Of a DNA stretch of 64,000 nt, positions 1 through 64,000 are shown piece by piece. The position numbers and the translations under genes are program-made. Origin of the DNA: an uncultured Planctomycetota bacterium (GTDB lineage Bacteria > Planctomycetota > Planctomycetia > Gemmatales > Gemmataceae); assembly GCA_963849325.1 (NCBI GenBank), contig CAWKHF010000006.1, forward strand, positions 224,001-288,000. Direction: 5' to 3'. Positions within the stretch are counted from its first letter, which is position 1; each line of letters begins with the position of its first letter. The notes below the pieces were generated by a model, which did no database searches, had not been told where the DNA came from, and saw only the letters and a program-made list of their open reading frames with translations.

Positions 1-1140
1 GCGCTGCAAAGCTGGCGGCTGGCCTTGCAGCGACGCTTCCGCACCGAAGGCGACAACGCCCTCGGCGCCGCCGTGCGTCAGCTCATCTGGCAGCCGATGG
101 AGAAGCACCTGGGCGGGGCCAAGATGGTGCTGGTCTCTCCCGATGGCGAACTGGCTCGCGTCCCCTTCGCCGCCCTGCCCGGCAGCAAGAAGGACTCCTA
201 TCTGCTGGAAGAACTCGCCCTGGCCGTCGTGCCCGTGCCGCAACTGTTGCCGCAACTGCTGGCGTCGCCTGCCGGCGAGAGTAAGTCCGAGCCGTCGCTG
301 TTGCTGGTCGGCAACGTCCGCTATGACGCCGCAGCCTCTGGAGAGGCCGTCGCGGACAGCCGCTCCGCTCCGCGCGCTGGCACGCTCTTAAGCTGGAAGC
401 CGCTGGAGAATACCGGCGACGAGGTGGCGGCCATCAAGGACCGCTTCCAACGTCGCTTCCGCCGCGGCATCGTCACCGACCTGCGCGAAGACGAGGCCAC
501 CGAGGCCGAGGTACGCCGGCAGATGCCCAAGCATCGCTATCTGCACTTCGCCACGCACGGCTTCTTCGCTCCCAAGGAAGTGCATTCCGCCCTGGCGGCG
601 GTGTCGCGCGGCAAGGACGGCGACGCCGACAACCTGTTCGGCGGTCGCAAGGGCGTGGTGGGGTTCCATCCGGGTTTGCTGTCGGGGTTGGTGCTGGCGG
701 GGGCCAATCGGCCGGCGGAGGTGGGCCGAGACGACGGCATTCTGACGGCGTTGGAAGTGGAGGCGTTGGACCTGGCCGGCGTGGAGTTGGCGGTGCTCTC
801 GGCGTGCGAGACGGGTCTGGGCGAGCAAGCCGGCGGTGAGGGACTGCTCGGATTGCAACGTGCCTTCCAGGTGGCGGGGGCGCGGAGCGTGGCGGCCGGT
901 CTGTGGCAGGTGGACGACAAGGCCACGCGCGACCTGATGATGCGCTTCTACGAGAACCTGTGGAAGAAGAAGATGCCGAAGCTGGAGGCGCTGCGCCAGG
1001 CCCAATTGTGGATGCTCAAGGAAGGCATCAGCCGCGGCATGATCGACGTGAAGGTGCCCAAGGAACGGCTGGGCAAAGAAGGCGGCCGCCTACCGCCGTA
1101 CTACTGGGCCGCCTTCGTCCTCTCCGGCGACTGGAGATAG
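1..1140 (+). CDS. CHAT-domain (caspase-like) protein, 5' truncated by window edge
   Basis: LHFATHGF, LAVLSACETGLG and PYYWAAFVLSGDW CHAT motifs. Confidence 0.9.
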   Translation, partial: ALQSWRLALQRRFRTEGDNALGAAVRQLIWQPMEKHLGGAKMVLVSPDGELARVPFAALPGSKKDSYLLEELALAVVPVPQLLPQLLASPAGESKSEPSLLLVGNVRYDAAASGEAVADSRSAPRAGTLLSWKPLENTGDEVAAIKDRFQRRFRRGIVTDLREDEATEAEVRRQMPKHRYLHFATHGFFAPKEVHSALAAVSRGKDGDADNLFGGRKGVVGFHPGLLSGLVLAGANRPAEVGRDDGILTALEVEALDLAGVELAVLSACETGLGEQAGGEGLLGLQRAFQVAGARSVAAGLWQVDDKATRDLMMRFYENLWKKKMPKLEALRQAQLWMLKEGISRGMIDVKVPKERLGKEGGRLPPYYWAAFVLSGDWR

Positions 1141-1182
1141 CTTCCCGCCGAGGCGGACGGTGCCGTAATTGTTTGAGGTGTT

Positions 1183-1406
1183 TTTCGTTAGCCCAGCCCT
1201 TCAGGGCTGGGGAATGGCCGTGCAGTAGGGAGATTTGGGCCTTTAGGCCCTCCGCCGCACCTGCCCGACACGTCGAAGAGGCTAAAGCCTCGAAGCCGGA
1301 GGGGCTAAAGCCCCGAAGGCGTCTCGCCCTGCCTCCTCTTCCCAGCCCTGAAGGGCTGGGCTAACGAAACAAACCCCACACTCCCCAAATCGACGCACGC
1401 CCCTCG
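1183..1406. repeat. ~220-bp palindromic MITE/REPIN-like element, copy 1
   Basis: Arms TTTCGTTAGCCCAGCCCTTCAGGGCTGGG / CCCAGCCCTGAAGGGCTGGGCTAACGAAA; inverted copy at ~27216-27417. Confidence 0.85.
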
Positions 1407-1464
1407 TCAGGACAGAAGTCCTCGTCGATTCTATACAACGTCGACAAGATTCTATAGAATTTCC

Positions 1465-1493
1465 TTGCCTCCCTTTTCGCCCTCCGCTAAGAT
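1465..1493 (+). promoter_or_regulatory. Putative sigma70 promoter of gntR operon
   Basis: TTGCCT-17 nt-TAAGAT; palindrome ATTCTATAGAAT at 1449-1460 just upstream. Confidence 0.5.
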
Positions 1494-1599
1494 CATTATT
1501 TAGATCAGCCGACGAGTCGAGGGCCGTTTGTTCCTCCTACCCGAAGCGACCGGACTCGTCCGCTCCGCCCGCCCGCCGAAGCTCACCGGAGAGCCGACT

Positions 1600-2346
1600 G
1601 TGCCCGCATCGCATGACTCCCAAACCGCCTCATGCCATCACGGCCTGCGGCGACAGACCATCGTGCAATCGCTGCTGGCCGACGTGTTCCAGGGCCGGTT
1701 GCGCGCCGGCGCGCACCTCGTCACGCAGGAGTTGGCCGAGCGCTTCGGCGTCAGCCATACGCCCATCCGCGAAGCCCTCATCGCCCTGGCCGGCATCGGC
1801 ATCATCGACCTGCTGCCCAACCGCGGGGCCGTCGTCCGCCGCGTCACGCCGCACGAGGTCCGCGAGGTCTGCCAGGTTCGCCGTGCCCTGGAGTGCGAGG
1901 CGGCCCGCTCCGCCTGCGGCCGCATCGACCTGGCCGAGCTGCACGCCCTGGCCGAGCAACTGCGGCGAATGATCGCGGCCAAGGCCCGGCCGAGCACGCG
2001 CTTCATCGAGCAGGCCCGCGCCGTGGACAGCCGACTGCACGACCTCATCGCCGATTCGTGCGGCAACGCCTTCCTGGCCAAGGAGATCGGCCGGCTCAAG
2101 ACGCTCTTCCGCGTCTTCCGCGACGTCGCCTGGCAACACGACGAGGCCCGCAACGACTTCCACCGCCTGGCCGAGGAAGCCCACGAACACCTGGCCATCG
2201 TCGAGGCGCTGCTGGCCGGCGACGCCCGGGCGGCCGGCCGGGCGATGGCCCAGCACATCCGCTCCGGCGTCCGCTACTGGAGCCGGGCCATGCCCGTTCC
2301 GACGAATGGAACTCACCACAAAGACACAAAGAACACAAAGAATTGA
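1600..2346 (+). CDS. GntR/FadR-family transcriptional regulator
   Basis: ELAERFGVSHTPIREAL wHTH, FCD-like C-terminus; GTG start inferred. Confidence 0.9.
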   Translation: MPASHDSQTASCHHGLRRQTIVQSLLADVFQGRLRAGAHLVTQELAERFGVSHTPIREALIALAGIGIIDLLPNRGAVVRRVTPHEVREVCQVRRALECEAARSACGRIDLAELHALAEQLRRMIAAKARPSTRFIEQARAVDSRLHDLIADSCGNAFLAKEIGRLKTLFRVFRDVAWQHDEARNDFHRLAEEAHEHLAIVEALLAGDARAAGRAMAQHIRSGVRYWSRAMPVPTNGTHHKDTKNTKN

Positions 2347-2435
2347 CGAAAGGGAGCAACGATGATGAAAGACCCCATGCGAGCCTCGATGATTTGGAAT
2401 TGTCTTTGTGCTCTCTGTGTCTTGGTGGTGAGTTC
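2309..2435. repeat. Imperfect inverted repeat of ACACAAAGA-type 9-mers overlapping gntR end and next gene start
   Basis: GAACTCACCACAAAGACACAAAGAACACAAAGA ... TCTTTGTGCTCTCTGTGTCTTGGTGGTGAGTTC. Confidence 0.75.
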
Positions 2436-5400
2436 TTCCGTGCGGGCGGAGAAGATCGAGTACAACCGCGACGTGCGGCCGATCCTGGCCGAGAACTGCT
2501 TCGCCTGCCACGGCCCGGACAGCGCCTCGCGCAAGGCCGACTTGCGCCTCGACCGCCGCGACGAGGCCGTCAAGGCCGAGGCCATCGTCCCCGGCAACCC
2601 GGACAAAAGCGACTCTGGTCGAGCGCATCTTCTCGGACGACAAGGCGCAGGTGATGCCGCCGCCGCAAGACGCACAAGAAGCTGACCGCCGCCCAGAAGG
2701 AGACGCTGAAGCGCTGGATCGCCGCCGGCGCCGAGTATCAGCCGCACTGGTCGTTCATCGCCGCCGAAGCGGCCGCCGCTGCCGGCGGTGAAGAACGCCG
2801 GCTGGGTGCGCAACCCCATCGATCGCTTCATCCTGGCCGAGCTGGAGAAGCGCGGCCTGCAGCCGGCGCCCGAGGCCGACCGCCGCACGCTGGCCCGCCG
2901 GCTGAGCCTCGACCTGACCGGCCTGCCGCCCGACGCCGGCCGAGGTCGAGGCGTTCGTCAACGACCAGCGGCCCGACGCCTACGAGCAGCTACGTCGATA
3001 AGCTGCTGGAGTCGCCGCACTGGGGCGAGCATCGCGGCCGCTACTGGCTCGACGCCGCCCGCTACGCCGACACGCACGGCATCCACTTCGACAACTACCG
3101 CGAGATCTGGGCCTACCGCGACTGGGTCATCAACGCCTTCAACCGCAACCTGCCGCTTCGACCAGTTCACCATCGAGCAGCTGGCCGGCGACCTGCTGCC
3201 GAACCGCACGCTCGATCAGCAGGTCGCGACCGGCTTCAACCGCTGCAACATCACCACCAACGAGGGCGGCGCGATCCCCGAGGAGTACCTGGTCCTCTAC
3301 ACGCGCGACCGCACCGAGACGACGTCGCGCAGGTCTGGCTGGGCCTGACCGCCGGCTGCGCCGTCTGCCACGACCACAAGTTCGATCCGCTCACGCACGA
3401 AAGAGTTCTACTCGATGTCGGCGTTCTTCAACAACACGACGCAGGGGGCGATGGACGGCAACATCAAGGACACGCCGCCGATCATGTTCGTGCCGCAGCC
3501 GGAGGACCGGCCGCGCTGGGACGCACTGGCGAAGGAGTTGGCCGAGGCGCGCAAGCAGGCCGAGGCGCGCAAGCAGGCCGCCCGCGCCGACTTCGACAAG
3601 TGGCTGGCGACGGCCGAAGCGCCGAGCAGATCGGCCAGCTCGATCCCGACCGACGGGCTGCGATCTGCACGCCGCGCTTGAGCGAGGGCAAGGGCAAGAC
3701 GGTCCACCTGACCGTGGACGGCAAGCCGCGGACGCTCGACGCTCGGCGTCGGGCATCGGCCTGGGACGCCGGCCACGTCGCGGCCAAGGCGTTCAAGAGC
3801 CAGCCGGGCGGCGTCCGTCGAGGTGCCGGACGCCGGCGACTTCGAGAAGGACCAGGCGCTTCTCCTACGGCGCCTGGGTGAAGCTGCCGACGAACGCGGC
3901 CCGACCGGCGCCGTCTTCGCCCGCATGGACGACAGGCACGACTTACCGCGGCTGGGACCTGTGGGTCGAGAACGGCCGCGTCGGCACGCACATCATCAAC
4001 AAGTGGCCGGACGACGCCCTCAAGGTCGTCGTGCCAAGACCCCGCTCAAGCCGGACCAGTGGAACCACGTGTTCGTCACCTACGACGGCTCCGGCAAGGC
4101 CGGCCGGCGTCAAGGTCTACGTCAACGGCGCGGCCGCAGCCGATCGACGTCGCAGGCCGACAAGCTGCAAGAGCACCATCCGCACGACGGTGCCGTTCAA
4201 GATCGCGCCAGCGGCACACCGACGTCGCGGCTCGACGGCCTGGTGCTGCAGGACGTGCGCCTCTACGGCCGCACCCTGCCCGGCCCGGAGGTCGAGCGGC
4301 TGGTCAAGGGCACGCGCGGCGCCTGGCTGCGGCGCAAGCCGGCCGGCAAGCGCACCGCCGCCGAGAACGAACGAGCTGTTCGACTGGTGGCTGACGGCCC
4401 TGGACCCGGCGTATCAGGAGCTGGCGAAAAAGCTGAGTGGACTGCAGCAGGAGGAGTCGGCCCTCAAGTCGCGCGGCACCATCGCCCACGTCATGCAGGA
4501 GAACCGGCCGAAGCCGATGGCCTACGTCCTGCATCCGCGGCGACTACGACAAGCGGCGCGACCCGGTGAAGGCGGGCACGCCCGAAGTCGCTGCCGCCGA
4601 TGCCGGCCGAGCTGCCGCGCAACCGGCTCGGCTTCGCGCAGTGGCTGTTGCGGCCGGAACAACCCGCTGACGGCCCGCGTCACGGTCAACCGCTTCTGGC
4701 AGGAAGTCTTCGGCACCGGCATCGTCCGGACCAGCGGCGACTTCGGCGTCACCGGCGAACTGCCCGTCCACCCCGAGCTGCTCGACTGGCTGGCGGTCGA
4801 GTTCCGCGAGACCGGCTGGGACGTCAAGCGGTTCTTCAAGCTGCTGGTGACGTCGGCGACCTATCGCCAGTCGGCGCGTGACGACGCCGAGAAGCTGGAG
4901 AAGGACCCGCACAACCGGCTGCTGTCGCGCGGCCCGCGCTTCCGCATGGACGCCGAGATGATCCGCGACTACGCCCTGGCGGCGAGCGGCCTGCTGGTGC
5001 GCAAGATCGGCGGGCCGAGCGTCAAGCCGTACCAGCCCGAGGGCGTCTGGGAGGCGGTGGCCATGATCGGCAGCAACACGCGCGACTACCGGCGCGACAG
5101 CGGCGAGCAACCTGTATCGCCGCAGCATGTACACGTTCTGGAAGCGGGCCGCCCCGCCGGCGTCGATGGACATCTTCAACGCCCCGAGCCGCGAGATCTG
5201 CACCGTGCGCCGCGAGCGCACCAACACGCCGCTGCAGGCGCTGGTGACGCTCAACGACCCGCAGTTCGTCGAGGCCGCCCGCTACCTGGCGCAGACGGCC
5301 CTGAAGGAAGGCGGCGACAAGGCCGAGGGCCGCATCGACTTCATGGCTCGGCGCCTGCTGTGCCGGCCGCTGCGCGCCGAGGAAGCGAAGGTGGTGCAAG

Positions 5401-5571
5401 CGAGCGCTGGACGACCTGCTGGCGCACTACAAGGCGCACGCCGAGGACGCCAAGAAGCTGATCGCCGTCGGCGAGTCGAAGGCCGATCCGACGCTGGACG
5501 CGGCCACGCTGGCGGCGTGGACGATGCTGGCCAATGAGCTGATGAATCTGGACGAGGTGTTGAACAAGTAA
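2362..5571 (+). CDS. Planctomycete cytochrome c / DUF1549 / LamG / DUF1553 (PSD1) protein, multiple apparent frameshifts
   Basis: CFACHGPD haem motif, [38 protein letters not shown] motifs across successive frames. Confidence 0.9.
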
Positions 5572-5591
5572 GTACACCGGACAAAAAGAAC

Positions 5592-5682
5592 CTCACGCAA
5601 ACGCAAGAACGCAAAGGAAAACAAAAGCACCAAATCGCTTCTCCTCCTTTCTTCCTGCTTTGCTCCTTCGCCTTTGCGTGAG
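5592..5682. repeat. Intergenic imperfect inverted repeat (CTCACGCAAA...TTTGCGTGAG)
   Basis: Complementary arms with ACGCAA(A)G periodicity. Confidence 0.6.
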
Positions 5683-5710
5683 TTCTTTTTGAGAATCCAG
5701 GAGTGACCCC

Positions 5711-7171
5711 ATGAATCCCTTCCACGAATACGTCCGCAACATCACGCGCCGCCAGTTCTTCGCCGCCGGCGCCAACGCCGTCGGCTGGGCGGCGCTGGCC
5801 TCGCTGCTGGACGCCGACCGCGCCCACGCCGGCATCACCAGCACGACGCCGGCCGCCCAGACGCACTTTCCCGGCAAGGCCAAGCAGGTCATCTACCTGC
5901 ACATGGTCGGCGGCCCGCCGCAGATGGACCTGTACGACTACAAGCCGAAGATGCAGCGAGTGGTTACGACAAGGACCTGCCCGACTCCGTCCGCATGGGC
6001 CAGCGGCTCACCACCATGACCAGCGGCCAGGCGCGCTTCCCCATCGCGCCGTCGAAGTTCAAGTTCGCCGCAGCACGGCAAGTCGCGGCATGTGGGTGAC
6101 CGAGCTGCTGCCGTGGACGGCCAAGATGGTCGATGACATGTGCTTCATCCGCAGCATGCACACCGAGGCCATCAACCACGAGCCGGCCATCACCTACATG
6201 CAGACCGGCAACCAGGTCACCGGCCGGCCCTGCCTGGGCGCCTGGGCGTCCTACGGCCTCGGCTCGCTCAACCAGAACCTGCCGACCTTCGTCGTGCTGG
6301 TCGCCAAGCCGACCAACACCGAGCAGGTGCAGGCCATCTCCGCCCGGCTGTGGTCGTCGGGCTACCTGTCCGGCGAACACGCCGGCGTCTCCTTCCGCAC
6401 CAGCGGCGATCCGATCCTGTACATCAACAACCCGCCCGGCGTCACCGCCGACGTCCGCCGCAAGACGCTCGACGGCCTGAACGCCGCTCAACGAGATGAA
6501 CTACCGCGCCGTCGGCGACCCGGAGACGCACACGCGCATCCAGCAGTACGAGATGGCCTTCCGCATGCAGGCCAGCGTGCCGGAGCTGACCGACCTGGCC
6601 CGCGAGCCGGAGTCCACCTTCAAGCTGTACGGCGACGAGGCGAAGAAGCCGGGCACGTTCGCCAACACGGTCCTGCTGGCGCGCCGCATGGTCGAGCGCG
6701 GCGTGCGCTTCGTGCAGATCTACCACAACAACTGGGACACGCACGGCAACGTCGCCGGCCGGCTGCCCGACCAGTGCCGCGACGTCGATCAGGCGTGCTA
6801 CGGCCTGATCCAGGACCTGAAGAAGGCGCGGCCTGTTCGACGCGACGCTGGTCATCTGGGGCGGCGAGTTCGGCCGGACGATCTACTCGCAGGGCGGCCT
6901 GACGAAGCAGAACTACGGCCGCGACCATCACCCGCGCTGCTTCACGATGTGGATGGCCGGCGGCGGCTCGCGGCCGGGCACGATCTACGGCGAGACCGAC
7001 GACTTCTCCTACAACATCGTCAAAGACCCGGTCCACATCCACGACTTCCACGCCACCGTGCTGCACCTGCTGGGCTTCGACCACCAGCGCTTCACCTACC
7101 GCTACCAGGGCCTGGACCAGAAGCTGACCGGCGTGGAGCCGGCGCGGGTGGTCAAGGAGTTGCTGGCGTGA
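5711..7171 (+). CDS. DUF1501 (sulfatase-like) protein, frameshifted
   Basis: TRRQFF Tat-like start, [33 protein letters not shown]; usual PSD1 partner. Confidence 0.9.
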
Positions 7172-7189
7172 TGGCGCGTTATCGGTTAA

Positions 7190-7245
7190 CGGAGCCCGCA
7201 GCGTCAGCGAGGGAGCTTCGGCCCTCGCTGACGCTGCGGGCTCCG
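7190..7245. repeat. REP-like perfect hairpin between convergent genes
   Basis: CGGAGCCCGCAGCGTCAGCGAGGG / CCCTCGCTGACGCTGCGGGCTCCG. Confidence 0.8.
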
Positions 7246-7267
7246 AGGAGAATGGATCAACCCTCGC

Positions 7268-7672
7268 TCACCCGCGGGCCCCGAGCATCTTCTGAAACCT
7301 CGCCAGCACGGCTTGCAGATACTCTGGCTCCACCGGCTTGAGCAAGTGCATGTCGATCCCCGACTCGGCACAGCGCCGCCGGTCTTCCGCCTGTCCGAAG
7401 CCGGTCACGGCGATGACCAACGGCGTCTTGCGCGGGCGAGGGCCGATCAGCCGTCGGGCCACCTCGTAGCCGCTCATCCCCGGGAGACCGATGTCGAGCA
7501 GCACCACGTCCGGCTCGTGGGTCCGTACGCTCTCCAGAGCGGCCGGGCCATTCGCCACGGTCTCCACGACGTGCCCGTACATGCGGAGCAACATCGCCAG
7601 GCTCAGGGCGCCGTCGGCGTTGTCTTCCACGACGAGGATGTGCAGCCCGGCACCATTGACGGGGGCACTCAT
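7268..7672 (-). CDS. Single-domain response regulator (receiver)
   Basis: [28 protein letters not shown]. Confidence 0.9.
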
Positions 7673-7952
7673 GGTTTGAACTCCTGCCGATAGGGTGTCC
7701 ATCGGAATAGCCTCGCGCACTCTCGATGTCTATCACGGGCAGAATGTTCATCATCACAGAAGTATCGTTTTCGTCTGTCGGAAGTCCGACACAGGAGCGG
7801 ATTTCGTTGGGAACTGCCGTTTGCCCAAAGCCCCGTGCCGTGTAGAGTAATGGAAGACTCGTGGCTGAAATCATCACCCATTAGACGCCGGACTACTCTC
7901 GGGAGTCCTGTCGGTGCCATCGGTGGTCCTTTTCTGGATAACCGAGGCACCC

Positions 7953-8726
7953 ATGCCAACCGCGAAACCACCCCCCGCGCAGCCCACCAACCGTCTTCTG
8001 GCCCTTCTGCCGCCAGCCGAGTACCGGCGCCTTTCCGGCCACCTGCAAACCGTCTCCCTACCCGTGAAGCAAGTCCTTTATAAAGCCCGCTCGCCCATCG
8101 ATTACGTTTATTTCCCCGTCCGAGGCATCGTCTCGGCCATGACGATCATGGCAGACGGCCGGGCCATTGAGGTGGCCACGATCGGCAACGAGGGCATGGC
8201 GGGCCTGACGGCCTTCATCGGCGGCGAATCGTCGGCCAACGAGGTGATGGTGCAAGTGTCGGGCGAGGCCGTGCGGATGAGGGCGGCAACGCTGACCGAG
8301 GAGTGCGGCCGGGACGGCCCGTTACGACGACTCCTCATCCTCTACAACACGGCCTTTGCCACGCAGGTTTCGTACTCGGTGGCCTGCAACGGCCTGCACA
8401 AGGTCGAACAACGCTGCTGCCGTTGGCTGCTGATGACGCAAGACCGCGTAGGCTCCGACGTGCTGCCGCTCACGCATGAGTTTCTGTCGATCATGCTCGG
8501 CGTGCAGCGTTCGAGCGTCACGGAGGTCCTACATCCGCTCCAGGAACGGGGCCTGGTCCGCAACAGCCGGGGCCAGATCACGGTGAGGGACCGCCCCGGC
8601 CTGGAAGCCACTTCCTGCGAGTGTTACCGGGTCGTCAAGGACGAGTTCTCCCGCCTGTTCGGCTCCCAAGTTTCGCCGCGACGCGCAGCGGAGCGCGAGA
8701 CGCGCTCCGCTGCGCGTCGCGGCTAA
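7953..8726 (+). CDS. Crp/Fnr-family transcriptional regulator
   Basis: NRLLALLP, EVATIGNEG, LTHEFLSIMLGVQRSSVT HTH. Confidence 0.9.
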   Translation: MPTAKPPPAQPTNRLLALLPPAEYRRLSGHLQTVSLPVKQVLYKARSPIDYVYFPVRGIVSAMTIMADGRAIEVATIGNEGMAGLTAFIGGESSANEVMVQVSGEAVRMRAATLTEECGRDGPLRRLLILYNTAFATQVSYSVACNGLHKVEQRCCRWLLMTQDRVGSDVLPLTHEFLSIMLGVQRSSVTEVLHPLQERGLVRNSRGQITVRDRPGLEATSCECYRVVKDEFSRLFGSQVSPRRAAERETRSAARRG

Positions 8727-8728
8727 AC
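8670..8728. repeat. REP palindrome family A, supplies Crp stop codon
   Basis: GCCGCGACGCGCAGCGGAGCGC arms; copies at 34407, 35777, 38586. Confidence 0.85.
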
Positions 8729-8740
8729 GAAGTGGTGCGC

Positions 8741-9133
8741 TCACGAAGCGTTGACAACGTCCGTCCCCCGAGACGGTTTGCGTTTCCGCGGTCGGACGCC
8801 GCCACGTTTACTACCAGGAGGCGGAGGGACGGGACTCGGCGACGGTTCGGAGGGGACTTCGCGCAGCGCGACGATGTTCAGCCAGTGGCGAAACTCCAGC
8901 GTGCGCAGGCAGAGCGGACAGCGCAGGCGCGGCAAGTGCTCGTGGAAGAACGCCTTGACGCGCAGCCGGATCGTACGCACCGGACAGGGCGCGTGCGGGC
9001 ACGTCCACTCGCCCTCGAAACACGCCGGATGATCCGGTTTGTCGGCCGGTACTTCCGTATAAATGCGATCCATCAAGGCGCTGGCCGGCTGCACGCCCTC
9101 CAACGGCGGCACTACGCGGTAACATTTCGTCAT
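8741..9133 (-). CDS. Hypothetical Cys-rich protein (possible Zn ribbon)
   Basis: CPHAPC and CPLC motifs; ATGA overlap with upstream HTH gene. Confidence 0.55.
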   Translation of the reverse strand: MTKCYRVVPPLEGVQPASALMDRIYTEVPADKPDHPACFEGEWTCPHAPCPVRTIRLRVKAFFHEHLPRLRCPLCLRTLEFRHWLNIVALREVPSEPSPSPVPPPPGSKRGGVRPRKRKPSRGTDVVNAS

Positions 9134-9348
9134 TCGCATTCTCCCCGGTATGGGTAGGCGGACAACTCCTCCAGGTAGCGCTCGATGTCGGCGGCGCACC
9201 AGCGCGTGCTGCGGCGATGCGGATGTACCGGCGCCGGCAGCAGGGCCAACGCCGTCCAGCGCCACACCGTTCGTTCGCTGATCGACAACCGCCGCGCCAC
9301 GTCGCGCACGGTCAGCAAATCCGGTGAGATCGAGGGTGGCGAGGGCAT
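9130..9348 (-). CDS. AlpA/excisionase-like HTH protein
   Basis: LLTVRDVARRLSISERTVWRW...LPAP...TRW. Confidence 0.8.
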   Translation of the reverse strand: MPSPPSISPDLLTVRDVARRLSISERTVWRWTALALLPAPVHPHRRSTRWCAADIERYLEELSAYPYRGECE

Positions 9349-9414
9349 GAGTGACCTGAAGAAAAAACTCGTTCGCGGACGTTGGCTGGGATCGACGCGC
9401 GGAAAACAATCCCG

Positions 9415-9443
9415 AGGATACTGTACAATTGTTCATGTTGCAA
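9415..9443 (-). promoter_or_regulatory. Putative sigma70 promoter for HTH gene; -35 lies in the IS target duplication
   Basis: Minus strand TTGCAA-17 nt-TATCCT. Confidence 0.45.
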
Positions 9444-9540
9444 GGGCTTTGTTGCCAAACTTCCGCTTGTTGCAAAACCGATCCGGTTTGTCGCAAAACC
9501 GTCCGCCTGGAGAACTGGCAACAATTGTTGACAATTCGGC

Positions 9541-9569
9541 TTGACACATATACAGATGTTGGGTAATTT
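9541..9569 (+). promoter_or_regulatory. Near-consensus sigma70 promoter inside IS left end
   Basis: TTGACA-17 nt-TAATTT. Confidence 0.7.
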
Positions 9570-9576
9570 CTTTCCT

Positions 9577-9895
9577 GGACAATCCGCAGACTCAGGATGA
9601 GTCCGGCAGATGATTCGCTATAGAGGGTTGTGGTCTTTGCCGAAGGCTCCGAGAGCCGAACTGGCGATTGTCCGTGCCGCAGTAGGCGAAGTGGATTCAT
9701 AAGATTGCCCAGGCGAGCCTGCTGTGAGAACGTGACGAAGTGCCGCATCGGTAGGGCGAATTCTCCCCCCGCCCGCGCTTCTCTTTGAAGCAGTCTATTG
9801 CTGGCGCGAAACCACGAGAGCAAGGGGAATAACAGTACCCTTGACCAGTGGCTTTGCGCCGATTTCTTCTTTGGCCACTGGCAAGGGAAAGCCAG
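9577..9895 (+). ncRNA. Candidate structured non-coding RNA / leader carried by the IS
   Basis: Starts at the expected +1; GGACAATC/GATTGTCC closes a multi-hairpin domain; further hairpins to 9895; no convincing ORF. Confidence 0.45.
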
Positions 9896-9904
9896 AGGCC
9901 AATC

Positions 9905-10132
9905 ATGTATCGCAAATCTCGTCAAGTAACGGAACTGCTCGGTATCAGCTATTGGAAGCTGGTTTCGATGCTGCGCTCCGGTAAGCTCCCACAGCCACAG
10001 AAAGACGCGAGTGGCGACCTGATATTGTCTAGCCGCGATGTTGCCAATGCGCGTAAGGCGCTGGGGATCGACCGCCGCAAGCGGCCACGGCCTCGGAGTG
10101 CCATCATCACAGGCCCGGAGGATGGTAGATAG
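9905..10132 (+). CDS. Small MerR/excisionase-like HTH protein (IS cargo)
   Basis: 75 aa, RQVTELLGISYWKL...GKLPQPQKDASGD..DV wHTH pattern. Confidence 0.65.
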   Translation: MYRKSRQVTELLGISYWKLVSMLRSGKLPQPQKDASGDLILSSRDVANARKALGIDRRKRPRPRSAIITGPEDGR

Positions 10133-10192
10133 GGAAAAGACCCGGCAACGTCGGCCACCAACTGACAGGAAGGAACCGACGCGCCGGGGAGT

Positions 10193-10278
10193 GCGGGCGT
10201 GGCGAAAATGGTAAACGCAGCGGTTTAGCAAACCGCCGTGGTTTTCACCACTTGGGAGTTCGATCCTCCCCGCCCGCA
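10193..10278 (+). tRNA. Class II tRNA with Leu-type body and AGC (Ala) anticodon
   Basis: 7-bp acceptor GCGGGCG/CGCCCGC, D arm GCG-AAAATGGTAAA-CGC, anticodon arm GCGGT-TTAGCAA-ACCGC, long V arm, T arm GGGAG-TTCGATC-CTCCC, A73; CCA not encoded. Confidence 0.9.
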
Positions 10279-10444
10279 TTTCTTTCTTACGTTCTTTTTC
10301 GGACTTTGAGAAGTTGAAAAGCCTAACGAGCGAACCTTGCGGTTGCTCGCCGCCGGCGTAATCGTAGCGCAATTGAAGGGTATCTGTAGTCCGCTTCTCG
10401 GTCAAAGACGCATGAAAAAAATAGACCCAAACCCATTGCTGCCA

Positions 10445-10473
10445 TTTACTTGCATCGATCTCCTGTATATAAT
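10445..10473 (+). promoter_or_regulatory. Putative transposase promoter
   Basis: TTTACT-17 nt-TATAAT followed by hairpin GCCTCCG...CGGAGGC. Confidence 0.5.
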
Positions 10474-10609
10474 TACAGCAGACAAAAAGAAAGCCTCCGC
10501 CGTTGCTAGTAACAACGCCGGAGGCAGATGCAACCGGCGCGGTAACGCCAGAAGCACCCTCGAAAGCCATTCTAGCGTTCCCGCCCCGGACAGGGGAAGG
10601 GAACAATCC

Positions 10610-11863
10610 GTGGACATCCGCGAACAGAAAGCCGTTGAGCTTGCCGACCGAGGCCGCGTCGTCAAGCGGCCGAACGGTTGGCTCATCTACTCCCTTAACA
10701 GCTCCGAAAAGTATTTCGTCACCGTGTTGCCACTGTCCTGTACTTGCGCGGATTTCGAGCTGCGGCAAGAGCCGTGCAAGCATGTCCTTGCCGTGCAAAT
10801 TACCCTGTCCCGTGAAGCCAGCGGTTCTCTCACCGAGCAGAGCACGGAGACGCCGCCGATCAACTGGCCGCGAAAAACCTACCAACAGGATTGGCCGAAC
10901 TACGACGCCGCGCAGGAAAACGAGAAAAGAGAGTTTCGCTATCTCTTGTCCGACTTGTGCAGTACCATTCCGCAGCCCGAACCCAAGGGCGGGACGAAGG
11001 GCGGCAGACCGGCCGCGCTTCTGTCCGACGTGATTTTCGCCAGCGTCTTCAAGGTCTATTCGGGCCTGTCCGGTCGGCGTTTCAACACCGACCTGGAAGA
11101 AACTCAAGAGCGCGGCTTCGTCTCTGCCGTCGTTCACCACAGCAGGATTGCCCGTTGCCTGGAGGACGAGGAAACAACTCCGCTCCTCGTCCGCCTCATC
11201 GAAGCGAGCGCTCTGCCGTTCCGGGCCATTGAGACGGAATTCGCCGTGGACAGCAGCGGCTTTTCGTCGTGCAAGTTCGACCGCTGGTACAGCGTCAAGT
11301 GGGGCCGCGTCATGTCGAAGCATTCGTGGGTCAAGGTCCACGTTATCTGCGGCAGTACTACCCACGTCGTTACCAGCGTCATCGTCGGGACCAAAGACTC
11401 TTCGGATGCTCCGCAATTCGCTCCCCTCGTAAAGACGACGGCCCGAAACTTCACCATCGGTCAAGCGAGCGCCGACAAGGCGTATGCGTCGGCCGAAAAC
11501 TTTGAAATCGCGGAGGAGTGCGGCGGCACTCCCTACATCGCCTTCAAGAGCAATGCGACGGGAGCGGTCGGCGGCGTTTATGAGCGCATGTACCACCTGT
11601 TTTGCTTGAACAAGGAAGACTACCTCCACCATTACCATCGACGAAGCAACGTGGAGTCCGTCTTCAGCGCCGTCAAGCGCCTGTTCGCCGACGCCGTGCG
11701 GAGCAAGCACGAAACCGCGATGAAGAACGAGGCTCTGTGCAAGCTGCTCGCCTACAACATTACCCTGCTGGTTCACGCGATCTACGAGCTTGGTCTTGAG
11801 CCTCGGTTCGCGGATGAACACGACGAACCCCCTTTCATCTTGCCGATGGTTCGGCCCGGTTAG
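10610..11863 (+). CDS. DDE transposase with N-terminal SWIM zinc finger
   Basis: CTCADF...CKH (SWIM); DSSGF, ADKAY, YHRRSNVESVFSAVK (Y-2-R-3-E-6-K); GTG start after purine-rich RBS. Confidence 0.92.
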   Translation: MDIREQKAVELADRGRVVKRPNGWLIYSLNSSEKYFVTVLPLSCTCADFELRQEPCKHVLAVQITLSREASGSLTEQSTETPPINWPRKTYQQDWPNYDAAQENEKREFRYLLSDLCSTIPQPEPKGGTKGGRPAALLSDVIFASVFKVYSGLSGRRFNTDLEETQERGFVSAVVHHSRIARCLEDEETTPLLVRLIEASALPFRAIETEFAVDSSGFSSCKFDRWYSVKWGRVMSKHSWVKVHVICGSTTHVVTSVIVGTKDSSDAPQFAPLVKTTARNFTIGQASADKAYASAENFEIAEECGGTPYIAFKSNATGAVGGVYERMYHLFCLNKEDYLHHYHRRSNVESVFSAVKRLFADAVRSKHETAMKNEALCKLLAYNITLLVHAIYELGLEPRFADEHDEPPFILPMVRPG

Positions 11864-12091
11864 CGGCTCCGGGGTTTTGCAACAGAATACCGGCCTGTTG
11901 CTAAACTGCTGATCCTGTTGCAAAACCTCTGTTGCTAAACTGGTTTGGCAACAAAGCCATGTTGCAAGAGAAAAAAATTGACTGCGGACGGATGGCGCGA
12001 GGTGGCACGAAATGGCGGCAAATGACAGGAAGGGCGGGGACCGGACTTCGTTTTGCCCGAGGGGACGGCTACCATGAGCGGGGAGGTGAGT

Positions 12092-12385
12092 ATGAATGAA
12101 TTACCCGCTCCGCCGGATGCGGCCGGCGATCCCGAGTCCGTGGAACTGCTGCGGGCCTGGGTCGTGCGCGAGACGCTGCAATGCTCGCTGCAAGCCGATG
12201 TCTTCCCCGACCCCGGCACCTGGGGCGCCGTCCTGGCCGACGTGGTTCGCTACGTCGCCAGCGCCGTCGAGCAGCAGGACGGCACCCCCGCCGCCCAGAC
12301 GGCTCGGCGCATCCTCGATGTGTTCGCCGAGGAGATGCGCTCCTCTCCCGATGAAGGAGCGACCCCCACAGAGCCTGAAGCGTAA
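12092..12385 (+). CDS. DUF5076-like small protein
   Basis: GGAGGT RBS; ELPAPPDA...ELLRAW...PGTWGAVLADVVR pattern. Confidence 0.7.
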   Translation: MNELPAPPDAAGDPESVELLRAWVVRETLQCSLQADVFPDPGTWGAVLADVVRYVASAVEQQDGTPAAQTARRILDVFAEEMRSSPDEGATPTEPEA

Positions 12386-12421
12386 GCGAAGAGTATCCCT
12401 TCTTCGCTTACGCTTCAGGCT
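12372..12421. repeat. REP palindrome family B
   Basis: AGCCTGAAGCGTAAGCGAAG / CTTCGCTTACGCTTCAGGCT; copies at 19530, 59193. Confidence 0.85.
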
Positions 12422-15400
12422 GTTAGCGCATCCCGGACGCCGGCCGCTCCGACGCCTTGCGCAGGCGCTGGTCGGGGCCGTTGTTTCCACGCCTTGACGT
12501 CCTCTTGCAGCACCTGGACCGCCTTCGTCAACTGCACGTCCACGCCGCGCGGCATCTGGCCCGGCTCGGGCCAAACGATGGGATCGGGCACGGCGCCGTT
12601 CAACTCCATGTCCTCGCCGTCGTTGACGAGGAACCAGCCGCGGTACGGTACGCGGATCAGGCCGACGTCCATGATGAGTGCCGCTCCGGTGCTGACGACG
12701 CCGCCGGCGGTGGGCACGCCGACGAGCCGGCCGCGCTTCAGCGTTTTGATGGCGTGACTGAAAATCTCGGCGTTGCTGAAGCTGTTCTGGTTGCACAGCA
12801 CGACGATGGGCTTGTTCCAGGTGGCGTAGATCTTGCGGTCGTGCGGGTAGCCGGGTCCGCCGCCGCGCGGCACGGTGACGGCGTGGACCGGCTGCGTCAG
12901 GGCCGTCAGCAGGTGGTCCGCCGTGTTGCCGCCGCCGTTCTCGCGCACGTCGATGACCAGGCCGTCCTTGCCGGCGCCGACGGCGTACAACTGTTCCTCG
13001 AACTTGCTGAAGCTGACCGGGTCCATGGCGCTGATGTGCAGGTAGCCCAGCGTCCCCCGCACGGCGCGAGCCACCTCTCGGCGATTGTGTTCCAGCCAGG
13101 CCTGGTAAAGCAGCGGCGGCACCAGCTTGTACGAGATCGGACGCAGGACCACGTCGCGCTCCTCGCCCTCGGTCCCGCGCACGCGCAGGTACACGTCGCG
13201 CGGCAGCGGGCCGTTCAGCACGCGCGTTAAATCCATGTCCGGCTCGACGGCCGTATCCTCGATCTTGAGGATGACTTCGCCCGCGCGCAGACGGCCCTTC
13301 TTCTGGTCGGCCGGCCCGCGCGGCAGCACGTCGCGCACCTTCAGTCCCGGACCCGGATAGTCCGGCTGGAAACGCACGCCCAGGTGCGCGGTCGTCTCGG
13401 ACCATTTGGCGGAGGGCGCCTCCGCCGCCGGCGGATGGAAGCGGACGAAGCCTGGACTGCCGGGCGGATAAAAGCCCAGGTGCGAGCCGTTCAATTCGCC
13501 GAGCATCAGCTGAACGACGGTGGTGAACGCCTCGCTGTCGGGGGCCTCGGCGGCCCTATCGAGATACTTGCGGCGGATGGCCGGCCAATCGCGGTTGCCG
13601 AGGCGCTCGTCGTACCAGCGATCGCGGCATGGTGCGCCAGCACAGATCGAAGGCGGCGCGGTTGCGCTGGGCCAGATCCACGCGCTGCAAGGCCTGGAAG
13701 CGATAACCTCCCGGGACCGATTCGCCGGCCGCAGTGGACGCCGGGCCGCGCCGCGCCGGCTCGGCCGGCTCGGTTGTCGCCGACTTCGCCGCGCCCGGCG
13801 TGAAGCTCGCCGGCAGGCCGTTCGACAACCACACCACCTGATTGCCCTGTTTTAGCCAGCGCGGCCGGCTGCCCGTCTGCGCCGTCAGGAATTTCGGTTT
13901 GAGATCGTCGGGGACCTCGATGGTGTACGTCCCTCGTTTGCCCTCGATGACGGCCGTGAAGGCCAGCTTCTTCGAGTCCGGCGACCAGAACAGGCCACTC
14001 TCCGTCGCATGGGGGATCGAGACGCGATGAAGGCGCGCGTGAATGTTGTCGAAGTCGATGACCACCTCCGGCGCCCGCGCCGGTCCCGCGGCGCGGTTGT
14101 CCTCGGCGACGCCTTTCTTTTTGCGCACTTTGTTGATCTTTTCCAGCGCTTTATCGAGGCTGCGTCCGCGTCCGCCTTTCTCATCGTCCTCGGCGCGGAG
14201 CCAGACGTAATGGATGTCCACCTCGGTCAGTCCGCGCCGTCCGGTGAAGGCGAGGAGGCGACCGTCCGGCGACCACACCGGGTTGCCGTCGTTGTAGGGA
14301 TGGCGCGACAGGTTGAACGGCTTGCGCGAAGCGTCGGCAGGCACGATCCAGACATCGCGGTTGAAATCGCTGTCGCTGTGGGCGTAGACCAGCCATTTGC
14401 CGTCGGGCGACCAGTCGTATTCCAGCTCGTCCCACGATGGCACCAACCGCCGGGCGTTGCGGCCGTCGGCGTCGGCGATCCACAGATCGCCCCGGCCGCG
14501 CAGGTAGGCGAGGCGCGAACCATCGGGGCTGAAGGTCAGGTTCGACTTGACCTCGCCGTCGTCGCTCAAGCGTTCGAGCCGGAAGCGGCTGTTTTGCCAC
14601 CACGGTTTATTGGGGTCGGCGCGGACGGCGCGCCAGATGTCCGAGCGCGCTTCGCGGTCGGCCACGAACAGGAGCGTCTGTCCGTCCGGCGCGAAGACGG
14701 GACGCTTTTCCTCCTCGGCGGTGGCCGTCACCTGTCGCGGCTCGCGCAGCTCGGTATCCATGACCCACAGGTCACCGCCGGCGATGAAGGCGACCTCCAG
14801 GCCGTCCGCCGTGAACGCCGCCTCGCTCGCCTGCCGCAGGACACGGTTCTCGATGCGGTCCTTCACTGGGTCGCTGTCGTGGCGGACTTCGATCTTCCAC
14901 GGTTTTTTGTCTCGGCCGGGGTGCAGACCATAGAGGTCGAACAGGTGGCGGAAGACGAGCGTGGAGCCGTCGCGGGAGACGCACGGAAAGACAACCGAGT
15001 CGTCGCGGAAGTGCGTCAACTGTTCGCCCGAGCCGGAGGCGAGGTCATGGACCCAGAGGTTGAACGAACCGCCGTGCGCGCCGACGTAGTAAAAGCCCTT
15101 ACCATCCGGCTTCCACAGCGGCCAACGGCAGCCGGTGTCCTCGTCGAGCAAGCGACGGAACGTCCGGGCTTGGAGATCGTAGAGCCAGATCTGGCTGGCC
15201 TGCGAGCCGCGATAGCCCTTGCGCCACCAGGCCGGACCCTCGCGCGTGAACAGCAAGCGCTTGCCGTCGGGCGACAGGCAGCCGTTCTGCCCATAGTCGT
15301 CGAACAGCAGCCGCTCGACCTGGCGCACCTCCGCACCGATGGAGAAGAAGCGTTCGGCGTGGCGCCAGAAGTGATCGCGGACAGCGTTGATCAGGAGGCG

Positions 15401-15769
15401 CCGCCCATCGGGATACCAGTCCTGGAGCGAGCAGCCGGCCGTATGGTAGGTGAGCTGCCCTGGCGTGCCGCCGGCGGTGGGCATGACGTGGACCTGCGCC
15501 GCGCCGCTGCGCTCGCTGATGAAAGCGAGGCGCTGGCCGTCGGGCGAAAAGTGCGGCTGGCGGTCGCGGGCCGGATGCTGGGTCAAGCGCCGGGCGACTC
15601 CGCCGGCGGTGGGTACGGTCCAGACGTCGCCGTCCCAGTCGAAGGCGAGGAGGGCGCCGTCGGGCGACAGGGCAGGATGGTTGGCCAGGCGGATGACTTC
15701 GTCGGCGCGGCCGGGACCGGCCACGAACACCAGGACCGCCGCGATCAGCGAAAGAGCAGCGTGCTTCAC
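12415..15769 (-). CDS. Tricorn-like S41 protease (PD40 beta-propellers, PDZ, S41), frameshifted near 13.5-13.6 kb
   Basis: Signal peptide, repeated SPDG motifs, IDVRENGGG, SFSNAEIF catalytic region. Confidence 0.9.
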
Positions 15770-15937
15770 GGTGAATCCTCCGATACGCGGAAGGGGATGC
15801 GCGTCCGAGAGCGGGACGACAGGCATTGTGTCCATCCGTCGCCGACCTGGCAAGCGACTTCCGCGTTGGCGACGGTGTCTCTTGCGAGCCGCGCCCTCGG
15901 CGCGTATTCTGAGAGGGTGATCCGACCGACGGATCCT

Positions 15938-16032
15938 GGGAGCGTTTGCACCTCTGGTGGGGGCCCTGGTCTTCAAAACCAGTGGCGGGTTTGAACAAAG
16001 CTCGCTGTGGGTTCGATTCCCATACGCTCTCG
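15938..16032 (+). tRNA. selC: tRNA-Sec (anticodon TCA)
   Basis: 8-bp acceptor GGGAGCGT/ACGCTCTC, 5-bp T stem, TGGT D loop, CTGGT-CTTCAAA-ACCAG, long V arm, G73. Confidence 0.92.
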
Positions 16033-16132
16033 ATAAATGGTTTCGGAACCTTTGCCCAACCCTCCAGCGCAAGCTATCTGTTGCAAGGAGTCCATCTCGT
16101 TCAGGATCGCTGGCTGGTGCTCGCCGAACCGT

Positions 16133-16621
16133 TCATCCTCCCGGCCCGTTCGCCGGCTGTCCAGTCTCGTGGGCGTTGATCCGGGCGATGAGCGAATGGA
16201 TCAACGCTCGAACGGTCTGAGATTGGAGGACTTCCTGAACCAACCGGATGAATTCATCGTCCGTCACCGCCTGCCGCTGGAGCAGCGACGGGTCTATCGC
16301 GTGTGCGAAGGAGGCTGTGACCGCCTGCAACGGAGTGCGTGGCTTGGGGGCGAACGCCAGGGCGGTGACCGTCACGGGGTAGAGCCTGTCTATCGCATGA
16401 GTGGCCGACAGTAGCCGCTCTCGGTAGAAGTTGAGGCCGGGAGCGATGAGGTCCAACTGATGCTGAACCAATTGGTCTGTCTCCGTAGTCGTGAGCTTGG
16501 CCTGGAGCATCCCTTGCGTCTTCTGGGACAACCGCCCCTCTTGAGCCCGGAGGATCGCAATCGGCGGCAAGACATTTACCTTGATGTCGTCTGACCAGAG
16601 GTCGGGGATAGTCGTGGCCAT
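16133..16621 (-). CDS. Hypothetical protein downstream of EEP nuclease
   Basis: MATTIPDLW...ILRAQ...LSQKTQG; RBS GGGAGAG; 17 nt after EEP stop. Confidence 0.75.
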   Translation of the reverse strand: MATTIPDLWSDDIKVNVLPPIAILRAQEGRLSQKTQGMLQAKLTTTETDQLVQHQLDLIAPGLNFYRERLLSATHAIDRLYPVTVTALAFAPKPRTPLQAVTASFAHAIDPSLLQRQAVTDDEFIRLVQEVLQSQTVRALIHSLIARINAHETGQPANGPGG

Positions 16622-16638
16622 GATGTCTCTCCCTACGT

Positions 16639-17484
16639 TTACAGGTTGAGCCGGAACAATACGGGGAGATGGTCCGACGCTTCGGACGATCGGGGCCGTC
16701 TCCTGTCCGTCAGAAGGGATTGCTGTCCATCGTCTTCCAGGATACGCAACTCCGCCAGTGCATCCATCAAAGCGGGCCGCAGCAACACCTGGTCGAACAG
16801 GTGCCAGTAGTAGCCGCGGGGGCTGGAGGCCGAGTAAAAGTAGGTTCCCGCTGGCCCCGGCGTCCGGTCCCCGAAGCAGCCCCATATCGGGTTATAGAAG
16901 AAGCGGTAAGGCCGTCCCGCCACTGTCCGCTCCTCACCCCTGGCGAGATCACGGGTCATGACGGCGTTGAGAGCTTGCGCACCGACCATGCCCAGGTCGA
17001 ACGGATTCATGTTCAGGTCGCCAACCAGCACCGTTCGCTGGTGCCCCACTACATCCTCGGTATCCGTGATGTTCCGCTGCAAGACGGTCGCCTGCAGAGC
17101 CTGATCGTTGACATCCCACCCCATCTGGCTCTGGAAGTGCAAGCCTGCGAGCAGTATGTCCGCCGTGGGCGAGATCATCAGGCGGCGGATCGTCAGGCGG
17201 CCATCGGACGAGTCGTTGAATTGATCGATTACCGCCGCTTGCGGGAAACGGGTGAAGAGTTGGATGCGCTGGCTGTTGCTGGGTGGGTAGCAAAAGGTGG
17301 CTGACCCGCCGCCGTTGAGCGCTCCGAGGACTTCAAACGGGTCGAAGGCGGACTCAGCCAGCAGAAGCACCTCAACGCCGAAGTGAGAGACGATCTGGGC
17401 GATGTGGGTACGCAGGACCGGCACCCGTGCGGTCCAAGTCGTTGTCTGGTTGCCCATCAGGTTCCAAAACAGAAACGTAATCAT
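16639..17484 (-). CDS. Endonuclease/exonuclease/phosphatase (EEP) family protein
   Basis: FWN, LAE, VGDLNMNP, FDQVLL, SDHLPV catalytic motifs. Confidence 0.88.
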   Translation of the reverse strand: MITFLFWNLMGNQTTTWTARVPVLRTHIAQIVSHFGVEVLLLAESAFDPFEVLGALNGGGSATFCYPPSNSQRIQLFTRFPQAAVIDQFNDSSDGRLTIRRLMISPTADILLAGLHFQSQMGWDVNDQALQATVLQRNITDTEDVVGHQRTVLVGDLNMNPFDLGMVGAQALNAVMTRDLARGEERTVAGRPYRFFYNPIWGCFGDRTPGPAGTYFYSASSPRGYYWHLFDQVLLRPALMDALAELRILEDDGQQSLLTDRRRPRSSEASDHLPVLFRLNL

Positions 17485-17672
17485 TGGCCTCGCTTCTCCC
17501 GCTGTCCCTAGTCTACCAGGTCATACCGCCCTTCTCGATTGGGGAAGCGACGACCATCGCCTTTCCGCGGCACCCGACGAACCCCTCCCCTGTCTCGGAT
17601 TCCGACGCATCGGGGCGGCGAACCGGGCAGGTGGCGTTCGCCGACCTGAGCAAAAAAAGTACCGATTTTTTC

Positions 17673-17701
17673 TTGCGTCTAACGCCTCTTCTTTGTATAA
17701 A
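17673..17701 (+). promoter_or_regulatory. Putative sigma70 promoter of csrA
   Basis: TTGCGT-17 nt-TATAAA after AT-rich tract. Confidence 0.5.
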
Positions 17702-17945
17702 TTCGTCTAACGAAGAGTTGGAGCACGACGTTCCGGACCTTCCTCACCAAGGACTTTGCTCACATGGACGTGTCCATCCTACCTCGTCCGCCCTTCCCGT
17801 TTTTCGTTTACTTCCACACGGACCTCACGAGGCTCCTCGAAGGGAACGAGGCGTTGAAGACGCCCGTGCCGGATCGATTGACAAGGAGATCGAGGCGCGA
17901 AGCTTTTCCGGACCTTTTGCCCCTGGCTCATGGAGGATGCCTGCC

Positions 17946-18413
17946 ATGTTGGTGCTGGCTCGCCAGTTGAACGAACGCATCATCATCCCTGTGGTGCGGG
18001 CGACGATCGAGGTCGTCGCCCTCAAGCCCAACGCCGTTCGGCTGGGGATCGACGCCCCGCCGGAGGTCGCCATCCTCCGCGAGGAGGTCTTCCGCCGCGC
18101 CGGTGGAACGTCGGCCGACCTGTCCCGGCCGGCCGACCCGGACGCGGAAGTGCGTCTGTCGCGCATCAAGCACGTCCTGCGCAACCGCCTGCATAGCGTC
18201 GCGCTGGGGATGGATCTGCTGTCCCAGCCGCTGCGCGAGAACCCCGTGCCTGGCCTGGAGACGATGCTCCAGCGCATGGCGGAGGAGGTTCGCACGCTCG
18301 ATGAGCAGCTGCGCGCCTTGCTGGCGGAGCCGCTCGACCGAGTGGTCGTACACGACGCCATCGGACGGCCGGCCCCCTCCCGGGAAACAGCGGAAGGCGG
18401 TCTCGCCAGCTGA
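17946..18413 (+). CDS. csrA: CsrA-family RNA-binding regulator with C-terminal extension
   Basis: MLVLARQLNERIII...VRLGIDAPPEVAILREE; GGAGG RBS. Confidence 0.85.
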   Translation: MLVLARQLNERIIIPVVRATIEVVALKPNAVRLGIDAPPEVAILREEVFRRAGGTSADLSRPADPDAEVRLSRIKHVLRNRLHSVALGMDLLSQPLRENPVPGLETMLQRMAEEVRTLDEQLRALLAEPLDRVVVHDAIGRPAPSRETAEGGLAS

Positions 18414-18549
18414 GGAGGGTTGCCCGGCGATCAGTTACCGGACGAGCCGTTCGGCTCGTCCGGCGGGACGGCGCCATCCGATCCGGATAGGATAATCTTC
18501 CGCCGGATCGCGGCGTCCGCGATCGCGCCACTCCGCCAGGGCCGTTGCC

Positions 18550-19527
18550 ATGCCGTCCTCCCTCGCGCTCGTCATCTCGCCGCTGGCCCTCGTCCCGCAC
18601 GAATGGCTCGACAACGGCATCGAAAGTTTCACCCGCGTGGCTCCTTCCGGCCACTTTTTCCACTACAGCTACAACATCCGCGCTCTGCTGGCCCTGGTCC
18701 TGGTCAGCGTCTGCTGCGGCGCCATCGGCTCGCTGGTCGTCGGCGGCCGATTGGCCTTCTTCAGCGATGCGCTGGCGCACTGTTCCTTCGCCGGCATCAG
18801 CATCGGCTTTCTCGTCTTCACCGGCCTGCTGGCCGGCATTCGACCGGCCCGCGAGTTCTGGGACTGGGCCACCGTGGTCATGGTCCTGTTCGGCATCGTG
18901 GCCGGCTGCGGCATCGTCTGGGTGCGAACCCTCACCGGCCTGAGCAGCGACACCGTGATCGGCGTTTTCTTCGCCGGCGCCGTCGGCCTGGCCGCCGCCC
19001 TGCGCGACCTGATCCACAACCGCGCCCTGTTCAACCTCGAAGACTTCCTCTTCGGCAATCCCATGCTGGTGTTCAGCTCGCACCTCGTCGTCCTGGCGTG
19101 CCTGGCCGTCTTCACCGCCGGGCTTCTGGCCCGCATCTACAACCACCTGCTGCTCACCAGCTTCAACAGCAGCCTGGCCCTGTCGCGCCGCGTGCCGGTG
19201 CAGGCGGTCAATTACCTGTTCATCATTCTGCTGGCCCTGATTGTCAACCTGTGCCTGCGCTTTGTCGGCGCCCTGCTCATCAACGCCCTGCTCATCATCC
19301 CGGCGGCGACGGCCATCAACCTCAGCCGCAACATGCGGCAGCTGTTCTGGCTGACCATCGTCCTCAGCGTGGCCCTCAGCGTCGGCGGACAATGGCTGAA
19401 TTGGGAGATGCTGCAAGGCGCCAAAATCCCTCTCGGCATCTCCGGCACGATTGTTCTGCTCAGCGTGATGGCCTTCGTGTTGTCGATGATCGTCGGCCCG
19501 TGGCTGCGCGGCCGACGCACGGTTTGA
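18550..19527 (+). CDS. Mn/Zn ABC transporter permease (ZnuB/MntB family)
   Basis: FFSDALAH, FLFGN, VGALLINALLIIPAATA. Confidence 0.9.
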   Translation: MPSSLALVISPLALVPHEWLDNGIESFTRVAPSGHFFHYSYNIRALLALVLVSVCCGAIGSLVVGGRLAFFSDALAHCSFAGISIGFLVFTGLLAGIRPAREFWDWATVVMVLFGIVAGCGIVWVRTLTGLSSDTVIGVFFAGAVGLAAALRDLIHNRALFNLEDFLFGNPMLVFSSHLVVLACLAVFTAGLLARIYNHLLLTSFNSSLALSRRVPVQAVNYLFIILLALIVNLCLRFVGALLINALLIIPAATAINLSRNMRQLFWLTIVLSVALSVGGQWLNWEMLQGAKIPLGISGTIVLLSVMAFVLSMIVGPWLRGRRTV

Positions 19528-19529
19528 CT

Positions 19530-19602
19530 CCGAGCCTGAAGCGTAAGCGAAGAGGACGGCAACCGAAGGTTGCCGTCCTCTTCGCTTACGCTTCAGGCTC
19601 GG
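19530..19602. repeat. REP palindrome family B
   Basis: CCGAGCCTGAAGCGTAAGCGAAG arms. Confidence 0.85.
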
Positions 19603-19637
19603 TGAATACGATAATACCTCGTTTGCAAAAAAATCGC

Positions 19638-19666
19638 TTGACGCGCGCTCACATTCTGGATAAACT
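19638..19666 (+). promoter_or_regulatory. Putative sigma70 promoter
   Basis: TTGACG-17 nt-TAAACT. Confidence 0.55.
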
Positions 19667-19732
19667 TATCCATATATCCTCCGTCCCGCTCCTCGATCCC
19701 ACCCGGCGGGACACCGACGAAGGAGTCGAGCC

Positions 19733-21016
19733 GTGAAGCAAGCTACCCTTCTCCTCTTGCTGTTGACGCTGGCGGCGCCGGCTGGTGCCATGGACCTGGA
19801 GCGCGAGCCGATCAACTACACCAGCGCCGACCCTCACAACGCGGTCGAACGACTGCAAGAGCGCCTGGACGATGGCCGGGTGAAACTGGTTTACGAGGAG
19901 GGACTGGGCTACCTGCGCTCGCTGCTGCGCGAGCTGAACGTGCCGACGTCATCGCAGATGCTGGTCTTCTCCAAGACGAGCTTGCAGCGGCAGCGCATCA
20001 ATCCGCGGACGCCGCGGGCCATCTACTTCAGCGACGACGTTTACGTCGGTTATTGCCAGAAGGGCGACCTGGTGGAAGTGACGGCCAGCGATCCGCAGCT
20101 CGGCTCCGTTTATTACTCGCTCCAACAGAAGAAGACCGAGCGGCCGCGCTTGCAGCGGCAGACGGACAACTGCCTGATCTGTCACGCTTCCTCGTTCAAC
20201 CAGGGCATGCCGGGACACCTGATCCGCTCGGTGTTCGCCGACGGACTCGGTCTGCCGGTGCTGACTTCGGGCGGCTATCGCACCGACCACAGCAGTCCAC
20301 TCAAGCAGCGCTGGGGCGGCTGGTACGTCACGGGCACCAGCGGCAAGCAGACACACATGGGCAACATGATCGTGCGCGGCAACCCTCGGCCGGACGACAT
20401 CGACAACTCCGCCAATATCAATGTGACCAGCCTGGAGCGCTACGTCAAAACGTCGCCGTACTTGACGCCGCACAGCGACATCGTGGCCCTGATGGTGCTG
20501 GAACATCAGGCGGAGATGCACAATCGTCTGACGAGGGCCAATTTCCTGACGCGCCTCGCCCTGCGCGACGAGGCGGAGTTCAACAAGGCGCTGGGCCGGC
20601 CGGCGAACTATCGTTCGGAGAGCACACTCAGCCGCATCAAGAACGCCGGCGAGCCGGTCGTCAAATACCTGCTGATGTGTGACGAGGCGCAACTGACCGA
20701 TCCGGTGAAAGGCACGTCGGGGTTTGCCGAGGAGTTTGTCCAGCGCGGGCCGCGCGATCGTCACGGCCGTTCGCTGCGCGACCTCGATCTGAAGCGTCGG
20801 TTGTTCGTCTATCCGTGCAGTTACCTCATCTATTCCGAGGCGTTTGACGCGCTGCCGCCGCCGGTCAAGGACTATGTGCTGCGGCGACTGTGGGATGTGC
20901 TCAACGGCCAGGACACGAGCAAGGAGTTCGCTCATCTGTCCACGGAGGACCGGCAGGCCATCCGCGACATCCTGTGCGCGACGAAGACGAACTTGCCGGA
21001 TTACTGGAAGCGCTAG
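19733..21016 (+). CDS. Secreted hypothetical protein with single CxxCH haem motif
   Basis: Signal peptide; CLICH; SQMLVFSKTSLQ; RWGGWYVTG. Confidence 0.8.
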   Translation: MKQATLLLLLLTLAAPAGAMDLEREPINYTSADPHNAVERLQERLDDGRVKLVYEEGLGYLRSLLRELNVPTSSQMLVFSKTSLQRQRINPRTPRAIYFSDDVYVGYCQKGDLVEVTASDPQLGSVYYSLQQKKTERPRLQRQTDNCLICHASSFNQGMPGHLIRSVFADGLGLPVLTSGGYRTDHSSPLKQRWGGWYVTGTSGKQTHMGNMIVRGNPRPDDIDNSANINVTSLERYVKTSPYLTPHSDIVALMVLEHQAEMHNRLTRANFLTRLALRDEAEFNKALGRPANYRSESTLSRIKNAGEPVVKYLLMCDEAQLTDPVKGTSGFAEEFVQRGPRDRHGRSLRDLDLKRRLFVYPCSYLIYSEAFDALPPPVKDYVLRRLWDVLNGQDTSKEFAHLSTEDRQAIRDILCATKTNLPDYWKR

Positions 21017-21020
21017 TCGG

Positions 21021-21662
21021 TTAGAGCTTGTGCAAGTCCTGCGTGCGCGGCAGATCGTCGAGACTGCGCATCTGGAAGAGCGACAGGAAGCGCGGCGTGG
21101 TGCTGTAAGCCACCTCGCGCTGATCGGCCTCGCCGCGGCGCACGGCGATCAGTCCGAGGCGCACCAGCTGGCGCAGAGGACCGCTCGACTCGGCGCCGCG
21201 CAGACCCTCGACTTCCTGACGAGTGATGGGTTGGCGATAGGCGACCAGGGCCAGCACGTCGAGGGCGGCCGGCGACAGGCGGGCCTGGCGCGTCGAGCCG
21301 TACAGGCGATCGAGTACGCCGCGAAAGCGCGGCTGCAAGACCAGCTCGCCGCCATGCTCGCCCATCTGAATGCGGTAAGGCCGGCCCTGCTGACGGTAAT
21401 CGCGATTGAGTCCGTCGAGGATGTCGCGGAACTGCTCGGCGGTCAGGCCGCGCACCGCCTCGGCGGCGCGGGCGGCTGTCAGCGGCGCGCCGCCGACGAA
21501 CAGCATCGCCTCGACAATCCGCCGCAGCGGAAGTGCCGACGACTCTTCGGCCGGCGCTTCGGTTCGCTCCGGCGTCCTCTCGGCCCCCACAGCGGACACC
21601 TCTCCCTCGTGTGGATCGAGGAGCCGTTCGTAACTCCGAGCCAGGTCGCGGGCATCCGTCAT
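21021..21662 (-). CDS. scpB: SMC-Scp complex subunit ScpB
   Basis: VEAMLF, LSPAALDVLALVAYRQPITR, YSTTPRFL. Confidence 0.9.
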   Translation of the reverse strand: MTDARDLARSYERLLDPHEGEVSAVGAERTPERTEAPAEESSALPLRRIVEAMLFVGGAPLTAARAAEAVRGLTAEQFRDILDGLNRDYRQQGRPYRIQMGEHGGELVLQPRFRGVLDRLYGSTRQARLSPAALDVLALVAYRQPITRQEVEGLRGAESSGPLRQLVRLGLIAVRRGEADQREVAYSTTPRFLSLFQMRSLDDLPRTQDLHKL

Positions 21663-21688
21663 CGCGGCTCGTCTCCGTCCCCCTCCGA

Positions 21689-22099
21689 CTACAAGAAGAA
21701 AATCCCCGTGATGAACGTCCCCGTCCACAACACGGCGAAGCACACGCCCAGCGACAGGTGGGCGCGGACGTGGCCCTTCAGTCCCGTGTACAACATCGCC
21801 GGCAGGACGAACGTGGACGGCACGGAGAACCACAGGTGTCGGTTGAGCGCCTGCCGCAGCGCACTGTCGCGGTTGAAGTACACGAACACGTCCGGCGCGA
21901 TCACGCGGACCACCAACTCCAGGCCGAGCACCGCCATCAGCGTCAGCGTGAAGAAGATCAAGTTAAGTCGGCCATGCAGCCGGTAGTTGCCGCGCAGCAC
22001 GGCGATCAGCGCGGCAATGAACAAGACGGTGACGGCGGCGACGGCGATTTTCAGAGCCAGAATGACGTTCGGCCCGGTCAACACGGATAGTCCTTTCAC
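21689..22099 (-). CDS. DUF420-like membrane protein
   Basis: Four TM segments, NYRLHG and HL motifs. Confidence 0.65.
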   Translation of the reverse strand: MKGLSVLTGPNVILALKIAVAAVTVLFIAALIAVLRGNYRLHGRLNLIFFTLTLMAVLGLELVVRVIAPDVFVYFNRDSALRQALNRHLWFSVPSTFVLPAMLYTGLKGHVRAHLSLGVCFAVLWTGTFITGIFFL

Positions 22100-23037
22100 G
22101 CCGCCTGTTTGTTTTTCGCCTTGCTCTTGGGTTGATGTTTCCAGCGGCGGTGCAGCCAGAAATACTGCTCGGGATGGCGAGCGATCATGCGTTCCAGGGC
22201 CGACGTGAAGCGCTGCGTGATGGCGCGCACGGCGTCGGGTTGGCCCTGGTAGTCCGCCGGGTCAATCACGTCGCCGCTCCAGATGTCGTGTCCCCAGGCG
22301 GCGCCGGCGGAGGCGGGGCGGCGCGTGCAGGTCATCACCAACATGGGCACATTGTATTCCAGGGCCAAGAGAGCGATGGCCTTGTGCGTCGAGGCCGGCC
22401 GGTTGAAGAAGTCCACGAACAGGCCGCGCTGCCCGGCGTCCTGGTCGCCCAGCGTCAGCATGATGCCCTTGGCGGCCAGCACCTTCTGCATCTGATCGAA
22501 GTCGCCGTGCTTGGCGAGCAGCTTCTGTCCGGTGTTCTCGCGGAAGCGGCGAAAATACGCATCGACGTAGGGATTGTCCAGCGGCCGAGCGATGGCGTGC
22601 GTGCGAAAACCGAACAGGGCCAGGGCGTAGCCGCCCAGCTCCCAGTTGCCGAAGTGGCCGCTGACGATCAGCACCGGACGGTCCCCCAGCAGCATCCCGA
22701 CCAGCGGCCGGCAACCCGGCAGTCCGAAGTGTTGCTTCCAGTTCTGCGGATGCAGCATGCGCGGCACGTGGATGATCTCCATGAGCATCGTGCAGAAATG
22801 TCGATAAACGGCGCGCACCAGCCGATCGCGCTCCGCTTCGTCGCCCTGCCCGAAGGCGTGCCGCAGGTTGTCCAGCGCCACCAGACGATGACGGCGATCG
22901 ATCTTGTAAATCAGCCATGCCAGGACGTTCGCCGCCTTGCAAGCGGCGCGGAACGATAGCGCCTGCAAGATGCACACGACCACGCGAACCGCGATGTACA
23001 CGGCGAAATCCGCTGCCTGGGATCGGGTTTTGGACAT
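22096..23037 (-). CDS. Lipid A / lysophospholipid acyltransferase (LpxL/HtrB family)
   Basis: HFGNWE, DQD, PEQYFWLHRRWK. Confidence 0.9.
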   Translation of the reverse strand: MSKTRSQAADFAVYIAVRVVVCILQALSFRAACKAANVLAWLIYKIDRRHRLVALDNLRHAFGQGDEAERDRLVRAVYRHFCTMLMEIIHVPRMLHPQNWKQHFGLPGCRPLVGMLLGDRPVLIVSGHFGNWELGGYALALFGFRTHAIARPLDNPYVDAYFRRFRENTGQKLLAKHGDFDQMQKVLAAKGIMLTLGDQDAGQRGLFVDFFNRPASTHKAIALLALEYNVPMLVMTCTRRPASAGAAWGHDIWSGDVIDPADYQGQPDAVRAITQRFTSALERMIARHPEQYFWLHRRWKHQPKSKAKNKQAA

Positions 23038-23098
23038 GGGCCACTCCTTTGGCAATTCGTCCGTAGCCGCTTGCGGCATAGCGCTAAGCCGCAAGCGG

Positions 23099-24172
23099 CT
23101 ACGGATTCTTATCGAGGGCGACGGTCTTTCCCGCCGCCGCGGACTGATAAATCGCCTCGATCACCGCGACGGCCTTGCGTCCTTCGCATCCATCGACCAG
23201 CGGCGCGGACCCTGTGCGGATGGCCCGCACGAAGTCGGCCAGCTGGCGGGCGTGGCCGACGTGCGAGATGGCCGCCGGGTTGCTCGATCCGCCGGAGGCG
23301 CCGGTCTTCTGAGCGAAACGCTCCTTGACGGCCTTATCTTCGGGCGTTTCGGGCGTCAGCTCCCAGCGCAGCACGTCGTCCTGCTCGATGATGACGGTGC
23401 CGCGATCGCCATGCACGGCGATGGTTTTCGGCAGTCCCGGATGCACGCTGGTCGTGGCCTGGATGACGCCGAGCGCGCCGTTGGCGAAGCGCAGGCAAGC
23501 CACGGCGGTGTCCTCGACCTCGATGCGCTCATGGGCCAGCGTGGCCGTGAAACCGTTGATGTGCGTCACCGGCCCCATCATCCACAATAAAAGATCGACA
23601 TTGTGGATGGCCTGGTTCATCAGCGCTCCGCCGCCGTCGAGCGACTGGGTGCCCTTCCAGCCGCCTTCGTCGTAATAGGACTGCGGCCGCCACCACTTGC
23701 ACGTCGTCTCGCCCAGCGTCAGCCGGCCAAAGCGGCCGGACTCGACGGCGTCCTTCAGCGCTCGGTTGGCGTCGCCGAAGCGCGACGGGAAGATGGTACA
23801 CAGCTGAACGCCGTGGCGGTGGCAGGCGCGGATGATCTCGTCGCAGCGCTGGGTGGTGATTTCCAGCGGCTTCTCGACGACGACGTGTTTGCCGGCCGAC
23901 GCGGCGGCGACGGCCGGCTCCCGATGCGCTCCGCTCGGCGTCGTGATGATGACCGCCTGCACGTCCGGCCGGGCCAGCACGGCGCCGAGGTCGGTCGAGA
24001 CGACGCAGTCGAGTCCAAGCTGTTCGGCCATGGCGCGAGCGTTGGCCTCGCGGCGGCTGACCAGCGCCACCAGTCGCGCGTCCGGCACCTCGGCCAGGGC
24101 GCGAGCGTGAAAGCGCGCGATCATGCCGCAGCCAATCAGGGCAAAGCCGATCTGCTGGGGGGCGGGAGACAT
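23099..24172 (-). CDS. Gfo/Idh/MocA oxidoreductase
   Basis: IGCGMIA, VVEKP, GGGALMNQAIH. Confidence 0.9.
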   Translation of the reverse strand: MSPAPQQIGFALIGCGMIARFHARALAEVPDARLVALVSRREANARAMAEQLGLDCVVSTDLGAVLARPDVQAVIITTPSGAHREPAVAAASAGKHVVVEKPLEITTQRCDEIIRACHRHGVQLCTIFPSRFGDANRALKDAVESGRFGRLTLGETTCKWWRPQSYYDEGGWKGTQSLDGGGALMNQAIHNVDLLLWMMGPVTHINGFTATLAHERIEVEDTAVACLRFANGALGVIQATTSVHPGLPKTIAVHGDRGTVIIEQDDVLRWELTPETPEDKAVKERFAQKTGASGGSSNPAAISHVGHARQLADFVRAIRTGSAPLVDGCEGRKAVAVIEAIYQSAAAGKTVALDKNP

Positions 24173-24183
24173 CTCGGATCTCC

Positions 24184-24245
24184 GGCGAGCGGGGGGCGTC
24201 AGCCCCCTGTTGGAGCCAACAGGGGGCTGACGCCCCCCGCTCGCC
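24184..24245. repeat. REP palindrome family C
   Basis: GGCGAGCGGGGGGCGTCAGCCCCCTG arms; copy at 30609, partial copies at 32782 and ~52706-52767. Confidence 0.85.
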
Positions 24246-24836
24246 CTACGCATTGAGAAGCATGACGGCTTTCCATACGTACTGCAAGCCGCTCAGCAAG
24301 GTCACGATCACCATTGTCCACACGAGGACGTTGCGCACCCCATCGAAAAACAGGTTCCACGAGCCGGAGCCTTCGGGCACCATCAGCGCCACGAACACGG
24401 CGATGACGGCGGCGCACTGCAAGCCCATCTTGAACTTGCCCAGCCAATCGGCGCCGAAGCGTGCCCCATGCGACTCCATCCAACTGCGCAGTCCGGTGAT
24501 GACCAGCTCCCGCGCCACCACGACCGTCACCATCCACGGCCACAACCAGCCTTGCCGGGCGCCCAGCGGCAATAAACTGACATAAACACCGCACAAAAGC
24601 ACTTTATCGACCAACGGATCGAGGAGGCGTCCCAGGGTGCTCGTCAGGTTCTGCTTGCGGGCCAGGTAGCCGTCGAGCCAGTCGGTGAAGGCGGCGACGA
24701 TGAAGACAATCAGGCACCCCAGCCATTGTTCGTAGGCGATCAGTGCGAACAGCGCCAGGGCCAGGACGAAGCGCGAGGCGGTCAGCTGATTGGGCAGGTT
24801 CCAGACCCGCGGCCGGGTCGGAGTGGTCGTGGCCAT
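24246..24836 (-). CDS. pgsA: CDP-diacylglycerol-glycerol-3-phosphate phosphatidyltransferase
   Basis: NLPNQLT, TDWLDGYLAR...GRLLDPLVDK. Confidence 0.92.
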   Translation of the reverse strand: MATTTPTRPRVWNLPNQLTASRFVLALALFALIAYEQWLGCLIVFIVAAFTDWLDGYLARKQNLTSTLGRLLDPLVDKVLLCGVYVSLLPLGARQGWLWPWMVTVVVARELVITGLRSWMESHGARFGADWLGKFKMGLQCAAVIAVFVALMVPEGSGSWNLFFDGVRNVLVWTMVIVTLLSGLQYVWKAVMLLNA

Positions 24837-24855
24837 CGCTGTCGCCTCCCGTGCC

Positions 24856-26208
24856 TCAGCGGACCCGTAGGGCGCGGGCGGCCAGGTCGTAGCCATCAGC
24901 GCCGGTGACGCGGGCGCGGACCAGGTCGCCGGCGTGCAGCCCCTTGCCCTTCAGACGCACGACGCCGTCGATGTCCGGGGCGTCCGCCTGACTGCGGGCC
25001 AGCACGTGGCCGGGCACCTCGGGGTCCGGCCCATCGACGATCACCTCCAGCTCCTCGCCGATACGCTGGCGCGTCCAGGCGAAGGCCAGCTCCTGCTGGA
25101 TCTCCATGAGCCGATCGCGCCGCTGCTGCTTGACCTCCTCGGGAACGTGGTCCGGCAGACGAGCGGCCGGCGTGCCCGGCTCCAACGAGTACGGAAAGAC
25201 GCCGACGCGCTCGAAGCGCAACGTCCGCACGAATTCGCATAACTCCTCGAATTCGGCCTCGGTCTCGCCGGGGAAGCCGGTGATGAAGGTCGTGCGCAGT
25301 GCCAGGCCGGGGACCGCCGCCCGTAGCCGGGCCAGCAGATCCTCGGTCTCGGCCCGGTTGACGCGCCGCTGCATGCGCCGCAGTACACGGTCGTTGATGT
25401 GCTGCAAGGGCATGTCCAGGTACGGCAGCACCTTCGGCGTCTCGGCCAGCGTCTCGATCAGCTCGTCGGTGAAGTGGATGGGATAGGCATACAGGATGCG
25501 AATCCACTCCAGCCCCTCGACCGCGTTCAGCTGGCGCAGCAGCTCGGCGAGGCGGACGCGGCCATACAGGTCGAGACCATAATAAGTCGTGTCCTGGGCG
25601 ACGACGATCAACTCGCGCACACCGTCGGCGGCCAGCTCGCGGGCCTCGGCCAGCACCTGCTCCATCGGCTTGGTCACGTGTTTGCCGCGCATGCCGGGGA
25701 TGGCGCAGAAGGTACACAGACGATCGCAGCCTTCGGAGATTTTCAGGTAGGCGTAATGTCGCGGCGTGATGCGCAGGCGAGCCGTGTCTTCCAGGGCGCG
25801 CACGGGGGCAGGCCGAAATAGGCTGCGCTGTTCGTCCCGGCGCTGCTGGTACAGGGTGCGGTCGAGGACTTGCGCGATCTCCTCGCGGCCGAAGACGCCG
25901 ACGATGTGATCGACGCCGGGCACTTCGTTCAGCAGGTCGTCTTTCTTGCGCTCGGCCAGGCAGCCGGCGACGACCACGGCGCCGACGCGGCCCTGCTCCT
26001 TGAGGGTCAGCATCTCGCGGATGACGCCGAGCGATTCCTGGCGGGCCGGCTCGATGAAGCCACAAGTGTTGATGACCACGACGTCGGCGCCGTCGGCGTC
26101 GGGCGTCAGAGTGTAGCCGTCCTGGGCCAGCTTGCCGAGCATGCGCTCGGAATCGACGAGGTTCTTTGGGCAGCCGAGGCTGACAAACGCGAAGGTCTTC
26201 GACGCCAT
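24856..26208 (-). CDS. rimO: Ribosomal protein S12 methylthiotransferase
   Basis: SLGCPKNLVDSE, NTCGFI, ISEGCDRLCTFC, APDIDG. Confidence 0.95.
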   Translation of the reverse strand: MASKTFAFVSLGCPKNLVDSERMLGKLAQDGYTLTPDADGADVVVINTCGFIEPARQESLGVIREMLTLKEQGRVGAVVVAGCLAERKKDDLLNEVPGVDHIVGVFGREEIAQVLDRTLYQQRRDEQRSLFRPAPVRALEDTARLRITPRHYAYLKISEGCDRLCTFCAIPGMRGKHVTKPMEQVLAEARELAADGVRELIVVAQDTTYYGLDLYGRVRLAELLRQLNAVEGLEWIRILYAYPIHFTDELIETLAETPKVLPYLDMPLQHINDRVLRRMQRRVNRAETEDLLARLRAAVPGLALRTTFITGFPGETEAEFEELCEFVRTLRFERVGVFPYSLEPGTPAARLPDHVPEEVKQQRRDRLMEIQQELAFAWTRQRIGEELEVIVDGPDPEVPGHVLARSQADAPDIDGVVRLKGKGLHAGDLVRARVTGADGYDLAARALRVR

Positions 26209-26325
26209 GAATGATTCGATCCTTGTTGTCCTGGATGCGGCTGCGCGACCTCCGCTCCCTCGCCTGCACGGTAATTCGTTCAGTGTAGCGAGGCCGGCGA
26301 TTGAAGGGAAGGCGAGCGGCGCGGC

Positions 26326-26388
26326 AAAAAAACCAGGCCGGCCCAACCTCGAGGACGCTGCCAACCTCGCGGTTAGAACCGGCCCGGT
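26326..26388 (-). terminator. Long hairpin plus U-tract upstream of rimO
   Basis: Minus strand ACCGGGCCGG...CCGGCCTGGT TTTTTT. Confidence 0.6.
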
Positions 26389-26692
26389 CAACACCATGAC
26401 GTGCCAGGCGCACGTCCACGCCGTTTCCGGCGCTGGTCCCTCGGGAACCATCGAGAGACCGTAGTCCCTCTTTACCCCCCACGGTAGGCTCCGCGAACGA
26501 GGACCACCAGGAGCGCTCGCCTCGCACACACAGAGACGATGCGCGAGTGGCGGGAAAAATTGTGAAAAATTCTCATCAATGAAGAAAAGTGCTGGAAGCG
26601 ACGCCCGATCCGGGACAGGATGGAGAACGGGATTAAATCGCCTGGCATCCGTTCCATCGACGCGCCGCTCAGGGGAAGGAGGGGTACGAAGC

Positions 26693-27193
26693 ATGTTTCT
26701 CCGTAAATGGAAGCTCGCCGTCATCGCCCTGCTGCTTCTTGGTCTTGTCGATTCCGGGTCCGGGTTCGTCGCCCGTCGCACCGGCGCGGAGCCGCCGGCA
26801 CCCAAACCGAAAGCGGACAAGCCGGCGAAAACGCCAGAGGAGATGACAGCCCTTCTCCAAGCTCGTGCCGCGGTGGCGGAGAAGGTCTATCGGGCAGCTT
26901 TTGAGGGGCTTACCCACACGCGCAGGATTCAAAATGTCCTCGTGCAGGTCACTCAGAACTCGGAGGATGTCTACATCTGGTCGGTTCGCTGGCTCCAGGC
27001 CCAACGCGATCGGAGTCCGAAGCACGAAGACCAGGTCGCCGCCCTGGAAGCCCACCTCCAGCGCATGACGGAAATGAAAAAGGTTATCAAAGAACTCTCC
27101 CGAGACCTTATGCCGCTCATCAAAGTAGACGAGGCCGAGTGGTATCGGCTGGAGGCCGAGTTGTGGCTGGTGCGGGCGAAAGCCGCGAAATGA
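26693..27193 (+). CDS. Secreted/membrane hypothetical resembling the C-terminal extension of planctomycete ECF sigma factors
   Basis: N-terminus aligns with the TM segment of the neighbouring ECF. Confidence 0.7.
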   Translation: MFLRKWKLAVIALLLLGLVDSGSGFVARRTGAEPPAPKPKADKPAKTPEEMTALLQARAAVAEKVYRAAFEGLTHTRRIQNVLVQVTQNSEDVYIWSVRWLQAQRDRSPKHEDQVAALEAHLQRMTEMKKVIKELSRDLMPLIKVDEAEWYRLEAELWLVRAKAAK

Positions 27194-27215
27194 AGCGCGT
27201 TTGATGCGACCAGCC

Positions 27216-27417
27216 CGGAGGGGTGCGTGTGTCGATTCGGGGCGTGTGGGTTTTGTTTCGTTAGCCCAGCCCTTCAGGGCTGGGAAGAGGGGCGGGACGA
27301 AACGGCTTCGGGGCTTTAGCCCCTCCGGCTTGTTGGGCAGACGCAACGGAGGGCCTAAAGGCCCAATCTTCCCGCGCTCGTCGCTCTCCCCAGCCCTGAA
27401 GGGCTGGGCTAACGAAA
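27216..27417. repeat. ~220-bp palindromic element, copy 2 (inverted relative to copy 1)
   Basis: Same terminal arms and internal AGGGGCTAAAGCCC / GGGCCTTTAGGCCC motifs. Confidence 0.85.
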
Positions 27418-27448
27418 AATACCATCCCCGAATCCATGCACGCACTCA

Positions 27449-27520
27449 CCCAGAGCATCCGCGACGGATTCGTCCTGGCGCGGACGCTCCGGGCTGGTCC
27501 ATTTCTGGTGAAATATCCCC
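27449..27520 (+). repeat. ~72-bp direct repeat upstream of ECF gene
   Basis: Matches 29320-29391 (TCCGCGACGGATTCG...GGACGCTCCGGGCTGGTC...GAAATATCCCC). Confidence 0.8.
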
Positions 27521-27605
27521 GGAATCGAGAAAAAAGGTGGAAGCGACGGCCCGATCCGGGGCAGTATGGAGAGTGGGATTGAACCTGTCGGCGAGGGTCC
27601 GAGAC

Positions 27606-29297
27606 GTGGCGACCCCTTCGTTGCATCCGCTGCTGCACTACCTTCGCCGTCTCGGCCAACCCCCCGGCGGCGACCGGGACGACGCGCAATTGCTGCGTCG
27701 CTTCCTGGCCGACCGCGACGAATCGGCCTTCACGATGATCGTGCAGCGTTATGGAGCGATGGTCTGGGGTCTGTGCGTGCGCCGCCTGGGCGAGACGCCG
27801 GAAGCCGAAGACGCCTTTCAGGCGACCTTCCTCGTCCTGGTCCGCAAGGCGTCCTCGCTGCGCGGTCCCGAATTGCTTGGACCCTGGCTCTACGGCGTCG
27901 CCTACCGCACCGCCCTCAAAGTCCGTGGGCAACGAGCGCGGCGGGCGGCGCGCGAAACGCCTTTACCGGAGCAGCTCGCTGAGAAGCCGTCGGAGCACCT
28001 TTGGCGCGACCTGCGGCCGGTGATTGATGAGGAAGTGAATCGGCTGCCGGAGAAATATCGTCAGCCGGTGTTGCTGTGTTACCTGCAAGGGCTGAGCAGC
28101 GAGGAAGCGGCGCGTCGGCTGGGTTGTGCCAAGGGCACTATCTTCTCGCGGCTATCGCGGGCGCGCGATCTGCTGCGCCGGCGCCTGGCCCGGCGTGGAG
28201 TGAGCGTGTCGGCCGGAGCGCTGGCGGCGGTGCTGACCGAGAAGGCCGTCGTTCGAGCGGCGCCTGTGGCGTTGTGTGAAACCACCATCCGTATGAGTCT
28301 GGCGCTGGTGACGGGGCAAACTCTGTCCGTCCCGCTTGCCGCGCTGGTTGAAGGAGTGTTGCGAAGCATGTTCCTCAACAAAGTGAAGTTCGTTGTTATC
28401 GTCCTGCTGGCTCTCGGCCTCGTCGGTTCGGGGGCGGGGTTCGTGGCGCATCAAACGGCCGCGGGTCCACCGACGCCCAAACGTGCCGCCACGCCGAATT
28501 TACGGGCTGGCGTGGCGGACCAGCCGAAAGAGAAGACTTCTCCGTCCAAACGGAAAGCCGATCGGCCCAAAATCGAGGCGGCGAATGACCCCTCCGCGCT
28601 CGTCGCCCCATCGCTGGCCCCCATCCGTCTGAAAGAGTGGCGGGACAAACTGATCCAGCCCTTTCACTTCGATCCGAACGTGGATCCCGATTTGACGTTG
28701 GAAGAATTCCTCGACAGACTCTCCAAGCGTCTCGGTATAAACTTTGAATTCAATTGGAGGGCATTTCAGGAGGAGGAAGCCGATGTGAAGCTGGATACAC
28801 CTGTTAGAATCAAGGCGATCCTGGCGATGAAAAACGACACCAGCTTGGCCACGGTGTTGCGGATCGTCTTGGCGGGCCTGCCCTGTGAGTCCGGCGCGGT
28901 ATACGTCTTGCGGACGGACAGCGTGGAAATCACCACGCGGGAGGCCCTGCGCACCGAACTACGGATTCCGGAAACCCGTCCGCTGCTGCCGCTGGTGTGG
29001 GACGTGTTGGAGGACACGCCCATTAGCAAGGCCCTGGCAAAAGTGACGGAGACGACGAGCTTCAACGTGATTGTGGATCCGCACGTCAAGGATCATGTGC
29101 AGGACCAAGTGAGCGTGCAATTCAACAACGTGCCGGTCGATACCGCCGTGCGGCTCTTGGCGAACATGGCCGGTCTGAGCGTGGTCTGGCTGGATAATGT
29201 GTTTTTCGTGACTTCGGCGGATAACGCCAAACGTCTGCGCGAGGAACAGGCGCGGGCCAACATGGATGTGCCGTCCGGCACGAAACTCGCGAAATGA
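27606..29297 (+). CDS. ECF sigma-70 factor with TM segment and C-terminal extension
   Basis: AEDAFQATFLVL, PWLYGVAYR, LPEKYRQPVLLCYLQG, GTIFSRLSRAR. Confidence 0.92.
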   Translation: MATPSLHPLLHYLRRLGQPPGGDRDDAQLLRRFLADRDESAFTMIVQRYGAMVWGLCVRRLGETPEAEDAFQATFLVLVRKASSLRGPELLGPWLYGVAYRTALKVRGQRARRAARETPLPEQLAEKPSEHLWRDLRPVIDEEVNRLPEKYRQPVLLCYLQGLSSEEAARRLGCAKGTIFSRLSRARDLLRRRLARRGVSVSAGALAAVLTEKAVVRAAPVALCETTIRMSLALVTGQTLSVPLAALVEGVLRSMFLNKVKFVVIVLLALGLVGSGAGFVAHQTAAGPPTPKRAATPNLRAGVADQPKEKTSPSKRKADRPKIEAANDPSALVAPSLAPIRLKEWRDKLIQPFHFDPNVDPDLTLEEFLDRLSKRLGINFEFNWRAFQEEEADVKLDTPVRIKAILAMKNDTSLATVLRIVLAGLPCESGAVYVLRTDSVEITTREALRTELRIPETRPLLPLVWDVLEDTPISKALAKVTETTSFNVIVDPHVKDHVQDQVSVQFNNVPVDTAVRLLANMAGLSVVWLDNVFFVTSADNAKRLREEQARANMDVPSGTKLAK

Positions 29298-29319
29298 CGT
29301 GCGGAGGAGTCAACACAAG

Positions 29320-29391
29320 CCCGGAGCGTCCGCGACGGATTCGCCCTGTCGTGGACGCTCCGGGCTGGTCGATTGATGGGGAAATATCCCC
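29320..29391 (+). repeat. ~72-bp direct repeat downstream of ECF gene
   Basis: See 27449-27520. Confidence 0.8.
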
Positions 29392-29408
29392 CTGCGACGA
29401 AAGGCTAC

Positions 29409-30415
29409 TCAGGGCGTGGTTCGCCGAGGTTCCTGCGACGCCACCGGCTTACCCTCGGGCGGCGGCTTGAGGCGAGTCAGCAGACTACGGCTCAGCGCCA
29501 GCAGATCGCCGACCGCGCCTGGTTTGAGCACCTGGAGGCTGGGCGGATCGTCGCCCAGGGGCGGCATGCACACGACGACGTTGGCGTTGCCGACCACCGT
29601 GAAGGAGTGGCCGTGCACCACCACGGCCGTCTGCTCGTCGATGCCCAGGCCCAGGCAGCGCGGATGCTGCGACAGTACGCCCAGCAAACGCTGCTGACGC
29701 TTGCGGTTCTCGAAGTGCTGATCGATCACCACGTCCGGCAGCAGGCCGAAGCCGGTGCCGACGCGCGCCTGCGGATTGCCGCCGGTAATCATGACGGCAC
29801 TCATGACGGAAGCGCCGGCGGAGGTGCCGCCGACGACGCCGCCGCGCTCCAGCAGCCGTCGTAGCTCGCGCTCGACGGCCGTGCCGCGGTAGGCGCCCGC
29901 CAGGCGCGACTGATCGCCGCCGCCCAGCCACGCCGCCGTCGCCTCGGTCAACGGCTTGACGAACGCCGGGTCGTTGGCCTGCTTCGGATCGAGCGTGTGC
30001 AGCATGTCCACCGACTCCAGACCCTGCCGCTTCCAGTAAGCGTAACTCCGGTACGTGCGGGTTTGGTCGGCCCATTCGCTGGCCGTGGGAATGACGACCA
30101 GCTTGCCCTTCTTGCCGCCCGCCAAATCCAGGAAGCGATCGCGGATGGTGTCGGGCATGTCGCCGCCGCCGACGATGACCAGGGCGCCGGCGGTTTGGCG
30201 TTGGCCAGACGCGGCGGCGTGTCACCCTTCGGTTCGCCGAACGCTGTCGTCGGCAGCAGGCCCAGCAGGATGCCGGCCAGCGATGCCGCCAGCGGTCGCC
30301 GGCCGACAGGGGCAAGTTTGAGAAAACGAGACGAGAGGACGACTCTGTTTCCGTCGAAATTCGGTCGCAGCACAGCAACCTCCGCAACTCTGGGGAGGAC
30401 GAACGTCCGTGTCAA
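29409..30415 (-). CDS. Cyanophycinase-like S51 peptidase, frameshift near 30190; start uncertain
   Basis: LVIVGGG, IPTAS, GGGDQ, GGTSAGA, DQHF, GLGIDE. Confidence 0.85.
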
Positions 30416-30608
30416 ATCCGCGGGGGAGAGCCCCGCACAGGTTGGGAGAGAGAGCGACGCTCTCGGGGGGCCTCCTGGCCCTCATAGTCAAACCTTACCA
30501 TATTTTGTTTCTCCCGGGCTACCCGGATTGCCCAGAAGGGGACGCGGTAACGACCATTCCTCCTTGCGATCCTCCTCCCGTCCGATACAATCGCGCCTGG
30601 AAGTCGAT

Positions 30609-30671
30609 TGGCGAGCGGGGGCGTCAGCCCCCTGTTGCGTCCAACAGGGGGCTGACGCCCCCCGCTCGCCA
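30609..30671. repeat. REP palindrome family C
   Basis: Same arms as 24184. Confidence 0.85.
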
Positions 30672-30711
30672 GATACCGTCGTGCTCCTAACATCCAAGTC
30701 GGAGGGACATT

Positions 30712-32771
30712 GTGACCATTCGTCGCTGCGCTGCTTCTGCCCGGTTCGCTGCTGCTGCTCGTCGCCGTGTCCGCTCCCGGCGAATCGCCCACGTCCCGGC
30801 AGCCGCGCTTCTGGCGCGGCATCGACGTGGCCGGCATGGACCCGGCCCGCAAACCCTGGGAGGACTTCTACCAGTACGCCAACGGCAAGTGGATCGCCGA
30901 AACCGACATCCCCTCGGATCGTCCTTCCGTCTACGTCTTCACGCTGCTGGCCAAGCGCAACCGCGAGGTGCTGCGCAAGATCCTCGACGAGGCCGCCGAC
31001 GATCGCAACGCCCCCAAGGACAGCATCCGACACAAGGTCGGCGCCTTCTATCGCAGCGGCATGGACGAGAAGATGATCGAGGAGCAGGGCGTCAAGCCGC
31101 TGCGCGCCGAGTTCGAGCGCCTCGCCGCGATCAAGAACGTCGGCCGACGTCCTGCCGGCGCTGGCGCGGCTGCATACGCGCCGCGCCTTCGCCGCCTTCG
31201 ATTTCGCTTCGACGCCCGACTTGAAGGACAGTCGCCGCGTCATCGCCGAGTTCTCGCAGGGCGGACTGAGCCTGCCCGACCGCGATTATTACCTCAAGGA
31301 CGACGACAAGCTGAAAGCCATCCGCGCCGAGTACCAGAAGCACGTGACGAAGATGTTCGTCCTGCTGGGCGACAAGGAGGAGGACGCCGCCCGCGCGGCC
31401 AAGACGGTGCTCGCCTTCGAGACGCGCCTGGCGAAAGCCTCGCGGGCGCGGGCCGAGCTGCGCGATCCGCAGCGCAACTATCACCTGATGAGCGTCGCCG
31501 ACATGGCGAAGGAGACGCCCGGCGTCTCGTGGCAGCCGTACTTCGACGGGCTGGGGTTGAAGGACCTGAAGGAGTTGACCGTCGCTCAGCCGGCGTTTCT
31601 GCAGGAGATCGGTAAGCTCCTCGCCTCGGCCTCGGTGGACGACTGGAAGACGTATCTCCGCTGGAAGCTGCTGCACGCTTACGCCGACAAGCTCAGCTCG
31701 CCCTTCGTCCAGGAGGATTTTCACTTCAAGGGCACCGTCCTGACCGGCACACCGCGAAACCTGCCGCGCTGGGAGCGCGTGGTGCAGTCCACCGACCACC
31801 TGCTCGGCGAGGCGCTGGGTCGGCTCTACGTCGAGAAGGCGTTTCCGCCGGAGGCCAAGAACAAGGCCGAGGCGCTGGTGGCCAACGTCAAGGACACGCT
31901 GCGCGAACGGCTGGCGGCGCTGGACTGGATGCAGCCGAAGACGCGCGAAGAGGCGCTGCACAAGCTGGACGCCATGGCCGTGAAGATCGGCTATCCGGCC
32001 AAGTGGCGCGACTACTCCGGTCTGCGCGTGGACCGCGATGTCTACGTCCTCAACGTCCTGGAAGCGAACGCTTTTCAGACGCGCTTCGACCTGGCCAAGA
32101 TCGGCAAGCCGGTGGACCGCACGCAATGGGAGATGACGCCGCCGACGGTCAACGCCTATTACAACCCGAACCTCAACGAGATCGTCTTCCCGGCCGGCAT
32201 TCTGCAACCGCCCTTCTTCGATGCCAGGGCCGACGACGCGGTCAATTACGGAGCGATGGGCATGGTCATCGGCCACGAGCTGACGCACGGCTTCGACGAC
32301 CAGGGCCGCAAGTTCGACGCCGACGGCAATCTGCGCGACTGGTGGACGGCGGAAGACGCCAAGACCTACAAGGAACGCGCCGCCCAGATCGCCGACCAGT
32401 ACGCGCGCTATGTCCCCATCGACGACCTGAAGATCAACGGCGAGATGACGCTGGGCGAGAACATCGCGGACCTCGGCGGTCTGAAAATCTCCTATCTCGC
32501 CTTCCAGAAGACGCTGCGGGGCAAGGCCGCGGAGGAGAAGATCGACGGTTTCACGCCCGGACAGCGTTTTTTCCTGTCCTACGCCATGCTGTGGCGCTGC
32601 GCCATTCGGCCGGAGTCACTGCGGCGGCAAGTGCGGACGGACTTCCATTCGCCGGCGCGCTTCCGCGTACTCGGCCCGCTGTACAACACGCCGGAGTTCT
32701 TCGAGGCGTTTCAGACGCCGCCCGACGCCGCTCGCAGTCACCTCAACCCCAGGCCGGTGCGGATCTGGTGA
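30712..32771 (+). CDS. M13 (neprilysin-family) metallopeptidase, frameshifted
   Basis: DFYQYANGKW, VNAYY, HELTHGFDDQG, ENIADLGG. Confidence 0.92.
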
Positions 32772-32827
32772 GCACAACTCAGCGAGCGGGGGGCGTCAGC
32801 CCCCTGAGAGATGCACAACTCAGCGAG

Positions 32828-32914
32828 CCGTTGACCAAGACCTTCTTTTCGTCGCGGTTCGGCATGGTCGCCGACCGCTTCGGCGTGTCGTGGATGCTTT
32901 ACGTCGCGCCTTGA
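32828..32914 (+). pseudogene. C-terminal remnant of a VOC/PhnB-family gene
   Basis: PLTKTFFSSRFGMVADRFGVSWML with no upstream body. Confidence 0.6.
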
Positions 32915-33104
32915 AGCTGGCACGCCTTCCTTCGGAGCCGGAAGCCCGTGAGCATCTCCCCCAGGCGGGGGATTTGTGCCCACCACGTCCCGCCGTATCC
33001 CGATCCCGGCTGGCAACGAATCCATTCCCATCATTCGCATTAGATCGAGAAGGGACAGGGACTTGCGCGACCGTAGCGCCGTCGGGGATCGTGGAGCGCG
33101 TCCC

Positions 33105-33120
33105 TGGCACAGCCGTTGCG
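33105..33120 (+). promoter_or_regulatory. Sigma54 -24/-12 promoter of transporter operon
   Basis: TGGCAC-AGCCG-TTGCG. Confidence 0.7.
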
Positions 33121-33167
33121 TTACAGGCTACCGCACGAGAAGTTCTCTTCGGTCATAAGGACTTCGT

Positions 33168-34412
33168 ATGACGACAGCGATTCATCCCCTTCACCCGTCC
33201 TTACGCATCGCTCCTGCCTGGCACGAACCGCGCGTATCCCTCCCGAGCCGAATCGGCCTCAACGCGGCCAACTTCTTTCTGGCCGAGGTCGTCGGCGTCG
33301 TGGTGCCGTTTTTGAGCAAGTACCTGGTGGAGCGCGGCTGGACGGACGGCCATGTCGGCCTGGCCATCGCCCTGGGCGGCCTGGGCGTCTTCCTCATGCA
33401 GACGCCGGCCGGCTTCCTGGTCGATCGCATCCGCAGTCGCCGCGGTCTGCTGGCGGGAGCCTCGTTGCTGTTGGGTCTGTGCTATGGCCTGCTGCCGCTG
33501 CTGCCGGCGCGAGGATCGTGTCTGTATCCGCTGTTGTTCGTCGCCGGCACCAGCCAGGCGTTCTTCGCGCCGCTGCTGGGAGCGCTGGCCCTGGGGTTGG
33601 CCGGACATGCCGGACTCCATCGACTGATCGGCGCCAACCAGGGTTGGAACCACGCCGGCAATCTCGCCGCCGCCCTGGTGGCCATCGTCCTGGTCGCCTG
33701 GCTGCCGGTGCAGTCAATCTTTTACGCCGTCGCCGTCGTGTCCGTCCTGGCCGCCGCCTCGGTGTTCCTCGTCCGGGCCGGCGAGGTGGACGAGGAACGA
33801 GCCTGCGGAGGGCACAACGATGGCCGACCCTCGGTCGGATTTTTCGCCTTGCTGCGCGACCGCCGCGTCGCCATTCTGTTCGTCGCTGTCGCCCTGTTTC
33901 ACCTGGCCAACGCCCCGGTGATGCCGCTGGTCGGCCTGTACGTCGCCCGGCTGGGCGGCACGAACACCCAGGTAGCCTGCGTCGTCCTGGTGGCCCAGGC
34001 GGTCATGGTGCCGGTGGCCTGGCTGGCCGGACGCCTCGGCGAGCGCTGGGGTCGCAAGCCCATCTTCGCCATCGGCTTCATCGTGCTGCCGGTGCGAATC
34101 GTGCTGTACGGGCTGACGGATTCGCCGTGGGCGCTGGTGGCCTTGCAAACGCTGGACGGCATCGGCGCCGGCATTTACGGCGTGGTCATCGTGTCGATGT
34201 GCGCCGACCTGACGCGCGGCACGGGGCGCTTCAACGCCCTGCAAGGGCTGATCGCCACCGCCCTGAGCGTCGGCGGCGTACTCGGCCCGTTTGTCGCCGG
34301 TTTCGTGGTCCAGTATCTCGGCTTCGTGGTGGCGTTTTCGACCTTCGCGGCCATCGCCGCCGTCGCCGCGTTGGTGTTCGTGCTGCTCATGCCGGAGACC
34401 CGGCCCGTTTAG
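33168..34412 (+). CDS. MFS transporter
   Basis: 12-TM pattern, GFLVDRI and GERWGRK motifs. Confidence 0.9.
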   Translation: MTTAIHPLHPSLRIAPAWHEPRVSLPSRIGLNAANFFLAEVVGVVVPFLSKYLVERGWTDGHVGLAIALGGLGVFLMQTPAGFLVDRIRSRRGLLAGASLLLGLCYGLLPLLPARGSCLYPLLFVAGTSQAFFAPLLGALALGLAGHAGLHRLIGANQGWNHAGNLAAALVAIVLVAWLPVQSIFYAVAVVSVLAAASVFLVRAGEVDEERACGGHNDGRPSVGFFALLRDRRVAILFVAVALFHLANAPVMPLVGLYVARLGGTNTQVACVVLVAQAVMVPVAWLAGRLGERWGRKPIFAIGFIVLPVRIVLYGLTDSPWALVALQTLDGIGAGIYGVVIVSMCADLTRGTGRFNALQGLIATALSVGGVLGPFVAGFVVQYLGFVVAFSTFAAIAAVAALVFVLLMPETRPV

Positions 34413-34459
34413 CCGCGACGCGCAGCGGAGCGCGCTCCGCTGCGCGTCGCGGCTAAACG
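34407..34459. repeat. REP palindrome family A (supplies MFS stop)
   Basis: GTTTAGCCGCGACGCGCAGCGGAGC arms. Confidence 0.85.
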
Positions 34460-34489
34460 ACAAACCCCGGAGCAGAGGAGGTTCCCTCG

Positions 34490-35770
34490 ATGGAAGGTCC
34501 ATCGATCGTTGGGCTGACGTCGCTCCTGTTCCTCCTGACCTATGCCGGCCTGGCGCTGGGCAAGGTGCCCGGCCTGCGCATGGATCGCGCCGGCATCGCC
34601 CTGGTCGGCGCCACCCTCATGCTCGTCACCGGCGTCCTGACCCTGCCGCAAGCGGTGGCCGCCGACTCCATCGATTACGAGACGCTCATCCTGCTTCTGG
34701 GCATGATGATCGTGGTCGGCTGTCTGCGTCTGTCCGGCTTCTTCCATCGCCTGGCCCATCGCTGCCTGGACCGCATCCGCACGCCGACCGGATTGCTGGC
34801 CGTGACCATCCTGCTCTCCGGCCTGCTGTCGGCCTTCCTGGTCAACGACATCGTTTGCCTGGCCCTGACGCCGTTGGTGCTGCACCTGGCCCGCCGCATG
34901 CGCTTCCCTCCGGTGCCGCACCTGATTGGCCTGGCGACGGCGGCCAACGTCGGCTCGGCCGGCACCATCACCGGCAATCCGCAAAACATGATTATCGGCA
35001 TCCAGTCGGCCATCTCCTATCAGCGCTTCGCCGCGCGGCTGTTTCCCATCGTCGTCCTCGGCCTCATCCTCAACTTCCTCGTCGTCGCCTTCGTCTACCG
35101 GCGCAGCCTGGCGACGCCGAAGATCGTCGGTGCCCTCGGTCTTACTCCCGGGTACAAGGATTTATCGCCGCGCAGCCGAGCGCACACCTGGCTGATGGGC
35201 AAGAGCGTGCTGGCCGCGCTGGCAGCCGTGACGCTGTTCTTCGTGCTGCCGAGCGATTACCTGCCGGTCATCGCCCTGGGAGCGGCCGCTTTCCTGCTCG
35301 TGGGCCGCATCGTCAATCCGGACAAAATCTATCGCCAAATCGACTGGAGCTTGCTGATCCTGTTCGCCGGCCTGTTCGTCGTCGTCCACGCCTTCAAGGT
35401 CCACGTCGTCCAGTTCTGGGGCATCGACCGTTGGACGTGGCTGCTGGCTCATCCGGTGGATCTGCTCAGCGTGGTGTCGGCCGCCCTGTCGAACCTGGTC
35501 AGCAACGTGCCGGCGGTGCTGTTGTTCGAGCCGATAATACGAGCCATGCCGGAGTCCAGCCGCGAAACAGCGTGGTTGGCGCTGGCCATGTCGAGCACGT
35601 TCGCCGGCAATCTGACCATGCTCGGCTCGGTGGCCAACCTCATCGTGGTCGAGAACGCCCGCCGCGAGGGCGTGGCGATTTCGTTCGCGGAGTATTGCAA
35701 GGTCGGCGTGCCGCTGACGCTGTTGACGCTGGCCGTCGGCGTCGCCTGGCTGATGTTTGTACCGTACTGA
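34490..35770 (+). CDS. ArsB/NhaD (CitMHS-like) anion transporter
   Basis: SAFLVND, GSAGTITGNPQN, SNLVSNVPA, GSVANLIV. Confidence 0.9.
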   Translation: MEGPSIVGLTSLLFLLTYAGLALGKVPGLRMDRAGIALVGATLMLVTGVLTLPQAVAADSIDYETLILLLGMMIVVGCLRLSGFFHRLAHRCLDRIRTPTGLLAVTILLSGLLSAFLVNDIVCLALTPLVLHLARRMRFPPVPHLIGLATAANVGSAGTITGNPQNMIIGIQSAISYQRFAARLFPIVVLGLILNFLVVAFVYRRSLATPKIVGALGLTPGYKDLSPRSRAHTWLMGKSVLAALAAVTLFFVLPSDYLPVIALGAAAFLLVGRIVNPDKIYRQIDWSLLILFAGLFVVVHAFKVHVVQFWGIDRWTWLLAHPVDLLSVVSAALSNLVSNVPAVLLFEPIIRAMPESSRETAWLALAMSSTFAGNLTMLGSVANLIVVENARREGVAISFAEYCKVGVPLTLLTLAVGVAWLMFVPY

Positions 35771-35776
35771 TTTTGT

Positions 35777-35837
35777 TTAGCCGCGACGCGCAGCGGAGCG
35801 CGGCAATCTCCCGCGCTCCGCTGCGCGTCGCGGCTAA
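35777..35837. repeat. REP palindrome family A
   Basis: Same arms. Confidence 0.85.
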
Positions 35838-35855
35838 CCGCAAGGACCACCCCTC

Positions 35856-37106
35856 ATGGACACACGCAACCGTATCGGACTTTACGGATCGTATTTCTTG
35901 TGTATGGCGGGCATCGGCTTCACACTGCCGTATCTGCCGCTGTATCTGCGCCAGCAAGGGTTGTCCGACCGGGCCATCGGCTTCGTCTGGACCTTGGCGG
36001 CGCTGGCGGGGCTTTTGCAATATCCTCTCGGCGTCTGGTCGGATCGCCTGCGGGCGCGCAAGCCGTTCCTGATCGTCGCCCTGGCGGTGCTGGCGGTCTC
36101 GACGTTTCTGCTGTGCGGGGCGCATGGGTCCGTCTGGCTGGGGTTGCTGGTGGTACTGTTCGCCGAAAACGGAGCGTGTCGGGCGACGGTGGAGAGCATG
36201 GCCGGCGCCGAGGCGGTGCATCTGGCCCCGCCGAGCCGAGTCGGGGCGGCGCTCGGCGCGCTGCGTTTCTGGCGGCCGATCGGTATCATGGCGGTGGCCC
36301 TGGCCGGCAGCGTCCTGGCCGATCAGTATGGACCCGGCTCGATCTTGCTGCCGCTGGGCATCGTCCAGGCGCTGGCGGTCGTCGCCGCCCTGCTCATCCA
36401 CGAGGAGTGGCGAGTGGTTAGTGGCGAGTGGCGAGGGAAAAAGACGCCTCTTCCCTCGCCACTCGCCACTAACCACTCGCCACTCCACAGAGGCGATGGC
36501 CGACTGTGGGCGTTCGTGGCCGCCATGATCCTGTTTCACACGGCGGCGGCGCCCGGCGGCGCCTACCTCGGACTGTTCCTCAAGCAAGACCTCGGGGCAG
36601 CGGACTATTTCCTGCCCTACGTGTTCATCGTCATGATGATCGCCTGGATGATGGTCGTCTGGCCGGCCGGTCGGCTGGCGGATCGCGTCGGCCGCAAGCC
36701 GTTGCTGCTGTTGGCCTGGTCGGCCATGACCCTGCGATTGGGCCTGGTCGCCGTGGTGCAAACGCCCGAGCAAGTCCTGTTCATCCAGGTGCTCGACGGG
36801 CTGGCTCAGGGGCTTTTCGGCGTGCTGGCGGCGGCGTGGGTGACGGATCGCTTCGCCGATCCGCGACGGGCCGGCGAGGCGCAGGTGCTGGTCGGTTCGT
36901 GCCTGGTGCTCGGCTCGGCGCTGGGGCCGCTGCTGGCCGGGCTGGTCGTCGAGTCGGTGGGCTATCGCGGCCTGTTCGGCCTGCTGTCGGCGACGGCGGG
37001 GACGGCCACGCTGATCGTGTTGGTCCTGGTGCCGGAAACGCTGCCGGTCGCGGACGCCGAGGCACGGACGACCCAGGCACGCTTGCTGCCGGCGGAGCGC
37101 GGCTGA
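35856..37106 (+). CDS. MFS transporter with in-frame palindromic insertion
   Basis: 12-TM pattern, GVWSDRL and GRLADRVGRK. Confidence 0.9.
   Translation: MDTRNRIGLYGSYFLCMAGIGFTLPYLPLYLRQQGLSDRAIGFVWTLAALAGLLQYPLGVWSDRLRARKPFLIVALAVLAVSTFLLCGAHGSVWLGLLVVLFAENGACRATVESMAGAEAVHLAPPSRVGAALGALRFWRPIGIMAVALAGSVLADQYGPGSILLPLGIVQALAVVAALLIHEEWRVVSGEWRGKKTPLPSPLATNHSPLHRGDGRLWAFVAAMILFHTAAAPGGAYLGLFLKQDLGAADYFLPYVFIVMMIAWMMVVWPAGRLADRVGRKPLLLLAWSAMTLRLGLVAVVQTPEQVLFIQVLDGLAQGLFGVLAAAWVTDRFADPRRAGEAQVLVGSCLVLGSALGPLLAGLVVESVGYRGLFGLLSATAGTATLIVLVLVPETLPVADAEARTTQARLLPAERG
36404..36486. repeat. Perfect 36-bp-arm palindrome of GAGTGGC heptamers inside MFS CDS
   Basis: 36404-36439 is the exact reverse complement of 36451-36486. 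Confidence 0.95.
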
Positions 37107-37128
37107 ACGCGGGGCGAGAGAATCGTTC

Positions 37129-38580
37129 ATGGCTGTGCGCTTCGGCCTTCGTTGGCAGATCGTCCTGGTCGTCGCCCTGTTCGTGGCGTCGCTGGCGGTG
37201 TTGCTGTCGAGCAGCCTGGCCGTCTTCTGGATGCCGGCCCGCGAAGTCCAACGGCAGAACGAGTTGACCGAGGCCATCCATCGCATGGCGACGGAGGCGG
37301 CCGGGCTGCTGGAGGACTTGCCGGAACCGCCGCCGCGGAAGCCGCCGCCGGACTGGCCCCGTCGCTTGACCGACATCACCAGCCGCGCCCTGCGCGACTG
37401 TCCGGGCGTGGAAGGCGGCTTTTACCTCGCCGGCGAATGGGGCCGGTTCGTCGGCCACGCCTTCCCCAGCGATCCGCACGCGCCGCCCGAACCGCCGGCT
37501 TCCCGGAGAAAAGACATCCTCCTCGTCCCAAGAAAGGTCATCCGAAAGGCCGCGAGCCGCTCCCGCCGGCACGCCCGATCCGCCGCCCAAGGAATACCCG
37601 TTCGTCCTGGCCCAGTGCCATGCCAGCCTGAGCCGAGACGCCGTGCCGGCCCTCGTGCAGATTTCCGTAATCGGGCCGAGTCGCGTCATGATCGTGACCG
37701 AGCGCGTCGGCGCGGCGCGGCCGGCCCGGATGGCCGCCTGGGTCATGATCCGCCTGACCAGTCCCGAGCAGCTCGCCGAGGACGCGCGGCGCTATCAGAC
37801 CTCGACCGGCCTGGCCCTGGCCGGCGTCGTCGTCGCGCTGATCTTAACGGCGAACCTCGGCCGCAACCTGCGGCAAGAGCGTCGGCAGCGCGAGCAGCTC
37901 CGCGAGGAGCTGCGCCGCTCCGAACACCTCGCCGTCCTGGGCAAGCTGCTGGCCGGCGTCGCCCACGAGGTACGCAATCCCCTGGCCGCCATCCGCTCGA
38001 CCGCCCAGCTGTATCAGCGTCTGCCGCCCGAGGCGCGCAATCCCTCGCGCCTGGACCCGATCCTGCACGGCGTCGATCGCCTCAACGACCTGGTGAGCCG
38101 GCTGCTGTTCTTCGCCCGCTCCGGCCACGAGGCGCGTCGGCCGGTCGATCTCAACGCCGATCGTGCGGGAGACGCTGGCGCTGGTGCGGGCCCAGGCGGA
38201 ATCGCAGCGGATTACTCTGCAGGAGGAGCTGGCCGAGGACGTACCAGCGGTGACGGCCTCGCCGCAGGCGCTGCAACAGGTCGTCCTCAACCTCGTGACC
38301 AACGCCGTGCAGGCCATGCCGGCCGGCGGCACCCTCTGTTGCCGCACGCGCCTCCTCGATGCTCCGCGCCGCGTCGAGCTGTCTGTCGCCGATACCGGGC
38401 CAGGCATCGCTCCGGCGGACCAGGTACACCTGTTCGAGCCGTTCTGGACGACGCGGCCGGAGGGCACCGGCCTGGGTCTGGCGCTGTGCCGCGAGATCGT
38501 GCAGCAGCACGGCGGACAAATCGAGTTGGATGCGGCAAGAGGGCTGGGGCGCCGTCTTCCGCGTGACGCTGCCCTTATAG
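37129..38580 (+). CDS. Sensor histidine kinase, frameshifted
   Basis: AHEVRNPL, NLVTNA, DTGPGI, FEPF, GTGLGL. Confidence 0.9.
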
Positions 38581-38585
38581 CCCTT

Positions 38586-38644
38586 GTTTAGCCGCGACGC
38601 GCAGCGGAGCGCGCCCCGCGCTCCGCTGCGCGTCGCGGCTAAAC
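38586..38644. repeat. REP palindrome family A
   Basis: Same arms. Confidence 0.85.
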
Positions 38645-38664
38645 GAAGAGGAGAGGAGGCCGCC

Positions 38665-40042
<1,378 letters not shown>

Positions 40043-40062
40043 GGCCAGCCCGTGATCGACGC

Positions 40063-40524
40063 CTACTGTACGTCGTCCTGGCGAGAATGCTGCTGGGAAA
40101 GCTCGCGCTCCAACTCCCGAGCCGTCCGTTCGGCCGCTTCCGGATAAGGACGTTGGGCGCATCTCACCCAGGCGATGACCTGCCGGCACCGTTCTTCTTC
40201 CGTCCGCGGCACGCGGTACGGCGCGATCAGGTCGTCCTCGGTGTCCTCGATCAGCTCGTTGGCCTCGCCAAACTGCTGCTCCGCTTGGCGGAGCGTCAAA
40301 CGGCCGGCGAGAAGATCGTTGATGGCGGCATTCTTGAGTTCCGTCGAATGGGCCAGCGCCGTCATGCGCTCTTGCAGTGCCTCGGAACGGCGAGCCTCGT
40401 GGAGGAGCCATTGGGCCAGGCCCTGCCCGGCGGGCGACCGCGTGTACGCGGCGAAACCCCATACGCTCGCGCACGGAATGGCCAAGGCGACGGCAAAAAG
40501 GAGGAGGGTGGAGAGATATTTCAT
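40063..40524 (-). CDS. Exported hypothetical protein, paralog 1
   Basis: MKYLS signal; aligns with 40827-41291. Confidence 0.75.
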   Translation of the reverse strand: MKYLSTLLLFAVALAIPCASVWGFAAYTRSPAGQGLAQWLLHEARRSEALQERMTALAHSTELKNAAINDLLAGRLTLRQAEQQFGEANELIEDTEDDLIAPYRVPRTEEERCRQVIAWVRCAQRPYPEAAERTARELERELSQQHSRQDDVQ

Positions 40525-40693
40525 AAGCGCCCTTTCCGGCGAAAGGAGATAACAGGCGAGGGGAAAGAAGGCGGGACCGGCCAGGGCAGACTCGATGGAT
40601 CTGTCCCTACCTCTCTCCCTGCGGGGCGAAACCTCGGCGCGTCGGCAAGGAGCGACTGCTCCCCATCGCCGTTGGGGCCGCAAGAGAGAGTTA

Positions 40694-40709
40694 TGCAAGG
40701 AATGTGCCG
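40694..40709 (-). promoter_or_regulatory. Sigma54 promoter of paralog 1
   Basis: CGGCAC-ATTCC-TTGCA. Confidence 0.6.
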
Positions 40710-40826
40710 GACGGCCGGCTCAAGGGAAGGCGGGTGGAACGTGCCGGCACGGAAGGAAGCACCCAAAAAGAACGGCCCCGCTCCGGCGGGGCGCGATCGG
40801 GTTTGGTTCGGTTCCGCGCCCATCAC

Positions 40827-41291
40827 CTACTGGACATCCTCGGAACGAGAAAGGGGTTCTTCCAGCTGGCATTCCAGGTACGAGGCGATTTCCTCGGCCA
40901 GATCGGGCTGTTGGCCCAACTCGGCCCGCACCCAGACGATGATCTGCCGGTACAACTCGTCTTCCGTCTGCGGCACGCGGTACGTCGCCACGAATTCGAG
41001 ATCCTCGTTGCCCCCCTCAATCATCTCGGCGGCCGTCCGGAACTGCTCGGCCGCTTCCGCCAGGGTTAGGCGGTCGGCGACGAGGTCGGCAACGGCGGCC
41101 TTCTTGATTTCGCCCGCACGGGCGATCGTACCGGCGCGCTGCTGCAAGGCGTCGCAGCGTCTCATCTCGAAGAGAATGGTCCTGGCCACGTTCTGGCCTT
41201 CGAGGATCCCCTCGGAAGCGAACAGGCGCGTCACGGCCACGCACAGGACGGCGACGACGACACACAGCAGCAGGCGGGACAGGTACTTCAT
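40827..41291 (-). CDS. Exported hypothetical protein, paralog 2
   Basis: MKYLS signal; shared RLTL-A-F, YRVP-TE-E--RQ-I-WVR, DVQ end. Confidence 0.75.
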   Translation of the reverse strand: MKYLSRLLLCVVVAVLCVAVTRLFASEGILEGQNVARTILFEMRRCDALQQRAGTIARAGEIKKAAVADLVADRLTLAEAAEQFRTAAEMIEGGNEDLEFVATYRVPQTEDELYRQIIVWVRAELGQQPDLAEEIASYLECQLEEPLSRSEDVQ

Positions 41292-41442
41292 CAACATCCT
41301 CGTCCGGAAGGTCGTGGAAACACCCCGGGGCCACGGCCGGCGGGGTGGAAGATACTGTCGGCTCCTCACCTTCGAGGAGAGCAGTACGCCGTTGGGATCC
41401 GTTTATTCTTCAACACGGAATCAGGTAGGCGTGGAGAGGAGA

Positions 41443-41458
41443 TGCAAGCGCCATGCCG
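41443..41458 (-). promoter_or_regulatory. Sigma54 promoter of paralog 2
   Basis: CGGCAT-GGCGC-TTGCA. Confidence 0.6.
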
Positions 41459-41650
41459 GAAAGGTCGCAAACTTCTCGTTTATCCACGGGGCGTCATGGA
41501 TCCTATCTTAAGGTGATGCAATATTGGAACTTGAGACAAATAACGAAAGTGCGTTTTTCGCTTCCGCGCGGAGGAAGTCGGCGGAAAAGACCCCGGCGCT
41601 TTGTGTCGAAAATCGTCAGATGGAGCGATTTTGCACAGAGGAGGCGTCCG

Positions 41651-41703
41651 AGCCGCGACCGTCAGGGAGCGCGGGAAAATATCGCTCCCTGACGGTCGCG
41701 GCT
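41651..41703. repeat. REP-like palindrome after pyc
   Basis: AGCCGCGACCGTCAGGGAGCG / CGCTCCCTGACGGTCGCGGCT. Confidence 0.8.
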
Positions 41704-41727
41704 AACGGAACTTTTTTCCCTCGCCTC

Positions 41728-44700
41728 TCAGCCCTCGTAGCGCAGCAGCAGATCGCCGGCATCCACCTGGGTGCCGGCCTGCACCAGCACCTCCGCCACC
41801 GTGCCGGGGCGCTCGGCGTAGATGGTCGTCTCCATCTTCATCGCTTCGAGCGTGAACAACTTTTGCCCGGCGACGACCGCCTCCTCCGGCTCGGCCATGA
41901 CGCGCACCACCAGTCCCGGCATCGGCGCGCCGACGTGGCGCGGATTGCCCGGCTCGGCCTTGGGATGGGCGGCGACCTTGCCGGCCAGGCTGCGGTCGAT
42001 CACCACCACCTCGCGCGGCTGGCCGTTCAGCTCGAAGAACACCGTGCGGCTGCCGTCCGCGTGCGCCTCGCCGACGGCCAGGAACTTGAGGATCAGCGTC
42101 TTGCCGCGCTCGATGTCGATGGACGCTTCTTCGCCCGGCTCCATGCCATAGAAGAACACCGGCGTCGGCAGCACGCTGGTATCCGAATACTTGGCCTGGT
42201 GCGCCGCCAGGTCGGGGAACACGCGCGGATAGAGCAGGTAGCTGAGCAACTCGCGGTCGTTGACGGCCCGGCCGATCTGCTGCTCCAGGTGGACGCGAGC
42301 GGCGGCGAAATCGACCGGCGGCAGCGTGGCGCCGGGCCGACCCGCGCATCGGCTCGCCGGCCGCGCAGCACACGCTGTTGCAGCACCTCGGGGAAGCCGC
42401 CCGGCGGCTCGCCGAGCCGGCCCTCGAAGAACTCGATCACCGACTCCGGAAACGACAGCTCGCGCGTCCCGCTCAGCACGTCGTCGGTCGTCAGGTTGTT
42501 GCCGACCATGAACAGGGCCATGTCGCCGACCACCTTCGAGGTCGGCGTCACCTTGATGATGTCGCCGAACAGGCGATTGACCTCGGCGTACATCCGGCAC
42601 ACCTCGCGCCAGCGTCCCTCCAGCCCCAGCGCCTGCGCCTGGTGGTACAGGTTGGTGTACTGTCCGCCGGGCATCTCGTTGAGATACACGTCCGCCGTCG
42701 GCGCCAGTTGGCCGGTCTCGAAGGAGGCGTACAACCGCCGCACCCCCGACCAGTAGTCGGCGACCTCCTGCAAGGCGTCGTCGTCCAGGGCGGGATAGCG
42801 CGGTCGAAGCGCAGCGCCTCGACCAGGGCGTGCAGGCTCGGCTGGCTGGTCATGCTGGAGAACGGCGCCATGGCGCAATCGACGATGGACACGCCCTCCT
42901 CGGCGGCCAGCAGGTACGAGGCGATCTGTCCGCCGGCGCAGTCGTGCGTATGGAAGTGGATGGGGAGGCCGACTTCCTGCCGCAGCGTCCGCACCAGCAC
43001 CTGCGCCGCGTACGGCTTGCACAGGCCGGCCATGTCCTTGATGGCCAGCAGGTTGGCGCCGCGCTTCTCCAGCTCCTTCGCCAGGTTGACGTAATAGGCG
43101 AGGTTGTATTTCGTCCGTGACGGATCGAGAATATCGCCCGTGTAGCAGATGGCCGCCTCGCACAACATGCCGTTGTCGCGCACGGCCTCGATGGCCAGCT
43201 GCAAGTTGGGCAGGCCGTTGAGCGCGTCGAAGATGCGGAACAGGTCGATGCCCGCTTGCGCCGACTCCTTGACGAACGCCTGCACGACGTTGTCGGGATA
43301 GTTGGTGTAGCCGACGGCGCTGGCCGAACGCAGCAGCATCTGAAAGAGAATGTTCGGCATGCGCGAACGCAGATCGACCAGGCGCTGCCACGGCGATTCC
43401 TTGAGGAAGCGCATGGCCGTGTCGAAGGTCGCGCCGCCCCACATCTCCAGCGAGAACAGTCCCGACAGGCGGGCCGCGTAGAACGGCGCGATGCGCAGCA
43501 TGTCGTGGGTGCGCATGCGCGTGGCCAACAGCGATTGATGGGCGTCGCGGAACGTCGTATCGGTGACGAGCAGGCGCGGCTGTTCGAGCACCCAGCGGGC
43601 AAACTTCTCGGCGCCCAGCTCGCGGAACTTGTCGCGCGTGCCCGGCGGCAGCCGGCACCTTGCTGCCGGTCCAGGGCGGAGCGGACGCCGGCAGCGGCAC
43701 CGTCTGACGCGGCACGCCGGCGGGCTTGTGCGCGATGAGCGGATGGCCGTTGACGATCACGTCGGCGATGTAGCGCAGCAGGCGCGTGGCCCGGTCCTGG
43801 CGGCGGACGAACTTGAACAGCGCCGGCGTCTCGTCGATGAAGCGCGTCGTGCAGCCGCCGGCCAGGAAGGCCGGGTTCGTCACCAGGTTGACCAGGAAGG
43901 GGATGTTCGTTTTGACGCCGCGGACGCGGAACTCCTGCAAACTGCGCAGCATCCGCCGAGCGGCGTCCACGAAGCGCAGACCGTGCGCCGTCACCTTGAC
44001 CAGCATCGAATCGTAAAACGGCGTGATGACCGCTCCGGTGAACGCCGAGCCGGCGTCCAGGCGGATGCCCATGCCGCTGGCCGAGCGATAATTGCTCAGC
44101 TTGCCGTAATCGGGCAGGAAGTTGTTGGCCGGGTCTTCCGTCGTGACGCGGCACTGCAAGGCGTAGCCGTGCGTGACGACCTGGCTCTGATCGCCCAGGC
44201 CGATCTCCGGATCGCTCAGCGGCAGGCCGCGGGCGATGAGGATCTGACTCTTGACCACGTCGTAGCCGGTCACTTCCTCGGTGACGGTGTGCTCGACCTG
44301 GATGCGCGGATTGACCTCGATGAAGTAGAAGGCGCCGCTGTCGGCATCGACGAGGAACTCGACGGTGCCGGCGTTGTCCAGGCGCACGGCCCGGCCGACG
44401 GCCAGGGCGGCGTCGAGGATGCGCTGCCGCAGGGCCGGATCGAGGTTCAGCGCCGGCGCGATCTCGACGATCTTCTGATGGCGGCGCTGCAGCGAGCAAT
44501 CGCGCTCGAAGAGGTGGACGAGATTGCCGTGCTTGTCGCCGAGCAGCTGCACTTCGATGTGACGGGCGCGGGCGATGTATTTTTCCAGGAAAACATCGGC
44601 GATGCCGAAGGCGGTGCCGGCCTCGCGGCGGGCCTGGTCGAGCGCATCGTCGAGCTTGTCGGCGCTGGCGGCGACGCGCATGCCGCGTCCGCCGCCGCCC

Positions 44701-45213
44701 ATCGCCGCCTTGACCATCACCGGGAAGCCCAGCTTCGCCGCCAGTTGATGGGCCTCCTCGTTGGTCTGGACGGCCGCGCTGCCGGCCAGGATCGGCACGT
44801 TGGCCTTCTGAGCGATGTCGCGGGCCACGACCTTGTCGCCGAGCTGTTCGAGGATCTCGACGCGCGGGCCGACGAAGATGATGCCGGCCTCTTCGCAGGC
44901 GCGGGCGAAGTGGGCGTTCTCGGACAGAAAGCCGTAGCCCGGATGAATGGCATCGACTTCGTGCTGCGCGAGCCAGGGCGACAATGCCCGCGATGTCGAG
45001 ATAGGCGCGGATCGGCTCGCCCGGTTTGCCGATGCGATAGGCTTCGTCGGCCTTGAAGCGATGCAGGGCGAAGCGGTCCTCGTGCGAGTAGATGGCCACC
45101 GTGCGGATGCCCAGCTCCGTCGCCGTGCGGAAGACGCGGATGGCGATCTCGCTGCGGTTGGCGACGAGCAGCTTCTTGATCGGGCGCGGCGCTTGTTGTG
45201 CTTCCTCCGGCAT
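41728..45213 (-). CDS. pyc: Pyruvate carboxylase, several frameshifts
   Basis: [45 protein letters not shown]. Confidence 0.95.
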
Positions 45214-45391
45214 GGCGGATCAACCCCCCTCATCTGGGACAAGCATTCATGCGGATTCGCTTATCCTAGGGAATGATCGGCCGGATTCCCACGGTGGAGG
45301 CCGCCTGTCGAGGACATATCGTCCCTCGGCGGCAAGCGGTTACTGTCTACGGGAGAGAGGATCGCCGCCGTCGATCAACCGAGAGACCAAC

Positions 45392-45625
45392 ATGACTACC
45401 GTGACCCTTGAGGAAGCCCAGGTTCTATTGGCGAAGCTGATCGAGCAACTGCAGCCTGGGGAAGAGATCGTCATCACCCGCGATCAAAAGCCCGTGGCCC
45501 GGCTGATCGCGGAGGCGAAGCCGGAGCGGCCGCCGCGACGGATGGGAACCCTGAAGGGCACTGTGCTCTACATGGCAGCGGACTTCGATGCTCCACTGGA
45601 GGACTTCAAGGAGTACATGCCGTGA
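45392..45625 (+). CDS. Phd/YefM-like antitoxin, orphan
   Basis: VTLEEAQ...GEEIVITR..KPVARL...DFDAPLEDFKEYM. Confidence 0.85.
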   Translation: MTTVTLEEAQVLLAKLIEQLQPGEEIVITRDQKPVARLIAEAKPERPPRRMGTLKGTVLYMAADFDAPLEDFKEYMP

Positions 45626-45646
45626 GGCTCCCGATGGGGAACGGTA

Positions 45647-46033
45647 TCACCAGAGCCGCTTCACGCCATAAGCATCCACGACCAGATCCGTGCTGACCAG
45701 GGGCACGTTTTCGGCCAAGGCTTGGGCGATAAGCAAGCGGTCGAACGGATCGCGGTGGTGAAACGGCAGGGCGGCAACCACGGCCGCATGAGATACGGCA
45801 ATCGGAAGAATGATAAGCTGATTCTGGGCGATCTGCCGGTCCATGAAATCCTTGAACGATCCAGGAACTTGATATTTGCCGATGCGAACCTTGATGGCGA
45901 TCTGCCAGTAACTCGCGGGGCTGAGCAGCAACTCGTTGGCGGGATTGATGAGCAGCGTCCGCGCGGTCGTACTCAGGCGCACGTCGTTGAGCACGAATCA
46001 CAGGAACGCCTGCGTGTCCAGGAGTAGCTTCAC
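45647..46033 (-). CDS. VapC PIN-domain toxin
   Basis: LLLDTQAFL, HRDPFDRLLIAQA; GTGA overlap with antitoxin. Confidence 0.9.
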
Positions 46034-46260
46034 CGCATGTATTCCTGGAAGTCGCGCAAGTGTTCGTCGTCTTCGGCCAGGATGACGAGTTGGCCGACGG
46101 CACTGCCCGGCTGACGCGGCGGGCGCGGCCGCGCTTCTTCGCCGATCAGTCGAGCGATTGGCCGGCCTCGATCCACGATCTGAATTTCCTGGCCCGCTGC
46201 CAGGTTGGCGAGAAGCCGCGGCAAGTCGGCCTGGGCTTCCTCAAGGGTCACGGTTGACAT
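46030..46260 (-). CDS. Phd/YefM-like antitoxin
   Basis: VTLEEAQADL...GQEIQI...PIARL...DFQEYM. Confidence 0.88.
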   Translation of the reverse strand: MSTVTLEEAQADLPRLLANLAAGQEIQIVDRGRPIARLIGEEARPRPPRQPGSAVGQLVILAEDDEHLRDFQEYMR

Positions 46261-46406
46261 GGCGTGTTCCTCCTTTCCCCGATTCTATCATCTCCGGTGA
46301 TCGACACGGAAGAACCATTGATCCGAACCGGCCCTCGGCACCGGCTTGCCTCCTGCGCTACCGTCGGAAATAATGCCTGCATCGCCTTCTCGGAAAGGAC
46401 AATGGC

Positions 46407-47270
46407 ATGACTCGCCGCTTCACGCTGCCGCTGGTTTGCGGTCTCCTCCTTTTCCCCAGCGCCGGCCGCGCCGAGGAAGGCACCTTCGACTCGGGCGGCG
46501 TCAAGATTCATTACACCGTGGTGGGCGAGGGCGAGCCGGTGTTGCTGATCCACGGTTTCGCCGTCAACACGGACCTTCAATGGCGCCTGCCGAGGATCAT
46601 CAAGGAGCTGGCCCGCAACCATCGCGTCATCGCCTTCGACAATCGCGGCCACGGCCAGAGCGGCAAACCGACCGACCCCAAAAAGTACGGCACGGAAATG
46701 GTCGAGGACGCCGTGCGCCTGCTCGACCATCTAAAGATCAAGAAGGCCCACGTCGTCGGCTATTCGATGGGAGCGATCCTCACGGGCAAGCTGTTGGCGA
46801 CGCACCCGGATCGGCTGCTGTCGGCCACGCTGGGCGGCGCCGGCGTCCTCCGCGAAGGGGTCGAGTTGCCGCCCTTCGTCGGCGAGCTGGCGGATGCGCT
46901 GGAGCAGGGCAAGGGCATTGGCCCGCTGCTGGTCGCGCTGACCCCGAAGGGCCGACCCAAACCCTCCGAGGCGGTGATCGCCCAGCTCAATCGCATGTTG
47001 GTCGGCGACAACGGCAAGGTACTGGCCGCTGTCGTCCGCAGCTGGAAGGACCTGGCCGTGAGCGACGAGCAGCTGAAGGCCAACAAGGTGCCGGTGCTCG
47101 CCCTCATCGGCGCAAACGATCCGCTGAAGAAAAGCGTGGACGACATCAAGGACCGCCTGGCCCATCTGGAGGTCGTGGTCATCGGCGGCACCAACCATTT
47201 CACCGCTTTCACCAGTGCGAAATTCCTCCAATCGCTAAACAACTTCCTTGATCGGCACAGCCGGAAGTGA
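46407..47270 (+). CDS. Secreted alpha/beta hydrolase
   Basis: LLIHGF, DNRGHGQS, GYSMG. Confidence 0.9.
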   Translation: MTRRFTLPLVCGLLLFPSAGRAEEGTFDSGGVKIHYTVVGEGEPVLLIHGFAVNTDLQWRLPRIIKELARNHRVIAFDNRGHGQSGKPTDPKKYGTEMVEDAVRLLDHLKIKKAHVVGYSMGAILTGKLLATHPDRLLSATLGGAGVLREGVELPPFVGELADALEQGKGIGPLLVALTPKGRPKPSEAVIAQLNRMLVGDNGKVLAAVVRSWKDLAVSDEQLKANKVPVLALIGANDPLKKSVDDIKDRLAHLEVVVIGGTNHFTAFTSAKFLQSLNNFLDRHSRK

Positions 47271-47505
47271 GTGGCCGGCGTCAACCGGCTGGTTGAGGTC
47301 GAAAAGGGGTCGGGAGTCGATTTGAGGACATACCAGGCCGAACAAGCCACTTCAGCAGATCGGGCCGGCACGACGGCTCTGCGTGCTATTTCGTCAAGCC
47401 TGCCGGCCCGGTTGCTGAGCTTGATCGTTTGGCGAAGCGAGTCGCTACAATGGTCTTGGGCTTGGTGGTTCAGGCTCTCGGTCCCGTGCAAGACAGGAGG
47501 CTGCA

Positions 47506-47730
47506 ATGGCTACCCTAGCAGATCGGATCACGGTAGACCCCGAACAATGTGGTGGCCGCCCTTGTGTTCGGGGCATGCGCATCCGTGTCAGCGACGTACT
47601 CGACCTACTAGCGAACGGTCTGAGTTCTGAGCAGATCATCGAGGAGTTGCCGGATTTGGAACCGGCGGACGTCCAGGCGTGCCTCCGGTTCGCCAGCCGA
47701 CGCGTGGCCGACCCGGAGCCAGTCGTATGA
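47506..47730 (+). CDS. DUF433 antitoxin-like protein
   Basis: RITVDPEQCGGRPCVRGMRIRV. Confidence 0.9.
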   Translation: MATLADRITVDPEQCGGRPCVRGMRIRVSDVLDLLANGLSSEQIIEELPDLEPADVQACLRFASRRVADPEPVV

Positions 47731-48068
47731 TCATTTGGCTGGACGCTCAACTCCCTCCGACGGCCGCCGCGTGGATCACGGCGACATTGGGGATGGAGGC
47801 CCACGCTGTCCGCGACTTGGGGCTGCGCGATGCGAAAGACTCGCCTATCTTCCAAGTTGCCCGCGCCGCAGGGGCGGTGATGATGACCAAGGACAGCGAC
47901 TTCGTAGAGATGTTGCAGCGGCTCGGCCCACCGCCGAAGGTCCTCTGGGTGACTTGCGGCAATACATCGAACGCCCGGCTCCGTGAGATCCTCAGCCGCG
48001 TGTTGCCTGCTGCGGTCGCGCGTTTGGAAGGCGGGGAGAGTTTGGTCGAGATCGGGGATGCTCCATAG
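47727..48068 (+). CDS. DUF5615 PIN-like toxin
   Basis: WLDAQLP, RDAKD, MTKDSDF; ATGA overlap. Confidence 0.88.
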   Translation: MIIWLDAQLPPTAAAWITATLGMEAHAVRDLGLRDAKDSPIFQVARAAGAVMMTKDSDFVEMLQRLGPPPKVLWVTCGNTSNARLREILSRVLPAAVARLEGGESLVEIGDAP

Positions 48069-48214
48069 CCGAGTAGGCAGCTCTGGAAGTCCCGCGCCGA
48101 CCAAGGCGCTGCCGGAGACCGGCCACGCGACTAACGCCAGTGCGCGTCATTCTGGTTTCTCCCGCGTGAGCCGGCCGCAGTCCTGGACATCGTCGATCCC
48201 TTCGGGGCGGATGC

Positions 48215-48327
48215 CCACGGAGGAACACAGGGAGAGATGAAAGAGGAGCGGGGCCCGTGGAGCCATCATCGAAATAATGGTCTTTTCCCGCCCGTTCTTC
48301 TTCTCCCTTCCCTGTGCTCCTCGGTGG
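48215..48327. repeat. Imperfect inverted repeat
   Basis: CCACGGAGGAACACAGGGA ... TCCCTGTGCTCCTCGGTGG. Confidence 0.6.
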
Positions 48328-48334
48328 ACATCGC

Positions 48335-49612
48335 TCACACGACACGGCGCAGCCGGCCCTGCTCGCTCTCGCGCAGCACCTGCCGACGCTCGGCCGCCGT
48401 CTGCTCGAACAGCGTGAAAAACAGTTCGGCGTGCGTCTCGGTCCATTCGCGCTGGCGCCGCGCCATCATCGTCGCCGCCGTGGCGAACATCTCGCGCAGA
48501 CCGTTCTGCTCGTGCAGACGGCCGCGACCGTATCGGCAGAACGACGGCACCACGCGCGGCAGCAACTCGCCCGAGCCGAGCAGCTGACCGAACGCGCCGA
48601 TCGTGGTGCCGGTGTTGAACAGCGTGTTCAGGCTCGTCTTCGTGTGGTCGCCGATGAACGAACCGATCTTGAGCAGGCCGGTGTCGATCGTCTGGCCGTG
48701 GAGCGTCATGCGGATCGGGGCCGTAATCGGTGCGCAGGTCGCTGGTCTGTCGTGCCGGCGCCGAAGTTGACCCATTCGCCGACGTAGGAGTGGCCCAGGA
48801 AGCCATCGTGGGCCTTGTTGCTGTGGCCGTGGACAATGCTGGACTCGACCTCGCCGCCGATGCGGCACTGCGGCCCGATGCTGCCGCCGTGGAGGCGAGC
48901 GCTGAGCAGACGTGCGTCTCGGCCCCGACGTAGCACGGCCCTTCGAGCCGGCTGAACGCCTGCACCACCGCCCCGCGATCGATCAGCACCGGCCCCTTCG
49001 TCGTGTCGATGTGGACCATCGGCTCGATATGGGCCGTGTGAGCGACCAGGCAGCGCTCGGCGGGCCCGCTGATCGATACGCCGCGCGCCTCCGGTACGCC
49101 CGCCGTCCACCAGTGCCGATAATCGTCTTCCAGGGCGGCGCCGTTGTGCTCGATCAGGTCCCAGGGATAATCGATCATCCGGCCGCCGGCCGAACGTTGC
49201 GGCAGCGTGCGGCGCCACTCGGCCAGCCGCCAGGACAGGTTGGCCGCCGCCAGGTCATGTGCCTCGGCCGCCGGCACAACCGCGTAGGCCACCTGCTCGC
49301 CGACCAGGCCGACCTCGCCGGTACACGGCAGGGCGATGGACTCTCCCGGCGCCAGCCAGCGGGCGTTGACGAACACGATCCGTCTCGCCGGTCGTCGCCC
49401 GCTGTCCCGTTGATCTCCAGGTGCGGATGATCCAGCCGGCACAGGTCGGCCAGCTCCGGGCGGACGAGGGCCGCCGACACGCGCCCGGACAGGCAGCGTT
49501 CCTGGCGCTCCAGCAGGGACACGGCGCCGCAGCGGAGGTCGAACGCCGGCCGCGTCAGCGTCAACGGTTGCAGGTTGCTCACGCCGGCGTCTTCAAACAC
49601 GCAGATACGCAT
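48335..49612 (-). CDS. GlmU-like putative sugar nucleotidyltransferase with hexapeptide repeats, frameshifted
   Basis: FEDAG..NLQPLTLTRP.FDLRCG, NKAHDGFLGHSYVGEWVN. Confidence 0.85.
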
Positions 49613-49639
49613 GGGGGTGCTCCTCTTCTCGCTTGCGGC

Positions 49640-51475
<1,836 letters not shown>

Positions 51476-51591
51476 GAAGCAATCCCTCGAAAGATGATGG
51501 TCCCGTGGACAACGGACGGCGTTCCGGGCCGAGGGGAGAAGAGGCCGGGAAAGGTCGAGATCGTGAAGGGGAGCGATCGCGTCCAGAGTAA

Positions 51592-51607
51592 TGCAAAGCC
51601 GGTGCCA
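51592..51607 (-). promoter_or_regulatory. Sigma54 promoter upstream of glmS
   Basis: TGGCAC-CGGCT-TTGCA. Confidence 0.6.
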
Positions 51608-51780
51608 ATGCCTTGTCACCGGCAGCCGTGCGGCCCGGCGGCGTTTCGGCCCGGCGCGAATCGCGGCAAGATGAGGATTCGCTTGCGTTTACCGACGCGG
51701 GCGTTCGCCTTTGAGGAGCGGCGCGAGAGGGGGGCGTAAGCGTTGTTAACGCCGCTGAGGAGCGCTGTTGCGGAAAGTTA

Positions 51781-52687
51781 TCAAGACGAAGCAGGCGGGG
51801 CGAACGCGCCGCACAGGCGGAGGTGTTGTTCCAGATCGAGCGCCTCGGCGCGGCGGGCGCCGTCGATGCCCAGCTCCGCCAGCCGCGCGTCCACCTCGCT
51901 CTTGCTCAGGTCGCGGCCGGGCAGGGCGGACGAGCGCACCGCGCAGGTTCTTGCGACGATGCACGTACAGGTCGCGCAGAAAGACGCGGAAGCGGATCGG
52001 GTCGCCGACGTGTTCGCGCTTGGCCGGCGCGGGACGGATGCAGACGATGGCCGAGTCCACCAGCGGCCGCGGCCAGAACACCTTGGGCGGCAGCCGACGT
52101 ACCAGCTCGACATCCGCCAGGCTCTGCACCAGGACGGCCAGCGCGGCGTATTCCTTGACGCCCGGAGCGGCCAGCAAACGCTCGGCGATCTCCCACTGCA
52201 CCGTCACGACCATGCGCTCGACGGCCAGGTCGCACAGCAGCAGGTTGGTGATGACCGGCACGGCCACGGAGTAGGGGAGGTTGGACACCAGCTTGACGCG
52301 GCGCGTGCCGCAACGCTGACCGAGGTCGTCGATGGCGCGGAGCACGTCGGGGTTCAGCTCGTTCTTGTTCTTGAGGACGTCGGCGCGCAGCAGGGCGACG
52401 TGGTCGCGCTGCCGGACCTCCTCGTCGGTCAGGGCGGCGAAGGCGGAATCGACCTCGACGCTGACCACGGCGCCGGCCTGCTCGACCAGGCGCACCGTCA
52501 GGCCGCCGGTGCCGCTGCCGACCTCCAGGGCCAGGTCGTCGCGCGTCAGCTCGGCCGTGCGCAGGATCAGGTCGAGCAGGTTCAGGTCGATGAGGAAGTT
52601 CTGCCCGAGCTTGTTCTTGGGCTGGATGCCGCGCTCGTCGAAGAGGTTGCGCAGGTAGGAGAGCGTTTGCCGGGTCGCGGAGGTCAT
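51781..52687 (-). CDS. rsmA: 16S rRNA dimethyladenosine transferase, late frameshift
   Basis: GQNFLID, EVGSGTG, SNLPY, FWPRP.VDS. Confidence 0.93.
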
Positions 52688-52736
52688 GCGGATTCATCCG
52701 AGGTCGAGCGAGTGGCGTAAGCCCCCTAGTAGGAAG

Positions 52737-53349
52737 TCAATCACGGTGGGCTTGACGCCCCCCGCTGCGCAAGTACTTCCAGACGTACTTGGCCAGCAGG
52801 TCCGTTTCCAGGTTGACGGCGGCTCCCGGACCCTTGAAGCCGAGCGTCGTATGGGCCAGCGTGTGCGGGATCAGGGCGACGCTGAAGCGATCCGCGCCAA
52901 CGTCCACCAGCGTCAGGCTGACGCCGTCCACCGTCACCGAACCCTTGGACACCATCTGCGCCGCCAGCTCCGGCGGACAGGTGAACCAGACCGTCACCCA
53001 GTCGCCCTCCGTGATGCGCTCGGCGACGTGGCCGACGCCATCGACGTGGCCCTGCACGAGGTGCCCGCCCAGGCGATCGCCCAGGCGCAGCGAGCGCTCC
53101 AGGTTGACGCGATCGCCGAGGGCCAGGGCGCCGAGGTTGGTGCGGCGAAGCGTCTCGGGGCCGAGTTGGAAGCGGCACGTCTGGGCGTCGCGGGCGACGA
53201 CGGTGAGGCAGGCGCCGTTGACGGCGACGCTCTCGCCGAGGCTCAGCTGGGCGGCGATCTCCGGGGCGAACACCGTCAGCGCGACAGCCGGCGCCATCGA
53301 AGACGAGATCGCGGACGGTGCCCAGGACTTCCACGAGGCCGGTGAACAT
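52737..53349 (-). CDS. ribE: Riboflavin synthase alpha chain, frameshifted
   Basis: MFTGLVE, SVAVNGACLT, GGHLVQGHVD, VNLETD. Confidence 0.92.
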
Positions 53350-53358
53350 GATGCCGCG

Positions 53359-54177
53359 TCAGGGATGGATGCGGGGTTTTTGCGTCGGCTCCAGCTCCGG
53401 CAGAGCGGATTTGCCGCGCAGACCCGGAACAAGACGTGGCGGACCACGCCGCTGAGGGCGTAGCCCCAGAACAGCACGAAGCAAGCCAGATCCGGCGTCA
53501 GGGCGATGATGAACAGGGCCAGCACCAGCCTGCACGAGGACGCTGAAGGGCCGTCGGCCGCGCAGGACCTGCTTGGTGACGTGCGGATAGGACACGCGCG
53601 AGACCATGAGCAGGGCGGCGGCCAGGGTGCCCAGCGGCGCCCAGACGCGGACGAAGCTGTGCATCATCTCGGGATTGAGGCCGCTCCAGGTCGAGGAGCG
53701 CAGGATGGCCAGCGATACGACGCAGCCGGCCGCCGCCGGCGACGGCAGACCTTTGAAGCGTTTATGGCTGGCCGCGTCCGGCGAATTCTCCAGGTTGAAG
53801 CGCGCCAGCCGCAGCACGGCGCAGACCACGTACAGGCCAGCGATCATGGCCACGGCCTGGCCGAGTAGCTGTTTCTGCCAATCCATCCCCAGGCGCAACA
53901 GCAGGAACGCCGGCGCGGCGCCGAAGCTGATGGCGTCGCACAGGCTGTCGAGCTGGCCGCCGAAGTCGCTGGCCGATTTGGATAGCCGCGCCGCGTAGCC
54001 GTCCAGGGCGTCGAAGATCATGGCGGTCAGGATCAGGCATGCGCTGAGAAGGAAATAATAATCCATCTCACCGGACGACGACTCGGGACCGATCTTGCTG
54101 GCATAGGCGATGGCCGCGAAGCCGCAAACGCCGTTGCCTAGCGTCAGAAGCGTCGGCAAAATAGCGATTTTCTTCAC
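53359..54177 (-). CDS. pssA: CDP-diacylglycerol-serine O-phosphatidyltransferase, frameshifted
   Basis: LPTLLTLGN, DALDGYAAR...GGQLDSLCDAISFG, RLARFN, FKGLPSP. Confidence 0.88.
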   Translation of the reverse strand: MKKIAILPTLLTLGNGVCGFAAIAYASKIGPESSSGEMDYYFLLSACLILTAMIFDALDGYAARLSKSASDFGGQLDSLCDAISFGAAPAFLLLRLGMDWQKQLLGQAVAMIAGLYVVCAVLRLARFNLENSPDAASHKRFKGLPSPAAAGCVVSLAILRSSTWSGLNPEMMHSFVRVWAPLGTLAAALLMVSRVSYPHVTKQVLRGRRPFSVLVQAGAGPVHHRPDAGSGLLRAVLGLRPQRRGPPRLVPGLRGKSALPELEPTQKPRIHP

Positions 54178-54397
54178 GGTGCGAGCAACTCCTGCTTGGA
54201 GAATGCCGAGGGTGATTGCCGGTAACTGCGTTACCATACCAGGATGTCCCTGTCCTTACCAGGCACTACTGGAAATTCCGTGTCACGGTTTCGTCCGCCG
54301 ATCTGCCCGTCTGGAAGCGTGGCCGACCACGCTGTTCCGCTGACCTCCTTGTTCCGGCCTGGGATCGGCTTTTCCCTTCGCGCTGCTGTCAATCCCG

Positions 54398-55042
54398 TTA
54401 GCTTCGCGGGAGTGCTTGAACCGCCCGAAGCGTCTCCTCGTGACAAGCCGCGAAGGAAGAAAGATTTAACAGGCCCGTAAAGTCACTGATTAATTCCGCC
54501 ACACGCTGACATCGCCAGGCGAGGTCGCGGTAAAATCGATGTCGTCGTCTCCCGTGCAGCTCCGAAGCATCGCGGAGAAGTTGCCGGAGAGTTTCTTTGG
54601 GATCGGTTAGCTTCTCCAGGTCGCGGACGCGCGGCAACGCGATCGGGGATTGAGAAGAGGGATTATCCGCGGCCCGCCGTATCGCTTTCTCGTCGGTCAA
54701 TAGCCAGGCTTCCGTCATGCGCACGGGCACTACGCACACATAGGGTTGATCCGCGTACGGAGACATGGCTTCTCGAATTTCCTGTACCCGCTTCTCTCTG
54801 CTTTCTCCTTCGGCGTCCCGATGAACGAAAAGAAGATCGCAGGGATATTGCCGCATGGCAGCAGCTACCTTGCCTGCCAAGCCCCGCGATTCTTTTTGTA
54901 GCGTCCGGGGATCGGCGAATTGAGGTATCAATCGGCAATCCCACGATGAGTAGATTTGGCTCAGGAGCCATCCGAGGATGGGCAGCAGCATTCGATCGCT
55001 TGGCCCGTCGGCCAGTAAGGTGTATCTAACTTGCCGGAGCAT
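54398..55042 (-). CDS. DUF4276-like (TOPRIM-type) protein
   Basis: DGPSD, HRDAE, PVRMTEAWLL, DPK motifs. Confidence 0.7.
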   Translation of the reverse strand: MLRQVRYTLLADGPSDRMLLPILGWLLSQIYSSWDCRLIPQFADPRTLQKESRGLAGKVAAAMRQYPCDLLFVHRDAEGESREKRVQEIREAMSPYADQPYVCVVPVRMTEAWLLTDEKAIRRAADNPSSQSPIALPRVRDLEKLTDPKETLRQLLRDASELHGRRRHRFYRDLAWRCQRVAELISDFTGLLNLSSFAACHEETLRAVQALPRS

Positions 55043-56430
55043 GTTCCCCGTCCGCATAATCCATTTCGAACCAACCATCCGCAGTGTTGCCGAGGTAGGC
55101 GACTAGCTGCCCCGGTGCCACCATCGCAGGAGCGTCCGCAGTGTGGGCACGCCAACTTTCGGGAGGAACACGAATGGCCGCGACGCGCCCTTTCTGTCCA
55201 TTGCGAAGCACATTTTCCTCGGTGAAGTAGACAAGGTCATTTTGAGAAATGTGCTGGACGACGAGGGGAGAGTGTGTATTGACCACGACCTGGCGCAAGG
55301 GATTGTCCTCATCCACGGCAAAATTTGGATCGACCGCGATGTCGCGTAACAATTCCACCATGATGGGAATGCGATCCGGATGGATGCCGTTCTCGGGTTC
55401 TTCCAGACAAATCATGCCTCTTGCTTCCGGGTCCTGGCCGAGTACGGTGAGGACAAGAAACCGCAGCGTTCCATCCGACAGCGATCGAGCGGGGTGGAAT
55501 ATGCCATCGTGGCCGCGTACCTCCACGGTCCAGGTTTCACTTCTTTCATCATCGCGCAGATGCAATTCACTGACGTCCTCAAGCAGCCGAGAGAGTTGGT
55601 TGGCGAGGGCCGTGCATACGCGGCCAGGCCGGTCCTCGGTTTTTTGCAAGCGATAGATCGTGGCCGCCAGATTCGCACCGCGCGAGTCGATGGAGCGCTT
55701 GTCCTGATAAAGGGACGGAGTACGCATGGCCGAAGGTTCGAGGAGAAGGGTCTTCCACGATTCCATTTCTCGATGCACGGCGAGGATGGTCGGAAATTCA
55801 CTTGAGGCCATGCCGCCGACCATGGTACGGGCGGAGTTCGTGGCGGGCAGTTTGCGTTTGCGGCCCCCGTGTCCTTCTTGATGAACGGTAATTTCCGGAC
55901 TCACCGGAAGCTGTTTGCGTGGAGATGAACGGCTTGGTGCGCCTCCCCGTAATTGAGGAATCGCGGAACACTGTTGCCGCGTTGAATCCCAGTTCCTTCC
56001 GCGCGGAAAGAACGGGCACAGGGACCAAAGATTCCTTGGCGAGTTTGAGGCGCTGTACGCCGTCCCGATCATCGAGAACAAACATTACCTCGTAACGCAA
56101 TGCGGACGTGGCGGCGCAGGCCGGCACCCCGAAATCATCTTGTACTTTGCGTTCGACTATCAAATCAACCAGAAATTCAATCTCCGCGGAACGGTAGTCG
56201 CCGAAGGCGGTGAAAAGAGCGGCGGGATCGACAGCCCGACCTCTCGCGTCACGGACTTGCTGCACCGCTTCCATAATGGCGTGCTTGGTGAGCAGGTGCA
56301 AAAAGTGAATGGCGTCGAACAGATTGGATTTACCAACGCCGTTTTGGCCGGAAATACAGGTGAACGGGCCGAAGCGTAAGTCCACATCCAGTAGATTTTT
56401 GAACCCTCGTACTTGGAGACGGGTGAGCAC
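55026..56430 (-). CDS. ABC-type (AAA_21-like) ATPase, frameshift near 55900
   Basis: GFKNL, GQNGVGKSN, LSDGTLRFL, LEEPENGIHP, NTHSP. Confidence 0.88.
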
Positions 56431-56522
56431 AACTTCTCCCGTTTTGTGAAAAATGCCTAATCACCGGGCTATTTGTTATTCTAGGCGTCCACGGATGCCG
56501 CGACAGGCTATCGGCAGGAACA

Positions 56523-57873
56523 TCAGTCCGCGAGCATCGCTCCCACGGCCCGGCACAACTCCTCCGCATTGGTCGCCGCTGGCGCCTCGGCGATGACGCG
56601 CACAATCGGTTCGGTGTTGCTCGGCCGCACGTGCAGCCAGCGATCCGCCCAGTCCAGTCGCAGGCCATCGGCGCGATCGACCGCCGCCTCCGGCCAGCGC
56701 TGCGTCAGCGCCTCGAACAGCTCCGGCAGCCGCTCGCGCGGCACCGTGTACTTGTCCTTGACGATGTGATACACCGGCAATTCGGCGACCAACTCGCTCA
56801 GCTTGCGGCCGGTCTCGGCCATGAGGTTGAGCACCAGGCCCATGCCGATGAACGGATCGCGCACCAGGCCGACGCGCGGGTCGATGACGCCGCCGTTGCC
56901 CTCGCCGCCGAGCACGGCGCCGACCTCCAGCATCTTGTCGGCGACGTTGGCCTCGCCGACCGCGGAGCGATGGCAGACGCAGCCGTGACGGGCCGCGATG
57001 TCCGCGGTGACGCGCGACGTGGACATGTTGACGACCACCGGGCCGCGCTCGCGGCCCAGACGGAACAGCACGGCCAGGGCCAGCGTCAGCTCCTCGCCGA
57101 TGTAGCGGCCGGTCTCGTCGATCAGGGCCAAGCGATCCGAGTCGGGGTCGAGCGCGAAGCCGATGTCCGCGCGCTGCTCGACGACCAGGGGGCAGACGTC
57201 GCGCAGGTTGTCGGCGGTCGGCTCCGGCTCGTGCAGAAATCGGCCGTCGGCGTCGCAGCCGCGGCCAAACGTCTCGACCTGCAGCGCCTTCAAGAGACGG
57301 AGGCCGAGCGGCCCGCCGGCGCCGCCGTTGGCGTCGAGGAAGGCGCGCAGCCCGGCGGCGCGGATGCGCGGTCCATCGACCAGTTGAAGGATGCGGTCGC
57401 GGTGCCAGTCCTCGGCCTGATGCTCGTCCCGCACCGTGCCCAGGTCGTCCCACGGTACGCGGCGGCCGGCGCCGCTCTCGAACAGCGCCTGCACCTTGCG
57501 GCCCTCGGCGGCGCTGAGGACGCGGCCATCGGGCCCGAACAGCTTCAGTCCGTTCCACGGCGCCGGGTTGTGGCTGGCGGTGATCTGAATGCCGCCGGCG
57601 GCGTGAAGTTGGCGCACGGCCAGGCCGACCGTCGGCGTCGGCGCGACGCCGAGATCGTGGACGTCGCAGCCGGCCGCGGTCAGGCCGGCCAGGACGGCGT
57701 GACGCAGCATGACGCCGCTGGGCCGGCCGTCGCGGCTGACGACGATGCGACCGCCGCCGCCGTGTGCCGCCAAGCGCCGAGGCGAAGGCCAGCGCCGCCG
57801 CCGGCGTCAGCGATTGGCCGACAATGCCGCGAATGCCCGAAACGCTGACGATCAATTCCGTTTCCGCACTCAT
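56523..57873 (-). CDS. Phosphoglucosamine/phosphomanno-mutase, frameshift near 57770
   Basis: SVSGIRG, TASHNP, DPDSDR, GGEGNGG, RPSNTEP. Confidence 0.92.
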
Positions 57874-57983
57874 CCGGACCTGTCCTCTCGGGTGACATCC
57901 TCGCGTCATGTCATATTATCTTCGGAAGGCAGACCACCCAATCGGCCGAAATTGTCCATGCCGCCCGACGAACGGGAGTTCCC

Positions 57984-59179
57984 ATGAAGACCGCGACGCG
58001 CTCGACGATGCGCCTTCGGCTGGAACCGCTGGAAGACCGGATCGTGCCATCGACGGCGACCGACATCCAGATGACCTTCGCCACCACCACGGACTCTCGA
58101 ACCGTCAGCGTCAATTACAACCTCAGCGCCGACCTCACCGGCCAAACGCTGTCCTTCAACGTGTATCGCTCCGCCGGCTACAACTCGCTGGCCGGCGCCC
58201 AGCTGATCGGCACGGCGTCCCTTCCCGGTTCCGACGGCGCCGACCTGAGCGCCGGCGCGCACCAGGGCGTCAAACTATCGCTGACGGACCCCAACGGCCA
58301 ACCGCTGACGGCCCTGACGCCCAACCCGGCCCTGCCGTTCGTCGTCGTCGTCGCCAACCCCAACGGGGCCATCGCCGAGAGCGACGGCAGCAACAACACC
58401 GCCTCGTTCGAGACGCACGTCCTGGGTGTGGTGGTCCACGGTCTGGAACTGGATCTGTCGCTGGTGTTGCTGGGGATGCCGCCGGCGTGGGAAACGCAGA
58501 TGGCCGCGGCCTTGCAGCAAATGGACGGCTACGAGGCCGTCATCGCCTTCAACTGGGTGCTGCCGGCCCTGCTGCCGTTTCGCCGGCGTCACCAACCTGG
58601 AAGGGAGCCAGTTGGCCCGGCAAGTCGTCGCCGAGGCCGATCAACTCGCCGGCCAGCATCCCGGCGACGTGGTGGACATCAACTTCATCGGCCACAGTCG
58701 CGGCACCGACGTTGTCAGCCAGGCGCTGCAAGACCTGGTCGGCACCACCGATCCGGCGCTGCGGGGCGGATACATGCAGATGACCTTGCTCGACCCCCAT
58801 CCGGCCAGCAACCTTTACGGACTCGCTCAGTTGGCTGCCGTTCGTTCCAGATGCCGACTCGTTCGCCGAGTTGGTGTTCCTGTTCCAATCGCTGGCGCAA
58901 GACCCGCAGGTGGTCGTGCCTCCCAACGTCATGCAAACCCAATTGTTCGACGAACAAACGCCGGCGGGGCAGCCGTTCTCGTACTCACTGGAGTCCTTCG
59001 TCAACTTCTGGGGAGACCCGGCGTCGGCCATCGTCAATGAATCCGGTCAGCCGATCCAGGAGAGCAATTTGACGAACGTGGTCGCGCCCGGCATCGGACC
59101 CATCGGTCACGTCGAGGTACACGACTGGTATCTGGCGAACGTCGTGGATACGAACCGGACGTTCACGTATTTTGATTGA
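57984..59179 (+). CDS. Planctomycete secreted protein (LEPLEDR motif) with hydrolase-like GHSRG motif, frameshifted
   Basis: RLEPLEDRIVP; IGHSRG; TLLDPH. Confidence 0.7.
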
Positions 59180-59192
59180 GGGATAAAACCTC

Positions 59193-59246
59193 TCCGAGCC
59201 TGAAGCGTAAGCGAAGGTTGCTCTTCGCTTACGCTTCAGGCTCGGA
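59193..59246. repeat. REP palindrome family B between convergent genes
   Basis: TCCGAGCCTGAAGCGTAAGCGAAG arms. Confidence 0.85.
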
Positions 59247-59255
59247 CAGAAAACG

Positions 59256-60729
59256 CTACTTCAGCTTGACGGTGACGGTCTTCATCTCGGTGTAATGCTC
59301 CAGCGCCGCCTCGCCGTTCTCGCGGCCCTGGCCGGACATCTTGAAGCCGCCGAACGGCGTCGTCGTATCGACGACGTGGTAGCAGTTGACCCACACCGTA
59401 CCGGCCTTGACCTGCTTGGCGAACAGGTGCGCTTTGTCGATGTCGCGCGTCCACACCGCCGCCGCCAGGCCGTAGAACGTCCGGTTGGCCCGCTCGATCA
59501 CCTCGTCAACCTTCGTGAAACGGCAGCACGCTGACGACCGGCCCGAAGATTTCGTCCTTGGCGATGGCCATGTCGTCCTTGACGTTATCGAAGATGGTCG
59601 GCTCGACGAAGAAGCCCTTGTCGCCGTGACGCTGGCCGCCGGTCAGGAGCGTGGCCCCTTGCTTCTGGCCCAGCTCGCAGTAACCGAGGATCTTGTCCAT
59701 CTGCTCCTGCGAGACCTGCGGCCCCTGCTCGGTCTTGGGATCGAGCGGATCGCCGATCTTGCGCTCCTTGGCCTTCTCGGCCAAACGCTCGACGAACTCC
59801 TGATGAATCTTGCCCTCGACAAACAGACGGCTGCCGGCGGTGCAGCACTGTCCGCCGTGGAAGTAGATGGCGTGGAAGGCGCCGGCGACGGCTTCGTCCA
59901 TGTCGGCGTCGGCGAAGATGACGTTGGGCGATTTGCCGCCCAGCTCGAAGGTGGTGCGCTTGAGCGTGTCGGCCGCCGACTTCTGAATGAGCTTGGCGGT
60001 ATCGACGTGGCCGGTGAAGGCGATCTTGTCCACGTCGGGATGCGCGACCAGGGCGGCGCCGGTAGTCTCGCCCATGCCGTTGACGATGTTGACGACGCCG
60101 GCGGGGAAGCCGGCCTCCATCGCCAATTCGCCGACGCGCAGAGCGGTCAACGGCGTCTGCTCGGCCGGCTTGAGCACGACCGTGTTGCCGCACGCCAGGG
60201 CCGGACCCCACTTCCAGGCCAGCATCAAGAGCGGGAAGTTCCACGGAATGATCTGGCCGATGACGCCGACCGGCTGACGCAGCGTGTACGACAGGAAGTT
60301 GCCGCGCACCGGCACGGTTCGGCCCTCGATCTTGTCGGCCCAGCCGGCGTAGTAGCGCAGGGTATTGGCGACGCCCTGCATGTCGGAGGTGGCGTCGCCG
60401 ATGGTCTTGCCGCTGTTGAGCGATTCCAGGGCGGCGAGGTCCTTCGCTTCCTTCTCGATGAGATCGGCGAGCTTGTACAGCAGTCGGCCGCGGTCGGCGG
60501 CGTCCATCGTGGCCCACGGGCCGGATTCGAGGGCGCGTCGCGCCGCCTTGACGGCCTTGTCCACGTCCTTGGCCGAGGCCGCCGCCATCTTGGCGATCAC
60601 CTGCCCGGTCGCCGGATTGTAGGTGTCGAAGGAGCCGCCCTCGACCGGATCGACCCAGTCGTTGTTGATGAGCAGCTTGGTCTGGCGAATGGCCGGAGGA
60701 GCCGAACGCTTCATCGTCGCTTGCGCCAT
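59256..60729 (-). CDS. Aldehyde dehydrogenase, frameshift near 59510
   Basis: [34 protein letters not shown]. Confidence 0.95.
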
Positions 60730-60931
60730 GGCATCACACCTCTACAAGGGAAAAGGGAAGTTGAACGGACGCGCCGCCGCCGTCCCGGCGAGCTGGGCGT
60801 CACGCGGAGAGGTCACGGTGGCATCTTAGACGGGAACAGGGTGAGGTCAAGGCTGCGGCCGACCTTGAGCCGCCGGTGCTTTCGGGACGGCGCCGGAAGA
60901 ACCGGAACCGCGATCGCGGGATTCGATCTCG

Positions 60932-61174
60932 TCACGAGGCGGCGGGTGCGGGCGGCGCCGGCGGGATCGGTTCCATTCGCGTGATGTGCAGGAGGGCGAT
61001 CACGATCTCGCGTTCCTCGGCTGTTCCGGGCGAAAGCGTCAAGGACAGGGTCGAGTGGTTTGTCGCCGCGAGTTCCGGATGAGGAACATTGAAGACCGTC
61101 GTCTCCAGCACGTACAGCCGGAATGGTCGGAACGGTTTCGCCTGCAATAGCTCGAGAAGATCCGCCTCCCGCAT
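60932..61174 (-). CDS. Small hypothetical protein (PFRPF family)
   Basis: LLQAKPFRPFRLY...VPHPE; GGAGG RBS. Confidence 0.7.
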   Translation of the reverse strand: MREADLLELLQAKPFRPFRLYVLETTVFNVPHPELAATNHSTLSLTLSPGTAEEREIVIALLHITRMEPIPPAPPAPAAS

Positions 61175-61196
61175 GGCGATGTCCTCCACGTTCGCT

Positions 61197-61442
61197 TCAG
61201 CGCGTTATCGCCGCGGGAGGCAGCATCTCCACCCGATCGATCAACTCCAGGTGAATGGGGACCATGTACTCACTGATCGCTCGGGGTTCGTTAGGGGCCT
61301 TGACGCCCACCTTGACGTAGGTGTTGAAGACGAGCATCAGCCCGAATTGCGGCACGTCGAAAATGCGGCCGTCTTTGATGTACAGCCGAAAGGGCTGAAA
61401 CGTCTCACGGCGAATCAAGGCTCGCAATTGCTCGGATTGCAT
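61197..61442 (-). CDS. Small hypothetical protein, paralog of neighbour
   Basis: LIRRETFQPFRLYIKDGRIFDVP. Confidence 0.7.
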   Translation of the reverse strand: MQSEQLRALIRRETFQPFRLYIKDGRIFDVPQFGLMLVFNTYVKVGVKAPNEPRAISEYMVPIHLELIDRVEMLPPAAITR

Positions 61443-61505
61443 CGACTTTCTCCCAGATAGCGACAGAGGACGTGTAGAAATTATAAAGAGACCCGCCGAG
61501 GATTT

Positions 61506-62537
61506 CTACGCCGGCACACTTTCGATGACGTGGACCACCGACGCCGTTGGCACCACCCGCGCCAGGTGGAAACCGGCGCTGGCCAACAGCTCGCGGTACT
61601 CCGCCTCGGTGCGCTCCATGCCGCCGGGGATGGCCAGCATGGTCAGGTCGAGGAGCTTGGCGAAACAGGGATCGTTGCCGGGCGGGATGACGCTCTCGAT
61701 CAGCAGCAGCTTGCCCGAGGCCGGCACGACCTTGCGACAGGTGCGCAGGATCGTGCGGCACTGCTCGTCGTTCCAGTCGTGGATGATGTGGCGCATCAGG
61801 TAGGCATCGCCGCCGGGCGGCGCGGTCTGGAAGAAGTCGCCCGGCGTCAGGGTGCAGCGGTCTTGCAGGCCCGCCGCCTGGACGTTGGCCCGCGCGCGCT
61901 CGATCACGTCGGGCCGGTCGAACAGCACGCCGCGCAGGGCCGGGTGCCGTTGCAGCGTCGCCAGAAGCAGACTGCCGTTGCCGCCACCGATGTCCACCAA
62001 CGTGCCGAAACCGCGGAAATCATAGGTGTCGAGCATCGCCTGCGTCTCGGCGCCGTGTACGCCGACCATGGCCTCGTCGAAGATGCGCGCCTGCCGCGGA
62101 TGCGCGGCCAGGTACGGAAAGATCGGCTGGCCGTAGAGCTTCTCGAACGCCGTCTGCCCGGTCTGGACGCTGTAGAGCAGCTCTCCCCAGCAGCGGTAAT
62201 GCTCCTCGCCGTTCATGATGGCCATCGAACGCTGCGAACCGGGTACGTCGCTGCGCAGACACTCCGCCAGCGGCGTTAGCGCGAATCGTCCCTGGGCGTC
62301 CTCGACGAAGACGCCCTCGCTGGCCAACGCGCGCAGCAGACGGTACAGCGAACGGCCGTGTGTGCCGGTGGCGCGGGCCAGGTCGGCGACCGTACGCGGC
62401 CCATCCGCGAGCAGATCGGCGACGCCGAGCTGAGCGGCGACGTGCAGGGCTTGCGCGATCCAGTAACCCGTCAACATGCGGGTCATCACGGCCTGGGGAG
62501 AGGCAGCAGCGGACCCGGCGGATTGGTTGGCGGCCAT
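61506..62537 (-). CDS. SAM-dependent O-methyltransferase (dimerisation + Methyltransf_2)
   Basis: VDIGGGNG, GDFF, HIIHDW, GGMERT. Confidence 0.93.
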   Translation of the reverse strand: MAANQSAGSAAASPQAVMTRMLTGYWIAQALHVAAQLGVADLLADGPRTVADLARATGTHGRSLYRLLRALASEGVFVEDAQGRFALTPLAECLRSDVPGSQRSMAIMNGEEHYRCWGELLYSVQTGQTAFEKLYGQPIFPYLAAHPRQARIFDEAMVGVHGAETQAMLDTYDFRGFGTLVDIGGGNGSLLLATLQRHPALRGVLFDRPDVIERARANVQAAGLQDRCTLTPGDFFQTAPPGGDAYLMRHIIHDWNDEQCRTILRTCRKVVPASGKLLLIESVIPPGNDPCFAKLLDLTMLAIPGGMERTEAEYRELLASAGFHLARVVPTASVVHVIESVPA

Positions 62538-64000
62538 GAGTCGTCCTCCTGTTTCTCGGGCGTCGGACTATCGGTCAGATCGAGTTGCAGCCGCGACAGC
62601 GTGCGGTACACGCCGCCGTCGCGCTGGACCAGCTCGGCGTGCGTGCCGGACTCGACGGTGCGGCCGTCCTTGATGACCACAATACGATCGGCCGTGCGCA
62701 CGGTCGAGAGGCGGTGGGCGATGATGAGCGAAGTACGGCCTTGCATGAGGCGTTCCAGCGCTTGCAGGACCAGGCTTTCGCTGGCCGAATCGAGCGAGCT
62801 GGTGGCCTCATCGAGGAGGAGAATGGCCGGGTCGCGCAGAATGGCGCGAGCGATGGCCACGCGCTGCCGCTGGCCGCCGGACAGCTGCACGCCGCGTTCG
62901 CCGACGCGCGTGTGGTAGCCGTCGGGGAAGGAGCGGATGAACTCGTCGGCGTTGGCCTGCCGGGCCGCGGCGACGATCTCTTCCTCGCCGGCGCCGGGCC
63001 GGCCGTAAGCGATGTTCTCGGCGATGGAGCCGCCGAACAGGAGCACGTCCTGCGGCACAATCGCCATCTGGCCGCGCAGCTCGCGCAGGCCATAGGCGCG
63101 GGCGTCGCGGCCGTCGATCCGGATTCGTCCTTGCTCCGGCTCGTAGAAACGTAGGAGCAAGGAGACGATCGTGGATTTGCCTGCGCCGCTGGGTCCGACC
63201 AGGGCGACGCGCTGTCCCGGTTCGACTGTCAGGCAAACGTCGCGCAATACCTGCACCTCCGGCCGCGATGGGTAGCGGAAGGCGACGTGCTCGAAGACGA
63301 TTTCGCCGCGCAGGCGCGCCGCCGAGCCGCGAGCGTCCGCGAGCGGGGCCGCGGACTCCGGTTGTTCTTGCAGCAATTCGCGGACGCGGTGCGTGGCGCC
63401 GAGCGTGCGCTGGAGCTGGCTGTACAGCTCGGCGAAGGAACCCATCGCGCCGGCGACGAACAGGGTGTAGATCATGAAGCTGGTCAGCTCTCCCGGCGTC
63501 AGGCTGCCGGCCACGACCAGGCGCGAACCATACCACAGGACCAGCACGACCGCGCCGAAGAGGGCGAAGATGATGAACGATCCAAACGCCCCGCGATAGC
63601 GGGCGCCGCGCAGGACCACGCCGAGATAGGCGGCGAGGCTGTCGCGATAGCGCCGCTCCTCGTAGTCCTCGTTGGTGAACGCCTTGACGCCGGCGACGCC
63701 TTGCAGCGTCTCCTCGATGATGACGTTGCCGTCGGCGAGCCGGTCCTGCGCCTCGCGCGAATTGCGGCGAAGCAGACGGCCGAACACGACGGCCAGGGCG
63801 ATCAGGGCCGGAAACGCCGCCAGCATGACCAGCGTCAGACGCAGCGAAGTCAGGGCAATGAGCACGATGCCGCCGGCGAAGAAGATGACCTGGCGAAGCA
63901 ACTGCGGCACGGCGCCGACGATGGTATCGAGGATCTGCGTCAGGTCGGCGGCGAGACGGCTGGCCAGTTCGCCGACGCGCCGCCGCACATGAAAGGCCAT
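62486..64000 (-). CDS. ABC exporter ATP-binding/permease, 5' end outside window
   Basis: GPSGAGKST, LSGGQRQR, LLDEATS, IAHRLST plus TM domain. Confidence 0.93.
   Translation of the reverse strand: MAFHVRRRVGELASRLAADLTQILDTIVGAVPQLLRQVIFFAGGIVLIALTSLRLTLVMLAAFPALIALAVVFGRLLRRNSREAQDRLADGNVIIEETLQGVAGVKAFTNEDYEERRYRDSLAAYLGVVLRGARYRGAFGSFIIFALFGAVVLVLWYGSRLVVAGSLTPGELTSFMIYTLFVAGAMGSFAELYSQLQRTLGATHRVRELLQEQPESAAPLADARGSAARLRGEIVFEHVAFRYPSRPEVQVLRDVCLTVEPGQRVALVGPSGAGKSTIVSLLLRFYEPEQGRIRIDGRDARAYGLRELRGQMAIVPQDVLLFGGSIAENIAYGRPGAGEEEIVAAARQANADEFIRSFPDGYHTRVGERGVQLSGGQRQRVAIARAILRDPAILLLDEATSSLDSASESLVLQALERLMQGRTSLIIAHRLSTVRTADRIVVIKDGRTVESGTHAELVQRDGGVYRTLSRLQLDLTDSPTPEKQEDDSWPPTNPPGPLLPLPRP

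Follow-up and report, generated by a model that had tools for sequence, protein, structure and literature searches.

The closest described relatives of the mobile element reported here are insertion sequences (IS) of the IS5 family, in particular its IS903 group. Classic transposases of this group are about 300 aa long and contain an HTH, and IS5-family elements are compact, consisting of a transposase without passengers. IS that carry passenger genes are known in ISfinder as transporter IS (tIS); they unite one transposase and passenger DNA within a single pair of ends, and to our knowledge their passengers are regulators, methyltransferases and resistance genes. SWIM zinc fingers occur in eukaryotic Mutator-like (MULE) transposases, where they lie C-terminal to a Mutator/IS256-type DDE core. 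On the tRNA side, natural mismatches between anticodon and identity are represented by the mistranslating tRNA-Pro variants of Streptomyces and by phage-encoded suppressor tRNAs, some of them on mobile DNA; we know of none reported within an insertion sequence. The passages of Mukai et al. (Nucleic Acids Res 2017, PMC5389517) cited here describe the allo-tRNAs of Acidobacteria and others, which have a long variable arm, an 8/4 or 9/3 acceptor/T arrangement and mostly Ser identity. According to the same passages, one allo-tRNA scaffold bears many non-cognate anticodons, including those for stop codons, while identity comes from the body; a possible link to transposable elements and toxin-antitoxin genes was noted, and some allo-tRNAs were inactive in E. 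coli translation (PMC5389517).

The window, which is the whole analysed stretch of 64,000 nucleotides from an uncultured bacterium of the Gemmataceae, contains at 9445-11958 an IS (Table 1) that has in common with the IS5 family a DDE_Tnp_1 core with DDE and YREK residues. The inverted termini of its family resemble the GGC-TTGTT-type ends of ISAs4 from the IS903 group, and the 9-bp target duplication of that group is also the norm in its family, whereas the window copy reads 10 bp. However, the transposase is 21-27% identical to its closest annotated relatives, which are IS5-family transposases, and scores 103.4 bits with the NCBIfam model transpos_IS5_2, below the cut-off of 140, with the remaining IS models lower still. 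An N-terminal SWIM finger, a length of 417 aa and multiple subterminal repeats further set the element apart from the IS903 group. Nor is it compact: the transposase CDS takes up 1254 of 2514 bp, i.e., about half of the unit, as an earlier note made from the DNA letters had estimated. One transposase and passenger DNA within a single pair of ends are what defines a tIS, but the recurrent passenger in this family is a tRNA. A SWIM zinc finger and a DDE transposase are shared with MULE proteins, although in the window protein the finger is N-terminal to an IS4/IS5-type core, which looks like convergent domain use and not membership. As for the allo-tRNAs, as far as the cited passages describe them, the window scaffold resembles them in its long variable arm and in bearing seven anticodons in seven members; unlike them, it is Leu-type and has a canonical 7/5 arrangement (no 8/4 or 9/3 12-bp branch), and its carrier is an IS defined by ends, duplication and empty site. 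The Streptomyces tRNA-Pro variants and phage suppressors differ from the window tRNA in scaffold, host and carrier.

Table 1. Features of the element and its immediate flanks, in window positions
Feature	Position	Strand	Basis or remark
Left target-site duplication copy	9435-9444	.	Same as 11959-11968; single in G104 and G108, which have the empty site
Insertion sequence, 2514 bp	9445-11958		Ends, target duplication and empty sites
IRL, 16 nt	9445-9460	+	100% complementary to 11943-11958
Three subterminal 14-nt repeats	9449-9501 (9449-9462, 9467-9480, 9488-9501)	+	Presumed transposase-binding sites
Possible promoter of passenger transcript	9529-9571	+	Two TTGACA hexamers and a weak -10, read by eye
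Structured non-coding leader, ~330 nt	9572-9904	+	MFE -138.8 kcal/mol
Predicted gene of a 75-aa MerR/excisionase-like small DNA-binding protein	9905-10132	+	Domains of homologues
Long hairpin immediately 5' of tRNA, 5' edge of the tRNA slot	10142-10189	+	Fold and conservation
Class-II 7/5 tRNA with long variable arm, anticodon AGC	10193-10278	+	Rfam, ARAGORN, covariation
T-rich trailer behind tRNA	10279-10303	+	Probable role in termination or processing
Transposase promoter, TTTACT - 17 nt - TATAAT	10445-10473	+	Consensus scan, 10/12 matches
Structured 5' leader of transposase mRNA	10493-10609	+	13-bp hairpin (10493-10525), then Shine-Dalgarno-pairing domain
Transposase gene, 417 aa, GTG start	10610-11863	+	Pfam and alignment
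Right subterminal repeats	11873-11942	+	One inverted (11873-11884), three direct (11895-11908, 11915-11928, 11929-11942)
IRR, 16 nt	11943-11958	-	Pairs with IRL
Right target-site duplication copy	11959-11968	.	Same as 9435-9444

All features of the earlier note except one were found where it had placed them. The repeat scan recovered its perfect 16-bp inverted repeats and its 10-bp duplication on either side of a 2514-bp unit, and IRL and IRR were the sole perfect 16-nt inverted pair within 9300-12100. The scan itself returned a duplication of 11 nt because the base 5' of the left copy happens to be identical to the final base at the right end. An overcalled G in a GGG run, which had been invoked to bring the duplication down to 9 bp, is unnecessary, since 10 bp is what is read. 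The subterminal repeats amount to six copies, none of which was detected outside the two element ends, and judging by the sequence we presume them to be transposase-binding sites. In two species of the same genus (G104, C264, and G108, C3), the flanks are contiguous and the target is single; with this empty site in two congeners, the element is a true insertion. All of the passenger DNA is lacking there, i.e., both the tRNA and the 75-aa ORF are absent, and so the relatives show an empty site and not the cargo without its inverted repeats, which would have spoken against the earlier proposal. In its own genome the complete element is single-copy, with one solo left-end remnant elsewhere. Overall, the IS at 9445-11958 is autonomous, was inserted recently and carries cargo: inverted repeats, duplication, empty sites and cargo inside the ends all agree with the recently active transporter IS that the note had proposed. 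In the course of transposition, the SWIM domain might recognise the terminal and subterminal repeats, and a staggered cut by the DDE core would then give rise to the 9-10 bp duplication.

The transposase gave Pfam matches to SWIM (3.8e-08, N-terminal) and DDE_Tnp_1 (5.2e-21), which bears out the N-terminal SWIM finger and the YREK signature recognised beforehand; the latter corresponds to Y342-R345-E349-K356. Across ten aligned transposases, C44, C46, C56 and H58 are invariant, and so are the triad D214, D289, E349 and the residues Y342, R345 and K356. The transposase promoter is the only sigma-70-like site that the consensus scan reported within 9300-12100, and it is kept in C5 of the own genome, in L018 and in L021. 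For the transposase leader, RNAalifold on six elements yielded a fold of 34 pairs, 11 of them with compensatory changes, and no Rfam match was obtained. Neither this leader nor the passenger one matched an Rfam model of a T-box or other known cis-regulatory RNA. A T-box-like or codon-anticodon pairing of the tRNA with the leader or hairpin loops was considered and rejected, with neither a co-varying triplet nor an Rfam T-box to be seen.

A single-protein scan of genome contigs gave two loci, and the family was collected by a search across genomes. It includes at least 3113 proteins at E<=1e-20, many of them at 60-83% identity. Within the bacterial family, 86 of 251 genomes have a match, as opposed to 0 of 15 in the sister family, and 599 of 608 metagenome candidates proved to be relatives. 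The GGCTTTG-type terminus is shared with 19 other delimited members, each with a perfect flush 9-bp duplication. These 19 relatives span 2213-5235 bp for a transposase gene of 1.25 kb, and there is always 1-4 kb of passenger DNA. Homologue counts, Pfam matches, YREK and termini thus all speak for the IS family with a SWIM finger and IS5/IS903-like core and ends that had been suspected; large, mostly encountered in Gemmataceae and with cargo as an obligatory component, it appears to be undescribed. A literature search, with bioRxiv supplements and closed journals outside its scope, returned neither a paper describing this SWIM/IS5-like family nor a report of tRNA passengers in IS. The order of modules is conserved (hairpin, tRNA with T-rich trailer, transposase promoter, leader pairing the ribosome-binding site, transposase), while the remaining passengers vary between elements: among 55 passenger ORFs of >=100 aa from 17 delimited elements, many of which overlap one another and may be spurious, two had Pfam matches (PLDc_2 and DUF6471).

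Of 91 scorable family members, 15 have a co-oriented tRNA 150-460 nt 5' of the transposase, so that tRNA cargo is not peculiar to the window copy, as it would be if homologues never carried it. By sample, the upstream slot held a tRNA in 6/30 other-genome loci, 1/40 further loci and 7/61 metagenome loci, whereas ~0.3% would be expected for such a slot if calculated from the 92 tRNA genes present in 8.16 Mb. Of the 21 tRNAs seen in family loci, 15 occupy this single slot, which lies 5' of the transposase and shares its orientation. Delimiting the homologues and tabulating their anticodons, a check that the earlier note had suggested, placed the tRNA inside the inverted ends in 7/7 delimitable tRNA-bearing elements (6/6 others and the window copy) and revealed seven anticodons on the scaffold. 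In L115 the tRNA is downstream and on the opposite strand, yet still within the ends. No tRNA was found in the other 76 of the 91 scorable members, and hence it is not needed for transposition; Rfam at the gathering threshold found no tRNAs missed by ARAGORN in 20 ARAGORN-negative loci. On the transposase tree, 12-13 gains and losses are required for 15 carriers, and shuffled labels were equally low in 17/200 and 73/500 shuffles. It is also worth mentioning that in G162 a Leu-type tRNA is found just 5' of a transposase of the unrelated IS1595 family; convincing inverted ends were not found for this IS1595-type element.

The co-oriented tRNA that had been read in the left half of the element is confirmed inside the inverted ends by Rfam (53.3 bits, cut-off 29) and by ARAGORN, which reads the anticodon as AGC (Ala). 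At E<=1, Rfam reported nothing besides tRNA and tRNA-Sec across 8000-17000. With its 7/5 arrangement, the molecule follows the Rfam tRNA model over the full length, and covariation agrees with this arrangement. In its D-arm (3-bp D-stem, Leu-type D-loop) and A73, the molecule matches host tRNA-Leu genes, unlike those for Ser or Tyr, and for 7/7 scaffold members the host scaffold that fits best is a Leu one, with an identity margin over Ser that is small (0.01-0.04). Position 3:70 is G:C in all seven, so that the G3:U70 pair is absent and with it Ala identity. At the same time, AGC is not a leucine anticodon (NAG or YAA), and GCU is a minor codon, making up about 11% of Ala codons. The hairpin upstream of the tRNA is kept in C6 and C5 of the own genome, in G107 and in G108, where the tRNA bodies differ, and T-rich trailers are likewise present behind the tRNA of C5 of the own genome, G108 and G009. 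The consensus scan of 9300-12100 detected no promoter directly 5' of the tRNA.

Six relatives on the same tRNA scaffold have anticodons UUC, CCC, UUA, UGG, UCC and ACC, so that each of the seven members has its own. The cloverleaf is 96.5% paired over the seven, with 16 of 25 pairs altered on both sides, a level of covariation reached by 0/500 shuffles. Compensatory changes are found in all five helices, including the anticodon stem (97% paired, 3/5 pairs compensatory) and the variable arm (4/5). U33 and A37 are invariant in 7/7 members, while the triplet differs in all of them, and we take these patterns as a sign of selection on the tRNA. Since the scaffold is directed at Glu, Gly, Pro and ochre codons in sister elements, we regard the anticodon triplet as the diversifying part. 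A scaffold pattern search of 252 genomes of the bacterial family, allowing two mismatches, gave 12 matches in 10 genomes: five real tRNAs and seven chance matches in other sequence.

On balance, we lean towards the interpretation that the IS transports, as cargo, a missense-suppressor tRNA that is probably charged with leucine and has AGC on a body of the tRNA-Leu type. E. coli LeuRS disregards the anticodon and depends on A73 and tertiary elements of the D-arm; because the anticodon is not read by this enzyme, the tRNA is probably leucylated. In this scenario, the IS would supply a structurally intact tRNA-Leu-type molecule with the anticodon changed to AGC, host LeuRS would probably charge it, and an unmodified A34 would let leucine enter at the minor Ala codon GCU, making the tRNA a mobile missense suppressor. 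As to the benefit, we can only guess that low-level recoding or translational stress might favour retention or activity of the element. It should be kept in mind that two anticodons of sister elements, UUC and UGG, are directed at abundant codons (GAG, 33 per 1000, and CCG, 35 per 1000); efficient leucylation of these sisters would be very toxic, which points to weak expression or charging, or else to a role outside decoding. The small margin of Leu over Ser, the lack of a detected promoter directly 5' of the tRNA and the single copy of the element also count against missense suppression, and the fixed tRNA slot hints at a link in cis to transposase expression. A wider proposal, which we put forward tentatively and with more doubt than confidence, is that Gemmataceae IS are vehicles for diversifying anticodon-swapped, intact Leu-/Ser-type class-II tRNAs, which would occupy a conserved slot beside the transposase and be exchangeable there. 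Under this proposal, at least two transposase families that are unrelated to each other, SWIM/IS5-like and IS1595, would be accompanied by such tRNAs, with codons for Ala, Glu, Gly, Pro and Cys as well as stop codons as their targets.

Several other explanations must be weighed against leucine-charged suppression. As a strongly folded, self-contained unit ending in a T-rich trailer, the tRNA might act in cis without decoding, terminating passenger or outside transcripts and being processed out of them, and so insulating the transposase promoter and leader against read-through, with the anticodon left to drift. The fixed, co-oriented upstream position, the trailers, a slot edged by a conserved hairpin although tRNA bodies vary, and the tRNA in front of the IS1595-family transposase would all make sense in such a case. 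However, termination and RNase P/Z processing can dispense with the anticodon arm, and a plain hairpin would suffice, whereas compensatory changes preserve the anticodon stem, and U33 and A37 stay constant around a triplet that changes in every scaffold member. Moreover, the transposase owns a conserved promoter downstream of the tRNA, and the L115 tRNA is situated within the ends but downstream and on the opposite strand. Overall, we consider a role in cis unlikely, albeit the foremost competitor of leucine-charged suppression. Less probable still, in our opinion, is a regulatory RNA that does not decode, either an uncharged A-site mimic or one whose anticodon loop binds a protein or RNA partner, the triplet being the specificity determinant. 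Conservation of the whole cloverleaf and anticodon-loop geometry around a hypervariable triplet would be in line with it, and in the cited passages a regulatory non-coding role is raised for the anticodon-variable allo-tRNAs (Mukai et al., PMC5389517). Against it, inspection by eye of the transposase leader and hairpin loops in five tRNA-bearing elements revealed no co-varying anticodon-complementary triplet, and the scaffold retains all features of a chargeable tRNA-Leu.

The patchy distribution on the transposase tree, with gains and losses barely below those of shuffled labels, and the majority of members without a tRNA might suggest a decaying hitch-hiker, that is, a host tRNA-Leu gene captured by chance whose anticodon mutated neutrally and which has no function. 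We find this very unlikely, given the compensatory changes in five helices, the invariant universal tRNA positions and an Rfam score far over the cut-off; seven non-Leu anticodons on one scaffold are also unlike neutral decay. Private codon supply, in which the tRNA would decode a rare codon enriched in its own transposase and thereby gate transposition, was disfavoured and hardly seems credible. Cognate codons are not enriched: GCT occurs 4 times in the window transposase against 0-6 in nine others and, by eye, 0 times in the 75-aa ORF; CTA is absent from the UAG-carrying element, and GGG is found twice in the CCC-carrying one. Furthermore, a Leu-type scaffold would insert the wrong residue.

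Natural tRNAs with discordant body and anticodon are rare and mostly isolated curiosities. In the present case, such a tRNA is tied physically to a mobile element that is defined and whose recent insertion is proven, and among its relatives the anticodon is the sole part that keeps changing. If the tRNA is charged, the element would represent a natural experiment on tolerated codon ambiguity, on the start and horizontal spread of codon reassignment, and on the gain of a selfish element. If such tRNAs are charged and decode as well, this would amount to naturally and horizontally spreading missense and nonsense suppression, with a jumping gene rewriting the meaning of host codons. Should the tRNA have its role in cis, on the other hand, it would illustrate a new mode of IS control over its own transposase. 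The orthogonal-looking class-II scaffolds also form a compact set of possible use in genetic-code engineering.

Finally, we would like to comment on the passengers peculiar to this copy. The roughly 320 nt of structured sequence reported for the left half hold up, the fold of 9572-9904 (z -4.28) being more stable than all 100 shuffles (0/100 as stable). This leader has no Rfam match at E<=1, and no similar DNA was found elsewhere in the genome or in four related elements. A degenerate second tRNA inside it was considered and dropped: a 16-nt match between 9767-9782 and 10268-10283 does not extend, and the local alignment score of leader and tRNA is 33 (shuffled mean 29.4, sd 5.3, max 51). The strong promoter claimed for the left half was not confirmed; two TTGACA hexamers are visible, yet the consensus scan of 9300-12100 reported no site at 9529-9571. 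The idea of a single conserved cassette does not hold either, the structured leader and the HTH gene being restricted to this copy. Of the 75-aa HTH gene, the ORF itself is real: among 251 other genomes from the bacterial family, 12 have homologues, with E down to 1e-13, and none of these homologues adjoins a transposase or tRNA. The cargo is therefore not non-coding, contrary to the initial description. The HTH assignment is supported indirectly, since the ORF's own HTH_17 match has an E of 0.061, while its homologues match MerR_1, HTH_17 and Rv2175c_wHTH.

The element under study, an insertion sequence (IS) of 2514 bp from a genome of 8.16 Mb and 65% G+C whose nearest relatives are labelled Gemmataceae, is a true insertion. 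The earlier note had described it as bounded by perfect inverted ends and a flanking duplication, and repeat analysis of 9300-12100 agreed. An empty site, proposed as a check, does exist in relatives: a 5.6-kb query across the element, run against 10 other genomes of the genus, found both flanks adjacent, with ~10 bp of overlap, at G104:C264 and G108:C3, and both loci read as the target sequence once, with nothing separating the flanks. The duplication of the present copy is 10 bp long, or 9 bp with one ambiguous base, and does not pass as a flush 9-bp one; an overcalled G had been invoked here, and no sequencing error is needed for the explanation. Other copies were also looked for in the same genome. 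The present copy is the only full one, accompanied by an intact paralogue (L002), six degraded transposase remnants of the family and a solo left end, which has no transposase behind it; a tRNA-Ser gene of the host is ~410 nt away from this end. The paralogue repeats the hairpin-tRNA-leader layout and differs in its left subterminal repeats; no clear right end was seen, and its tRNA is an irregular type-I body of 78 nt, read as having the anticodon GCU.

Features of the element and of related loci (plain numbers, window positions, the window being G000:C6:224001-288000; G, genome, G000 being the one under study; C, contig; L, locus from a genome or metagenome)
Feature	Position	Remarks
Direct duplication of target	9435-9444 = 11959-11968	flanks inverted repeats
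Inverted repeats	9445-9460 / 11943-11958	16 nt, perfectly complementary; sole perfect pair that long within 9300-12100
Subterminal 14-nt repeat	element ends	6 copies: 3 left, 3 direct at right; an inverted copy in addition
Long hairpin 5' of tRNA	10142-10189	kept in this element, L002, G107, G108
tRNA	10193-10278	Rfam general tRNA model end to end, 53.3 bits (cut-off 29)
Long ORF (transposase)	10337-11863	Pfam SWIM 3.8e-08, DDE_Tnp_1 5.2e-21
Transposase promoter	10445-10473	sole site reported by promoter scan
Transposase leader, 13-bp hairpin	10493-10525	followed by domain pairing the ribosome-binding region
Paralogous element L002, intact	G000:C5:716340-718500	transposase 48% identical to that of this element
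Solo left end	G000:C5:61572-61640	inverted repeat and two subterminal repeats, 84% identical to present left end
Scaffold tRNA UUC	G108	5' of family transposase
Scaffold tRNA CCC	G009	5' of family transposase
Scaffold tRNA UUA	G158	5' of family transposase
Scaffold tRNA UCC	G158, second element	5' of family transposase
Scaffold tRNA ACC	L115 (metagenome)	within ends of family element
Scaffold tRNA UGG	L067 (G162:C24) 3089-4221, minus strand	at most ~170 nt 5' of, and co-oriented with, IS1595-family transposase

Comparison with relatives indicates that translation of the transposase begins at a GTG codon (10610), so that the protein has 417 aa. Its SWIM finger and YREK core, recognised from the outset, were confirmed by Pfam and by a 10-sequence alignment, in which C44, C46, C56 and H58 of the SWIM motif (CxC...CxH), the triad D214, D289 and E349, and Y342-R345-E349-K356 are all invariant. 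The closest annotated plasmid proteins are the IS5-family transposases ISAs4, ISVpa3 and ISRm33, with 21-27% identity across the core; the ends of the element are similar to those of ISAs4, and its first ten bases match what we take to be the IS903 end. In its mode of action, the element resembles a transporter IS of the IS5/IS903 type. However, it lies outside curated IS5 membership (the best NCBIfam model, IS5_2, gives 103 bits against a cut-off of 140), and its N-terminal domain differs. The SWIM domain would bind the repeated end motifs.

Within the bacterial family, 86 of the 251 other genomes had a transposase match, versus none of 15 from the sister family. The 3113 proteins matching at E<=1e-20 are named only 'transposase', and 599 of 608 candidate metagenome stretches were relatives. 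A strict search for inverted ends matching in at least 11 of 14 positions, flush with a perfect 9-bp duplication, returned 21 rows out of 107 transposase matches; once a duplicate pair (L022 = L069) was counted singly and a doubtful row dropped, 19 elements of 2213-5235 bp remained, all with GGCTTTG termini. Every one of them exceeds its own transposase gene by 1-4 kb, so cargo is the rule. No description of this IS family, or of IS-borne tRNAs with variable anticodons, was found in the full-text literature, ISfinder being outside the scope of the search.

The tRNA is an integral cargo of this mobile, cargo-carrying IS. Its presence inside the inverted ends, claimed before, is supported by the Rfam match and the delimited ends, and the search for tRNA cargo in homologous elements was also successful: the tRNA lies within the inverted ends in all six other delimited tRNA-bearing elements. 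When the slot was scored as a co-oriented tRNA 150-460 nt 5' of the transposase, it was filled in 6/30 distinct loci from other genomes, in one of 40 further loci (37 distinct) and in 7/61 metagenome loci with enough upstream DNA, the chance expectation being ~0.3% (calculated for a genome of 8.16 Mb with 92 tRNA genes). Rfam revealed no missed tRNA in 20 ARAGORN-negative loci. When 101 transposases (15 with a tRNA, 76 without, 10 unscorable) were placed on a FastTree tree, the carriers required 12-13 changes, hardly below shuffled labels, which indicates that the tRNA was often gained, lost or swapped. The clade of the present element, G107 and G108 is tRNA-positive throughout (3/3), with three anticodons on two bodies.

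In the Rfam alignment, the tRNA of the present element has a long variable arm, and its acceptor and T-stem measure 7 and 5 bp, respectively. Its anticodon is AGC; position 3:70 is G:C, and the alanine identity pair is therefore absent. Compared with the class-II tRNAs of the host, its D-arm and A73 fit tRNA-Leu and not Ser or Tyr, and a comparison that masked the anticodon placed Leu first among the host tRNAs, by a small margin. The host already has tRNA-Ala genes with GGC, UGC and CGC, while GCU makes up ~11% of the alanine codons in a rough ORF set.

Six further members of this Leu-type scaffold were found. Across the seven, the cloverleaf is under purifying selection and the anticodon is hypervariable: U33 and A37 are invariant, and the triplet differs in 7/7. 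The class-II cloverleaf is 96.5% paired (42-59% in slid controls), 16 of 25 pairs have changed on both sides, with compensatory change in all five helices, and none of 500 shuffles attains any of five pairing measures. The UGG member accompanies a transposase with DDE_Tnp_IS1595 (Pfam, 2.5e-44) and the IS1595 zinc ribbon; the odd tRNA-transposase association thus crosses IS families. Element ends were searched for at this locus and not found. Other bodies occur as well, namely Ser-type with ACA and UAA (L144, L147), a Sec-like body of 92 nt with UAG (G107) and, in further family elements, type-I bodies with GCU, or with CCC where the body is Arg-like.

How might such a tRNA act? It would be transcribed with or after the passenger gene, ending at a T-rich trailer. 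Since LeuRS of E. coli recognises its tRNA by A73 and the fold of the D-arm, with no reading of the anticodon, we propose that LeuRS would charge the element tRNA, which would then insert leucine at GCU. Such missense suppression has to be weighed against a tRNA kept as a mere terminator or processing signal, which would not require an anticodon stem, U33 or A37; their conservation argues for decoding, or at least for an anticodon-loop function. Several points, however, speak against a leucine-charged suppressor: the position beside the transposase is strongly fixed, leucylation would make the UUC or UGG sisters highly toxic, and most family members are without a tRNA. A private-codon role and anticodon-leader pairing were tried with negative results.

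In its behaviour, the element tRNA resembles the allo-tRNAs portrayed by Mukai et al. (PMC5389517; review PMC7609411), where a link with transposable elements was already suspected (PMC5389517). Unlike the 8/4 or 9/3 Ser-type allo-tRNAs described there (PMC5389517), it is of canonical 7/5 Leu type.

The present element and its closest relatives (L002 and elements of G107, G108, G105 and G009) have the transposase promoter and structured leader in common, and RNAalifold gives 34 pairs for the latter, 11 of them with compensatory changes. The tRNA bodies differ between conserved flanks in this element, L002, G107 and G108. Left of the long hairpin, all DNA varies by element, other ORFs being present in G107 and G108. 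Herein lie the two passengers of the present element, a 330-nt region and a 75-aa ORF, for which neither the related elements nor the rest of the genome offers a counterpart. The ORF is a real gene: of 251 other genomes, 12 contain homologues (E to 1e-13), several of which match MerR_1, HTH_17 or Rv2175c_wHTH (its own HTH_17 match has E 0.061), and in these 12 genomes none adjoins a transposase or tRNA. The 330-nt region folds better than 100/100 shuffles (z -4.28) and is without an Rfam match; a decayed tRNA copy was ruled out, and we read the region as the leader of the captured gene. Overall, the observation of the earlier note is confirmed and its interpretation largely holds; the novelty is the conserved tRNA slot and the anticodon diversification, not the leader and HTH passengers.

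By the insertion site, the minus strand of 9130-9348 encodes a 72-aa HTH_17/excisionase-type protein (Pfam 1.4e-09) that shares its broad fold class with the 75-aa passenger; this gene belongs to the host, since the flank is conserved in congeners. At 8663-8749, just 3' of a Crp-like regulator gene, there is a ~60-nt palindromic repeat with dozens of further copies, 88-98% identical and lying on both strands, in this genome and congeners; it looks like a REP/MITE-like dispersed repeat. A tRNA-Sec gene at 15938-16031 (Rfam 72 bits, ARAGORN anticodon TCA), ~4 kb right of the element and unrelated to it, indicates that the host uses selenocysteine.

Several other tRNAs also deserve comment. In G000, a 72-nt type-I tRNA with UUA, of ochre-suppressor type (C2:189639-189710), lies ~970 nt 5' of, and co-oriented with, a degraded transposase of the element's family. 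Another, with GGU and an acceptor stem that may be 8 bp long (C6:448563-448637), is co-oriented with a second degraded family transposase, 315 nt 5' of it, and calls to mind the irregular GGU tRNAs noted in Mukai et al. (PMC5389517). Metagenome locus L106 has a GCC tRNA 5' of its transposase and, 2.2 kb 3' of it (4338-4497), two more, with ACU and CUA (amber-suppressor type). Finally, three dense arrays of 7 to 13 tRNA genes in G000 (C1:515629-516193, C4:433741-435175 and C12:838476-839555) contain, among others, 'tRNA-Leu' genes of 74 nt that lack a long variable arm, and may be mobile tRNA arrays.

Follow-up and report, generated by a model that had tools for sequence, protein, structure and literature searches.

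A leucine-type tRNA with an AGC anticodon inside a planctomycete insertion sequence, and related insertion sequences with other anticodons that may spread code-misreading tRNAs

The window, by which the whole stretch of 64,000 nucleotides analysed here is meant, contains a tRNA gene with the anticodon AGC. The gene is enclosed in a SWIM-DDE insertion sequence of 2514 bp (9445-11958), and the features found there are the following, in positions of the window:

9435 to 9444, no strand: left copy of the 10-bp target-site duplication, ATGTTGCAAG; the 10 bases recur at 11959-11968
9445 to 9460, plus strand: left terminal inverted repeat of 16 nt, 100% complementary to 11943-11958
9449 to 9501, plus strand: left subterminal repeats, three copies of the motif TGTTGCNAAAC (repeat search); the motif also brackets the related L001 element
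9905 to 10132, plus strand: small cargo ORF of 75 aa from the ORF list, weakly HTH-like (Pfam HTH_17, E 0.061, below threshold)
10141 to 10190, plus strand: conserved leader directly 5' of the tRNA, with the inverted repeat CGTCGG/CCGACG, kept in relatives
10193 to 10278, plus strand: tRNA, 7/5 cloverleaf, class II leucine-type body, A73, G3:C70 (ARAGORN, Rfam, clade alignment and covariation)
10227 to 10229, plus strand: anticodon AGC (read directly from the sequence; ARAGORN)
10445 to 10473, plus strand: promoter-like site TTTACT, 17 nt, TATAAT, between tRNA and transposase (10/12 matches)
10494 to 10526, plus strand: conserved hairpin in the transposase leader, loop region GTTGCTAGTAAC (read from the sequence, copies compared)
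10607 to 11863, plus strand: SWIM zinc-finger and DDE_Tnp_1 transposase, 418 aa from GTG 10607 (Pfam)
11873 to 11942, plus strand: right subterminal repeats with the TGTTGCNAAAC motif (repeat search)
11943 to 11958, minus strand: right terminal inverted repeat, pairing perfectly with 9445-9460
11959 to 11968, no strand: right copy of the target-site duplication, ATGTTGCAAG, repeating 9435-9444

The terminal inverted repeats, the target-site duplication and the transposase between them are accompanied by a presence/absence polymorphism, namely an empty orthologous site in a genome of the same genus (G107:C264) where the flanks abut and the related target sequence occurs once. The original prediction had described the tRNA as IS-borne, and this is confirmed by the inverted repeats, the duplication and the empty site; that a real tRNA lies inside a mobile insertion sequence can be taken as practically certain. 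The transposase starts 329 nt downstream of the tRNA on the same strand, and its frame is open upstream of GTG 10607, back to ATG 10412 and TTG 10337. Its SWIM and DDE_Tnp_1 domains were recognized by Pfam (3.8e-08 and 5.2e-21, respectively). The IS5-family model NF033579 of NCBIfam gave 103.4 bits, below its 140-bit cut-off, and was the best of seven weak matches of the IS4, IS5 and IS1182 types. The carrier is a recently transposed SWIM-DDE (IS5-like) element in the genome of a soil planctomycete of the Gemmataceae (Planctomycetota). The TGTTGCNAAAC subterminal repeats are likely to be binding sites of the transposase. The only other ORF of the element is the 75-aa HTH-like one, for which no NCBIfam match and, by tblastn, no second copy in the host genome was found; no synthetase gene was detected within the element using Pfam and NCBIfam.

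The leader directly 5' of the tRNA is conserved in the C5 paralogue and in L001/L131, L127 and L081, despite being followed there by different tRNA bodies. Covariation support for a hairpin in this leader is weak, with changes on both sides in just 3 of the 14 predicted pairs, and the hairpin is not established. The scan of 9400-12050 revealed no consensus promoter 5' of the tRNA. The sole sigma-70-like site (0.6 expected in shuffled sequences) is the one located downstream of the tRNA, and L003, L004, L081 and the C5 copy have retained its sequence. The stem changes in the hairpin of the transposase leader are compensatory between copies and its loop GTTGCTAGTAAC is kept whatever the anticodon.

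The tRNA was called by ARAGORN at 10192-10279 with the anticodon agc, and positions 10193-10278 match Rfam RF00005 with 53.3 bits (gathering score 29; E 1.2e-8) over all 71 positions of the full cloverleaf model. The acceptor stem, GCGGGCG/CGCCCGC, includes G3:C70 and is followed by the discriminator base A73, the CCA not being encoded. The D stem has 3 bp and an A13.A22 mismatch, with A14, A15, G18 and G19 present, while the anticodon stem GCGGU/ACCGC carries the loop U-U-A-G-C-A-A. The variable arm has a 5-bp stem (GUGGU/ACCAC) and a single unpaired U preceding U48, and the T stem of 5 bp closes the loop UUCGAUC. All stems are intact in this copy, and the structural details given in the original prediction were all found again in the direct reading of the sequence and in the Rfam match. 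The minimum-energy fold of the single sequence (-40.9 kcal/mol, z -3.74) is different from the cloverleaf and is not counted as evidence. That the tRNA is more than chance follows from the Rfam E-value and from the covariation among six homologues.

As judged by alignment, the body is of the bacterial tRNA-Leu type and closest to the tRNA-Leu(UAA) of Gemmataceae, which backs the leucine identity initially proposed. The 5-bp variable-arm stem and the 3-bp D stem are those of a class II tRNA-Leu, and the sequence can be aligned column for column with the canonical Gemmataceae tRNA-Leu(UAA). Canonical tRNA-Leu also has the same D-loop length, the same position of G18G19 and likewise a single unpaired base ahead of U48. 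Identity is 59-67% to three canonical tRNA-Leu(UAA) and 39-50% to the tRNA-Ser and tRNA-Tyr of the host. The LeuRS of E. coli reads A73 and tertiary elements (A15:U48, G18G19 placement) and does not read the anticodon. The leucine identity set known from E. coli work, which consists of A73, A14, A15:U48 and the G18G19 placement, is present in the tRNA, invariant in six IS-borne copies and common to the three canonical tRNA-Leu. The anticodon is AGC and not one of leucine (NAG or YAA). The tRNA is alanine-type in its anticodon only, as it has G3:C70 and a long variable arm instead of the G3:U70 and short variable loop of tRNA-Ala. The tRNA-Ser sequences of the host end in G73, whereas this tRNA has A73.

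A search for homologous tRNAs beside related transposases, which had been proposed as a check, recovered eight leucine-type tRNAs including the AGC copy, and seven of them adjoin a related transposase. Their anticodons are AGC (the present copy), GUC (L081), CCC (L046), UUA (L053), UCC (L116), UUA (L010), UUC (L127) and UGG (L130), that is, seven different anticodons in eight homologues, and none of the eight has a leucine anticodon. All eight keep A73, while the anticodons belong to six different amino acids or stop. The nearest canonical relative of this clade is the Gemmataceae tRNA-Leu(UAA); when 151 genomes of the family were searched with a model, the top 30 loci included 27 canonical tRNA-Leu(UAA) genes with no transposase nearby. 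The AGC version was found by BLAST in no other genome among 252 of the family.

In six aligned clade tRNAs 98.7% of the stem cells are paired and 17 of the 25 pairs show changes on both sides, a level reached by none of 500 shuffles. The anticodon arm is 100% paired, with three of its five pairs changed on both sides, and U8, A14, A15, G18, G19, A21, U33, A37, A38, U48 and A73 are invariant. The RNA structure is thus very probably under purifying selection. The mean pairwise difference is 0.69 for the anticodon triplet vs 0.23 for the other unpaired core positions, and it ranges from 0.6 to 0.73 in the columns of the variable-arm loop that hold more than one sequence; the anticodon of the clade varies as freely as this loop. 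The clade keeps everything that a working tRNA needs and lets the three anticodon bases drift freely, likely because the bacterial LeuRS does not read the anticodon and any change is still chargeable. The original prediction of an Ala-to-Leu mistranslator stands as regards the anatomy, the carriage by an insertion sequence, the leucine-type body and the AGC anticodon itself. The relatives show, however, that AGC is no conserved trait but just one of the states between which the anticodon varies freely, so that "Ala-to-Leu" is incidental to a wider phenomenon.

The transposase has 3576 relatives at E<=1e-10, the closest being 83% identical, and a metagenome scan with a single transposase protein gave at least four loci. 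ARAGORN found a tRNA on the same strand, 136-448 nt upstream of the transposase, in 19 of 84 family loci distributed across phyla, and in these tRNAs body and anticodon are often mismatched. Acidobacterial copies of the family carry Ser-like tRNAs with GCA, UAA and UUA anticodons. The tRNA cargo is optional, the transposase leader being shared by L003 and L004 where the tRNA is absent. No toxin or antitoxin family was found by Pfam among the ORFs upstream of the tRNAs (126 of 176 ORFs of >=55 aa, the scan leaving out L037, L018, L052, L073, L048 and L083). Six of these ORFs had a match at E<=1e-4, namely Peptidase_M20, DUF1294, LpxC, S1, Peptidase_M78 and DUF1664, the last one below its own cut-off.

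The explanation that we favour, with a probability of about 0.55, is that of an intact tRNA gene maintained by selection as cargo of a recently transposed SWIM-DDE element, with a leucine body that would be charged with leucine and decode GCU. Transcription of the left part of the element would yield the tRNA, perhaps along with the small HTH-like ORF, host enzymes would process it and add CCA, and the host LeuRS would charge it with leucine. Competition with the host tRNA-Ala(GGC/UGC) at GCU codons would then lead to a low level of Ala-to-Leu substitution. GCU is a minor codon of the host (8.5 per 1000 codons and 7.7% of the Ala codons). Charging with leucine is rather probable; a measurable GCU-to-Leu decoding in vivo has slightly less than an even chance. 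The specificity of TadA is the basis for comparing the AGC loop with that of tRNA-Arg(ACG), and because the two loops differ at positions 35 and 36 the conversion of A34 to inosine is doubtful. Some flexibility of TadA is nevertheless left open by passages in the literature. In E. coli, tRNAs with A as the first anticodon base are described as translationally active in a preprint (bioRxiv 10.64898/2026.05.15.725136). Moreover, passages of two papers indicate that, in E. coli, decoding by tRNAs of anticodon-blind synthetases with non-cognate anticodons follows the identity elements (PMC5389517; PMC7609411). Against decoding, a non-decoding role would equally predict that the anticodon evolves as an unconstrained loop does, and the GUC (Asp) and UUC (Glu) anticodons of the clade would be costly if they were efficiently decoded with Leu. 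The scan that revealed no consensus promoter 5' of the tRNA, the optional nature of the cargo and the BLAST search that met the AGC version in no other family genome count on the same side. In addition, some irregular tRNAs are, according to passages of Mukai et al. (PMC5389517), charged yet unused in translation, and others inactive.

The alternative which survives best is that the tRNA-shaped RNA, charged or uncharged, serves the insertion sequence and is not used by ribosomes; this is unlikely but deserves to be taken seriously. It could separate the cargo transcript from the transposase mRNA as a site of RNase P/Z processing or as an insulator, or it could act as a regulator, sensor or decoy. 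Processing by RNases P and Z is independent of the anticodon arm. The loop-like variation of the anticodon is what such a role predicts, and the role is also consistent with the fixed position of the tRNA upstream of the transposase in those 19 loci, with the leader conserved even where the class of the tRNA body differs, and with a separate promoter-like site for the transposase downstream of the tRNA. Mukai et al. (PMC5389517) also report irregular tRNAs that are charged but unused, and they suggest regulatory or transposon-linked roles. However, a non-decoding RNA does not account well for an anticodon arm that is fully paired and changed on both sides in three of five pairs, with U33, A37 and A38 invariant, nor for the survival of A73 and of the tertiary leucine positions (D loop and Levitt pair) through many stem substitutions. 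Moreover the relatives without a tRNA keep the same transposase leader, so expression of the transposase does not need the tRNA.

It is improbable that the tRNA is a decaying passenger, that is, a captured host tRNA-Leu(UAA) whose anticodon has mutated and which is a pseudogene heading for loss. The nearest canonical relatives are indeed tRNA-Leu(UAA), no second case of the AGC version came up in the 252 genomes searched, and the cargo is optional. Nevertheless purifying selection has acted for long on all five helices in six copies differing by up to about 40%, the core nucleotides are invariant and the AGC copy shows no stem disruption. In a pseudogene, changes would be expected everywhere, whereas they concentrate here in the anticodon and the variable-arm loop.

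Charging by another synthetase (AlaRS, TyrRS, SerRS or a dedicated one), which would mean no mistranslation or a different substitution, is very improbable, even if the identity rules of planctomycete synthetases may differ from those assumed. TyrRS needs a GUA anticodon, which is absent, and host tRNA-Ser differs at position 73. The eight relatives keep A73 with anticodons of six amino acids or stop, so no anticodon-reading enzyme fits. Although tRNAProX has a dedicated synthetase according to passages of PMC11415595, none is encoded by this element, and the G3:U70 needed by AlaRS, a rule given in part of PMC7609411, is replaced by G3:C70.

The assembly is indel-prone, as the leuS locus of the host is present but scattered over several reading frames and in the window the overlapping ORFs 6090-6902 and 6496-7341, which lie in different frames, are the two parts of a single broken DUF1501 gene. 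TTT and AAA runs border the anticodon. An AGC anticodon created by such an error is the least probable explanation of all, since a single-base indel in either run would give a noncanonical loop of 6 or 8 nt and so destroy, not create, the 7-nt loop, the Y-U-NNN-A-A loop is in exactly the same register in seven relatives from independent assemblies, and this element has its transposase ORF, its inverted repeats and its duplication intact.

To our knowledge, only a few natural tRNAs deliberately depart from the codon-to-amino-acid rule, and those known so far are the allo-tRNAs and tRNAProX. In E. coli, a tRNA-Leu with a mutated anticodon can still be charged by LeuRS and then delivers Leu to the new codon, as seen with nonsense suppressors. 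The principle is the same as proposed here, and two clade members carry the ochre anticodon UUA. However, those suppressors are laboratory point mutants of chromosomal genes and do not read Ala, Asp, Glu, Gly or Pro codons as missense, whereas the clade is a natural diversifying lineage on a mobile element. Phage tRNA genes also move with mobile DNA, and the tRNAs of phages and tRNA arrays generally have a cognate body and anticodon and supplement codon usage. The AGC tRNA differs from them by the disagreement between body and anticodon and by its carrier, a 2.5-kb insertion sequence. Our literature searches found no paper describing tRNAs borne on insertion sequences.

The allo-tRNAs and "irregular tRNA polycistrons" of soil Acidobacteria, as presented in passages of Mukai et al. 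2017 (PMC5389517), resemble the clade in combining an anticodon-blind identity with diverse, mostly non-cognate anticodons, stops included; in this clade Leu would replace Ser/Ala. The Ser-like tRNAs borne by acidobacterial copies of the transposase family are a further likeness. However, the 12-bp acceptor branch in 8/4 or 9/3 form given there for allo-tRNAs is not that of the AGC tRNA, which is a canonical 7/5 (7-bp acceptor, 5-bp T stem). The identity is of leucine type and not Ser, Ala or His as described there, and neither "LeuRS" nor "tRNALeu" appears in the main text of that paper. The host belongs to the Planctomycetota ("Planctomyc" occurs 0 times in the main text and "Planctomycetes" 0 times in one supplement file), and the carrier, unlike that of the allo-tRNAs in those passages, is delimited by its ends, a target duplication and an empty site. 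Toxin-antitoxin neighbours are stressed in the same source, whereas none occurred among the ORFs scanned here.

The tRNAProX/ProRSx systems of Streptomyces and Kitasatospora, in the portions of PMC11415595 that describe them, also join the body of one identity to the anticodon of another. One of these tRNAs, tRNAProA, has an AGC anticodon with A34 like the planctomycete tRNA and causes mistranslation when expressed in E. coli (PMC11415595). However, tRNAProX has a proline identity, A33, A15-A48, G21 and a co-encoded dedicated synthetase, while the AGC tRNA has U33, A15:U48, A21 and a class II body, and its insertion-sequence carrier encodes the HTH-like ORF and the transposase.

More tentatively, the widespread SWIM-DDE family in soil Planctomycetota, Acidobacteriota and others might be a vehicle for working "anticodon-shuffled" tRNAs which exploit anticodon-blind synthetases, the one for Leu in this clade and those for Ser and perhaps His in other copies. 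Every copy would then act as a mobile and heritable module by which one codon, stops included, is reassigned or blurred. Such modules could be kept by damaging codon-atypical invaders, by diversifying the proteome under stress or by benefiting the element. The present case adds to the mismatched tRNAs leucine as a third identity that is anticodon-blind, set in an ordinary 7/5 cloverleaf, a new phylum, and a precisely delimited mobile carrier with signs of recent transposition, and its evolutionary signature is clear, all tRNA requirements except the anticodon being conserved. Provided that the tRNAs are charged and take part in translation, codon-level ambiguity and stop-codon suppression would be spread horizontally by insertion sequences. 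This, if true, matters for the understanding of how genetic codes change and of what mobile elements cost, and for the search for compact orthogonal-like tRNAs. Should the tRNAs be unused in translation, they would be a new class of tRNA-derived element serving the transposon.

Three further readings were considered and rejected. A private recoding of the element's transposase is not indicated by the comparison with the 48%-identical C5 paralogue, in which its four GCT codons align with A, F, P and A, giving no sign that GCT = Leu; six of the nine AGC/AGT codons of the paralogue align with Ser. The anticodon arm (10218-10238) is 81% complementary to a subterminal repeat, and it was therefore considered as a guide or mimic of the element ends. 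The match was treated as chance, as L001 combines this end motif with a Ser-like tRNA whose arm is dissimilar to it; the end motif, with at most one mismatch, did not occur outside the tRNA in the stretches examined for the other clade members. Lastly, UAGCAA of the tRNA loop could pair with UUGCUA of the leader-hairpin loop in the AGC copy, but this loop is conserved regardless of the anticodon, even where a copy lacks the tRNA.

Elsewhere in the host genome there are three dense tRNA arrays. The genome also contains a G-1 tRNA with the anticodon GGU and GUG at positions 35-37, which adjoins a transposase remnant and is of a type described in passages of Mukai et al. (PMC5389517).

The segment at 10193-10278 (+) is a tRNA, called by ARAGORN with the anticodon agc and spanned end to end by the Rfam tRNA model (53.3 bits; the gathering score is 29). 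Its acceptor stem has 7 bp with G3:C70 and the discriminator A73, its D stem has 3 bp with an A13.A22 mismatch, and A14, A15, G18 and G19 are present. The 5-bp anticodon stem encloses the loop U-U-A-G-C-A-A, the variable-arm stem is 5 bp long with a single unpaired U 5' of U48, and the 5-bp T stem carries a standard T loop. Every structural detail listed in the original prediction is present in the sequence and its Rfam alignment. CCA is not encoded at the 3' end. The single-sequence minimum-energy fold differs from the cloverleaf, and for this reason the fold was left out of the evidence. The tRNA is intact, of leucine type, maintained by selection and carried on a mobile element without a synthetase. 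The key point is a transposon-borne lineage of leucine-type tRNAs in which the anticodon alone is free to vary, and not a change from Ala to Leu as such.

The element has several copies of the motif TGTTGCNAAAC at each end and is flanked on either side by the 10-base target duplication ATGTTGCAAG. Moreover, in G107, a genome of the same genus, the two flanks directly adjoin each other and the target is present in a single copy. The inverted repeats, the duplication and this empty site together indicate an insertion sequence of 2514 bp that moved recently, which bears out the earlier suggestion that the tRNA is IS-borne.

Features of the insertion sequence; those numbered are in order along the element
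9445-9460 and 11943-11958, perfect 16-nt terminal inverted repeat
1, ORF of 75 aa, weakly similar to HTH_17 (E 0.061)
2, conserved leader of 50 nt
3, the tRNA (10193-10278)
4, promoter-like site TTTACT-17-TATAAT
5, conserved leader hairpin
6, SWIM + DDE_Tnp_1 transposase

The transposase scored 103 bits with the NCBI IS5 model, under the 140-bit cut-off, and its paralogues in the host genome are one intact copy on contig C5 (48% amino-acid identity) and six fragmentary ones. The covariation check did not establish a hairpin structure for the leader upstream of the tRNA. The transposase frame is open for about 90 codons 5' of the GTG start (window 10337-10606), across the promoter-like site and the conserved hairpin, and many database relatives are annotated as about 65-100 residues longer; this open stretch may encode a genuine N-terminal extension or may be a conserved leader that does not code for protein.

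Homologous tRNAs beside related transposases, which the original prediction had proposed to look for, were found. The leucine-type clade comprises eight homologous class II tRNAs with A73, and a related transposase adjoins seven of them; L130 has no transposase within 1.5 kb.

Members of the leucine-type clade (locus, source, anticodon)
Our tRNA, this window, AGC
L081, metagenome, acceptor stem identical to ours, GUC
L046, genome G084, CCC
L053, genome G046, UUA
L116, second element in G046, UCC
L010, genome collection, UUA
L127, same-genus genome G189, UUC
L130, genome G001, UGG

Pairing and variability figures refer to the six members aligned first. In these, 98.7% of the stem cells are paired and changes on both sides are found in 17 of 25 pairs; this covariation was reached by none of 500 shuffles, and slid controls were only 43-63% paired. 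U8, A14, A15, G18, G19, A21, U33, A37, A38, U48 and A73 are invariant. The mean pairwise difference of the anticodon is 0.69, tied as the most variable triplet of the molecule, against 0.23 at other unpaired core positions and 0.35 at paired positions; those columns of the variable-arm loop that hold more than one sequence reach 0.6-0.73. The anticodon thus behaves as unconstrained, and positive diversifying selection is not claimed.

The most likely ancestor of the clade is a tRNA-Leu(UAA). A covariance model for these tRNAs was run on 151 family genomes and the best 30 loci were inspected, a further 1414 matches being weaker. Among these 30, IS-type copies occur only in the host genome, G046 and G084, and the other 27 are canonical tRNA-Leu(UAA), which have the loop C-U-U-A-A-A-A and lack a nearby transposase. 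Our tRNA shares 82% identity with L046, 59-67% with three canonical tRNA-Leu(UAA) and 39-50% with the host tRNA-Ser and tRNA-Tyr. The AGC version was absent from all other family genomes (BLAST, 252 searched). No canonical class II tRNA-Leu(UAA) or tRNA-Leu(CAA) was called in the host genome, which is about 85% complete. Its dense tRNA arrays (C1:515629-516193, 7 genes; C4:433741-435175, 13; C12:838476-839555, 12) include 74-nt "Leu" tRNAs (CAA, UAA) without a long variable arm.

Transposase relatives numbered 3576 at E<=1e-10 out of 7999 candidates scored. Of 84 transposase loci sampled from genome and metagenome collections, 19 have a tRNA, as called by ARAGORN, on the strand of the transposase and 136-448 nt upstream of it; the distance in our element is 329 nt. 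By a rough estimate, chance would place a tRNA at that position in well under 1% of loci. Body and anticodon are mismatched in many of these tRNAs: GCA, UAA, UUA or UAG is found on Ser-like bodies, which have G73 and a long variable arm, and the serine anticodon GCU is found on class I bodies. The C5 paralogue has a class I tRNA (host genome G000, C5:716836-716909; A73, anticodon GCU, Rfam 60.3 bits) at the homologous position, with a homologous leader, upstream of the transposase that is 48% identical to ours. Loci L010 and L037 likewise have a class I GCU tRNA upstream of the transposase. In locus L001 (transposase 69% identical to ours) a Ser-like tRNA(UAG) lies between copies of the same end motif, so that a second tRNA is demonstrably internal to its element. 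Loci L003 and L004 keep a transposase leader in common with ours and have no tRNA; the tRNA is therefore optional cargo of these elements.

No toxin-antitoxin family was found in the 126 ORFs scanned of 176 upstream of tRNAs, and six ORFs had any match. Near fragmentary transposase copies of the host genome lie a tRNA with G-1, anticodon GGU and GUG at 35-37 (C6:448564-448636) and a 72-nt class I tRNA with the ochre anticodon UUA (C2:189639-189710). At 500 nt upstream of the Leu-type tRNA(UUA) in the G046 element, the other strand encodes a class II tRNA of 96 nt with the glycine anticodon GCC (L053:337-432 (-), the same as L118:4003-4098). The Ser-like tRNA of five acidobacterial elements is directly preceded by an ORF (143-192 aa), and none of the five ORFs matched a Pfam family.

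Acidobacterial ORFs upstream of Ser-like tRNAs
L019:1484-1990, +
L030:1554-1982, +
L041:1472-2047, +
L050:1535-1981, +
L028:1508-1981, +

The tRNA had been read as a candidate mobile Ala-to-Leu mistranslator. This reading is right about its anatomy and its mobile context but incomplete: the anticodon varies across the whole lineage. LeuRS generally uses A73 and tertiary elements and is not known to read the anticodon. The host LeuRS would be expected to charge the tRNA with leucine, and the charged tRNA could insert Leu at GCU, where it would compete with the host tRNA-Ala(GGC) and tRNA-Ala(UGC), both present in the genome. In the host, GCU has a frequency of 8.5 per 1000 codons and makes up 7.7% of the codons for Ala. 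Given the specificity of TadA, it is doubtful that A34 becomes inosine, since tRNA-Arg(ACG) has other bases at positions 35 and 36. Published passages leave some flexibility of TadA open. The principle has support in the literature, which describes allo-tRNAs whose identity elements, and not the anticodon, set the amino acid that they insert in E. coli (PMC5389517; PMC7609411), mistranslation of Ala codons by tRNAProA, which has the same AGC anticodon (PMC11415595), and activity in E. coli of tRNAs whose anticodon begins with A (bioRxiv 10.64898/2026.05.15.725136).

The main rival explanation is that the tRNA serves the insertion sequence in a non-decoding role. The anticodon stem is conserved in the clade, as are U33, A37 and A38, and the identity elements are retained, all of which weaken this rival. 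Against decoding, no consensus promoter was found upstream of our tRNA within the region scanned, the cargo can be dispensed with, and the clade anticodons GUC (Asp) and UUC (Glu) would be costly if efficiently read. In addition, passages of Mukai et al. describe irregular tRNAs that are charged yet unused in translation (PMC5389517).

An assembly artefact is an unlikely explanation of the AGC anticodon. The host assembly (8.16 Mb, 14 contigs, 65% G+C, 84.7% complete), of which the window is C6:224001-288000, is indel-prone and probably carries many indel errors, and care is therefore needed with genes that look like pseudogenes, the "fragmentary" transposase copies among them. The essential host gene leuS runs across several frames (G000 C6:455532-458237). 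PSD1 and DUF1501 genes in the window indicate Planctomycetota as the phylum of the host, and the DUF1501 gene at 6090-7341 is split into overlapping ORFs (6090-6902 and 6496-7341) in different frames. Our anticodon is flanked by a TTT run and an AAA run, and one indel in either would leave a loop of 6 or 8 nt; in the assembly the loop has the canonical form and shares its register with seven relatives from other assemblies, which argues against an artefact. Recoding of the element's own transposase was rejected on testing. The ideas that the anticodon arm resembles the end motif and that it is complementary to the leader hairpin were both dropped, as they fail in relatives.

Mukai et al. 2017 described the closest known systems, allo-tRNAs and "irregular tRNA polycistrons"; they report one overlap with a transposon-related ORF and speculate on a link to transposable elements (PMC5389517). 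Our tRNA differs from those allo-tRNAs in its 7/5 structure, and from the tRNAs of that work in its leucine identity ("LeuRS" and "tRNALeu" are absent from the main text), its phylum and its defined carrier element; a word search of one supplement file gave 0 matches. The G-1/GGU/GUG(35-37) tRNA of the host, beside a transposase remnant, matches the His-type "tRNA1" of Mukai et al., which suggests that their loci and this SWIM-DDE insertion-sequence family overlap. tRNAProX has the AGC anticodon in common with ours, but its own synthetase and A33 set it apart. Papers on tRNAs carried by insertion sequences were not found in a literature search that had subscription journals outside its scope.

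The window also contains a selenocysteine tRNA at 15938-16031 (+), 4 kb from the insertion sequence (Rfam tRNA-Sec 72 bits, ARAGORN anticodon tca). At 12372-12421 and about 8663-8748 lies a palindromic repeat, about 50 nt long with 21-nt perfect arms; it is REP-element-like and has hundreds of copies genome-wide, and occurs also in same-genus genomes.
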